A DNA stretch of 64,000 nucleotides from Octopus vulgaris (taxonomy: Eukaryota), in assembly GCA_951406725.2 (NCBI GenBank), contig OX597815.1:147994001-148058000 (forward strand). Direction: 5' to 3'. A program made the position numbers and the translations under genes. Below the pieces are notes generated by a model. It was not told the origin of the DNA, did no database searches, and worked only from the letters and a program-made list of their open reading frames with translations. Of the stretch, positions 1 through 64,000 are shown one piece after another; position 1 is the first letter of the stretch, and the number at the start of each line of letters is the position of its first letter.

Positions 1-1437
1 ACGGCTCACAGAAGAAACTAAACACATGAAATTTACTTGAACTTATCAAAGGACCCCTGTGGATGTGGTAAACCCCTACGACTTATTTATTGAAATTCAC
101 ATTAACTCTGATTTAGCACCTGATACCTTTTTAAGTTTATGTTCGATTCTAACTTTACGGGACACATTGGATGCCTATTGCCTAAAGTTGATGTTGAAGA
201 CACTACTATACCTGGAACAACCAGGCGGACCTCCAGTGAGCAATAAGCCCCGGCGTGTTATTTATTGATTTTGTCTATTGTAATGTAGAAAAGGGCCATA
301 GCGTCGATAAGTGGTAGTCCCACAAGATGAATTTCGACTCAGTTGGTAATCATTTACTGCAGATGAATATAGAATGAGACACATTTACTTCCATAAAAGT
401 TCAAACTGCCACTATGAAACAGCATCAGAACTTGGGGAGGATATTATGGCTGTTACCCGCAATAAGATAAAGTAACACACGTTCTTTATCACTTGAATTT
501 CTGCAAGTTAACAGCCACGGGAGTGCAGTGATCCCATTCGGGCCTCTTTTAAATTCATATTATGGTCACAGCAAAGCATTTTAATTTCTGGAATTAACAG
601 TCAATTTAAACGAAATTTGACGCATCGGTTACTCTTGAACTATAAACGGAGTAGCGAATGTTTAAATCCTCCTGACTAAACTTTAGTTTGCTGAATTACA
701 TTTAAGATTATTGAATTTAATTTTGTTCCCAGGTTGTCTCTCGCTTCATTTCACACTCCTAACCTAGTGTAAATTTTAATGTCTACTCTATATGGATTGA
801 GCAATTTCACAATCATACCTAAACTGTGCGAATGATTGATTGCGTTTTGCACCCAGTTGTCTGCCCCGTTTAATTGCACCCCAGTTAAATGCGAAATGGC
901 GACCTCTGAGCTGTGTTCTGCAGATTTCATGACATTTGTATTATGCAATCAATCAGACAAATATAGTGTTGTTCATTAAATGAAATCATTCCTATATGCG
1001 TGTCAAGTCTGTCCTAGGATCACATTTCATTTTTGGCTTTTGACAAATGGTAGGTATCTTTTTACTTGCGTACTCTCATACACTATCCCGTGTTTCTGAA
1101 ATGTATCCGTATTCAACATTTGTCACCTTAATTGAGGTTTATCTTATTTGATTATGGTCATAAGGTTTCAGTTTACCATGCTGTGATCGGAAATTTTTGC
1201 CTGCATCCTTTCAATAGTTAATATTTTCTTATTGCTATTGTTTCGAACGCGAAAAAATATACTGATTTCGCGTTCCCTCGACGCGAACGTCGCTCCCGAG
1301 TTTTGAAAGAAAATGAAGTAAAAGCAAACAGAAAAGCCGAATTCTCTTTTAAAAGAGCCGTATTTGACAGAAGTCTTTCGGTTCATTTGAACGACTACTC
1401 TAGATTTATACCGGGCAACGCCGGGTACCTCTGCTAG
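1..1437 (+). mobile_element. Helitron-like element, 3' terminus (body extent uncertain; 5' end not identified)
   Basis: Subterminal hairpin TACCGGGC-AAC-GCCGGGTA (1409-1427) followed by CTAG (1434-1437) and then T, the canonical Helitron 3' signature. No Rep/helicase coding recognised upstream. Confidence 0.6.
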
Positions 1438-2284
1438 TTTTATATGCCAATTGTATTTCTCTATTTATACATATACATACGCAAATACACGCACACACAC
1501 GCACATACACACACACCTGCACACACACACACACGCACACACATATATTCACTTTTACCAGTTACTTATTGTGGCTAACATTATTGTTAGTTATTTTACT
1601 ATCCTCTTAATTTCTTTGTATCGGTATATCCATATGTCTCTAGAGATACTGCATGTTGTCGGTAGAAAAGAAACAATAAATCAATAATTCTGGAGAACAG
1701 CGATTTCTACATGTCCAGTTATATTCTGCATTCAATCACGTTTTACCATTTTTGCACCCACATGTTTCTGCTGCGACTCAATGCACTCTCCAAAATTTTT
1801 CATCTCGTCGAGATACCATCCGAAATAAATACAGATCCATCTAAAATATTTCATGCATGTTCTGTTAGTATTATTGAAATAGCCTAAAGTCTGACCTTTT
1901 CGATTCGGCTGGTTAGAAAAACAAGTGACTAGTTCTCCAAGAACTAATAAGCAAATGTATTCTTTCCTCCGAGTGGTAAATGATAGTATATTTAGTATCA
2001 GGTTGCTTAGTGTAAGCTGATGCTATTGTTGTTACTATTATTATCATTACTATTACTACCACTCTAATTATCATCCTATTTATTAATAACGATCTAGTGT
2101 TCTATCATTTAATTTGCCAATTCAATAATTAATTTAAATTTATGGATATAGTTATTGTTCTTTAATAATATAATTAAGTTTATTCATTAAGAGTTTATAT
2201 TTAACCAGCTAGTATAAGTGCTATTGCTTACATGTTTTTTATTCTAAGTTTAGTAATATCATACAATCACTTATATCGATTAAT

Positions 2285-3300
2285 TGTATGTTTTGTCTGA
2301 TGAAAACATCGTAACGTGATCTCGCGTCTAAGGTTTACAAGTTTGTATTTTGATTAGGAATTTGGTAAATGTCTTCAACACACGATTCACACCGTTCTCC
2401 TCTTGTACTGTATGGTTTGGCTCTTCTAATTATTCCTCAGATAATTTCACATTCCTTATTATATTTCATGAACCATGTTAGTTTGTTTAAGCAAGTCTGA
2501 TTCCTATTTTTGCGGTTTCTAAATGAATTTTCGCGACTGGAAATTCTTCTTTTTATATATGTTTTGCAAGCGCCGATATAATAAGACACGCGTCCTTTTG
2601 AGATTACCTTACACCAGTATACTGTTTCCTTAATTTTACAATTAGATTCAATGGGGCATAATCTCGTGTTTGAACAATCACATTCACTTTCTTTCATTTT
2701 CATGAATTTGAATATCAATTCCCAGTATATATTCTGAATTAATATTCCCAGGATCTCTATTATTATTACTACTAATAATAATTTCGTTCTTTCTATATTT
2801 TCGGTTACAATCATTGCTGTGAATATTTGGTTTTGTATTGCTGCTCATTTTGGTATACCTGATTACCTCTTCACATGCCTGTACGGTGTTTTTAGTAAAC
2901 ACTTCCCTTCCTTTGTTTTCCTTATGAACTTTATTTTCATTAACAACGCTTGTTTCGCTACTATTAGATAATATATTAATGCTAGTGTTCATATCCTTTC
3001 CGTAGAAATGATTTCATCTTTTCACGTTTTGTGTTGCTAAAATTTGTGCCATGCTCTTTGAAGTCGAAAAAACTATCCTTACTAAAAGCGACTTGAATAT
3101 TTTATAATAATTGCTATCTTTAGAAAAAATGTTTATCAACAGCCGAATAGAAGAATTTCGAAATGTTAGTGTTAATTTATTTACCAAATGGGATAATGAA
3201 GCATGCATTAAAATCGTGGATTCTGTTTGTATAGAAATTAGTAATATCTATGCAGGAGTGCATTCCTTACGTATTTCATTTGAATGTTTATTTCGATTTT
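2285..3300 (-). pseudogene. Penelope-like element remnant: RT C-terminal/linker region plus GIY-YIG endonuclease
   Basis: ORF 2437-2814 reads CDC..CPIESNC..VYWCKV..YYIGACKTYIKRRISS..SF..QTCLNKLTW. It continues past a stop into AKPYSTRGERCESC and RREITLRCFH. ORF 3014-3208 resembles the PLE linker (LLINIFSK..YKIF..FSTSKSM..I). Stops and frameshifts present. Confidence 0.85.
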
Positions 3301-3321
3301 AATTATATTCGCTATCAGTTA

Positions 3322-3396
3322 CATTATTATTATTATTATTATTACTATTATTATTATTACTATTATTATTACTATTCTTCTTCTTCTTCTTCTTCT

Positions 3397-3443
<47 letters not shown>

Positions 3444-3538
3444 TTCTTCTTCTTCTTCTTCTTCTTCTTCTTCGTATTATTATTATTATTCTTATTATTA
3501 TTATTGTTTTTGTTTTTGTTTTTGTTATCACTATTATT
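3322..3538. repeat. Compound (ATT)n/(CTT)n microsatellite
   Basis: Read directly; explains the poly-Y/S/L/K/R ORFs. Confidence 0.95.
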
Positions 3539-3757
3539 AAGGCAGTGAGCTGGTAGAATCATTAGCACGCCGGGCGAAATGCGGTATTCCGTCTACCGCA
3601 ACGTTCTGAGTTCAAATTCCGGTCGACTTCGTATTTCATGATTTGAGGCTGGATTAAAAAAGTACCTGTTACTCCCTGGGGTCAATGTAATCGACTTACC
3701 TCCTCCCCGAATATTACAAGATTACTGCTCATGAAAAAGTGTTGTTGTTGTTGTTAC

Positions 3758-3811
<54 letters not shown>

Positions 3812-4195
3812 GGTGGTGAGGTGGTAGAATCGTTAGTAGGCCGGACGAAATGCTTAGCGTTAATTCTTCTGCCGCTACGTTCTGTGTTCAAATTCCGCCG
3901 AGATCAACTCTGCCTTTCATTCATTCGAGGTCGATTACATAATTACAATTTACGCAATGGGGTCGATGTAGTCGACTTAATCCGTTTGTCTGTCCTTGTT
4001 CGTCCCCTCTGTGTTTAGCCCATTGTGGGTAGTAAAGAAATAGGTATTTCTTCTGCCGCTATGTTCTGTGTTCAAATTCCGCCGAGATCGACTCTGCTTT
4101 TCATCCTTTCGGGGTCGATTACATAAGTACCAGTCACGCACTGAATCGATGTACTCGACATATTCCTTTTGTCTGTGAGTCACCTGTGGGCAATA
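3539..4195 (+). mobile_element. tRNA-derived SINE family B (core GTCGACTTTGCCTTTCATCCTTTCGGGGTCGA): monomer 3539-3720 and tandem dimer 3810-4195
   Basis: Head AAGGCGGCGAGCTGGCAG, B-box-like GAGTTCAAATTCC, and a shared core repeated many times in the window. The core resembles the Meta-SINE domain (from memory). Confidence 0.8.
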
Positions 4196-4868
4196 GATAG
4201 ATAATTAAATGAGTTTATGAGCACTTATAAATTTCATAATTAGATGATTCAAAAATAAGATGGGCTGCTTGGCTTTCAGTTTGCAATGTGGCAATCTTTC
4301 CAGCTCAAAATAAATACCCTTGATAAAAGCGACAAAAGATAAGAGAGAGAAAAGGAAGGCTTGGGGAGAAAATGTGATCATATTTGTTTGGTTTTAAAGC
4401 ATTAGTAGAATATTGGTACTAGATTATATATGAAATAACAATGATTGGTGCGGTTAATCGAATGGGAATCTGCTGGAGATGTAAGAGTCTGCACTTGATA
4501 TGAATAGGGGGATGTTCATCGGCACTGCAGTAGATATTTGTCACGACGACCACCTCTTGTGGAAACTTGGGACGTGAGATTTTAAAGGATGCAGGTCTCA
4601 CGAGGTTAAAAAAAATGACGTGCGTTCTTTCAGCTATCCTAAACCTGCATTTACTTCACGTACTAATATATAGAGAAGGTCTCTGAGTTATACTTCTTAA
4701 TTTAGTGTGGAACACGTTTGTCATGCTCCCCTTGCTGCGTAGGTAATTCTCTTGTGGTCTGCTTACCGTAAAGAAGATTAACGTATGGCCCTATCACATG
4801 AAGAAAAGTAGAAGCTAGTATCCATATCTGCGATGATACACACATACATGGACACACACATAAATTAA

Positions 4869-5255
4869 ATCTCTCTTTTACTCTTTTGCTTGTTTCAGTC
4901 ATTTGACTGAGGCCATGATGGAGCACTGCCTTTAGTCGAGTGAATCGACCCAAGGACTTATTCTTTGCAAGCCAAGTACTTATTCTTTCGGTCTCTTTGC
5001 CGAACCGTTAAATTGTGGAGACGCACACACACCAGCATCGGTTGTCAAGCGATGTTGGGGGACAAATACAGAAACACAAACGTATACACTCACATACATA
5101 TATATGGTGGGCTTCTTTCAGTTTTCGAAACTAATCCACTCACAAGGCTTTGGCCGAGCGGAGACTGTAGTGCCGAAGGTGACACGCAGTGGGACTGAAT
5201 CCGGAACCATGTGTTTCGTAAGCAAGATATTTACCATACAGCCACTCCTACGCTT
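4869..5255 (-). mobile_element. tRNA-derived SINE family A
   Basis: Reverse complement of the copy at 62277-62686, with an internal microsatellite and the GGCGGTGCTCCAGCATGGCC tail. Confidence 0.85.
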
Positions 5256-5595
5256 ATATCTATAAAGTATATTCATATATAGAGGGGAGCGCCTGTGCTT
5301 GCATGCGTATACTAAGAGGCAGAGACGCGCACACACATTATTTCCTTTAGGCATTGCAATAATTTGTCATCCCAACTGTGCATGTGTATGAGTGCGCATA
5401 TATATGCATATGTATTAAAATAATATTTTTGTATCAAACTTGTTGACGATACAAAAGGCTCCTAACTACATTGATACTTAGAGACACACATCTGAATTAA
5501 GACGGGGTGTGTACTGTAATTTCGTATGTAAACTTGCATGTCGCATCTGCCGTTTTTAATAAACATCTATCTATCTATCTATCTATCTATGTTTG

Positions 5596-5671
<76 letters not shown>

Positions 5672-6796
5672 TTTTGAATATATGGTTCTTGGAAAAAGTG
5701 AAATCAATTACAGCTGTCAATACCTGCTTATCCTATTAATTTATGACGATATACGAAATTTAAAGTTGCATTCATATGAATATGAATATAATAACGATGG
5801 TGAGGATGATGATGAATATGATGATAACGATGGTGATCGTCTTCATCATCATCATCATCATTATCCAATTTGTGTATTCTTTTTTACGTTTTTCCAAAGC
5901 AACAGTACGTGAAGCTTCGTCTTAACAACTTCATAATCTGTTGCTGTTAATCATATGTTGTCGACTGGGCAGTTATATGTCTGCATTTGTCGGAGATGAT
6001 TGTTTTCTTGATATTATTAGAAATTAAAATTGTTTTCTCCACGAGTGATTGAAGTGCTTTTATATCATTTTAATATTGAATGTTTACTATTATTACGCAT
6101 ATTCCTGTGAAATATATTCTACAAATATTGGGATCGTTCTGATTTCGAGTGTTTTCCTATTGTTCGCATACGCTAATGTCATATTTACAATTATAGTTGT
6201 CAATTTTCTTTTAAAATTTTGATAACCACAAGTAACGATTCATCCACTTTCAATAATCTAAAAGAATTTTACCCACATATTACCATAAGTGTTTATATAC
6301 TTCAACTTTTTGAAACTTTTATTATCTAGCTTTTAGTCAGATATATTAGGCTGCAAAGGTGTTTTTGAGTTATCAACGCTACGGATTGTTCGTCATTGAA
6401 TGGTGATATCGTATGCCTCAAGTGTTATTTTAATTTAAGGAGATTTTTAAAATTCTTATTTAGGTTGTTTTCTCTGACACATTTTATTGATTCTCGTTTT
6501 AGTTGCTGAAATCCTAAAAGCTTCAGTGATATATTCCTTATATTCTATATTTCTGTAGTAATTCTTTTGTAAGTTACTTTACTATGTAAACACATTCCTT
6601 AATACAAAATATTGCGTATGCATATAATTGATATTGTGCTATCTGCAGATGTTTACTGATAAATTGAGTGAGATTTGATAGGGATATTTTAACTCAGACA
6701 TTTTTACAAATGACAAGCTATGTGGGGTAGTTTTGACATTTTGCGAACGCTAGGAATAATTTATGAATATTCGGAAAGTTTACTGTAAGATTCGTT

Positions 6797-6938
6797 ATCT
6801 TTACTCTTTTTTACTCTTTTACTTGTTTCAGTCATTTGACGGTGGCCATGCTGGGGCACTGCCTTTACTCGAGCAAATCGACCCCATGACTTATTCTTTG
6901 TAAGCCTAGTACTTATTCTATCGTACACACACACACAC

Positions 6939-6977
<39 letters not shown>

Positions 6978-7015
6978 TGGATTTGGTAGACGGAAACTGA
7001 AAGAAGCCTGTCGTA

Positions 7016-7092
<77 letters not shown>

Positions 7093-7480
7093 AAGTGTTT
7101 GTGTGTCTGTGTTTGTCCCCCTAGCATTGCTTGACAACCGATGCTGGTGTTTTTATGTCCCCGTTACTTTGCGGTTCGGCAAAAGAAACTGATAGAATAA
7201 GTACTGGGCTTACAAAGAATAAGTCCCAGGGTCGATTTGCTCGATTAAAAGGTGGTGCTCCAGCATGGCCGCAGTCAAATGACTGAAACAAGTAAATGAG
7301 TAAAGAGAGTATATATACGACGGGCTTCTTTCAGTTTCCGTCTACCAAATCTACTCACAAGTCTTTGGTCGGCCCGAGGCTATAGTAGAAGACACTTGCC
7401 TAAGCTGCCACGTAGTGGGACTGAACCTGGAACCATGTGGTTCGTAAGCAAACTACTTACCACACAGCCAGTCCTGGGCC
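6797..7480. mobile_element. Nested/inverted SINE family A composite (- tail 6797-6923, + copy 6973-7310, - head 7311-7480)
   Basis: Segments match the 62277-62686 copy in alternating orientation. Confidence 0.8.
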
Positions 7481-7887
7481 TATTTATATTTTCAAATCGA
7501 CCAAATAATCATTTTTGACCTCCCTCATCCTGAACTTTGTCCTGTATATTTCGATCTGGATATGATTTTGCAATAACATCATTTCCATTTCAAACGATAG
7601 GCTTCTAAAATGTACACAAACTGAGATTTCTTTTAATCCTGTATAGTGTAACAAATATCTCAACCAGGGCGTATGTTATAGTAACATATGACTGGCTTAC
7701 ATTTCTATATTTAAGAGATGAAGACTACGTACATTTGACAGATATTTGTCATCATCTTGTTTGTTGTTAACGTTTCGGCTGATAGACCCTCCGGCCTTCA
7801 TCAGGTGTCTTGAGCAAATTTCGAACCTGGGTTCTCATTCCTAAGGAATTTTTCGATGTCATTGTTACCATTATTATTATTATTATT

Positions 7888-9993
7888 CAGTAGTTTTATT
7901 TTTATTTTTATAGCGTGCTTTCACTTCACTACCGAGCACAGCTCTGTGTGCCTTGGGTATGTGCTGTGATTTGTTGTGATGCTCTGATGGTTATTGTATG
8001 GAAAGTGTTCTGCGTAGGATGTGTGCAGTGCCCAGTAGTGCAATTTTCTGTATGTTATATGTGTTTGTAAGTCTTGGTGTTTTTGTTATGTATTTGTCTG
8101 AATATTTTTTTATCATGCCTAATTGCACCTACTATGATAGGAATTGTTTCTGTTTTCAGATTCCACATTCTAGTTACCTCTATTTCCAGGTCTTTGTATT
8201 TTGAGAGTTTCTCCATTTCTTTTAGAGACACGTTGTCATCTGCCGGTACTGATACATCAATTAGAAAGCATTTTTTTTCTTCATGGTCTCTGACAACTAT
8301 ATCTGGTCTGTTGGCCTTAATTTCTCTATCTGTGTGTATCGGCATATCCCAGAGTATGGTTGCTTTCTCGTTTTCTGTGACCTTTTCTGGTGTGTGCCTA
8401 TACCATCTTTTTTCTGTTGTTATTCCATAATGTTGGCATAGCTTCCAATGTATGTAAGTTCCAACTCTGTCATGTCTGTGAATATATTCCTTCTTAGCCA
8501 GGACTGGGCAGCTAGAGATAATATGATTTATTGTTTCTTGTCCATCTCCACATATTCTGCAGTTACTTGTAATATTTCTTTTCATTACATGTTTTTGGTA
8601 ATTTCTGGTGGGGAGGCTTTGGTCTTGTGCTGCAATTAAAAATCCCTCTGTTTCTGCTTTGAGTCCTGAGCTTCTCAACCATTGCTGGGATTTTTCTTTG
8701 TCTATTTCTTTTGCGTTTAGTTTAGTCCAGTATTTACCATGAAGGGGCTTTTCTTGCCATCGTTTTATCATGGTTCTTTGCTGTTCTATTTTTAGTTTGG
8801 ATTTCATTTTTTTTATAGCTTTTGTTGTTTCTTCATCTTCTTCTTCTTCTTCATGTTTATTAGGTGGTATGATTTCTTGTTTGTATTTGTCAGCTTCCTT
8901 AAATACTGAGAACAGTTTTTTGTTTTGCTCGTGTTTTGCCGCTATCTGGATCAGTTTTCCTTCCTTCTGAAGTAGATATTTTTGCAGTCCTATGGTGGTT
9001 ATTTTATAGTAGTTTTCCAGCTGTATAAGGCCTCTACCACCTTCTATACGTTGTATATATAGTCTTTCTATGTCAGATTTTGGGTGATGCATCCTAGATC
9101 CTGTCATTATTTTTCTTGTTTTCCTGTCTATTTTGGTCAGTTCATTTCGTGTCCAGTTAAGGATATTGTAGCTGTAACTTATAACTGGGACAGCTAAAGT
9201 GTTGATACCTATTATCTTGTTTTTAGCATTGAGCTCTGTGTTTAGTATTGATCTAACTCGTCTATAATATTCTTTTTTTATTTTCTCTTTCATTTGTGTG
9301 TGTTGTGTCTTATCTAGTTCATGGATTCCTAAGTATTTGTAAGTTTGGCTTTGGTCTAATTCTTTTATTTCATTTGCTTCATCTAGTGTGATGTTGTTAC
9401 TCTTAACTAGTTTTCCTCTTTTCATGGTTACTTTGGCGCATTTTTCTAATCCAAATTTCATATCTATTTCTTTGGTAAATCCATGAACTGTCTTTAATAG
9501 TGTTTCCAGCTGTTTGTCGTTTGCAGCGTATAGTTTTAGGTCATCCATATATAAAAGGTGGCTGATCGTTTGGCCGTAACATTTATATCCGCATCCAGTT
9601 CTATTTAGCATATCAGATAGAGGTGACAGTGCTAAGCAGAAAAGGAGTGGAGAGAGCGTATCTCCCTGGAATATTCCTCTTCTAATGGGGATGTCTTTTG
9701 TTTTCATGAGTCCCTCTTTTGTTTGGAGGTGTAGGACTGTTTGCCATTTATTCATAGAGTGCTCTATGAATTTTATGATTGTTGGTGCTACTTTGTTAAT
9801 GGCTAGTGTTTCGAGGATCCATGTGTGGGGGATGCTATCAAACGCCTTTTTGTAGTCAATCCAGGCCATACTGAGGCCTTTCTTCTTTCTGTGGCTGTCT
9901 TCAGTTATGGCTTTATTAATCATTAGTTGATCTTTACAGCCATATGAGCTTTTGCGGCATCCTTTCTGCTCTTCTGGGAACAGTTTGTTTTCG

Positions 9994-9995
<2 letters not shown>
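7888..9995 (-). mobile_element. 5'-truncated R4/Dong-clade non-LTR retrotransposon inserted in (AAT)n
   Basis: RT plus CCHC plus REL coding, flanked on both sides by AAT repeats; 3'UTR 7888-7990. Confidence 0.93.
8055..9923 (-). CDS. R4/Dong reverse transcriptase with CCHC zinc knuckle and restriction-like endonuclease (partial; frameshift near 8122, native stop ~7991)
   Basis: Motifs AWIDYKKAFDS, RGIFQGDTLSP, HLLYMDD, YKYLG, CRIC..ETINHIISSC, RHD, RPD..D..EK..KY. One extra T relative to the 48121 copy shifts the C-terminus. Confidence 0.92.
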   Translation of the reverse strand: MINKAITEDSHRKKKGLSMAWIDYKKAFDSIPHTWILETLAINKVAPTIIKFIEHSMNKWQTVLHLQTKEGLMKTKDIPIRRGIFQGDTLSPLLFCLALSPLSDMLNRTGCGYKCYGQTISHLLYMDDLKLYAANDKQLETLLKTVHGFTKEIDMKFGLEKCAKVTMKRGKLVKSNNITLDEANEIKELDQSQTYKYLGIHELDKTQHTQMKEKIKKEYYRRVRSILNTELNAKNKIIGINTLAVPVISYSYNILNWTRNELTKIDRKTRKIMTGSRMHHPKSDIERLYIQRIEGGRGLIQLENYYKITTIGLQKYLLQKEGKLIQIAAKHEQNKKLFSVFKEADKYKQEIIPPNKHEEEEEDEETTKAIKKMKSKLKIEQQRTMIKRWQEKPLHGKYWTKLNAKEIDKEKSQQWLRSSGLKAETEGFLIAAQDQSLPTRNYQKHVMKRNITSNCRICGDGQETINHIISSCPVLAKKEYIHRHDRVGTYIHWKLCQHYGITTEKRWYRHTPEKVTENEKATILWDMPIHTDREIKANRPDIVVRDHEEKKCFLIDVSVPADDNVSLKEMEKLSKYKDLEIEVTRMWNLKTETIPIIVGAIRHDKKIFRQIHNKNTKTYKHI

Positions 9996-10053
<58 letters not shown>

Positions 10054-10192
10054 TGACTGCCTGAAATCGAACTCGGAATCTTGGGGCTAGATCACCGCGC
10101 TCTTAACAACTACGCCTTATGCCTGTGGGTATAGTAGTTAAGAGCGCGGTCTACTAACCCCAATATTCCTGGTTCGATTTCAGGCAGTGACA

Positions 10193-10232
<40 letters not shown>

Positions 10233-10283
10233 CAGCATTGAAAATGCTTTAGGAATAAGAACCCAGGTTCAAAATTTTCCCAA

Positions 10284-10329
10284 GACATCTGATGATGGCT
10301 GGAGGGTATATCAGCCGAAACGTTGTGTT
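10284..10329 (+). ncRNA. Minimal type I hammerhead ribozyme in the SINE H tail
   Basis: GACAT-CTGATGA-T-GGCTG..CAGCC-GAAA-C-GTT-GTGTT: stem I GACAT/GTGTT, stem II GGCTG/CAGCC, loopless palindromic stem III (AACGTT), as in dimer-type PLE hammerheads. Confidence 0.65.
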
Positions 10330-11999
10330 AACAACAAACAAGATGGGGACATATATTAGTCAAATGTAAACAATGTATATGACTGGCTTGTTATAATGAT
10401 TGCTCAAGGTTGCTGGAAGGTTGCTCAAGAAGCTCACTTTGGAATCTCATAATTTCGGGTTTAGTACCTAGGCCAATAAATGCCTTGAATACTGTGGGCA
10501 GAAATTATGTGAAAGTTCGTCATATATATGTACGTACATATGTGCATTTGTTTGTGTGTTTGTCTTTCTGTTACCAACACTGTGTCATTGACAACTGGTA
10601 CAGGGCTGGATTTGTGGGACTAAACCATTCAGAGTTGTGCCTCAGAGCGACCGCAGTCCAATGACTGAAATATGTAAATAGTAAAAGAAAAGGTATTAAT
10701 TTTTGTATGATTTATCAGATTATGTTAGCTGAGAATTCGCAAGATAATTGCGAAGGAAGATGGATATATTCTGCTTTATGTAACTTCAACAATAATTGTT
10801 TTCTACATATGTCTCTCTTTGTGCATTCCTAAAATTTACATTCATAACTCTCTTTTGCACAGTTCCCTAGTTCAAATTTATGCATACACATTTTCAAAAC
10901 CCCAAGTGCTTGCTATAAAAACGTATTACCTTAATTTTTATTCTAGAGATTTTCAATTGTTCTCTGTACACTGTGTGTTTTATTCGGTAGCCATTAGGCA
11001 TATAACAGAAACCAGTGTTATTCAGCTATCATTTATTGCTAAAATGTTAGAAAATAAAATAAACGCGACTTCGCTGACATCACTTAAAGTATATGGCTGG
11101 CGATGTTTATTCTGCATTTGCCATGTAATATTTCTTGTCCAGTTACATTGTTTTCACGTATTTTGTGCTGTTAAGCAAATTCTTCCAAATGTATCTATAC
11201 ACAGTTGATGCTTGGAGCATTAGTTTTACTAATACCATATTTTCGATAGTCTGAGTTACGTTGCCAGTGAGAAAACGGAGAATAATGGGATGCAAAACTC
11301 TCTTTTGAATTTGTTTAACACGAACAATTTTACAAGATTTCCAAATGCGTTTTCAGATGTATAAGGTAGGCAATGTATAGCCTATCGCAATAGTCTAACA
11401 TAGCCATTTGTTATTTGTACATTATTATAGCATTTCATATATTTGAGTTTCGTTTCAAATTTTTTAAAAATCTACATTAAAATGAATGTCGAAAGGTGGT
11501 GTATGAGTTTAAAGGTGGTGTATGAGTTTTATTTATCAATCTGATACATGAGGTTGTCCCTCTCGCTCTTGTTGGTTGCTATGTCAACACAAATGGTGTA
11601 AATTCAAGACCCATCATTTTTACAGGCTTCGTTTCTCAAGCGATAATATTGTAGAAGAGTGTTACGTAAGCGATTGCAGAATTTATACATTTTTTTTTCT
11701 ATGTGGAGATTTAATGATGTTTTCTTTTAATTAATCTTCAAGGCAAGCTTGAATGTTAGATGCTTAGCATTTTCTTCAGCAGAGCGAGGATTTATATATA
11801 GGAATCCGTCAAAATATTTGGATACAAATAGCGGGAATTATCTTACTACTTGAAGTTTTAAATTTTGGTAATGTGTACGGTGATAAATAGTATGTATAAT
11901 TTCTATATGGATCATAGTATTCTTTCGTTTTTTTCTCCCTGAAATTAAATGAATATAATTTATATAAATCCATGTTGATGTGTAGACGACTGTTATATA

Positions 12000-12810
12000 C
12001 TTGATTTTTGCCATATAGTTTTAAATCATACATATAAAATAGATAGCTTATTTTCCTGTTGTCAATTTTGTAGCCATACCCTGTTCTATTCAGTTCACTT
12101 GAGAGTGGTATTAGTGCTATGCAGAAAATTAGAGGTGAAAGTGATCCAACTTGTAAAATGCCACACTTTATTGCTTGAGCGCAATACTCCACTAGAATGA
12201 TATAGTTGGAGCTTCGTGCTCCATAGTGGCATATTATACTTTAAAAAATCTGAATTTGTAGGAGAAAGTTTGAAAATGGCCAGCGATTTCAGAATCCACG
12301 AATGTGGTATACTGTCAAAGGCTGCTTTCATAATCAATCCATGAAGAGCTGAAATTTCTGCGTTTGTTATGGTAGTTCTCAAGGACCTTGCGATTAATTA
12401 GGAGCTGATCTTTGCATCCGTATGAGCCTCGTCTGTATCCTTTTTGTTCAGAGGGAAAGAGATTATTCTCTTCCATAAACGTATATGTTTTCTCCACTAG
12501 AATAGATGTCAAAATCTTATAGGTAGTAGATAAACATGTTATAGGCCGGTAGCTTTTGGGTCTTTCGTTTCATTATTTGGCGGCGGGGGGGTAAGTAATA
12601 CCAATGGGGAGTTTTTTTCCGGTTTTCATAATACTATTGAATAGTATTACTAACATTTTCCATGCGGACGAGAGTGATGAGCCAGCAATTTGGTACTCTC
12701 TCAATACCAGAATCTGTTTTTATCCAGGTTTGGTCTGCTGGCTGGATTCCGGCTCCTCCAAATTCTGTTGGAGTTTGCGGTGTGTTTCTCCTGGGTTGGC
12801 CTACTTAATG
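12000..12810 (-). pseudogene. Degenerate R4/Dong RT fragment
   Basis: EQKGYRRGSYGCKDQLLIN, WIDY, AFDSIPHSWI, LSPLIFCIALIPLS and YLFYMYDL spread over three frames. Confidence 0.85.
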
Positions 12811-13169
12811 TAAAATAATAAGCGTATATTACTTCTTTATAATCTTCCCGGTTCCATTTAGTTCTTTTACATTTTTGATTTTGTGGTCATTGTGGTGGGT
12901 AAATTTGGCGGCTTAATTTGGGACAAACCCCGTTTAAGTGACCTTCGAGATTCGTATTCGGGGAAGGTATTCTGCTATTTGAAAAACTTTTGCTATCAGG
13001 CTGATGGCCTCCTGACAGGCAAGCTTGCAGAATAACCTTTGGACAAGCGATTCGGTCTACTGTTTTTACTTTTTAAGTAAAGTTAAATTATTATTAAATT
13101 TTCACATTTTTTATTAAATGTTTTTAATTATTTATTTTTAGCCAATAATCTTCATACAGGAGCCGCATT

Positions 13170-13480
13170 TATCATCATTAGCAGCAGCAGCACCAGTAGT
13201 AGTAGTAGCAGCAGTAATATCACTATCAGCAGCAGCGGTGGCAGTGGTAATAGCAGTAGTAATAGCAGTAATAATGGCAGCAGCAACAGCAGCAGTACCT
13301 GTAGTAGTAGCAGCAACAGTAGCAGTAATATAACTAGTGGCAGTAGCAGCAGCAGCAGTAGTAGTAGTAGTAGAGTAGTAGCAGCAGCAGTGGTGGTAGC
13401 AGCGGCAGTGGTAGCAGCAACAGTAGCAGTGGTAGTAATAGTAGTAGTAGTATCAGCGGTAGCAGCAGCAGTAGTAGTAA

Positions 13481-13524
<44 letters not shown>

Positions 13525-13585
13525 ACAGCAGCAGTAGTAGCAGTGGCAGTAGTAGTAGCAGCGGCAGTAGTAGTAGTAGTAGTAA
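13170..13585. repeat. Degenerate (AGT/AGC)n microsatellite
   Basis: Read directly. Confidence 0.9.
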
Positions 13586-14219
13586 GTGCTGCTCGTGTAA
13601 TATTTTTTTTTAAGTGGAATGGGACCCGATCGGTCTACTACTTAGCAGAGAAAAAAGTGGCCATGACCTTAAGAAAAATTAAGGTAGGGCCGACTTACTC
13701 TGTTCTGTATTATTTGTGAATAGAGAAGTTGTGTTCGTCCAGAGAGAATCAATTATTATTATCATTATTTTTTTCCACGTGCATTTCTGTTATTGTAACA
13801 AAAAGTATTTTTGCATATTTCCATTTAGTCAGAGAGAGAATAAAGGTAATATTGTGGAGATTGATGTTGAGTTTCCTACAGATGTTTGTTTGCATGTCCA
13901 GTTAGAGAAAATAGTTGGGTTTTTGCAATAAAAATGATGCTTACATTTTTGTATACTCAGGGAGAAAGGAAAGAAAAGACGCGAGAGTCAAATTTTCACA
14001 GAAAGTTTTAAGATTCACCAAAGGTGGACTTTTGTATGCCGACACAAATTAAACTGTAATGTTTTTAGAAAACAAAAATGATATTTACAGAGGGAAGGAT
14101 GAGCATTCACAGCGATTGTTGATATTAACGTTTTTAAAACTGATCGTTTGTGTGTTTGAAACAGGTAGATATGTACGTTTGTAAATTGCTTAACTTATAA
14201 TAATAATTATTATTATTAT

Positions 14220-14482
14220 GGTAGTAAGCTTGCAGAATCTTTAGCACTCCGGACGAAATGCCTATTGATATTTCCTCTGCTGCTATGTTCTGAGTGCATA
14301 TTCTTCCAGGTCGTCTTTGCTATTCATCCTTTCCGGTTCGATAAATTAAGAACTAATTGAACACTGGTGTCGGTGTAATCGATTCATCCCCTCAGCAACA
14401 TGGCTACCCTTGTGGCAAAATTTGAAACAATAATGATAATAATAATAATAATAATAATAATAATTATTATTATTATTATTAA

Positions 14483-14548
<66 letters not shown>
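14220..14548 (+). mobile_element. Diverged SINE family B followed by an (AAT)n/(ATT)n tract
   Basis: Similarity to the other family B copies. Confidence 0.65.
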
Positions 14549-14552
<4 letters not shown>

Positions 14553-15544
14553 CAGTATTATGTCTAGTGAATAATTTCAATAGTTATTCTATGAGATATT
14601 GCTTACGGGGATTTTAAGCAAAGTATTGAAAATACCTCCTCGTAGTTTTTATTAAAAAGATTCAACATGAATCTTGAGATTTTAGAGTTTCCTGGTAGTT
14701 TCCATTTGTTACTTTTTCTTTCAGCGTCTCGACTATTTCCCGATTTTATATGGCCTCCTCTCGTATCACACAATCTTAGCTGCTGTGCTTAATACTTTTG
14801 ATCAATCTCATCCGTTTTTTTCTTCCTTTGCTCTCTGTGAACTTCACTAGCGTTGTTTTCTATTTTTCTTATGTTTTGCATCATTGTGTATTTCATGGAA
14901 TATTCTTGATTTGGAAATGAAGTACTTTTTCTGAAAGAAATCATTGCTGTTTTCAATTGCAACGGATACGCAATGTGGTTTTCCGATACATCTCTAAATT
15001 AATCTCTCATCTTTCTGTAGCATTTTTCTTAATTTGTTTTTCAATTATGTATAGTTGTCACTGATTTGAAAAATGCACTGCAATATGATATTGTTTTATT
15101 TTTTTGATTTGTGTGGATTTCTGTATGCATTTCTATGTGTCTTGCTGGTATTTAGGTATTCACAAACGTGGTGATCCCTAAAAGAACAAATATTCCTTTA
15201 TAATTAACGTGATATCTGCATATTATATTTCATGTTATTTAACACACTGATATTGATCTCAGTTATCACCGAATCGTAGGCGTAAAACATGGATATCTTT
15301 TATTTGGTGCGAAGATTTAAACAGTACCGAAATTATATTTGGAAACCTGTGTACATTTTAGATAAGGGCACACAAATAATCCAAATTTCGGATATCTTTC
15401 TCGATCCGTAGAAAGTATGAGGCCAGTTACCCGGTTATATATTTGACCGAATTGAGAAGAAATCCTGCGAGAGGGATGCAGTGCCGTTGCTGGCTTTAGA
15501 GGCCACAATTTAGAGGGGATGGGGCTTGTCGATTACATTGAACT

Positions 15545-16250
15545 TAACACTTGATTCATAATTTATGGCATTATCTGCAAAGTGGCCTACGCAAGTTTGC
15601 AGAAAGTGCATGGAAAAGAATGCATGAGACGCACACAAATGTACGAGTTGTTCAGATGTTTCCAAAATGGTCGAAAAAATGTTGATATTGTCGAACGTTC
15701 TGGGAGACGCTTAAGCAACAGAACTGAGAAAAATGTTGCAGATGTGCTTGCAGCTGTGAAGGTAAATCGTCCAACCGCCATCCGTAAGTTCTTAGAAGAT
15801 GTGCAGATTAGGTATGGTTCAATTCAGTCTATTTTCACTGAAGATTTAGATATGAGACGCGTGTCTGCCTAGTTTGCGCCAAAACTGCTTTTAACTGACC
15901 AAAAAGACACTCGGGTGTCAGTTGCACATGATCTCCTTCATTGTGTCAAGAACGATGAAACCATTTTTGAAAAGTTTGCGTATGATTCTGAGCAGGTATC
16001 GCCAATCTTTTGTCAAATTTGATGCATATTCTCTGTTCAACTATCTCTGTCATTGTCAATGCAACAATCATATGCTATGCATCTTCCTTCCAAGCACGAC
16101 CGTGAATAGCGGAAGTGTGTTAGAACGTTAAAACTTAATGCGCAGGCACAACAGAGATCAAGGACAACTAGTGCGAAGCAGCTTTACTTTTCGTTCTTTA
16201 GCTTCGCTGATAGGGCCACAGACTGGCTAGTTATTGATTGATCAAACCAT
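15545..16250 (+). mobile_element. Mariner transposon derivative: transposase HTH region followed by an inverted 5' segment
   Basis: ORF 15582-15872 reads ..FQNGRKNVDIVERSGR..IQSIFTEDLDMRRVSA*FAPKLL. Sequence from ~15960 on the - strand reads EQRICIKF, a mariner N-terminal motif. Confidence 0.8.
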
Positions 16251-16339
16251 GTATAATTATTTCTCTGACATATAAACAGTGACAATATTTTAATACTGGA
16301 AGGCGACGAGGTGACAGAAACTTTAGCAAGCCGGGTGAA

Positions 16340-16800
16340 ATACTTAGTGGTATTTCGTTAAAAAGAAACAAACAGAGAAACGAGACATGCAACATAAATA
16401 ATATTCCACTTCATTAGTTGTCCCTGTTTCATTTACTCCGCGTTTCGGAGGCAAGGACAATATGCGACTTCTTTGAAACAGTCCTTCCCGCGAAGCAAAT
16501 TATATATATATATGCCTATACACATACATATATGTCTATATACATACATATATGTACATACTTACATATATATCTATATAAAATGCATATATGGTTTCAG
16601 GATGTCATAAAACGTAAATTATATGAAATACGAAAACATGGAGTACGAACATTTTTACGAGAATAACGAAACAAAGAAATAGAAAACAAGACAAGTGGAG
16701 TAGATAAAAAGCCGACACCTGATGAAGGGGCGTTCTTTATGTTACTTCACTTGTTTTCCATTTACGCCTATTTTTCAGCGCGTAAGCTAGAAAATCGTTT
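16340..16800. repeat. Dispersed repeat with a GAAA...CTGATGA motif (also 42480-42710), partly inverted
   Basis: Shared ..CTGATGAAG..TTCTTTATGTT.. sequence at 16716-16745 and 42570-42600, with a reverse copy near 16390-16450. Confidence 0.5.
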
Positions 16801-16933
16801 CTAATCCCTTATTATAATTATATATATAATTTTCACCTTCATTGGTTGCATGTTATATAGTGGCCACTGATTAAGGGTTTTTCTTCTTAAAAACGTCTTA
16901 GCCTCTATTATCAATACATGTATATACATGTAT

Positions 16934-17014
<81 letters not shown>

Positions 17015-20000
17015 TATACATATATGCAAAATCATGTATCTCTGAGTAACACTAAATATACTCTACAGAATCAGAAGCACGCTTGTATTGGAAACTTTCC
17101 TAATCTTTTACAAAAGAAATGCATCTCTCGATACCTTCAATCATGGGTGAACCGAAAATTAAGAGAAACACCTACATGAAACAACCTCTAATCTCTCCCT
17201 GGAAACTAATATGCATAGAGTTTACGAAAAGGGATTGAGCTTACTCAACTAAAGATTTCTAGGTGCAATTGCATTTCGTATCTCCGAAATACAACATCTG
17301 TTTATAGAACTGTATATATGTCCCGGGGGCGACTTCTTTGACTAAAAGCGGTGCACCAGCCTGGCTGCAGCCAAATGACCGAAATAAATTACAAAATAAA
17401 AGAAAGAAAGAATAACATGTATAATCCTGAATAATTGACAATACATCACGATGGCAATATTCTAAACTGAATATAACTCTAAGCTCTCCTTTTAAACGTG
17501 CGGATAGAGCAGTTATAGCTGCTTGGAAACTGGGCCCAAATAAGAAATGTAAAATCGAGTACATGTTCCAAATATATGTATTAAGATATGCTAACAATAA
17601 GTCTTTAATACTGCACAACCTGCCCGATTCTCAAAACAAATTACGAGCAGATTAGCTTTTGCGGTCAAGTGAGAAGCGAAAATCAGGTTATGCAGTCTAG
17701 TGGGAATCTCATAATTAATGGCGAACTCCATTCAGGTAATATCTAACAGTTTGCGGAGACCGAAAATTAAGTTTTCCTAGTTTACAAATACTTGTATGAT
17801 GATCCAAATACGAAACTGAACTGTATAGAAGCATTAAAAATCATTAACTACAACATCTATGTATGAAAACCCAATAGAAACACGGACGGTGTCATTAAAT
17901 AATGATAGTGCCAGATGAAAGGAAGAAAATCACCATCAGATATCAATGTTGTGCTTGCTGTTAATAAACCACATGTTGCGAAAGTTTTTCAATCATCATT
18001 TACACGAGCTCATATATTTACATAGAGCTTTTCAAAAACCATTTTATGTAAAGTAAAACAAAATTCAGATCAGCGTTTTATGACATAACCTCTCCAGATT
18101 GAATTCAACGCTGTTTTCCTGTAAAAGAATAACTGAAAATATGCGGAAACCTAAAGAGAAACAAATGAAAATATCCAATCCAGAACTAATTTATTTTCTG
18201 TTCGAGTACACGGCGCACACTCACATACATATAAAAATATATTAAAATGAATTTGTAGCTTGATATTTCACTTACAACAACCCTCCTAAATGTCATATAT
18301 CGGATGTTGATAAACAGATGGAGAGAATTTATTGCATGTTTGTGTCTTAAAATAATTTCTGAAAATTTACGGCAAATAAATTTTTTCGCGAAAAGTCCAC
18401 GTCCAGTACGTATCACCAGACGACATGGCGCGGCGAATAATAAATAATATTGGTATCAAGTGTTCTCGGAGGTCCAGAACGTTTGAGGCCGAAGGTAAGT
18501 CGATTACATCGACCCCTATATTCAACTGCTGCTTATTTTATGGGCCCAAATGATGAAAGGTAAACTCGGCCTCGGCTGAACGTGGACTCCGAAATAAAGA
18601 CGGGTAAAACACAAGCAAGCATTTGCGTGGTGTACTCACGATTCTGACAGCCTGCTTTACTCGATTAATCAATCATATTCATATCTAATTTATGACAGTA
18701 TCTTTTGAGTGCATATTTTATTGTCTCAACAAGCAATCGTAAGTATTGCGCATAAATATGTTAATAAAAAATTAGGAGGATGCAAACGAAAAGGGTTAAG
18801 GTAGAAGTTGATAATTTGGGGGCGATGAATACTTGTTTAAATTTGAAATCATTATTACGTTTGAAGGAGTGGGGCCAGTGAAAAAAATTCAAATTCTTGA
18901 AGATATATAATTAATGATACGTAGGAATTAGCACTAGATAAATAGGTAAAATAATTATAATTGAAATAAAGTTTAACATTATTTTATTAAAAGGATTATA
19001 TCTCGAAGGCTAGCGTAATTCCTATTGGGTGAACCTCATATATTATCAAGAAAAATAGCAGTAAATTAAAAAAAAAAATCCGCACAAAGTTAATTAAAAT
19101 TGAACGCATCTTAAATGTTACCTGATGAAAATCTAGTTTAGAAATTGTGGTTCTAATGAAAGGAGAGCAATGAATTAAAAGAAAATTAATTAAAATCTGA
19201 AATTACAGAATTAAAGTTAAGTATCAAATATCAAGTAGAATCTTTTTCTTTCAACCCCGAATATTAATAGAATAATCACGGTATTACTTGAAACATTATT
19301 CATAAATTTATTGAAAGTCATTTAACTGGCGTCACACTTTGTAAAGTGCGAACGGGATTCTTCATTCCGGTCACATTCTGAGAGATTAGTGGTTTCAAAA
19401 TTAAGTATATAAAATGCATTTGTTCAAAATACTTCATTGTAAGAAATGAAATCGTTATTTGATTTAATTTGCAGCTTGACATTTTCAAATGGGGTGACTC
19501 ACATATCATTTGGTAACACTTATAATATCAGATGACATTGACATTGGCGTGATTACTCTTCATGATTTGCATGGCGCTCTTACGCTTAGAAAATATTAAA
19601 ACAGTAATAGCACAGTGCGCCAGATAATTTCTCCTCATCGCAGGTCGGGGAAGTTGACGAGGACTCCAGAAGACGACCGAATCTGCCAGAAAATATTAAA
19701 ATTCTTTTATTGCATGTCTCAGTTTATTGAAAGCATTCCCTATCACGATCCTGGAATACGGATTTGCATGCGGTTTTAAGTGGCAATAAAATCGTGCGTG
19801 GAATGTCTGTGAATTATAATTTTCATTTAGTTCCATCAATAATGAAATGATGTTCTGTCTTATCAAAAATGTTAATATCAGTGTTCAGTAATTTCTCCTT
19901 TGTTGCACTCATCTTTCTTTCGTTGCCTCCACCATTTTATAATTGCACCTCTATCTGTACATTTTTGAAGCTTATACACCAAACATGATTTTACGGGCAA

Positions 20001-20920
20001 CTGAAACAAGTTTCTTTAAATGTGTGCATATGAGTGTGTGTATATGTATGTGTGTATCCACGCGCATGCGTGTGCGTGTGTATCTGCATTGTGCACATCA
20101 CAGCTGTAATGGTATTTGTGTATGTCAGATATACGCACCTTCTATATTATTAGAGTGTTCTACATCTGCACATGGAACAATTTAGGTTTTTACTTCAGTT
20201 AGTTACATTCTTGCAGATATATTACACTTCTTGATACGTGCAGATACTCTCTGAAGTTTGTAATATGGCATTAAATGTCGCAAAATGTTGTCATTAGGTA
20301 TGTTTTGATGTAATTAGCACATTTGTTATAAGTCTTTACCTCTCATCGTTGTATAGGGGAACTCGAAATCGCAAAATGATTCTGAATTACACTGGGTGTT
20401 CAAACAAAGGAATCATCAGTTTGTAAAATAATTTTATTCTCGAGGCACCACTTCTGAAGATTGTGAAAGAGAAAACCAGGATATGTGTTAAAGTATTCGG
20501 AATTCTACACCAAGAAAATCTAAAACTCGGTATTAGAAATGAATTTAAAACAAAGTCTATGAATTTTCTAACATTTCAATTCTGAATGGTACAATTGACC
20601 GAGGCGCAGAATTATCAGAATCTATCACCACATATGTAGCAAATTCCAGCTATCAGACAAGAAGTAAACATTTTATCCCTTTACTGGTTGCGTATATCTT
20701 GCGTTTCAGGTAATGTCAACTCAAATACTGCTTCTAAGAGAATAATGACGATATTATCGAACTTCTAGATATTAAATGTAAATTTTAGCAGATAATAAAG
20801 AATAAAAATAATCTACATAGCAAAAAGAAAAATGTTCTGAATGAATTTAAACAAAATTGGTTAGCGTATTGGCTGCGGGTTTGTGTTTTATATTATGGTC
20901 GTTTATATTTGGTTGTAACA

Positions 20921-21108
20921 AGGCGGCAAGCTGGCAGATAAGGTTAGCACGCCGGGAGAGATGATTATCGGTATTTCGTCAGTCTTTACGTTCTCAGTTC
21001 AAATTCCGCCGAGGTCGATAAATTAAGTAGCAGTTACATATTGGGGTCTATCTAATCGACTGCCCCCATCCCCTAAAATTTCGGGTCTGGTGCCTAAAGT
21101 AGAAAATA
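20921..21108 (+). mobile_element. SINE family B
   Basis: AAGGCGGCAAGCTGGCAG head through the GTGCCTAAAGTAGAAAA tail. Confidence 0.8.
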
Positions 21109-21334
21109 ATATTTTGTTATGACGAGAGCATTTTGCGTGCTCATTTTCTGATATATAATTTGAAAGTCATCGCTTATTGAGAGACTTTCCAGTAAAGAAT
21201 CTGCTCGAACATTAAGAACAATACGGAATTACACAAACTTTCAACTACTACGTTAAATGTGTTATATAACAAGAAAACTGGAGAAAAATGTGATCTAATG
21301 CGTCTGTGTTACAAACGTTTCATGCACTCGCCTT

Positions 21335-21361
21335 ATATATATATATATATATATATTTATT

Positions 21362-21432
<71 letters not shown>

Positions 21433-21435
21433 TCT

Positions 21436-21466
<31 letters not shown>

Positions 21467-21467
21467 T

Positions 21468-21530
<63 letters not shown>
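21335..21530. repeat. (TA)n microsatellite with TTATTC interruptions (also 24285-24573, 25869-25920)
   Basis: Read directly; flanks both hammerhead arrays. Confidence 0.95.
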
Positions 21531-21534
<4 letters not shown>

Positions 21535-21654
21535 ACAATAAAGGAACGGCCATAATAGGCCATTCACCCACTAGAAATAACAGCCAAAGCTTCAACCGCA
21601 AATAAAAGTTAATTCAGTAAACCAGGAGAAAATTTAAAAAACATTTACCCTGTA

Positions 21655-21761
21655 ATTTCTTATACGATATACCGTTTCATCTGCTGATTAATGGTAAACT
21701 AACCTGATTAAATTAAATCAAGCCAATCTTCCACAGGCCCTCAGATTCTTCAGTAAGAAAT
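21655..21761 (-). ncRNA. Type I hammerhead ribozyme (493-bp family)
   Basis: Reverse complement of 22962-23068. Confidence 0.88.
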
Positions 21762-22147
21762 AGCCCAAGACGGAACAGATATTTTCACGAGGCATTTCCG
21801 ACGTTGCCAAGTTAATATCTGACCTAAAATTTTCAAATCGTCGCACTCGCGCCAAATTTATCGGCAGCAAATAAATATAAGCCGTCGATTCCATTACGGA
21901 ATTAACCAGAAAATTCATAATTAATCAATATAGGGTGGCAAAAAAAATTTTGTAGAATTCTTTTGCCACCAGCGGCCTAGTAGGAAAAAATTAAAATAGT
22001 CATAGACCATTTTTAAGTTCAACATCAACAATAAAGGAACGGCCATAATAGGCCATTCACCCACTAGAAATAACAGCCAAAGCTTCAACCGCAAATAAAA
22101 GTTAATTCAGTAAACCAGGAGAAAATTTAAAAAACATTTACCCTGTA

Positions 22148-22254
22148 ATTTCTTATACGATATACCGTTTCATCTGCTGATTAATGGTAAACTAACCTGA
22201 TTAAATTAAATCAAGCCAATCTTCCACAGGCCCTCAGATTCTTCAGTAAGAAAT
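22148..22254 (-). ncRNA. Type I hammerhead ribozyme (493-bp family)
   Basis: Reverse complement of 22962-23068. Confidence 0.88.
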
Positions 22255-22961
22255 AGCCCAAGACGGAACAGATATTTTCACGAGGCATTTCCGACGTTGC
22301 CAAGTTAATATCTGACCTAAAATTTTCAAATCGTCGCACTCGCGCCAAATTTATCGGCAGCAAATAAATATAAGCCGTCGATTCCATTACGGAATTAACC
22401 AGAAAATTCATAATTAATCAATATAGGGTGGCAAAAAAAAATTTTGTAGAATTCTTTTGCCACCAGCGGCCTAGTAGGAAAAATTAAAATAGTCATAGAC
22501 CATTTTTAAGTTCAACTTCAACAATAAAGGAACGGCCATAATAGGCCATTCACCCACTAGAAATAACAGCCAAAGCTTCAACCGCAAATAAAAAGTTAAT
22601 TCAGTAAACCAGGAGAAAATTTAAAAAACATTTACTTTAGTTCCTTTATTGTTGATGTTGAATTGAAAAAACTTTTACTTTAGTTCCTTTATTGTTGATG
22701 TTGAACTTAAAAATAGTCTATGACTATTTTAATTTTTTCCTACTAGGCCGTTGGTGGCAAAAGAATTCTACAAAATTTTTTTTGCCACCCTATATTGATT
22801 AATTATGAATTTTCTGGTTAATTCCGTAATGGAATCGACGGCTTATATTTATTTGCTGCCGATAAATTTGGCGCGAGTGCGACGATTTGAAAATTTTAGG
22901 TCAGATATTAACTTGGCAACGTCGGAAATGCCTCGTGAAAATATCTGTTCCGTCTTGGGCT

Positions 22962-23068
22962 ATTTCTTACTGAAGAATCTGAGGGCCTGTGGAAGATTGG
23001 CTTGATTTAATTTAATCAGGTTAGTTTACCATTAATCAGCAGATGAAACGGTATATCGTATAAGAAAT
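22962..23068 (+). ncRNA. Type I hammerhead ribozyme (493-bp family), predicted cleavage after GUA at 23060
   Basis: ATTTCTTA-CTGAAGA-ATCTG..CAGAT-GAAA-CGG TATA TCG-TA-TAAGAAAT: 8-bp stem I, CUGANGA core, extended stem II, GAAA, stem III, GUA triplet. Confidence 0.9.
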
Positions 23069-23453
23069 TACAGGGTAAATGTTTTTTAAATTTTCTCCTG
23101 GTTTACTGAATTAACTTTTATTTGCGGTTGAAGCTTTGGCTGTTATTTCTAGTGGGTGAATGGCCTATTATGGCCGTTCCTTTATTGTTGATGTTGAACT
23201 TAAAAATGGTCTATGACTATTTTAATTTTTTCCTACTAGCCGCTGGTGGCAAAAGAATTCTACAAAATTTTTTTTGCCACCCTATATTGATTAATTATGA
23301 ATTTTCTGGTTAATTCCGTAATGGAATCGACGGCTTATATTTATTTGCTGCCGATAAATTTGGCGCGAGTGCGACGATTTGAAAATTTTAGGTCAGATAT
23401 TAACTTGGCAACGTCGGAAATGCCTCGTGAAAATATCTGTTCCGTCTTGGGCT

Positions 23454-23560
23454 ATTTCTTACTGAAGAATCTGAGGGCCTGTGGAAGATTGGCTTGATTT
23501 AATTTAATCAGGTTAGTTTACCATTAATCAGCAGATGAAACGGTATATCGTATAAGAAAT
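23454..23560 (+). ncRNA. Type I hammerhead ribozyme (493-bp family), predicted cleavage after 23552
   Basis: Same sequence as 22962-23068. Confidence 0.9.
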
Positions 23561-23946
23561 TACAGGGTAAATGTTTTTAAATTTTCTCCTGGTTTACTGA
23601 ATTAACTTTTATTTGCGGTTGAAGCTTTGGCTGTTATTTCTAGTGGGTGAATGGCCTATTATGGCCGTTCCTTTATTGTTGATGTTGAACTTAAAAATGG
23701 TCTATGACTATTTTAATTTTTTCCTACTAGGCCGCTGGTGGCAAAAGAATTCTACAAAATTTTTTTTTGCCACCCTATATTGATTAATTATGAATTTTCT
23801 GGTTAATTCCGTAATGGAATCGACGGCTTATATTTATTTGCTGCCGATAAATTTGGCGCGAGTGCGACGATTTGAAAATTTTAGGTCAGATATTAACTTG
23901 GCAACGTCGGAAATGCCTCGTGAAAATATCTGTTCCGTCTTGGGCT

Positions 23947-24053
23947 ATTTCTTACTGAAGAATCTGAGGGCCTGTGGAAGATTGGCTTGATTTAATTTAA
24001 TCAGGTTAGTTTACCATTAATCAGCAGATGAAACGGTATATCGTATAAGAAAT
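23947..24053 (+). ncRNA. Type I hammerhead ribozyme (493-bp family), predicted cleavage after 24045
   Basis: Same sequence as 22962-23068. Confidence 0.9.
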
Positions 24054-24276
24054 TACAGGGTAAATGTTTTTTAAATTTTCTCCTGGTTTACTGAATTAAC
24101 TTTTATTTGCGGTTGAAGCTTTGGCTGTTATTTCTAGTGGGTGAATGGCCTATTATGGCCGTTCCTTTATTGTTGATGTTGAACTTAAAAATGGTCTATG
24201 ACTATTTTAATTTTTTCCTACTAGGCCGCTGGTGGCAAAAGAATTCTATAAAATTTTTTTTGCCACCCTATATTGA

Positions 24277-24352
<76 letters not shown>

Positions 24353-24866
24353 TCTTATATATATATGTATATATATATATTTATTCATATATATATATGT
24401 ATATATTTATTCATATATATATATATATATACTTATTCATATATATATATATATATATATATTTATTCATATATATATATATATATATTTATTCATATAT
24501 ATATATATATATATATTTATTCATATATATATATATATATATATATATTCATATATATATATATATATATATAGTTATCCGTAATAATGAAGGGTGAAAT
24601 TAATTAATTTGGAATAATTATCAATTACCCCAAGTAGTCTTCGGCATGTAAAAGCCTCATTCGAGGAAAATTTAAGTAATACTAAGCAATAAGGGTTTAG
24701 CAACGAATTGCCTTACCACATACCGAATTTAGAAATAGCAGTCAAAGGGTTATAGCTATTTCTTCTACTAAAAAGGGAGATCTCAGTAAAAACAGCAATT
24801 GGAAGGCTGACACAAACAGGTAAGAGAGAATGAATTAACTGCAATCTATCATACATTTTAAAGTTA

Positions 24867-24973
24867 TCTACGGACGTACGTTTCGAAATCAAGTTTTTAG
24901 GAAAGCATAAGAATTAAATATTATATATTAAATAATTCTATCTTACCGAAACTTCTTTTCTCTTCAGCGTAGA
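24867..24973 (-). ncRNA. Type I hammerhead ribozyme (600-bp family)
   Basis: Reverse complement of 25573-25679, with small differences in the stem II loop. Confidence 0.87.
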
Positions 24974-25572
24974 ATACTATAATCATAAATGATTATATAT
25001 TGAATTTTGAGATACTAGGAGGCACCAACTCAACTCAGTATCAGAGCGAGCTAGAATCCGCAACTAATATCACCGAATTCAAATTTAAAAATGTATGATA
25101 GATTGCAGTTAATTCATTCTCTCTTACCTGTTTGTGTCAGCCTTCCAATTGCTGTTTTTACTGAGATCTCCTTTTTAGTAGAAGAAATAGCTATAACCCT
25201 TTGACTGCTATTTCTAAATTCGGTATGTGGTAAGGCAATTCGTTGCTAAACCCTTATTGCTTAGTATTACTTAAATTTTCCTCGAATGAGGCTTTTACAT
25301 GCCGAAGACTACTTGGTGTAATTGATAATTATTCCAAATTAATTAATTTCACCCTTCATTATTACGGATAACCATATTTTATCTCAGTAGATGACCACAG
25401 CATCTTGTTTTGGCTACACGCGGGTGGGAAGGGGCTGTTGACACAATCGTTTCATTCACAAATTTGAATTCGGTGATACTAGTTGCGGATTCTAGCTCGC
25501 TCTGATACTGAGTTGAGTTGGTGCCTCCTAGTATCTCAAAATTCAATATATAATCATTTATGATTATAGTAT

Positions 25573-25679
25573 TCTACGCTGAAGAGAAAAGAAGTTTCGG
25601 TAAGATAGAATTATTTAATATTTAATATTTAATTCTTATGCTTTCCTAAAAACTTGATTTCGAAACGTACGTCCGTAGA
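25573..25679 (+). ncRNA. Type I hammerhead ribozyme (600-bp family), predicted cleavage after GUC at 25673
   Basis: TCTACG-CTGAAGA-GAAA..TTTC-GAAA-CGTAC-GTC-CGTAGA: perfect 6-bp stem I, CUGANGA core, long stem II, palindromic stem III (ACGTACGT), GUC triplet. Confidence 0.9.
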
Positions 25680-25865
25680 TAACTTTAAAAATGTATGATA
25701 GATTGCAGTTAATTCATTCTCTCTTACCTGTTTGTGTCAGCCTTCCAATTGCTGTTTTTACTGAGATCTCCCCCTTTTAGTAGAAGAAATAGCTATAACC
25801 CTTTGACTGCTATTTCTAAATTCGGTATGTGGTAAGGCAATTCGTTGCTAAACCCTTATTGCTTA

Positions 25866-25924
<59 letters not shown>

Positions 25925-26165
25925 ACCCGGTGCCGCAATGTGTCCTCGGCAAGTCGCTTCAGTACAATAAGCTAGGGGAAATTGGTAATGCCTGTATTTG
26001 AAACGGCCAGCATTGTCACAATCTGTATCCCACTGGATCTCCCTGAAAATTATGGCAAAGTTACGTCTGCCAGTGGAGGGTCGACACTATTGCATGCTAA
26101 TTTCACGAGCCGATTGTCTATTGTTCTAGAACACTCGCTGTCGTGATCAACGGAGTGCCACTTAC
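25925..26165 (+). mobile_element. Diverged SINE family C (related copies at 59010-59620, -)
   Basis: Shares TTAATTTCACGAGC and GTCGT..ACGGAGTGC motifs with the reverse complement of 59312-59620. Confidence 0.6.
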
Positions 26166-26471
26166 TGTTAAATACACACACACACACATATATGTACGTA
26201 TGTATATATATATATATCACTTCTTAATTTGAACATAATTTTTTACGTATTATATTATATATCGATCATTCATTTTTATACTTTTTGAGATCGAGTTGTA
26301 TATTTTATGAAAATATATATTATTTGCTATTTATGTATTGGTTTATGTCTATCACTGTTTGAGTTGCATAATAGTGGTTTTGTCTCTAATTTATATTTTA
26401 TATATTTATACATTGAAATTTGATTTAATATTAAATTGAATGTTTCCCTGTAAGTTTGGACCTACACTCCC

Positions 26472-26530
<59 letters not shown>

Positions 26531-27070
26531 ATGTGTGTGTATATATATATATATGTGTGTATATATACACACATATATATCTACGTATATACATATATAT
26601 ACATACGTACATAATGCCTACAGACGCGTGCGCACGCACACATCCACACATGCACACACACACATATATGCAACCACTTTTTACGATCACTCAAAGACCT
26701 ACTTTTCTAGATATATGTATAGATATTTGTTTATTGCCAAGGTGCATAGATATTTTCTTGGATTCACTAACATATCTAAAGTGATCTCACGCTTGAGTTG
26801 CATTCGTAAAAATTACTTCCGTAAATTTATGAAGGATAAGATAAGCACTCATTAGGTTTCCCATCAAACCTTTCACGCATGGAAGCAAATTTTATCATGT
26901 GCAATAAAATGCGTGTCAAGTTAACGCTTTTTTTTTACTTAGACCAAGAGCAGGCGCTTCATTTGTGGCCGCTCTATTTTATAATTTTTTTTTTCTGTAG
27001 TTTCAGCTCAGAGCTGCGTCCATGCTGATGCATCATACATACATACATACATGCATACATACACACACAA

Positions 27071-27103
<33 letters not shown>

Positions 27104-27429
27104 CACATATATATATATGGTGCATCAGCATGGCTGCAGCTCCATATATATATATATATAGATATAGATATAGATAGATGGATACATGAATAGATAGATA
27201 TTTTTTTGCTTGTATTTGACTAAATAATTTTTTGATAATTATGTATAAACACATGAACAAAATAAACAAAAACAAATTACATGAACATGTATAAACAGGA
27301 GATACAGATAATCCAGGCATTCCCCATACACACAGTAACTAAACATATACACAAGTAGGGGTTTACACATGCGCAAATAAAGACACATACAAGAAGAATA
27401 CAAAATACAAAAGGGCTGATCGTTAGTAA

Positions 27430-27655
27430 GGAGAGATACACAAATAAGAAAGAAAAATGCAAAGGACCACTGGACAACTGGCCGAAATAAGATTAAGATT
27501 GATGTAAAAAATAAAGTAGAAGCAAATTAACACTAAATATATAGTGCGTGGGCTTTTATTGGCTAAACTGTCAACATGACCATTCCTAAATACAACAACA
27601 TCCGTTTCAACACACGATTTCAAATCAAGAATCTTGCAAAACAAATATATCAAAG

Positions 27656-27704
<49 letters not shown>

Positions 27705-27890
27705 ACAACGGAGGAAAAACAGAACAAGAAATAAACAACGCATTGGACGTGTTACATGTGAAGAATTAATAAGACGGTCAGAGAAGGAAAGAAAGAGTGG
27801 TTTTGCGCAAATCTCATCTTCCGAAATCGGAGACATAGGAAACGCCAAAACAAAAAGTGAAGGAGGAAAAAATAGCCAACAGGACACATA
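27430..27890 (-). repeat. Dispersed non-coding repeat (related segment 40451-40640), possibly derived from a PLE terminal repeat
   Basis: Shared TGCAAGATTCTT..TGTGTTGAA motif; a decayed hammerhead-like core at ~27800-27825. Confidence 0.4.
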
Positions 27891-27939
27891 TAGTTACATT
27901 TTGAAATGACTGGAAGTAAAAAATATATATATCCTTAAA

Positions 27940-28490
27940 AATGTTTCAGCCCGAAAGCTGGGGCCATGCTGGGGGACTACCGTTGAAAGAGCTACACTAG
28001 TACGTGACACTACCTCTGATACGTGGAACTTGGTCAACAAGGGAGTTCGACATCGCTGCCCGCATCTGTGTTTCCTGCCAAGAGGTAGGCTCATCTGGAA
28101 CCCTTGACAAGAAGAGATCCAGTTTGATTTTCAAGAAACCCACATCCACACCATGCAGGTCTCTTAGGCATTTAGGAAGGATATTGAAGAGGTGTGGTCC
28201 CCTGAAACCCAAGCTGTTGCAGTATCTGGTCCTGTATTTTGATGGTGATGTTGGGATCTTTAGCACCATGCAGTGGCGCCCAGTTCTGATGTTGCGGTAA
28301 CTTTTAATGCCAACATTTGGGACGAGACCCTCCAGGATTTTCCAGATGTATATCCCTGCATATCTCTCCGGACTTCGTTCCAGTGAGAAGTGTTTTAATA
28401 CTTTCAGTTTTCCCAGTAGCTTATATGTTGCATCAAGACGATCTTCTTAGTGTAACTTCGTTGGATTGCTTCGAGGTCTGCTGTTAACTT
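27940..28490 (-). mobile_element. 5'-truncated older CR1-group LINE, 3' end
   Basis: ORF 27997-28269 (RGPHLFNILP..KLDLFLSRVPDEP) is homologous to the C-terminus of the 28632-30893 RT; 3' tail CAGCATGGCC..CTGAAAC. Confidence 0.85.
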
Positions 28491-28499
28491 TATATATAT

Positions 28500-28536
<37 letters not shown>

Positions 28537-28631
28537 AAAACTTAGATAAACTTAGATGTGTTTCGACCAGAGATTGGTCCAGGCCATGTCTAACTTAATA
28601 GCACCACCTGATAGGATTATTCGAATCCTGT

Positions 28632-30893
28632 TTAAGTCAAGTTTTGTTCAAGTAGTGAGTTCTTGTTGGGTGAGTTGTATCCAATTATGGGTGGCTTATC
28701 TGGTATTCTTTGAAGGAATCTATCCAGACTCTGTTTGAAGTTGATGGGATCCTTTTCCTCTTTGATCTCCCTCGGGACAATGTTAAATAGGGCAGGGCCT
28801 GTTGAGGAAAAGAAATTATGTTGCAGTGTACATGTATGTTGTGATCTTGAATTTGGCAGGGGACGTATAGCCCGTGGTCCAAGTCTTGGATGAACCTTGA
28901 AGGTAATGTTTAGGTCATTTGGGCATAGTTGGCGGTATATTTTCCACATCGTACAAATGATGTACCGCTCACGGCGACGCTGGAGGGAGTAAAGTTTCAA
29001 GGCTTTAAGGCGATCCCAATAATCGAGAGCAGCCATGCCTTCAATTTGTTTAGTGAGAGCCCTCTGGGGTGACTCAATTCTGGAGATGTTTTGTCTTGTG
29101 TGAGGAGACCACAGTGGGCAGCAGTATTCAAGGTGTGGCCGTACAAAGGAGGAAAAAAGTGGTATGATGACACCTTGTTCTCTGGACCGGAAAGTTCTTA
29201 AGATCCAGGAGCTCATCCTACGAGCTATATCGACCTTCTTGTTGATGTGTGCACTCCAACTGAGATCGTCATCAACAATTACACCCAGGTCTCTGATATT
29301 GTTAGAGGCTGTGAGCGGTTCCCCTGAAGGAAGAGAGTATGGTTGTTTTAGTGAGGAATTTCTTCCAAAATGCATCAGCTCAAATTTTCCCTCATTCAGT
29401 TGCATTTTGTTTCTGTCTGCCCATTGACTCACAGCATATAGATCAGACTGGAGTTGAGTTCGGTCTGCTTCTTCATTGACGATTTGCTGGAGCTTAGTGT
29501 CATCAGCGAATATTTTCACTTTGCAGTGATGTACGACACTGGAAAGGTCGTTTACGTAAATTAAGAAGAGTAGCGGACACAAAACAGTTCCCTGGGGAAC
29601 ACCGCTGGTGACTTTTGCTGGGTTTGAGTGAACTCCATCAACTACAACATGTTGTGTTCTATTCGCCAGGAAATACTGAATCCAGCGTAGAACTTTTCCA
29701 CGGATTCCAACATTTGCCAATTTTGAGAGTAGGATGTTATGGTCTACCCTGTCGAACGCTTTACTGAAGTCAAGATATATGACGTCAGAGTTCGAACCTG
29801 TTCCCAAGGCTTTGAGTACATCTTCAATGTGGTGTAAGAGCTGTGTTAGACAGTCCCTGCCACAGCGAAAGCCATGCTGATTTGAATTTAGGAGTTTGTG
29901 GGTCTCCAGGAAGTCAGCTAGCCTTGATCTTAACACTCTTTCAAACACTTTAATGATGTGGGAGGTGAGTGAGATTGGGCGATAGTTGACTGCGAGGGAT
30001 CTGTTTCCCTGTTTGAAAACCGGGATGACCGACTGGGATAGAAACTGTTTCGGTATATAACATGCGTCTAACGAGTTTCTCCAGAGGTTGGTCAAAGGGA
30101 CTGCAAGTTGATATCTACATTCCTTCAGGAGACTAGCGGGAAATCTATCAGGGCCTACAGCAGAGTAATGTTTGACCTCATTTATTGCTGCTACGATGTC
30201 GGTGGCAGTGAAGGTTATGTCTGCGATTTTGTGTTGGGAGTCAACTTCGTTCGTTTCCCTCACATCAATATCAGTGGGAGCACTGAAGATAGAGCAGTAT
30301 TGTTTCTGTAGTATTTCTGCCATTTCTTTAGCATCGTGTTGGGGAATGCCGTTATCATCAATCAATGGCCCAATGGGTGAGACAGTGGTTCTATGCTTAT
30401 TTGCATAAGAATAGAACACTTTTGGGTTCTGTTTTATGTTTTTGATTACCCATTGTTCCTCCACAGCTCTTTGATTTTCAATGGAGGTTTTCATGTTAGT
30501 CTGCAGATGAAGTTTTTCCAGCTCTAGTCTTTTCATTGTTGTTGAATGTGAATGTTGTGTGTGGGAATATTTTAATTGGTTGATTTTTTTGTTGAGTCTT
30601 TTGATGCGCCTGATGAGTGTTTTTTTCTTTTTAGGGAGCCGGTTTCTGTTTGTGTTAGTAGATTTCTTGGGAGCGTGTTTAGAGCATGTATAGGTGACAA
30701 TGGTTTCAAAGTGCTGCCACGCGGTCTCAATATGAGGGGAATTGAGAGTAAAAGACCAGTCGATGGAAGACAGATTCTTTCTGATTGTTCCCCAGTCCGC
30801 TTTGTGGAAGTTTATGTTGTCAAATGGGTGCCATGGAGTGGGATTGGCTGGTTTGGTTTTTATATGTCGGGAATTAGGATTGCAGAATACCAT
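28632..30893 (-). CDS. LINE ORF2 reverse transcriptase portion (frameshifted from APE near 30890)
   Basis: NYRPISLTS, QHGFR, YLDFSKAFDRV, GVPQGTVL, IFADD, RDLGV, RPHLEYCCPLWSP. Confidence 0.95.
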   Translation of the reverse strand: MVFCNPNSRHIKTKPANPTPWHPFDNINFHKADWGTIRKNLSSIDWSFTLNSPHIETAWQHFETIVTYTCSKHAPKKSTNTNRNRLPKKKKTLIRRIKRLNKKINQLKYSHTQHSHSTTMKRLELEKLHLQTNMKTSIENQRAVEEQWVIKNIKQNPKVFYSYANKHRTTVSPIGPLIDDNGIPQHDAKEMAEILQKQYCSIFSAPTDIDVRETNEVDSQHKIADITFTATDIVAAINEVKHYSAVGPDRFPASLLKECRYQLAVPLTNLWRNSLDACYIPKQFLSQSVIPVFKQGNRSLAVNYRPISLTSHIIKVFERVLRSRLADFLETHKLLNSNQHGFRCGRDCLTQLLHHIEDVLKALGTGSNSDVIYLDFSKAFDRVDHNILLSKLANVGIRGKVLRWIQYFLANRTQHVVVDGVHSNPAKVTSGVPQGTVLCPLLFLIYVNDLSSVVHHCKVKIFADDTKLQQIVNEEADRTQLQSDLYAVSQWADRNKMQLNEGKFELMHFGRNSSLKQPYSLPSGEPLTASNNIRDLGVIVDDDLSWSAHINKKVDIARRMSSWILRTFRSREQGVIIPLFSSFVRPHLEYCCPLWSPHTRQNISRIESPQRALTKQIEGMAALDYWDRLKALKLYSLQRRRERYIICTMWKIYRQLCPNDLNITFKVHPRLGPRAIRPLPNSRSQHTCTLQHNFFSSTGPALFNIVPREIKEEKDPINFKQSLDRFLQRIPDKPPIIGYNSPNKNSLLEQNLT

Positions 30894-31611
30894 GTAGTGG
30901 TCTGAGATAGAGTTTTTCGACTGAAATGCTGTGAACGTAGCTAGAGTGATTGGTCAATACCAGATCCAAGATCGTTTTATTCTGTCTCGTTGGTTCAAGC
31001 ACTAGCTGAGTCAGGAAATACTCATCCATCAGATTAAAGAGAAGTTCTGCTGCTGCCCTATCTGATGTAGAGCACTTGCCTAACTTCGGAGTATTTGTGG
31101 GCCAGTTCACATGAGGGAGGTTAAAATCACCCATCACTAGTATATTTCCGGAGTGGTACTTCCGAAGGAAGGACTTGACTTTGCTAAGGCACTCTTCAAA
31201 GTACTTTAGAGGTTCCTGGGGAGGCCTGTAAAGACCAACAATGGTTATGTCCTTGGCGTTGTTGTATAGTGATACCGATTCACAGTAGCCATTGCAAAAT
31301 GTGTCCTTGGCATCAAGTGAAAAGGAGTCATGGATAAAGATGGCTGTCCCTCCCTTATTTCGGTCTGTGCGATCCGCACGAACAATGGTGAACTCTTTTA
31401 TTTTCACCTCTGCGTCCATATGGGTGTTGTTCAGGTGAGTCTCGGTAAGGATAAAGAAAGGGAAGCAATGTTCCATTTCGGCAAGTCAACTCTCTACATA
31501 TGGGGTCTTCCATTTTTGGGCAATAATTGATGGGTTGATGCCACGTACATTTAACAGGAATGTCGAGGTAAGGGAAGTTGGTAATGGGTGAGTGGTCCTT
31601 GTGATTTGCAT
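30874..31611 (-). pseudogene. LINE ORF2 AP-endonuclease domain; likely start ATG 31611 overlapping ORF1; in-frame TGA at 31486-31488
   Basis: FLLNVRGI lies in frame upstream of the stop, followed by LTETHL, RADR..GG, YRPP, GDFNLP and PTR..LDLVL. Confidence 0.9.
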
Positions 31612-32812
31612 AGATGGTTGGTGATGGCCGGCTGGATCTCCTGGCTTAGGTCGGCCTTCATATTTTCCAGGTATGTCAGTAAAAAAGAGTTACTTGTTTG
31701 GTTTGCCACTTGGTCAGAGGATACATATTTCAAGTTGGCGTTATTTGGTGTTTTTTCATGGCTCTGTCTACGTTGTTTGATTGTAGGAGGGGAAACGTGG
31801 TTGTATTTTGTTCTTGTTGTTGTCCTAGATTTCCTCTGTTCCTGTTTATATTTATTCTGTGATCGTTTTGTGCCCTTCAGATGGTGGTGGTTGCATTCTG
31901 GGTTCAGGCACATCCTTTGTGAGACAGAAGTTTGGCACAGTTTAGGATGGAATAAAGTGCATCCATTGCGTCTTATGCATCCGTATTTAGGATCAGAACC
32001 ATATATTCTGTATTTAGGACAGTATTTGGGGTGGAGGTGGGGGCAATTTTTTCCTGTTATACCGTATGGACAGGTGCCCATAGCAAGTCTACGACATAAG
32101 GTCGGATGGGGAAAAGCACAGCGTCCATTTTTGTTTGTGCCGCTGGGGCCAAATCTACAATTGCCTTTAGAATAGTAACGGCAGGGGTTTTTATTTGGTT
32201 GTAGTAGTGGTTTTTCTATTTTGGCAGTAGTGGCAGTGGTGTTAGGAGCAGCTTGTTGATGTTGTGATGGTGGGTTCTGGCTTGCCAGAATGTGGTCAAA
32301 TCTGCAGCTGCCTTGAGAGTAGTAGTGGCAGATAGTATTACGCGGATGTAGTAGTGATTTTCCTTTTGTGGCAGCAGTGGGGAGTTGTAGCAGCATTGGA
32401 ACTTGACTAGTGGTAGTATTAGTGTGTTGTTGTCGTTGTTGTTGCTTTTGTTGCTGTAGCGAAGGTGAAACTTGACTTGGTTCATCAGGTGCTGTTGTCA
32501 ATGGAAGTAGGTCAGTTGATTGTTGCTGTTGAAGTGACCCCTGACCTGTTGGAATTTGGTCATTTGTTGTACTGGATTCGTTGGCAAGAATGGCTTTTAG
32601 TGTAGCCATGTGCGCGTGAAAAATAGGGAATATCCTAACAATTTCTTTTAATTTATTTTCTATCTGTTTTACAGATCTGTGAAAGGATTTTTTCGTTAAA
32701 TCCTCAGTTATTTTACTGTAAACATTAGCTTCGTTGTGATGGATGAACCAAGCGTTAATCATTGCAGTAATTTCATTTTCAACCCAGCGGCGTTTTTGAA
32801 AATTATTGGCCA
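31551..32812 (-). CDS. LINE ORF1: Myb/SANT-like N-terminus, Q/T-rich linker, tandem CCCH zinc fingers (likely start MANNF; open frame extends to 32966)
   Basis: RRWVENEITAMINAW..YSKITEDL..HRSVKQIENKLK; CRYYSKGNCRF..CAFPHP; CRRLAMGTCPY..CPHLHP; CPKY..C..CTLFHP; CQTS..C..C..H. Confidence 0.85.
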
Positions 32813-32906
32813 TATTCAGTGGGGTAGTGTTGTGTAATATATATATATGTATGTATGTGTATGCGTGTATATGTATATGTACACCAGTTATTGATGGCTT
32901 GATGTA

Positions 32907-32995
32907 AAATAGTGAATACACTGTTGAAAAGTTTGTGTCGATATACTCGGTAAATAGTGAATACACCGTTGGAAAGTTTGTGTCGATATACTCGG
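32907..32995. repeat. 45-bp tandem duplication in the LINE 5'UTR
   Basis: AAATAGTGAATACAC..GATATACTCGG at 32907 and 32952. Confidence 0.9.
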
Positions 32996-34466
32996 AAATT
33001 CGTGGCTTGTGTGTGTGAGAGTTCAGTGTAATTAGTACAAGCTAATTAGTACAATCGGGATGAGCGGTGTGTTTGATACAGATCAAGAAAAAAGAATTGT
33101 ACTCACGGGACTAGTTTTAGAACTAGTCTTGGGTTTAGTATTTAGTTTTGGGTTGTTCCTCTTTCTTCAGGTTGTATATAGATTTGTATAAATTTATCCT
33201 CCGATGGTAGTAAAAGAGTAGTATAGTAGGATTGTAGAGTTCAAAAGTATTGAGATTAAAAACAAGGAGAGATTATGTTAGCTTGAGTTGAGTTGAGTTA
33301 AATTGAGTTGAAAAATGCTTCTTTGGTTAGTTACTGACGGGAGCTATAAAAAGTACGTCTTGTCACGACGACTGCCTGAATATGCATGTATGTGTATGAT
33401 GCTGAGCGTGCATAAGTGTATTTGACTTTTGAATATATGTAATACATAAACAGCTTTGTCATATAAAATTATCGTTGATCTCTTCCGTCGTAAAGCACGA
33501 GTTTTACCCTTTCCTTGAAAGACAAAATTTAATCGTTAATTACTCTGTGGAATAGAACTATTTACACTACTCATAAAATAACAATTCTTTGTTTTATCTT
33601 TTCCCTTACAATTTAATAAATACTTCTCAAGTACTCGGAAGGAAATCTTATGACTCTCTTTGTAAAAAAAACAAAAAACATCGAGAATAGTTACGTCAGC
33701 GCATGTGTAACTGTATCGCGTATAGGTATTCACTCGGTTTTCATTCATTTAATTCGTATAGCAATCACGCTGGCAAAAAAAATCATGCATTGGTAAATAT
33801 CTTCAACTATTCCTTCCCATGTTTCTCGCGGAAGCTCGCCTCCCAATAAAAGGCAATTAAGTGCTGCGTGATTTTATACAGCTAATCATTATTCTTTGAT
33901 ATTATATAAATTGTTGTTGACTTATATTTTAAAAATCAAACTTTTCTTTGAAAATTTCTTATAATACATTTTTCCTATTTTACCAGTCAAAAATTTTCAA
34001 TTTTCCTACTAACTACTTACGTATTAAATGTAGATTTGTTGGAATTATATTTAGGTATGATGCTATGAATATTTTGCTTATCACGGGAATGTGTGTTTAT
34101 GCTTTATTGTGTCTTGGGAGGAACATTACGTCAATATATACTTCATTTATTTATCTGTGCGAAAACCAAATTACGAAATTTGGAATTGAAAAAAAACGGA
34201 TTGAAATTGTATATTGTCATTATGTAATTATATTGTTTTCTCAATTTTTTATACACATAGATATAGATAGGTACATACACACGCATACAATACAATATAT
34301 ATATATAATAGAAATATTAAAATTACTAAGTCTCTCTAAAGGAGAATACGGCAGCGTTACTGGAAATTAATAGTTATCGCCATACTTATATGGCAGTCTT
34401 ATAAATATATTTATAAGACTGCCATATAAGTATGTCGATAACTATTAATATATATATATATACATA

Positions 34467-34508
<42 letters not shown>

Positions 34509-35819
34509 CATATATATATACATACAATGCACAACAAAACTTTCAAATATGTATGTGTATCTGAATGTGTGTGTGTTTCTGTGTTTCAAATATGTATGTG
34601 TATCTGCATGTGTGTGTGTTTCTGTGTGTGCGTGTGTATGTTTGTGTGTGTGTGTGCGTGTATATCTGTCTATATGTACGTACATATTTTGCTTGATATA
34701 CACAACGTAAATTCTATATGAAAATGAAATACTTTTGTTCAAAATTCATGTGAAATTTTTTATTTACAAATTCCATTAAAATGACACTCATGTCTCTGAA
34801 ATATTTTTTTCTCGTATTCTAAAGCAAATTCATATTTTAAAAATGAATTGTTTTCAGCTGCAACATTCACTAATTATCCTGTCGTGTCGGTCCCAAATGC
34901 TGCTTTTAAAAGAAATATTCAAATATATTAAAATGACAATATATAGTATGCCAAAAATGTATTTTTATATTTCACTTCAGCTAGCTGTCAACCCATGGCT
35001 GCCTTATTTATCATAAAGAAGCGTCATGCGATTGATCTGTCCCTTTCAATGAACTGAAATATTTAAGCGGTATATTAAACGTAATTACGTTATATAATAA
35101 CCTCAATGAAGTAGGTTTTGAAAAAGCCTTGAAAATGTTTGAAAGCTGAATTCGTTGCATATTTCAAATTATGCTATGATTAAGAAACGTCAAATAATTA
35201 AATGCATGCTATCTTGTCATATGAAATAGGAGGGGATTATTGATTTTAGTCTGAATATTTCAGTGAGAAGAAATGCTTCGGGAATGAATTTGAAAGAAAA
35301 AGTGTTTCTTTGTACATTAGAATTTAAATTCCAGATGTCTATCAGAAATTATGCAAGAATATTTTAACCAAATTTTTCTTAAGTGCTATTATATGTTAGA
35401 AATAAAACTAGTATAATTTCTTAGAATTAACCTAGCGGTATTATTCAACTTTTCCTTTCTTTTCTTTTGAAATAAATGGAAGTCTATAAACTAAAATTTA
35501 AGCAAGTATTTATATTTTCTAGAAGCTTTCGTGAATACGTTGAACTTAATTTTCTAATACGATATAATGAATAGTTTTTTTTCCCCACAAAATCTGAAAA
35601 TGCATGTGTTTGGAAAAGGGACCTTTTTAACTGGATGTATCTTTTCAGATTTGTGAATGATGTACAATAACGAGAAATATCCTAAACATAAATTACATTT
35701 TAAATAATTGTGCAGAAATGCAGCAATATTTAAGTATAGAATCAAAGAAAAAATCTTTTTAAAAACGTAAGACATTTGAATAAGTTAGTTTAAAGCAAAA
35801 TATTAAAAGAAAGAAATTT

Positions 35820-36005
35820 CAAGGAAGAATGGCTTTCAAATCACATGGTTCTCTGTTCAGTCCCACTGCGTGGCACCTTGAACGAGTGTCTTCTATTATA
35901 GCCCCGGACATTCCATAGCCTAATGAGTGGATTTGGTAGATGGAAACTGAAAGAAGCCTGTCGTATATATTTATACATATATATATATACATATATATAT
36001 ATATA

Positions 36006-36055
<50 letters not shown>

Positions 36056-36282
36056 TATGTGTATCTGTGTTTGTTTTTGTGTATGTGTTTGTCACGCCTC
36101 TACCGGATGACAACCTGTGCTGGTGTGTTAACGTCCCTGTAACTCAGCGGTTCAGAAAAGAGACTTTAAAAATAAGTACTAGGCTTAGCAAGAATAAGAC
36201 CTAGGGTGGATTTCTTCGACTTAAATATTTTAAGGCCTTGCTCAAGCATAATCAAAATCAAATAACTAAAGCAAGTAAAAGA
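35820..36282 (+). mobile_element. SINE family A
   Basis: Matches 62277-62686. Confidence 0.8.
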
Positions 36283-36759
36283 GCTACTATATGCTATGTC
36301 TACATTTCCATACATATCTCTCTCAGAACCAGCCTTAATACATAGATTTACTTCTCAGTATATTAAATGATATAAGGTTGTGAGCTTCCAGAATTGTTAG
36401 GACATTGAAGAAGACGCTGAACACAATTTCGTTCGTCTTCACGTCCTGGGATCAAATGCCGCCAAGCTCGACTTTACCTTTTATGGTTTCAGGATAGATA
36501 AAGTAAGTAGCAATTGAATGCTGCGTTTAATGTAATCGACTTATGTCTTACCTAAAATTGTGATGGAATTTCAAGGACAAGCTTAGAAAGATGTATTCCG
36601 CCACATTACTATTTCTGAGTACATTAGGAATGCTGCCTTCTAAGACGGAGGAAATATAAGACAGATGAAATGGTGCTACGCATTTTACCCGGCGTGCTAA
36701 CGATTTGGCAAGCTGGCTGCCTAAACTACAACAAAAACTACAATAATATGAGTGATAAT

Positions 36760-37420
36760 AATTAGACTTAGAGGGAACAAGCACAGAAAAAGCTAAGCGT
36801 ATGAAAACCCGTGCTAAAACTGTGGCCTTAGATATTCTTACTGATAAGTGGCAAGAAAAAAATAATGCCGATGTTGACAAAGCCCATACTCATCAATGAT
36901 TAGTGTCTTCTGGCTTAAAATCAGAAACAGAAGGGTTTATCATAGCAGCCCAAGTTCAATGTCTACCTACTATGAACTACCAACCAATATATTAAAGAAC
37001 AACAGCAGCCCAACATCTCATGTATGTAAACATCAAAATGAAATCTTTGTTCATGCTGGTTAAATGTGCAGTCATCTTGCACCCACAAAGTATATCAACA
37101 GGCATAATAGAGCAGCACAATATATTCATTGGGTAATTTGCAAAAGCTTGGACCTGCCCCATGATAAAAACTAGTTGAAAATGACCACATCTCACGCCTC
37201 CGGAATTTCACCGTTCAAACTAACACACAGATAGATGCGAATTGGTCAGACATTATATTGAAAGACTCCAGACAAAAATCATACCTCCTCATTTTTATGG
37301 GTGTCCAAGTCGACTGAAACATATCTATCAAGACCTATCAAAAACTGAGCAAGTATAAAGATCTTGAAATAGAAATTGGTAAAATGTGGAATTTCAAGAC
37401 TAAACGTGCCTGAACTTCTT
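36760..37420 (+). pseudogene. Degenerate R4/Dong C-terminal (CCHC/REL) fragment
   Basis: SSGLKSETEGFIIAAQ and KLSKYKDLEIEI..MW read on the + strand. Confidence 0.8.
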
Positions 37421-37449
37421 AATTCCAATAATAGCGGTTCTGTGGCATT

Positions 37450-37650
37450 TTTACATACCATGCGATGTTGTTTTCTTCAGCTCTAATGCTGTGTTCGCAT
37501 CCAATGAGTCTTTTGACCCCTCTTTTTCTTGATATATACCGTCTCTCTGTGTCACCTTTAGGATGAGGTATCCATATCTAGTCAGCAACCTTCTTGTATT
37601 TGTATCTAAGCTGTTTAGTTCGCTTACTGTCCATGCGATTATCCCTGTTA
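37450..37650 (-). pseudogene. R4/Dong thumb-region fragment
   Basis: WTVSELNSLDTNTRRLLT is homologous to WTRNELTKIDRKTRKIMT in the 8055-9923 ORF. Confidence 0.65.
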
Positions 37651-40400
37651 TATATCTAAAGAATAACACCCTCATACACACACGCGTACACACGAAGATA
37701 TACATACGTAAATCGTATTGAGCAAGATTAGTGGTAAACAGACTTATAATCTTTTCTATTCTTTCCTATCGTATTTTATGGAACGCTTGGCTTTTTTAAA
37801 CTTGCTTATGTTCATATTGGATACGATTTCATTGGGGAAAGCAAAAGAGCAGTGAAAAAAAACTGGTTAACATTTTTTGTGTTGCGAAATATTGGATTAC
37901 TCTTAACTCTGACAACATGATATATATCGAAATAAATTCTATTCGATCAATTCTTCACATCAACGATCAAACAAAAATTGTGATCGATTAAAAACCTCAG
38001 ACACATGCAAAATCATCTCATTTAAAAATCAAAGCTTTAGCTTCAAATTTATTTGATTGAAATGCAGATTTTAACTGGGCACTCACTGACAAATAAACAG
38101 AACTTGCACATATAATTTTTGCTGTTGCTCTTTACTAAAATCCACTATGATTGATGTGCACAAGAAATATACTGTACAAAAGCCAAACAATTTTATAATA
38201 TGAAACGGTAAATTTTGCACCCTTAGCTTCATTTCATTAAATTCCATATATATATGTGTGTGTGTGTGTGTATACACACATATGCTCGTCAAAAATGTTA
38301 CATTCTTTATTATATTTAAACTTTTTCATGTTCTTGGTACAGTAAGTCTGATTTATAGTCAAGGGAATTGTGTTTAATTTTATATTTCATGGTATTTCTT
38401 TAATGTTTGAAATATCTAATTTGCATATTAGAAGCATATTATGTACTTCGGTCTTTTCGATATAGTGCTTCATTTTTCACCACTTGTCATTCTAAATGAA
38501 ACAATACATAGAGGCAGTCACGTTGACCAGAATTTTCAAATAACTTTTCAAGAAAGCCCGTTTATTGCTTTTGCTGAAAAATTATATAAATATTGTATAT
38601 TGTATATACGCTTTAGACATATCTTCAAAGAAACTTAGTAATTTAGTATCCTAGTTCTAATGCGGGCAATGGATAAAACGTGCCTAAATAACACTGTTCT
38701 GTATGTAATATTCTGAAATCTATACAAACAAAGCATGTGCTCAAAATATGAATGAAACTGTAAATTATAACTATTTGCAAAATTAAACAATCCTTTAGTT
38801 AAATTCCATCTAAATGTCGCCGATGTAACGGTTGTGTTGCTGTCAATGAGTTTAAACTCAATTAAGACGGAATGTTTCGTAGAGTATAATTAAGGCGTCT
38901 TCTATTATTTGGGGTACTCGACTGACTCGCGGAATTAGGTGAATATTCTCTCGTTTTCATAAATGCATAAATAAGAAAATGTTTGGATCAGTAGTCACTC
39001 AAAGAACTTTGTAATCCGACAGAAAATGTGTCGAGTTCTCATTTTTTTGTGAAGTCATATCCTTCTAGTTGTCTGTCGTTTACTATAAGATTTGAAGGTG
39101 GCTGATTTTCTAAGTAATGGCAAATAACATAACAACGATTTAATAATACACAAGTTTAAATTTCCCTTTCAAATTAAAGGGCATATCGACAAGCTTTATT
39201 TTATAGACAGTGTTGTGCAGTGGTAGCAGTAGATTATTAAGTACATCTCTGTCTTCTAGTAAATAGGGTGGATTTTGCACACATCAAAAGATTTTATGAT
39301 TTCGAAATTAATTGTATCTCAGTTTCATTGTCCTGAATTTGGCTAATTTAATATTTTCTCTATAGATTTTCACAGGATTGCTAGTAATGGTCGGAGATTT
39401 CAGAAAATGATTCTGGAAATGTCTCATACGTTACTGGATATCATCCTGTTTATTTAACAGACAAAAAAAAAACACTTTGTAATACTCCCAATTTCTAAAG
39501 AAGCGAGATGGGAGAAACGTGACCATGTCTGGAAAAGTCATTAGCGGTATTCGGTATTCCGTTCGTCTAGACATCCTCGGTTCCAATTCACCGATGCCCA
39601 CTTTGTTCTTCATCCTTTCAGGGTTGATAGAATACGAATCCGTTGAGCACTGGGGCCGATGGGATCGACTTACCCACTCCCCTGAAATTATTGTTCATGA
39701 ATCAAAATTTGAAGCTAATATTTATCATTTCTGGTCACTGAATTCTTCAACATTCCTCCAGCTAAACAGAAACAATATTTTTCCACTGAGCAAATAAAGC
39801 GACGAATGTTTTATTTAGATATAATTTGTAATCCCGGTTTTTTAAATATCAATGAGTTATTTCCACATTATTGAGTTCAAGGTATATGCTATTAACGTAA
39901 TCACGTTCAAATTTTTACGTTAATTGCATCTTTCAGAATAAGCGAAAGGCAGCTTCATGATTCTACACATTTATACATAAATATTTCTGAACAGTCTTTA
40001 TTGTTTTCTGATGTTTACAAAATTCCATCTTTTTCTACTCTAAGTTTCACAGTCGGTCATTTAATATCTTCGCTCAAAATCATATATCTACACAATATTT
40101 TCGATCGTATATGAGTTTGATTCTCACTTGGTATGATTCTTCAACTCATGTTATGTACACCAGATTGATTGCAGATGCTAGAAGTAAAAGAGCAGCGGGT
40201 ATAGATCTTTTCAAATTCCCACAACACCTATTCAAATTCCCACGAGTAATACTTGGAATTATTGGTGGAATAAACATTCATAAATAAATGCATAATACGT
40301 AAACATACAAATACACGCATACAAACACACTCATGCATATGTGTATGTATATGTATCTACCTGTCTAACTATCACTCTATTTATTTATCTATCTATCTAC

Positions 40401-40455
<55 letters not shown>

Positions 40456-41599
40456 TTTGGATTTGTTCTGCAAGATTCTTTATATGAGTTCATGTGTTGA
40501 AGCACATTCTGTTGTGTCTGGGGAGAGTTATTCTCTTTTAGTTCCTTATTATTTAACACACTCACCGGTAAAATTTCCACTTATTTCGTCATTTTATTTT
40601 CCTAAAATTTTGGTTGCGTCTTGCAACCTTTTTAATAGTCTTGACTCTATCCGTTATTTACACTGCGTTTCCTTTTGTTTGTTTGTGCGTATGTGTGTGG
40701 GTCAGTGTAAGTGTGTGTGTGCCTATACATGCACACATGTACGTATGTATGTGTGTGTGTGTTTGCATGTGTATTTATGTATATATATATGTGTGTATGC
40801 ATATGTATGTATGTATGTATGTGTGTGCATCTGTATGTACGTATCCTGCATATATATATGCTTGCCTGTCTGTGTTTGTGTATTTTCAATGTATGTGTGT
40901 ATGGGCATGTGTTTGTATATGTATGCACCTCTGTCTCCTTGTGTGTGCATATATGTGTGTTTGTATTATGTAACTATGTACCATGTTTGTATGTATGGAT
41001 GTGCATCTTTATATGCGTGGATCCATTTCTCCATATGTGTCTGTTCTTGTAACCTATGTACCTATCCGTCTGTATGTTGATCTGTTTATTTACATATCTA
41101 AATGCTTACATACAGAAATAAAAAAAATAAATAAAAAGTATAAAAAGTAAGAAATAAAAAATATAAGAAAATGTAACAAAAAAATGAACATCTAAGACAA
41201 TATGAGGACAGAAAACAGTCCTCCATACTCTACAAACATGCCAAAGACCACCATGGAGGTATCTTGGGTCAACTTGACATCCGCATCTTATCCAAGCACC
41301 CAAAAAACCCAACACTCAGACAAATACGGGAGTACGTCTTTATAAATGAAACTTCCCCAATATTAAATTGGAAATATACACAATAAATACCATACCTTCA
41401 TACCCACAGTTTACACAGGTAGAGTAGAATAGTTAGTGGACTGTTAGGTAGATAAATGTATGTATGTATGTATGTATGTATGTATGTATGTATGTATGTA
41501 TGTATGTATGTATGTGGGTGTGTGTATGCCTTTTTTTTAATCATCATTATTTTTTTTTGTTATATTTTCTTACATTTTTCCTTCTTTTTTCTATAAAAT

Positions 41600-41910
41600 T
41601 GCATGATCCCGCTTACCCACACAGCCTATTCACCCGATCCTGTTCCTTGCGACGTTTTGTTTCCTCCGAATGAGAAAAGTCCTGAAAGGAAAATGCTTTG
41701 CAGATGTGGAAGATGTAAAGAAAGACGACGGTGACGTTAAAAGGCATAACCCTTCACTAGAGTTCCAACAACGGAATGCGTCTAATGCGTCTAGACTGAC
41801 GCATTACTTCTAATGGAGAATACTTTGAAGGCGACAAATGTGTAAACATGTAAAACTAAGTGAATGAAATAGTATAGCCAAATTCCGCTTTCTTTTGGAT
41901 ATCCCTTCGT
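41600..41910 (+). mobile_element. Mariner 3' fragment with terminal inverted repeat
   Basis: AYSPDPVPCD (YSPDL motif). Terminus AAATTCCGCTTTCTTTTGGATATCCCTTCGT resembles the reverse complement of the 56808-56840 end. Confidence 0.75.
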
Positions 41911-41929
41911 TTATGTGTATGTGTGTATT

Positions 41930-42325
41930 CTCTTCAACTTGTTTCACTCGTTTGACTGCAGCCATGCTGGAGCAACGCCTTTAGTCGAGCAAATCGACCC
42001 CAGGACTTATACTTTGGAAGCCTAGTGCTTATTATATCGCTCTCTTTTGCCGAACCACTAAGCTACGGGGACGTAAACACACCACCATCGTTTGTCAAGT
42101 GATGTTGGCGGTCAAACACAGACACACAAACATATACACAGACATACATATATATATATATGTATATATACGATGGGTTTCTTTAAGTTTCCGTCTACCA
42201 AATCCACTCACAAGACTTTGGTCAGCCCGGGGCTATATTAGAAGACACTTGGCGAAGATGCCACGGAGTGGGAATGAACCCGGTACTATATGATTAGTAA
42301 GCAAGCTACTTACCACACAGCCATT
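41930..42325 (-). mobile_element. SINE family A
   Basis: Reverse match to 62277-62686. Confidence 0.85.
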
Positions 42326-42346
42326 CATGTATGTATGTATGTATGC

Positions 42347-42435
<89 letters not shown>

Positions 42436-42705
42436 CGCCTGTGTGCCTGTGTATGTAGTATATTCCGCAAAGTCCCAAATTTTATTGAATTTGCTGTGCG
42501 GGAGCAACTGTTATATCGAAAGCGTATATTGTTAAATGCTCGAAATAGGAAACTACAAACACAGCCAACCACTGATGAAGTTTTCTTCTTTATGTTCTTT
42601 GTTTTGTTTACCCTTTATGTCTTTCGTTGTTCGAAAGAATAGTTCATGTTCCATCTATTCGTGCTTCGTATTTTATTGTTGTACACGTTTCGTGACGTCC
42701 CGTGC

Positions 42706-42750
<45 letters not shown>

Positions 42751-42849
42751 CGTACGTATAGATGTAGGTATATACATATAAGTGTCTATATATACATAAA
42801 TATATATGTGTGTGTGTGTAGTGACATATGGATGTATGTGCATGTATGC

Positions 42850-42896
<47 letters not shown>

Positions 42897-45289
42897 ATAC
42901 CTATTCAACTAAATAGTGTGAGAAACTCATGAATATAAATGTGTTTACATACCATTGACATACGAGTGTCAACATCTCCCATGATATACAATACACCATA
43001 TTGCAAAATATGTGTAACGAAATACATAAAGATGTATTTCTTATCACTATTGAATAAAATTTTGCTAAAATTCCGTATACTTTTCCTTTTTTTTTCTAGA
43101 ATATTCATGTGTATGTATAAAAGAATTAAAAAACAGCTTACAACTATAAAATGAATACCTCCCAATGGAGTAACCATATTCACATTTTATGAATATCTTA
43201 TTTCAAAATATTTAAAATCTTATTTCTATACTTTACTTGGCATGAAGCATAATAAACCGGTAAGTAAATGATGGTTATATAGACAAACTGTCTCCTAATC
43301 AATAATTATGTGTAGCTTATTTGAAATTATTCAGATATGTTGAAGAAACTTGCTTTGGCCTTTACCCAACCTGGATTAGTTTTGTAAGTTCATTCTTGCA
43401 AACAGTCAATATGCTGTTCTATTAATATTTACATATACATTACCGCAAGTTAAATGCAAATACTCAATACACTCAGGTTATGTATGAAACTTGGTGTGTA
43501 TTTTATTTTATATGCGTCCCAAACTGTTGAACCTGAAACACTTCGGTGGATTGTCTAAAACAATTAACATCCAGCTGCTTTGAAAATAAAATCAATCCGT
43601 TTCTCCTCTTGACGCTGTCACTAAAAATAGAGAATGATATGAAAAATATATTCCATTAAGAGACGAGCTTTAGGACATATCTATTGTGATTTTCTATCCG
43701 TTAACACTTTGTTTAATATTTGCAAACTGATAAATATTGATAAGGATTGGCAGGTATATTGCTGAAAATTCCATTCTCAATTTCAAAAGAAAAAGTAAAA
43801 GGATAGGTGAAAAAGTAACCACCAGTGTGCGCAAGTTGAAAATAATGGTGAAGACAGTGACACACAACGATGTATATTTCGGTTAGTTTTTAACATATTC
43901 CTATTCTTCAATACTGGTGTGAATGTTGATTTTTATCATTTTACGGTAGCGAAAATTTTTCCAAAACTATCTTCGAAAACATATATTCTTTAATCTGTGG
44001 CTTTTTTCAGAATTGTCTGCAAGAAAACTTATCGTTCGTTATATCTAATTTCTTAATGTGTCCAAAACTGTCAAACGTCTTTAATCGTAACCTGGATTCT
44101 TTGCATATTTACTAAAACTGAAAGTTGCTTCTTCCGAATAAATCCGCTTCAAATAAACATTGTTATCCCAGATTAATTTAGTATAGCATGGCAAACGTAT
44201 GATGGAATGCGTTTACTTCCCCTTATTCATTTAACTATGAAGTCAATTATATAATTTTATGTTACATACGGTAACTACATTTTACACAGCTATAGTCCAA
44301 CAGCGGCAGGTACCGACGCGGGTCCTCACCAAACTTGCACAGGTTGCTAATACTATTGTAATCATTTAGTTGCTTAGCAGCTTCATAACATATGAATGTC
44401 GAATTAATTATACATGTTTTAGATGTGCGCTTGTATATATGAGTCTCAAATTTGCTCGCGTGTTCTGTGCAATGGGTGCATATAACGCAATTATAATTGT
44501 TTCCGTTACCTAACAAATCAACTTACACTATGTTTTGAGAAGGAAACGAGTGAAGATGATATATACAAGGTCTTCATAACAGAAAAAATTTCACCACATT
44601 TGAGGCTTAAGAGATACTTATAAAATAAAGACATTTCCTAATGATAATTAATGAAAGACATTCGGATTGTTGACAATATTTGCAAAATATGGATCTTCTA
44701 AATTAGAAATGTTATAATCATTTAGATGAACAGAGAAATCTCAAAGAATCGAATAAACTTCATAAACCTCTCGTTATGAGAAGAAATTATCATGAACAAA
44801 CCACTCTAGATCATTGCATAAACTATTGAATTAAGCATATTTTTCTGTAATTAGATACACTTCATATTCTTTTCTACTCTAGGCACAAGCCCCGAAATTT
44901 TGGGGGTGGGGGCAGTTGATTAGATTGACCCAGTACGCACCTAGTACTTACTTAATCGACCACGAAAGAATGAAAAGCAAAGTCAACCTCGATGGAATTT
45001 GAAGTCAGAACAATATCTACTTCATATCGAAAATATATTTCACATAACTTCTCTGCTTAAACTTGATTCCGGTATATGACAATTTATTGAACGTTAAACA
45101 AAAACTATGGTTTTGGACAGTATAAGGAATTTAAATACATATTTCAGAATGTGTTTCTCGATTTTTCACAGGTGATTTTTGGCAACATCACCATAATATA
45201 TCATTAATTTGATAAGCTTTCTCTCTAGTCTTTGCTGATTTCTTTATTCTTTGTTTTTATAGTCTATGTATATAACATAAAGATCAAAT

Positions 45290-46190
45290 CTGTATTCGAT
45301 ATTTTACCCCTTTCATAACGAGTAGTGAAAAATAGCAAAAATTACCTCAGTTCACGGGCAGCGACGAAAGGAATTCATCACGTGGAAGACGAGGTATTAT
45401 CCATGAACATGAGACACAAAACTGGTTCGGACGTTTCAAGGAACGTGACACCAGCCTTGAAGACAACCCAAGGTCAGAGAAAATTTCTGTTACTTCTATT
45501 GGGTGAACAACGGTCAAGCACAAGCACTCACACGTTGTTGTCAGAACTTGTTCTTTCACGCAGCACCATAACTAGAAAACTGCATATGTTCGAACTTGTG
45601 AAAAGACACTGTCGAGAAGTTCCTTATGAACTGACCAATGATCAAGTTTCAATGACGTGTAAACATTTGCAAACAACTGGTGGCATATTCTCAAGGTGAC
45701 CGTTTTGGACGTCGAATTGTAACTGAGAAATACATTTGATTCGTTAATGCTTATGAGAAAATCAGCAGCTTCGAACCGACCGGGCTTCAGATCATGTTGG
45801 AAAAAATATTCATGTCCGTTTGATAAAATTTAGAGGGGAGTTTCGCCCTTTGAACTTGGCTCCAATATGCCAGCTGTAAACGTTAACGTTAGGATCATGA
45901 GGAACACGAACGGCATGAGGAACATGAGCGGCTGGAAATGCTGCCTCATGCTGCCCTTTCCGAGTCACGAGTGATTTGCTGTACGGATGCAGTGCCAAGG
46001 ATACGGATGAGGTAGATATAGGGAACAGGGAGCTTTTGAGTTTAAAGCATAAACTTGAAATTCTGGCTCAATGATTGCAATTGATGATGGAATATGATGG
46101 AATATATTTTAAGTAATAAACACTTTTCTTATGTTATCTGTTTCAACTGTTAACGAAACTATGAAATACGGATATAAATTTTGACTCGAG
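45290..46190 (+). mobile_element. Highly degenerate mariner remnant
   Basis: ..STITRKLHMFELVKRHCREVPYELTNDQ resembles the WVPHEL region; frameshifted HTH upstream. Confidence 0.6.
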
Positions 46191-46332
46191 CTGGTAGTTT
46201 TGTTCTTGCAAATCTATGTAAGACGCTATCTTGTTGATTTTTAAAAGTGATATTGGTATCTGGATCATATCTTCATGGAAAAAACTAAATGAAATAATGC
46301 GTATTCATGTGGCATGTTATAGTTCTTTCAAC

Positions 46333-46640
46333 TATAAGTTTGTTCCTTCTCGAGCCACGACTGGCTCATAAGGGCCGGCTTCCCGGTTTCCTTGGCGTAT
46401 AAGTTGCCCACCTGGACGGGACGCCGGTCCATCACAGGTGAGCTGCAAGATGCAGGAGGAAAGAGTGTGAGAAAGTTGTGGCGAAAGTGTCATCAGAAGT
46501 TCGCCATTACCTTCTGCCGGAGCTGCGTGGAACTTAGGTGTTTCGCTCATAAACGCACACATCACCCATTCTGAGATTCGAACCCGCGATTCATCGACTG
46601 CGAGTCCACTGCTCTAACCACTAGGCCATGTGCCTCCACT
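46333..46640 (-). mobile_element. tRNA-derived SINE family D (related to 59110-59290)
   Basis: Reverse strand gives TGGCCTAGTGGTTAGAGCAG..GGTTCGAATCTC A/B boxes. Confidence 0.75.
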
Positions 46641-47724
46641 TCTACTATAAGTAAAAGCTGGAAATTTGGCGCGAGGGGCTTTGACGATTACACCGACCCC
46701 AGTACTCACTTGCTTCTTTATTGACCTTGAAAAGAAAAGAAAAGTCGATCTTGGAGGCACTGGAAATCACAGCGGAAATACGAAACAATTACCGCGAAGC
46801 ATTTTATGCGACACAGTAGTGATTCTATCAGTTCGCCGCTTTAAAGTATGTTATAATGAAATACACTTCAGTTTTGTATAAGTGATAAATTAATGTGAAT
46901 ATATGTTATTCATAAATTTTATGAGAATAATGATTTTAAATTTTGGAACAAATCCAGTAGCTTTGGGGAATGTGGTAAGTCGACTATATCGACCCCATTG
47001 TTTAAGTGGTACTTCAATTATCGACGCTTAAATGATGATTGTTAAAGTCGACCCCAGCAAAATTTGAACTTAGAACGTAGAGACGGACGAAATGCCGCTA
47101 AGCATTTTGCCCAGCGTGCTAACGACTCTTTATATTTTGTGTGAATAATAGCCATGATAATTGTGATAGATATTCGAGAACAGAAAATGTATAAGTAATT
47201 ATAAATATCGATATACTTACATTCAGTTCCTATCATTTAATCGAGAGAAAATTGACCGTAAGTTACATTATTTGCTCTTTTTATGGTTCCTTGAGATTAT
47301 TCTAATTCACTTCTATATATCTAAATGTGCCTCTGTATTTTACTCTAAAATATGATTTAAATTTACGTAATATTCATTGACAAGAATTAATCACAAAATT
47401 TACTTGACCGAAATGTTAGTAGATTTGTATGTGTACAAATCTGCTTCTATATAAATATTAAGTACCCAAGAGCTTTATGTAGCAAATGCTGTTAGCATAT
47501 GCCGAATTCTATGTGAATATATTGATGCATATTTAGTATATACATTTAGAAGAAACACGTTGAAGTGAAACATTGCTTGAAGAAAGTAAGTTTATGGATC
47601 TGAATATATAAAATTTTTAAAAATTACGCTTCATTGTCTGTCGAATTTATTCAGTATATTTTATTCAAAGAAACACAAAATACTATTCTTTTTAAGATTA
47701 GTATTATTCAATTATAAAATTATG

Positions 47725-50700
47725 CACCTTATTTACATTTCACGGATATTTGTCCTCATCCTTATTGTTAACACAACGTTTCGGCTGATATACCCTCCAG
47801 CATTCCTCAGATGTCTTGGGGGAAATTTCGAACCTGGGTTCTCATTCCTATGGTATCTTTCGATGTTATTATTATTATTATTATTATTATAATTATTATT
47901 ATACGGTAGTATATTTTTTATATCGTGCTTTCACTTCACTACTGAGCGCAGCTTTGTTTGCCTTGGGTATCTGCTGTGATTTGTTGTGATGCTCTGATGG
48001 TTATTGTATGGAAAGTGTTCTGCGTAGGATGTGTGCAGTGCCTAGTAGTGCAAATTTCTGTATGTTACATGTGTTTGTAAGTCCTGGTATTTTTGTTATG
48101 TATTTGTCTGAATATTTTTTATCATGCCTAATGCACCTATTATGATAGGAATTGTTTCTGTGTTTAGATTCCACATTCTGTTTACCTCTATTTCCAGGTC
48201 TTTGTATTTTGAAAGTTTCTCCATTTCTTTTAGAGACACGTTGTCATCCGCTGGTATTGATACATTAATTAGAAAACAGCTTTGTTCTTCATGATCTCTG
48301 ACAACTATATCTGGTCTATTGGCCTTAATTTCTCTATCTGTGCGTATTAGCATATCCCAGAGTATGGTTGCTTTCTCGTTTTATGTGACCTTTTCTGGTG
48401 TGTGCCTATACCATCTTTTTTCTGTTGTTATTCCATAATGTTGGCATAGTTTCCAGTGTATGTAGTTTCCAACTCTGTCGTGTCTGTGAATATATTCCTT
48501 CTTAGCCAGGACTGGGCAGCCAGAGATAATATGATTTATTGTTTCTTGTCCATCTCCACATATTCTGCAGTTACTTGTTATATTTCTTTTCATTACATAT
48601 TTTTGGTAATTTCTGGTGGGGAGGCTTTGGTCTTGTGCTGCAATTAAAAATCCTTCTGTCTCTCCTTTGAGTCCTGAGCTTTTCAACCATTGTTGGGATT
48701 TTTCTTTGTCCATTTCTTTTGCGTTTAGTTTAGTCCAGTATTGGCCATGAAGGGGCTTTTCTTGCCATCGTTTTATCATGTTTCGTTGCTGTTCTATTTT
48801 TAGTTTGGATTTCATTTGTTTTATAGCTTTTGTTGTTTCTTCATCATCTTCTATTTCATATTTGTTAGGTGGTATGATTTCTTGTTTGTATTTGTCAGCT
48901 TCCTTAAATACTGAGAACAGTTTTTTGTTTTGCTCGTGTTTTGCCACTATTTGTATCAATTTTCCTTCCTTCTGAAGTAGATAATTTTGCAGTTCTATGG
49001 TGGTTATTTTATAGTAGATTTCCAGCTGTATAAGACCTCTACCACCATCTATACGTTGTATATATTACCTTTATATGTCAGATTTTGGGTGATGCATCCT
49101 AGATCCTGTCATTATTTTTCTTGTTTTCCTATCTATTTTGGTCAGTTCATTTAGTGTCCAGTTAAGGATTTTGGAGCTGTAACTTATAACAGGGACGGCT
49201 TAAGTGTTGATACCTATTATCTTGTATTTAGCATTGAGCTCTGTTTTTAGTATTGATCTAACTCGTCTATAATATTCTTTTTTTATTTTCTCTTCCATTT
49301 GTGTGTGTTTTGTCTTATCTAGTTCATTGATTTCTAAGTATTTGTTAGTTTGGCTTTGGTCTAATTCTTTTATTTCATTGGTTTATCTAGTATGATGTTG
49401 CTACTCTTAACTAGTTTTCCTCTTTTCAGTGTTACTTTGGCGCATTTCTCTAATCCAAATTTCATATCTATTTCTTTAGTATATCCATGAACTGTTTTTA
49501 GTAGTGTTTCCAGCTGTTTGTCATTTGTAGCATATAGTTTTAGGTCATCCATATATAAAAGGTGGCTGATCGTTTTGCCGTAACATTTATATCGGCATAC
49601 AGTTCTGTTTAGCATATCCGATAGAGGTGACAGTGCCAAACAGAAAAGGAGTGGAGAGAGTGTATCTCCCTGGAATATTCCTCTTCTAATGGGGATGGCT
49701 TTGGTGCTGCAGTGATTTCTATTTTATTTTTGCCAAGTTCTTGGTAGAACTTTTTGGGGTTGGAGTTGAACTGTTTGTTTTGTTCAAAGAAACGTTGGCG
49801 TTTCTCGTACCGGCGGATACTTTGTGCTTTGGCAAGGTTATCTTGCTTTAGCTTTTCTTTTATCTCCGGTAAATCTTTTTCTGTGGTGTTGTATTTGTGG
49901 AGTTTTTTTTGTTTTCTTTTTGTTGCTCAGTAGCGTTGATTGTCTACTGATTTCATTAAGAATCGACGGATCTTTTCTCATTTTTTGTATTTAGTTTTGG
50001 AAGTTATTTATCCAGAGAGTTTGTTTGGGTGGTGGTACTCCTGTTTGGTTGGGTTTGAGTGAGTATCCAGCTTCTTTTGTGGCTGCAGTGGCTGCTGCGT
50101 ATACTAAGTCATTTAGCTCAGTGATATCGCTTTTTGTTTCAGTGGCTATTATTTGCCTGACGGCAAGGTTTATTTTGTTTATAATTGATGTTGTTGTTTT
50201 GTCTATTTTGATTTTTGGGAGGTATGGTCGGTGGTCCATTTCGAGCTCTGTGGTTTTCAGTTCTTTGATTATTCTACTTTTTATAGTTTCATAATCATTA
50301 GGCTCCTCTTCGTTGCTTCCAAGTTTTAGATTTGTGTCGCTTTCTTTCTTATCCGTATGTTTGTTTGTCGTTACATCGTTTTTGTTGGAAATGTTACGTT
50401 TGTCTTCGTGTTTTACAGTTTCAGTGTTTGTATTATTTGGCATTGTTGTGTGGCTTCTATCTACATTTTCCTGATGTATTTTTTCTTTTAAATGTTCTAT
50501 TTCTATTTGTGATATTTTTTTGAGTTGAGAATATATCTCCGTATATTTGCTAGTTTATTAGGGTTCATTGTTTTATCCAGGTCTTTATTTATGTTATTTT
50601 TCTTCCATATTTTTGTATATGTGTTGTTGTATTTTCATTCTTTGGGTAGAGCACTGCTGTAAAATAGGCGTGTAGGATTGAAATGTATTCCTCACGTGTC

Positions 50701-51392
50701 CATTTATGTCTTTTGAGTTTTATTTGCGTGACATGAGGAACAACGTCCGGCCCATTATTTTGACGGTCGTCATTTTCGTAGGGTACCGGTCCGTTCATTT
50801 ATGTTGTCACATTGTTTTGCACGTGTAGTTTTTCGTACATTTTATGTTGTAAGTTTACAGTACGTACTTCCCGATTGTTATTCTTGGGTTGAATATTACC
50901 GGTATTATTTAATTTATTCGTAGTTTTTTTTTACATGGTGTTTGGGGCCGGAGATGATCTGGTGTTGATGGATCGTATTGTATCAAGCATGTTTACATGT
51001 GTTGTGTTAGAGGTGGAGATAATATCGAGATAAAATACATAATTTCGTTTTGAAAATAGTAATACATTTCAATGAGTATTACTTACTCGGATATAGTTCG
51101 ATCATTTGTCAGTTATTCTTTAGCTCCATGCGATGTCTTTGTTTCCGATGTTTTTGGATAGATTTAGGATCACTGTTTTATCGCTCTCACTTGTTTAACG
51201 TCCCCGTTGTATTCTTATTATTATTCAGGTCATTGCTGGAATCGAACTCGAAATCTTGGTGTTAGTAGCCCGCGCTCTTAACCACTACGACATATGCCTG
51301 TCGACATATGAAGGCTGGATGTTATGTCATCCGAAACGTTGTGTTAACAACAAAGAAGGTGAGGACAAATATCCATCAAGTGTAAATAATGG
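47725..51392. mobile_element. Second head-to-head SINE H pair; left arm interrupted by a Dong LINE; right arm internally deleted
   Basis: - tail 47725-47900 (hammerhead 47770-47815, CTGAGGA core), - head 51226-51295, + tail remnant 51307-51392. Confidence 0.8.
47904..51209 (-). mobile_element. R4/Dong LINE retaining its 5' region, with an internal deletion near 49705; degenerate ORF
   Basis: 3' ~1.8 kb closely matches 7888-9695. N-terminal ORF pieces 49991-50443 and 50589-50798 (KWTREEYISILHAYF). AAT repeats on both sides. Confidence 0.9.
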
Positions 51393-51844
51393 AAATAAAA
51401 AGCACAAAATGTTCTTTATAACAATGCTGATGTAAACAATGAATACAAAACATAGTTTTCAATAAAAATGAGATATATACCTTATTTCCTAAATCATTCT
51501 TTCAATTTTCCCAAGAGTTACGTCGTCCTACAAATTTTAATATTAGCGAAAACCAACAAACGTAAGTCAATTGTCTTTCTTTTAATTTGGTAGAGGATTT
51601 CAATAATATTTAGAATGTCTTCATCAAATATTTTCAAATATATCTAGCTTTAAATCTATCTCCATAGCAGTGCATCTATGTTCCCTAGTTCCAAATATAA
51701 GACTAATTTCATCATTGTTCTATACAGTGTGTGCCGTTATATGTTAACTTGAACGATAGTCCTAGATGTTTGGGAATGCCACGTCAGTCCTCAATGAGTT
51801 CATCATTAGTAAAAGCATTTACGTATCAAACATTACTTTTTTTG

Positions 51845-52038
51845 AATTTTTACTTTTACTTGTTTCAGTTTTTTGTCTGCGGCGAAGCTGTAGCTCCGCC
51901 TTTAGTCGGGCAAATCGACCCCAGGATTTATACTTTAGAAGTCTAGTACTTTGGCCGAACCGCTAAGTTTCGGGGACGTAAATAGACCACCATCGGTTGT
52001 CAATCGATGTTGGTGAGACAAACACAGACACACAAATG

Positions 52039-52116
<78 letters not shown>

Positions 52117-52235
52117 CGACGGGCTTCTTTCAGTTTCCGCCTACCAAATCCACTCACAAGGCTTTGGTCGGCCCGAGGCTATGGTAGAAGACACTTGCCC
52201 AAGGTCCCATGCGGTGCGAATAAACCCGGAACCAT
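51845..52235 (-). mobile_element. SINE family A
   Basis: Reverse match to 62277-62686. Confidence 0.8.
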
Positions 52236-52419
52236 AATTCAAACACAGTTAACATTTCATCGCGCTTTCATATATTTTACAGATATTTACTACATCAGCA
52301 GCAGATATCATGCATGCATTCGAAGTTTAAGTATATTTGAAATGAAATGTAGAAATTCGAAATAATAGGCCAAGGAAAATATGTAAAATATCTCAACGAC
52401 TATTTTATGTATTTTGGTT

Positions 52420-52632
52420 TCGAATTTTGAAAACAAGCCAGCAATTTTTGCAGGGATAGGATAAGTCGATTGTGTCGACCACAGTGATTCACTGGTACTT
52501 ATATTATCGCCACTCGAAAGGATGAAATAGAACATTCACTCCTGCGGAACTTGAACTCGGAACGTAAAGATTGGCGAAATGCCGCTAAGCATTTTGTCCG
52601 GAGTGATAATGATTCCGTTAGCTCGCCACCTT
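52420..52632 (-). mobile_element. SINE family B (further diverged copies at ~18480, 36380, 39520, 44865, 46650, 46935, 55420)
   Basis: Reverse-strand head (AGCTCGCCACCTT) and core. Confidence 0.7.
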
Positions 52633-55600
52633 AACTATTTCATTTATATTACAAGAGAAAAATTTCTTTAACTATAATATAAATTTCGAATGATTTTATG
52701 ATAAACAACAGATAATCTTTCTGTAGCAACATCATACTGATTAATTAAACCCTATATTTTTTCACCTTTTCTGATCTCCTAATTTTTTGCTCGAAACCAT
52801 CACCCTAATTCGTTTTAACACCTTTCAATTGGCTGCAAATAGATTAGTAAAGCCCCTACACATTTCTTCCGATTCATCTCGATCTACCTCCCACGTAAAT
52901 ATGTACGTATGTATCTATCTGACTACATGTTTGTCTTTCTACCTGTGTATGTGTATGTTTGTATGTAGGCAGTTATATATGCATGGTATATCAGTTTGTA
53001 CGGTGTGGCTGTTTGCTAAGAACCTTTCTTCCAAACAACTGTTGCATGTGTCTGCTACTTTGAATCGATTAAAGCATTGTCAGTTGATTAGGTAGACAGA
53101 ATCTGAAAGAAATCCCTGATATATAAGTGATTATGCGTGTGTGTATGTGTATGGCCTGTGTCTGTGTGTGCATAAGTGCATATGTATTTGCTCTTATAAC
53201 TACCGACATATGAAACTTCCACACATCTTGCGTATAAATAGAAATATAGATATATTTCATGAAGCAAATGCTATTTTTCAACCTAGATTTAATTTATCTT
53301 TTAATATAATCTCAATAAATGGGTAAAACTTCAAAGTTAAAACTTGATGTTATATTTTCATATGATATTTATTGAAAATGGAATACACATTTACAGGTGC
53401 AATGTCATACGATCACAGTATGTTTCTATACAGATACACCTGTATATATGATTAGTAATATATATCTTTCTCTGTATTTGTGTATGAGTGTATTTTTACA
53501 CGTACCTATCAGGGAAAATGAAATTAGATTTAGAAAATATAAAAGACGAAATTTTTACTTTATATTTTGTATTGGATGATACTTTAAAACCCAATTATTT
53601 CCCCCGAAATAAATCGGTAATGGATTCTTTAGGTAACACTGCCGGGCATAGATGATTAGTAATATCATTTATAGCGTAACTGATTATCGCAACTATGCCC
53701 GGGTTAATACGTAAATGGAATAATAGTTAAGTGGATTGCTTGCCGAACCTCAATCAATTTAAAATTTGAGTATTATGATGACTTCCTTATTAGCAACTCC
53801 CTATAAGGAAATATACTATTCTCGATCTTGAAGACTTCAGCGGAGTAAGTGCACTGCATTCCTAGAATTAATATTTCGTTGAGCAATACATAACATTTCG
53901 TTACTTTAATCAATTTGAAAGAAATCGTCATTTGGCAGTCATTTATTTTATCGACACCGGAAGAAACTAAGACGAGGTTGAACTTAGCGAGATTTAATTT
54001 TAACTAAAGGAATGTAATGATATACAAGTCATTCTACATATCACTGTTGATATTCTGCTGTGCATCGTGTTTATGTTTAATGTCTCTTTACACATGAACT
54101 AAGCACATGAACATTTCCAACGGCGCCGATTCTTGTGCAAGAAAATTATCGACAGATTTTACTAGAAGCCTGACAATGACAACGTCCTCGAATGACAAAC
54201 TAATATTTTTAAAATAGGCAAGAAATTAACTCTCTCACACATAGCCAGTAAAGATTTTCATGGCAGTCTCCCTCATATCTCTCACATTGTCGTCTTTCCG
54301 TTTCTATTTTGGGAGACACATGTCAATATAACACCGTGGCCTCGAAATCGCATTCAACTATTCGAACAGAAACGTCAAAATCGCAAAAATCATGCCAACG
54401 GTTTTGCTATTAGCATTCGTTCTTTGAAGTTTGGGGAAGAAATTTTGCTGGTATTCTTTTTGATAGCAATTTTCTCTAAAATTTCCATTAATCTGTAATA
54501 TTATTATTTACTTGCAGATAAAGAAAAATATATGAAAATTTTTACATAAGGAACGTAAAATTTTACATTTTCAAATAATATTCTGAAGAGGATAAATGAG
54601 TCCTCGTATTTTAATATTTTCCATACAACATAGGGATGAAAGTAGGAGACGAAACTGTATCGTGAGTAATATACATGACTCTATCATAATATATCATCTT
54701 AGTATTAAAAATGAAATGCAAAAAATTGCTGATTTGTTAAAGTAACGAACATGCATATTCAAATATATTCCTTAAATTACCATGCCTTTAAATTTAAAGT
54801 ATGTAATTCCCCATAAATGAAAATGTTAACTAGTAAAAGACGTAAAACTCTCATTATGCTGCTATCAAATATATTTCTGAGGTATGTAAAAAATTTACAT
54901 GGGTTCAGCTATAATGCTACAATGACGAATGCATTATGTATGAAGCCTTTTAATGTGGGTGCGAATTGCTTTGAAAGCAAAGGTTTAATGCATGATCAAC
55001 ATCAAAAGAATATCTTTATAAGATATTCTACTCAATTGCCAAGAGAGTCGATACATTGTAGGAACGTTTAATATAATTATAGTGTATAATATTCAACAAA
55101 TACCTACCTACTCATGTTGTACCAAATGGTGATTGCTGGATTTTGGGCAGCTCTACTCAGCAAGGTTAACACGAAACTAATTCATAATTCGATAATATGT
55201 ATATTTCAATCAATACCCTATGAATAATCAATATTGTTAAATAAGAGTCACGATAATTCTTAATGTCTAAAATAAAGCAAGGTTAATTTTGTATACCATC
55301 GAATCCATTGGTTATATGAAATATCATATAAAGGCGATACATTATTCACTGGATATCGTCTAGTGATGTTATATATCAATGCAACCAAATCGTATTTCTG
55401 CGCGAATATCCGAGAGGAGGAATTGCTAAAAGATGGCAGAATGGTTATAACATTGAAAGAATAATTTTCTCTATTTGTTCCGACTCTTTACATTATGAAT
55501 TCAAAATCTGCTATGTCGACTTTGCTTTTCTATTCGTCGAAGTTGATAATGTACAATGCTAGTTATCTACCGGAAGTAGATGAAAGTAAGTAATCCTCAC

Positions 55601-56807
55601 TTCCTTAAATTACAAATCTTGCTTCTAGATTCCAAATTATTATTGGAAAATAATACATCGGAAATAATGCTCTTATTTTTCTTGTCTTAGAAACAACTTA
55701 GGTTTCGTTTACACTTTCGGCCGTCTTCATGGACGCGAGGTATTCGCTAACGCTCTTGGAATTTTAGTGAGACTCATGTGTAAAATATAAGGGGATTGAT
55801 TATTGCCATTCTGTTCTGATAGCAGATATCACCTATTATTATTATTATTGTACAGGTGCTAATATTTGGTCATTTTCACAAAAGAATAATTAGAGTGCAT
55901 AAAAAAAAACAAAAGACCTCAGCCACATGATGAGCAATTTGTCAGTTTAGGCTTAATGTTTTTCTTTCTAAATTAAATGTGTCTATATATTGCCCGAATC
56001 TTTTAACGGCCACTTTAAAAAGCTGTTAATGCCAAAACTAAATACTATATGTTCATAGTCATTAAATACAACGTATTTTTTCGCTAGTTGTCCTGTGATA
56101 GAAAATGTCTTTATGTAGGGCTATAGGCCACATCTTATTAAATGAGTATGAAAAAGGAAAATGTGACTTCAAATACCACAATATTACTACACATAACATA
56201 CCTCAGTCATTAAAAGAGTGAATAAAATAATACCGTAAAGTAATAGATAAATAAAAAAAAAACACGATGAAATTGTAATAAAAGTATGTAATAGAGATGT
56301 AATAAAACCACTGATGGCAGATTAAATGGCAGGTAAGTATTGCAAATGGCATAATAAATAATGCGATAACAGAAGGATATTAAATGGAATGTCAATACAC
56401 AAATTATTAATATGAATGAAGGAACCGATATTAGGGAGCATGTTTATTAACAATTAATATAAGGAGATCAATTTCATATTATGCAGGAAAATAATGGGGC
56501 AGATTATTCAGAAATCTAGCTTTTCCGGAAAAAAGGTGTGAATATGAAATTCATTTGTGTCTGTATAAAAGCATTTCTATCGTTATATCTTTATTTGCTC
56601 AGCGATTGAACCACGGTCATACTGGAGCACAGCCTTCTGGCAGTACTTGGTTTTAAGTTTGATATTTATTCTGCCGGTGCTTTCTGCCGAAATTACAAGG
56701 TTACAACGAGGTGAAGAAAAAGAAAGTGAATGTAGGTTGCATCAGAGTGAGCGGAGACATATACTAAACTAGATGCAAACACACACACACACAAACAGAC
56801 ATATATA

Positions 56808-57262
56808 TACGAGAGGGTATTTAAAAGGAACTGGAATTTTGCAATATTGCTTTATTCCCATAGTTTTCAAATTCCCCGTTTGAAGTAATACATCGGTGCA
56901 GGTGCGTTTTCTCCTGTTCGAAGCAGTGTTGGAACTTTTGCAAATTGTTGCTCCGTAACGCCACCGTCTTTTTTTTTTCTTTCATCTCTTCCACATCTTA
57001 AAATTCCATAGCACCAGCTTTCGTCATTAGTCATGACCTTCGAAATAACATGCGGATTAACTTCTTCCAGTTGATCTTTCAGCTCACGACACGCACTCAA
57101 TCGACTCTGATTTTGATTTTCAATGAGCCAGCAGGGCACAGATTTTTCAGCATCTCTTTTCATTCGCAATTCATCGGCCAAAATTCGTTCACAGGAGCTC
57201 CATGATACACCAGTCATATGAACAAGTTCGTCTATTGTTCGGAGACGGTCACCCAAGAACAG
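56808..57262 (-). mobile_element. Internally deleted mariner with terminal inverted repeat
   Basis: ORF 56867-57256 reads DRLRTIDEL..ILADELRMKR..SVPCWL..VMTNDESWCY; TA-flanked terminus at ~56808. Confidence 0.85.
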
Positions 57263-57269
57263 TCCATCA

Positions 57270-57402
57270 TTTACATTATCTACATTAGACGGACATTTTT
57301 CCTCATCTTATTTGTTGTTAACACAACATTTCGGCTGATATACCCTCCAGCCTTCATTAGGTGTCTTCGGGTGTCTAATCGACTGGCCCCGTAGAAAAGA
57401 AT
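57270..57402. mobile_element. SINE H tail (-) with mutated hammerhead, fused to a SINE B 3' fragment (+)
   Basis: 57320-57365 reversed reads GACAC-CTAATGA-AGGCTG..CAGCC-GAAA-TGTTGTGTT; then TCTAATCGACTGGCCCC..GTAGAAAAG. Confidence 0.7.
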
Positions 57403-57686
57403 ATCTAAAATTCTATTTAGATTAGAGGAAGGTAACTGCAGCCAGTTTCAAAACAATCGACCATACTATATGTCTGTAAGGAAGTATGTAGCCTCAGAGA
57501 CTAGACGTCTGTGTATGTTCAGAAATTAATAAAGACAAGGAACAGACTTACACACAAACACAGACATATATAAGCATGTGTGTGTATGCAAGTATAAATG
57601 TGTGCATACATAACCACGCACACATATGTCAGTCTATCTGAGCGTCCCTGAGCAAGCCTTGCTTTATGTTAATATTTATTAACCTG

Positions 57687-58090
57687 AAGGCGGCGAGCTG
57701 GCAGAAAGGATAGCACGCTGGGCGGAATGTTTAGCGGGATTTCATCTGCCGTTACGTTCTGAGTTCAAATTCCGCCGAGGTCGACTTTACCTTTCAACCT
57801 TTCGGGGTCGATAAAATAAGTACCAGTTACGCACTGGAGTCGATGTAATCAACTTAATCCCTTTGTCTGTCATTGTTTGGCCCCTCTATGTTAAGCCCAT
57901 TGTGGGCAATAAAAAAATAAGAAACGTTAACACGCTGGGCGCAATGCTTAGCGATATTTCGTCTGTCTTTACGTTCTGAATTAAAATTCCGCTGAAGTCG
58001 ACTTTGCCTTTCGTCCTTTCGGAGCCGCGATCTAATCGACTGGCCCCCCTCCCACCAAAATTCGGACTTTGTGCCTAGAGTAGAAAAGAA
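57687..58090 (+). mobile_element. SINE family B dimer
   Basis: Two successive heads and cores; possible degenerate TSD AATATTT..ACCTG. Confidence 0.85.
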
Positions 58091-58944
58091 TATTTTTGAC
58101 CTGTGTGCTAGTGTACTATGGAATCGCATGGACATTTTACAGCGGTGACACATTTTCAATACGAATAATTCTATGCAAGATAACTTCACTTCTGTCCAAG
58201 TTACATATTTGCAGTTTGTACCAGAGTATCATTATATTTAGAAGCGAATGTAAATCAATACTTAGATCATTTCTAAATATAAAAGCGTTTGCAAACCACC
58301 CTTCCTTTAACTTATATACTCCTGAATTCGTTTAGATTAAACATAGAATTTATATTGTCCCATATCTTCCGCCCGTAAAAGTTTTCTCATAAATTATTTT
58401 AGAATTACACGCAAAATAATTCGCATGTTTAAGGAAAATTCTAAAATTTTATAAACTATACACGCTGCTATCGTTTTCTAATCTCAAGTGTCCATTTGCC
58501 TCTTGTAAACAACAATATATTCGTTTATATAAAACGTGTTTTTCTTTCATTATAAAGAGGAAAATTAATTAAATAAAAATATATTTCAGTAGAAACTTAC
58601 ATTTGACCGACACCGTTATATATTAATGCACATCTTAATTAAACACATTACAATAACACCGTTCGGATTATTTGGAGCATTCTAGCACAGACTTATTTAA
58701 TTACTTCCAATCAGTATTTAATTTTCTCTCTTAACATAAACAATTCACTTAATTAGAGACTTTTAATTAGTAAGTGATATCACATGAAAATGATTGTTCA
58801 GCAGGACGAAATTAACTGTTGCCTAGAAGCGGAAGTGTGCATTCAAATTTTATATTACATTCATTGTAACTTCAAGTCCACAACATATATGATTTTAAGT
58901 ATATGCTAACCTAAATTTAAGGTATATCAATGCATAATTTGTTC

Positions 58945-58982
<38 letters not shown>

Positions 58983-59009
58983 GTTTACCTTATATGTCTG
59001 TCTGTCTCT

Positions 59010-59620
59010 CTCGACCAGGGTTTCATTTGATCCGATCAACGCAACAGCCTGAGCAACAGCTCAGCGTGACACAGTATAGGATAAGTCTGGCCCTTTGAAA
59101 TACAGGTACAAGAGAAACATGAAGAGAGAGTGACAGAAAGTTGTGGTGAAAGAGTACAGCTGTGTTCACCCCAACCTGCCGCTGCCTCGTGGAGCTTTAG
59201 CTGTTTTCGCTCAATAAAAATTCAAAACACCTAGTCTGGCAATCGAAACCACGATCCTACTACCGCGTGTCCACTGTCCTGACCACTAGGACACACACAC
59301 ACACACATACATAGGAGCACTCCGTCAGTTACGACGACGAGGGTCCCAGCTGATACGATCAACTGAATAGCTTGTTCGTAAAATTAACGTGCAAGTGACC
59401 GAGCACGCCACACACACCTGTATCCTTAACGTAGTACTCAGGGAGATTAAGCATAACACAGAGTGTGACAAGGCTGACACTTTGAAATACAGGTACTACT
59501 CATTTTTGCCAGCTGGGTGGACTCAAGCAACGTGAAATAAAGTGTCTTGCTGAAGGACACAATGCGTCGCCAGGAATTGAACAAACGGCGTTACAACCAC
59601 GAGACGAAATCCCCTACCAC
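59010..59620 (-). mobile_element. SINE family C/D cluster
   Basis: tRNA-like heads near 59290 and 59620; shared internal domains. Confidence 0.7.
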
Positions 59621-59632
59621 TAAGTCACCCAC

Positions 59633-59698
<66 letters not shown>

Positions 59699-59701
59699 GT
59701 A

Positions 59702-59778
<77 letters not shown>

Positions 59779-59855
59779 GTTGAGATTGCTATATTTGCAT
59801 TGGATTGAATTGATATCTAAAAAGTAATTTTCTGTGATATATGGATCAATATATT

Positions 59856-60384
59856 CGTTTCTACTGTAGGCACAATGTCCTAAATTTTGGGGGAGGGGCC
59901 AGTCGATTATATCTACCTCAGTATGCCACTGGTACTTTATTTATCGACTCCGAAATAATGAAAGCAAAGTCGACCTCAGGGTAATCTGAATACAGAGCGT
60001 AGGGACATACGAAATACCTCTGGGCGAAATGCTTAGTGGTATTTAGCCTGCCGCTACATTCTCAGTTCAAATTCCGCTGAGGTCGACTTTGCCTTTCATC
60101 CTTTCGGAGTCGATAAATTAAGTACCAGATATGCGCTGGGGTCGATGTAATCGACTTAATCCCTTTGTCTGTCCTTGTTTGTCCTCTCTGTATTTAGCCC
60201 CTTGTGGGTAGTAAAGAAATAGGAATTTCGTCTCAGTAAGTTCTGAGTTCAAATTCCGCCGAGGTCGACTTTGCTTTTCATCCTTTCGGGTCGATAAATT
60301 AAATACCAGTTGCGTACTGGGGTCGATGTCATCGACTAGCCCCTTCCACGGAAATGTATGTCTTTGTGCCTAGAATAGAAAAGC
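59856..60384. mobile_element. Head-to-head SINE B composite (- 59856-60020, + dimer 60020-60384) with a 16-bp TSD (2 mismatches)
   Basis: TATGGATCAATATATT (59840-59855) versus TATGGTTTAATATATT (60385-60400). Confidence 0.8.
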
Positions 60385-61119
60385 TATGGTTTAATATATT
60401 GGGACTGGCATGTATTTTTCGACAGTTGTAACAAATCTATATACTTCCGCTTGATATATGTTTTATCCTATTAACAAAACAATGACAGACACTATTCCCT
60501 TAATTAAGCCATTTTTAACTATTAACTCCTTAACTGCTGCGCTTCACGTGTAGTATCATATATTCACTTGTAATATCCAGGTTTATTGATCGACATTCAA
60601 TTTTCCTCATATACAGGATCCTAAGCCAAGCATGGCTTATGTTTCTTACATTGATATAGCTTGTAAACCTTATTCTCATTATCTAAATAGTTTTCCCTAT
60701 TACAAGACACATATATATTTCATTTAATTTAGAATGTAATAAATTTTGTAGGTATATATAATAATTATATAAATATCCTGCAATCATAAAGCGACATACG
60801 TACACTAGTTATATCTAATAATATCTTATTAGATAAGAACGAACGAGGATCATGATAATTTTCAGTATGTATTTCCCCAGATTATTCGTTTAATAAATGG
60901 GTACCTGTACGGCTGCTTAACATGGCATGAATAGCACTCAAATATATCAATGTATCACAAATCATAATCTACAGTTGTAAAACAAAAGTACACATTTTAA
61001 AAGTGCAGTTTATACACTTTAGGCCTGTAGTACAATATGCATACTAGAAATGAGAAGAAATCACCAAGGAGGTCGTGCATTTCATTGAGGTTTTTCGATC
61101 AGCCGAAAGATCAAACTTC

Positions 61120-61730
61120 AGGCAGCGAGTTTGCAGAAACGTTAGCACGCCAGGTGAAATGCGTAGCCGTATTTCGTCTGCATTACGTTGTGAGTTCAAA
61201 TTCCGCCGAGGTCGAATTTGCCTTTCATCCTTTCGGGGTCGATTGAATAACTACCAGTAACGCACTGGGGTCGATATAATCGATTTAACTCGTTTGTCTG
61301 TCCTTGTTTGTCCTTTCTGTGTTTAGCCCCTTGTGGATAGTAAAGAAATAGGTATTTCATCTGCCGTTACGTTGTGAGTTCAAATTCCGCCGAGATCGAC
61401 TTTGCCTTTCATCTTTTCGATGTCGATAAATTAAGTATCAGTTACGCACTGGAGTCGATGTAATCGACTTAATCCCTTGTTTATCTACTTAATCCTTGTT
61501 TGTCCACTCTATGTTTAGTCCCTTGTGGGTAGCAAAGAAATATGTATTTCATCTGCCACTACGTTCTGAGTTCAAATTCCGCCGAGGTCGACTTTGCCTT
61601 TCATCCTTTCGGGGTCCACTAAATAAGTACCAGTTATGCACTGGGTCGATATAACTGACTTAACCCATTTGTCTGTCTTTGTTTGTACCCTCTGTGTGTA
61701 GCTCCTGTGGGCAGTAAAGCAATAAGAAAG
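61120..61730 (+). mobile_element. Tandem trimer of SINE family B (~180-190-bp units)
   Basis: GAGTTCAAATTCCGCCGAG at ~61192, ~61376 and ~61568. Confidence 0.9.
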
Positions 61731-62276
61731 AATAAATTTAACCAAAATATGTTAGCAAATGGTGTACAACTTGTTGAAATTGGGTTACGTGTTAATGAAA
61801 CACGGATAGAACTGTAATAGGCCGGGGAAATAATCGGATTTCAATTACAATCGACATTTTGCTTTAGACTAATAACATCCGTCATTCAAAATCCACTCTC
61901 AAACAATATTCCTATGTTTAGATCTAACGAGTGAATATCAGATTTAAATGCTAAAAGGTTTAAATCAATATACTCACGCATACGTTACAGATTGTACCAT
62001 ATTTCGCTGCTCAATATGTATAATTTTCACATAGCGTATTTGACAAAATTGTCCTAGATATACCGTCAGATAAATATTTGGCATTGGTGGAGTTAAAATG
62101 TTGCAGGTAGAATGGATATCATCATATACTTCAAAGAAATATATTGATGTTTGTGATACTTCGAATTACGTCATTGCAACATAAATATATATAAATATAA
62201 GTTTGATGAATATTGGACACTGATGTAAAACTGCATATCGATCACGACTCACCATTAATTAGATATAGTAAATATA

Positions 62277-62686
62277 GGTGTAGGAGTGGCTCTGTGGTAA
62301 GTAGCTTGCTTACCAGCCACATGGTTCCGGGTTCATACCCACTGCGTGGCACCATCGGCAACTGTCCTCTACTATAGCCTTCGGCCGACCAAAGCATTCT
62401 GAGTGGATTTGGTAGACGGAAACTGGAAGAAGCCCGTCGTATATATGTATATATATGTATGTGTGTATATGTTTGTGTGTCTGTGTTTGTCCCCCCCCCA
62501 CCATTGCTTGACAACCGATGGTGGTGTGTTTACGTCCCCGTAACTTAGCCGTTCAGTAAAAAGAGTCTGCTAGAATAATTACTAGGCTTACAAAGAATAA
62601 GTCCTGGGGTCGATTTGCACGACTAAAGGCGGTGCTCCAGTATGGCCGCAGTCAAATGACTTTAAACAAGTAAAAGAGAGTAAAGA
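62277..62686 (+). mobile_element. Complete tRNA-derived SINE family A
   Basis: A box TGGCTCTGTGG, B-box-like GGTTCATACCC, internal (TA/TG)n, LINE-like tail, GTAAAAGA-type terminal repeats. Confidence 0.9.
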
Positions 62687-63689
62687 ATATAGCATTCAAT
62701 TGCAGATTATTATATAATCTCACATTCACAGAATCAACAACTTCTTTCAGTAGCGCTACTGGATTTCTTTAATCGCTTCCTGATTCCAAACTGTGTAATG
62801 TGATTCAAATGTCACACGTTGGGTTTATTTTTCATTGCATTCCTACAAACCTGCAATTGATGCAGTGTAAGAGCAACATCATCATGTGATGGAGAACAAA
62901 CAGACAATTACTTTAAATTCATACAAAAGAATTTCAAAAATGGAAGAACATATTTGGATATTAACTGCTTTAAATTTTATCTTACTCCATGGAGTGACCT
63001 TCCGCTTAATTGTTATGGCTAGTTTGATGCGACAATTGAATTGCGCCTTTGGCTGATAATGGAGATCTCTAATGATTGGATGACTTTCGAAGTACATATT
63101 TTTCTGTAATATAGTAACGTATCATGTAGGATAAAAATGCAAAAAAAAAAAATATGATGCGGCACTGAGGGACTGGCACATAATTTATCGGTCCTAAAAT
63201 TTTGGAGCTTTAAAGTTGACACGCGAGGATTTATAAGCAGTTTGCTGAGAATTCTAATGAACACTGAAATTAATCTGCGAAATCACATTCTATTGGTTAG
63301 CGATAATGTGCAATGGCTAGCAGATAATTCAGTGAAGCCAAATAAGTGACCTTGCAAGTGGTGTCCCATTTCCGTGGAGCGATGCTCAATCATGCCGGTC
63401 AATTCCGGTGACCCCATAACCCTGATACGGTCCAGTATATGGAGGGCTCAGCTGCTACCACATACACTAACACACATACACACACAAACTCAAACACAAA
63501 CATAGACACACACGCACCGCCCTCACACACTCACATACATATCTGTGCACATGAAAATAATGTTAGTATCTTTGAATGTGAGACTGGCGGTACTTCAATT
63601 TTTGCTGAACAACATTCACAAATGATTTATAGCTCCCACTCCCCATGAAGTCCACATTAATTTCACTAGTGCACGGAGTGTCTCACATA

Positions 63690-63842
63690 CAATGTTGAAG
63701 GGAGCCTACAGCAACATGAAACGAAATGTTTAGCTTAAACACACACTGTACACCATGTACGGGATTCGAACCCTCGATCACACAATCACAAGAGCAACGC
63801 CCTAAACAATAGGCCATGCACACTCACATGCATGGCCTAGTG
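63690..63842 (-). mobile_element. tRNA-derived SINE head with a short inverted copy of its first bases
   Basis: Reverse strand CATGGCCTATTGTTTAGGG..GGTTCGAATCCC; palindrome TAGGCCATGCA..TGCATGGCCTA at 63810-63839. Confidence 0.55.
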
Positions 63843-64000
63843 CGCACCCGTGCATGCGTGTATGCACGCATGTATGTATGTGTGTCATTCAGTTTTATTT
63901 CAAGATTTCTTGCCAATAAAGAAAGTTTCTAACCTAGATTCAAGGTTCTTTCTTTGGAATTTCAACACCAACAAGGTATGTGTATATGTATAAATGTATG

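Follow-up and report, generated by a model that had tools for sequence, protein, structure and literature searches.

A young non-coding hammerhead repeat in octopus TA microsatellites, likely a retrozyme, with two fixed 3' ends

Between two TA microsatellites of the Octopus vulgaris genome (contig OX597815.1; the window analyzed here is a stretch of 64,000 nucleotides) lies a short repeat made of one direct and one inverted arm, each carrying a hammerhead motif, which raises the question of which RNA was copied at this locus and by which enzyme. The first-pass annotation had described a second, distinct hammerhead family with a 600-bp period beside a 493-bp one and proposed that it was copied from a cleaved or rolling-circle RNA template. 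We regard the element as a non-coding hammerhead repeat, likely a non-autonomous retrozyme for which a Penelope-like enzyme acting in trans would have copied head-to-tail RNA; this reverse transcriptase-endonuclease is probably of the Neptune type. By class, the 600-bp element very probably represents a new family of animal non-LTR retrozymes.

The element occupies positions 24574-25868 of the window (Table 1), and unit positions are numbered with +1 at 25674. Self-BLAST gave a period of 600 and 1.31 units for the direct arm, in agreement with the annotated 600-bp period and 1.3 units; the two arms are about 98-99% alike, and the left boundary of the inverted arm falls at 24569/24574. With 1.31 plus 0.86 units, two hammerheads in tandem are absent from this copy. 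The inverted arm reads through an intact cut site and has its 3' end at the far site (~+300). The direct arm begins 8-14 nt past the equivalent of the cut site, the exact base being blurred by the junction microhomology, so that the annotated 10-13 nt was a fair reading. Because an uncut site lies inside both arms, the template of this copy was not a cleaved monomer.

Table 1. Features of the 600-bp family insertion and its TA flanks (positions in the window)
Feature	Position	Strand	Remark
Left (TA)n target microsatellite	24282..24573		also separates the element from an independent 493-bp family insertion
Inverted arm, 0.86 unit	24574..25086	-	5' end at unit position ~388-391
Inverted hammerhead copy	24867..24973	-	one stem II loop substitution
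Head-to-head arm junction	25081..25086		6-nt microhomology AAATTT
Direct arm, 1.31 units	25081..25868	+	3' end at near site (+195)
Two-site module, conserved	25200..25377	+	homologous in five families; putative function
Type I hammerhead motif	25573..25679	+	predicted cut after C25673; activity predicted
Right (TA)n target microsatellite	25867..25921		flank

The hammerhead in the unit is of type I. Stem I is TCTACG/CGTAGA, the core CTGAAGA starts at 25579, stem II comprises 76 nt with the closing pair GAAA/TTTC and AAGTTT/AAACTT above it, and stem III, after GAAA, is the 8-nt palindrome ACGTACGT; the cut site is predicted from this arrangement. Stems, core and palindrome all stand where they had been annotated, and the annotated inverted copy is present with a single base different. 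Against shuffled sequences, the hammerhead alone folded no better (z -1.2), whereas the whole 600-bp unit did (z -4.8). In a free cofold of two copies, the palindromes paired between the copies in the minimum-energy fold (-49.6 versus 2 x -18.6 kcal/mol), and the two copies are modeled to cofold into a double hammerhead, so the dimer that the first-pass annotation had predicted from the palindrome is borne out in silico. Rfam at gathering scores gave no match in the whole window, and on the element it gave a single chance match (E 1.8) and detected no hammerhead.

The motif is not a product of chance, because two short exact probes returned 689 and 495 matches genome-wide and the reversed controls returned none. 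These exact matches amount to at least 689 hammerhead-bearing units and, together with the self-BLAST, confirm a second, distinct family. The genome-wide copy search proposed at first pass showed that the core CUGAAGA, GAAA and GUC are kept in 145 of 150 complete hammerheads at 91 loci; the commonest variant changes the palindrome to ACGTGCGT, which retains self-pairing via G-U. The length of stem II ranges over 69-84 nt, with the bottom of the stem conserved. Copies were 95-100% alike among 196 matches from the best 40 of 2218 candidates in our search of the octopus's own genome. They form short arrays dispersed over most chromosomes, and the longest single-arm array has 5.8 units, so that two or more consecutive units do occur. 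The longest ATG open reading frame (ORF) in the unit is 47 aa, no reverse transcriptase plus GIY-YIG ORF was found in the unit and no tRNA gene in the element, and the GC content of the region is 0.29, TA flanks included. Family pieces were present in all four sequencing runs sampled, in contigs of guessed type that are silent on strand, ends and level. The 600-bp family is young and non-coding, and it has entered TA microsatellites hundreds of times, often with two back-to-back arms.

The 3' ends of the family fall at two sites about 105 nt apart. Our unbiased set came from an exact probe placed close to the 3' end, and all insertions in its first 100 matches were taken (60 insertions and 93 arms, with 3 small distant matches dropped). 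Of these 93 arms, 55 end at the near site (+180-205), 36 at the far site (+285-306) and 2 elsewhere. Inverted pairs, counted with wider windows (170-205 and 265-306) than single 3' ends, combine one near and one far end in 31 of 32 cases, and the single arms divide into 23 near and 6 far. Nearly every arm end (93/94) runs into (TA)3. The element has a tail of ~105 nt at one end only, plus a partial tandem and an inverted 5'-truncated copy. By analogy with Penelope-like elements, two fixed 3' ends, one per arm, are the signature of a Penelope tail with two start sites. The first-pass annotation was partly right about the template, and it overlooked that the 3' ends fall at two fixed sites and that the insertion pattern is of the Penelope type. 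We found no paper on the one-site-per-arm rule; supplements of retrozyme studies may list such families.

A module of ~170 nt spans both 3' ends and is common to the 600-bp family and at least four related families. It contains a TGCTATTTCTAA box. Helix P1 (25219-25227 with 25298-25306) encloses a hairpin and the near end (~25268), hairpin P3 lies at 25315-25353, and the far end is at ~25363-25377. RNAalifold returned three helices with a covariation term of -0.11, and across nine related sequences the pairing is kept in 96% of cells with double changes in 3 of 22 pairs. Covariation support for this structure, which was first noticed by eye in the sequence, is modest. The module is predicted to be a landing pad for the enzyme. 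A profile of the module found no match in the 493-bp family at E up to 5, and equivalents of P1, P2 and P3 in that family were seen by eye only.

The 5' ends are mostly scattered across the unit, with a 2- to 4-fold enrichment just past the cut site and read-through in ~91% of passes. In the unbiased set, 6 stops fell at +1 to +20 versus 2.9 expected (P 0.07), and 66 of 72 passes read through. The score-ranked 600-bp set, which shares nine insertions with the unbiased set and was counted only past the lap that the query imposes, gave 7 versus 2.0 (P 0.005) and 77/84. The 493-bp family, for which 28 arms were entered from an earlier determination, gave 9 versus 2.1 (P 0.0003) and 91/100. Four 5' ends in these counts were corrected by hand. 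Other strong hairpins in the unit showed no comparable pile-up, and the 20-nt window 101-120 held 5 stops versus 2.1 expected. The copy ends suggest that the RNA was cut only occasionally, and a minority of the arms may owe their 5' end to a ribozyme cut; an excess of the same kind would also arise from enzyme stalling at the ribozyme fold. Several of the cut-site stops fall on the second to fifth lap, that of the direct arm here on the second. Such stops after full laps call for a template with both uncut junctions and a cut end, or for a stall at the fold, and they fit partly cut multimers rather than monomers or circles alone. An RNA template of head-to-tail units is well supported. The cleavage step of the first-pass inference could not be shown from this one arm; across copies, the modest end excess speaks for that step, and the prevailing read-through and the two uncut arms at this locus speak against it.

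The units within an insertion are largely uniform. Cut-site junctions are free of indels in 132 cases for the 600-bp family, from 135 anchor matches, and in all 88 for the 493-bp family, which argues against end-to-end template jumping at the cut site, an explanation that we rejected. Among the minor alleles of 40 insertions, counted without segments below 93% identity, 144 are fixed in all covering units, 91 occur in a single unit and 10 are intermediate, 7 of these in one mosaic insertion. Nine private alleles are fixed, 5 of them across both arms, including one in the present element. This uniformity fits one circle per insertion, and likewise uniform source arrays or later gene conversion. 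Alone among the 40 insertions, the nine-unit L033 (G000:C5:14401496-14406882) combines units of several subfamily haplotypes in a mosaic. In L031 (G000:C6:79262400-79266850), a short TA/GT tract lies between two sub-arrays of the same orientation whose last full units have one variant in common, possibly a local re-insertion from its own transcript. The mosaic and this repeated variant keep linear multimers in play. In L238, the units are mixed and fit no single linear register.

The neighboring 493-bp family insertion (21531-24284) ends at +131 and +239 and follows the same near/far rule. That family has a 68-nt stem II, a longer stem III, ~99% identity (very young) and arrays of up to 9.35 units. 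Cross-family covariation between the two had been claimed at first pass; the architecture is indeed alike, but the sole stretch shared outside TA runs is an 18-nt match, and the comparison is one of analogy only. True sequence homologues of the 600-bp hammerhead with altered stems are present elsewhere in the genome. A compound 493+600 element was rejected, as the 493-bp family adjoins only 2 of the 60 insertions. One 493-bp family insertion (L234:2040-3637) lies outside TA, with an apparent short target duplication TAGTTCTC and an adjacent reverse transcriptase fragment. Elsewhere in the window, inspection by eye suggests a coding fragment of a LINE-type reverse transcriptase, higher in GC, at ~28100-30000 and beyond (minus strand), and there are dispersed copies of one SINE-like repeat family (3620-4143, 14237-14392, 20940-21018, 36393-36549, 57706-58020, 60008-60345 and 61169-61724, the last a 192-bp tandem triplet).

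At least four further non-coding families of the same plan occur in TA tracts of the examined loci. In their hammerheads the stem I pairs differ, the core is CUGAUGA, CUGACGA or UUGAUAA (the U3-A8 variant described in a passage of PMC4209133), stem II measures ~25-52 nt, and the stem III palindromes differ but are kept; one family was read by eye. Across six families the core, stem I and palindrome are kept and the flanks diverge. Non-coding hammerhead families with the module were seen at L176:390-1848, L274:510-1160 and L297:446-1070 (units of ~556, ~549, ~560 bp and others), and also at L207, L209, L212 and L218; at L116:2740-3430 a module-sharing copy has a degenerate core. Homology of the 600-bp family to the GIY-YIG loci L127 and L146 was rejected, since the matches are separate related non-coding insertions in adjacent TA tracts.

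The octopus genome has intact TA-targeting Penelope-like elements that could be partners of the repeat. They have hammerheads, a 35-40-nt tail of their own, direct pseudo-LTRs (pLTRs) with a minimal hammerhead, and TA flanks. Their 765-aa ORF combines a reverse transcriptase with a C-terminal GIY-YIG domain and a CxxxxCxxC linker, by which the element appears Neptune-like. One intact young element (L150:930-6172; G000:C16:20834000-20842000) has two ORFs, one of 346 aa with no clear family followed by that of 765 aa, and a U3-A8 minimal hammerhead in its pLTRs. Many 781-codon open frames of this type occur genome-wide, and the type is, judged from its sequence, probably active. Among 57 overlapping loci from 148 GIY-YIG hits, with the best 150 of 6136 candidates scored, no autonomous element ended in the module, and in the 57 overlapping GIY-YIG loci sampled no pLTR homology was found between the unit and autonomous families. 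By eye, a short GC-rich-then-TTTC box resembles the 3' ends of Penelope-like elements. In the examined loci, reverse transcriptase fragments lie only beside family copies, TA-separated or far.

Earlier publications already describe the class of retrozymes, activation as a dimer, the tail and the tie to Penelope elements. Non-LTR retrozymes, and the proposal that they depend on Penelope elements, appear in passages of PMC7229834 and bioRxiv 10.64898/2026.07.22.740005; like the present family, the animal representatives are non-coding AT-rich tandem units with one type I hammerhead each, which co-exist with Penelope-like elements and are proposed users of their enzymes. The 600-bp unit lies above the 150-450 bp given in the passages of Cervera and de la Pena 2020 (PMC7229834) and within the 51-972 bp given in those of Li, Clavereau and Pollet 2026 (10.64898/2026.07.22.740005), and its 69-84-nt stem II contrasts with the 4-8 bp helices described for animal hammerheads in the passages compared. 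Inverted arms, TA targeting and two fixed ends do not appear in the compared passages of the retrozyme papers, and the words "inverted" and "microsatellite" have no occurrence in the main text of PMC7229834. According to the same passages, circles were demonstrated in other animal retrozymes (PMC7229834), and cleavage failed in 8 of 9 Xenopus retrozyme dimers (bioRxiv 10.64898/2026.07.22.740005).

The insertion pattern resembles that of Penelope-like elements. In the passages compared, endonuclease-bearing elements of the Neptune and Poseidon clades (PMC8557442, PMC3846280, PMC11167929, PMC4209133) likewise show partial tandems, an inverted 5'-truncated copy, a one-end tail, microsatellite targets (TA in PMC8557442 and PMC3846280), a palindromic stem III hammerhead and two internal start sites. 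The present unit differs in having no reverse transcriptase or GIY-YIG ORF, no pLTR homology to any autonomous family sampled, and a tail of ~105 nt instead of 30-40 nt. In vitro, a Penelope-like enzyme cleaves AT-rich DNA on both strands, and its starts lie at two internal sites of the RNA that bound the tail; hammerhead mutants did not affect insertion there, cleavage being unneeded, and for PAc no RNA-seq reads ended at the cut site (PMC11167929). Chlamys elements such as MRC1, as characterized in passages of PMC8557442, are also non-coding Penelope-like derivatives with multicopy head-to-tail insertions, but they generally match an autonomous 3' end, mostly have no canonical hammerhead, and belong to another clade and host. 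Newt satellite 2 and other dimer-cleaving hammerheads share the short palindromic stem III and the dimer predicted in tandem transcripts (passages of PMC6765202 and PMC7229834), dimer cleavage itself being published (PMC6765202); here stem II is much longer, and the copies are dispersed young insertions with retrotransposon scars. Our literature search found no paper on these octopus families, which supplements of retrozyme studies may list, and none that joins twin priming, Penelope and hammerhead; searches on octopus hammerheads and cephalopod retrozymes returned nothing about these elements. The main text of an octopus repeat annotation has no occurrence of "hammerhead" or "ribozyme".

We propose that a tandem copy would be transcribed into multimeric RNA, in which two hammerheads could pair via their palindromic stem III; their weak cleavage would yield partly cut multimers and some monomers that possibly circularize. 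The enzyme would bind the structured module and nick both strands of a (TA)n tract, and each free end would prime a cDNA through short AU-rich matches, with one start falling at the near site and the other at the far site. Both cDNAs would extend upstream over 0.1-9 units, stopping mostly at random and sometimes at a ribozyme-cut 5' end, and would then join head to head via 0-12 nt of microhomology. Arms that stop at the cut site after at least one lap need a linear, partly cut template, and circles would probably regenerate the long uniform arrays. This likely explanation rests on the observed tandem ORF-less units, TA targets, two 3' ends used one per arm, scattered 5' ends, intact junctions and near-uniform units within an insertion. 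Counting against it, the 5'-end excess reaches only P 0.07 in the unbiased set, and the ranked sets either overlap that set or belong to the neighbor family. Further points against it are the lack of a module-bearing autonomous element among the 57 loci sampled, the other possible sources of uniform arrays, the mixed units of L033 and L238, insertion in vitro that did not need cleavage, the uncut Xenopus dimers and the modest covariation in the module.

That weak excess would be expected if the ribozyme were effectively inert for mobility, with uncut read-through multimers as templates and an excess due to enzyme stalling at the fold. We consider this unlikely. The high read-through favors it, as do the insertion-neutral hammerhead mutants in vitro and the lack of PAc RNA-seq ends at the site (PMC11167929). 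Conservation of the core, stem I and palindrome across six families, with 145 of 150 copies intact, counts against it, as does the lack of a comparable pile-up at other hairpins (window 101-120 notwithstanding); any lengthening of the arrays would also require circles or template jumps. At the other extreme, each insertion could have been reverse transcribed from one covalently closed 600-nt monomer by a pure rolling circle. Private alleles fixed over all units and both arms, seamless junctions, the strongly folded unit and the circles shown for other animal retrozymes in passages of PMC7229834 agree with this, which is quite unlikely, since cut-site stops on the second to fifth lap would go unexplained without stalling, and the mosaic array L033 and the shared variant in the two sub-arrays of L031 point elsewhere.

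Two further readings dispense with an independent retrozyme unit. The copies could be 5'-truncated pLTR remnants of an autonomous Penelope-like element with its ORF upstream of the unit, given that their architecture equals truncated Penelope insertions as shown in passages of PMC8557442 and PMC3846280, and the search for an autonomous family scored only the best 150 of 6136 candidates. We find this highly improbable: upstream, the arms run on through further laps of the 600-bp unit, several in number, until they meet TA or the inverted arm, and in the examined loci the reverse transcriptase fragments stand only beside the copies, separated by TA or far. TA tracts are recombinogenic, and the tandem and inverted layout could also suit a satellite or fold-back repeat that recombination between such tracts had spread at the DNA level. 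The end statistics largely refute that reading. It is barely credible, given that the 3' ends are fixed and strand-specific, 5' truncation is scattered, near and far ends alternate, and the copies are spread over most chromosomes in short young arrays.

A non-autonomous retrozyme reverse transcribed from head-to-tail RNA remains our preferred explanation of the locus. A very doubtful extension of it is replication at the RNA level, in which a circular monomer would be copied viroid-fashion into uniform linear multimers with ribozyme-cut 5' ends, which a dimeric Penelope enzyme on the 105-nt two-site module would then reverse transcribe into both nicked strands. If true, this would account for the uniform arrays, the private alleles in both arms and the late-lap cut-site stops, and the 600-bp unit would be an animal genome-encoded viroid-like replicon. 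The unit bears on two questions raised in PMC8557442 and PMC11167929, namely how Penelope-like enzymes build tandem-plus-inverted insertions and whether their hammerheads cut in vivo. Being young, short, non-coding and high in copy number, with a conserved fold and two start sites mapped, it offers a convenient RNA for testing them, and the one-site-per-arm rule and the small cut-site end excess provide genomic readouts of priming and cutting.
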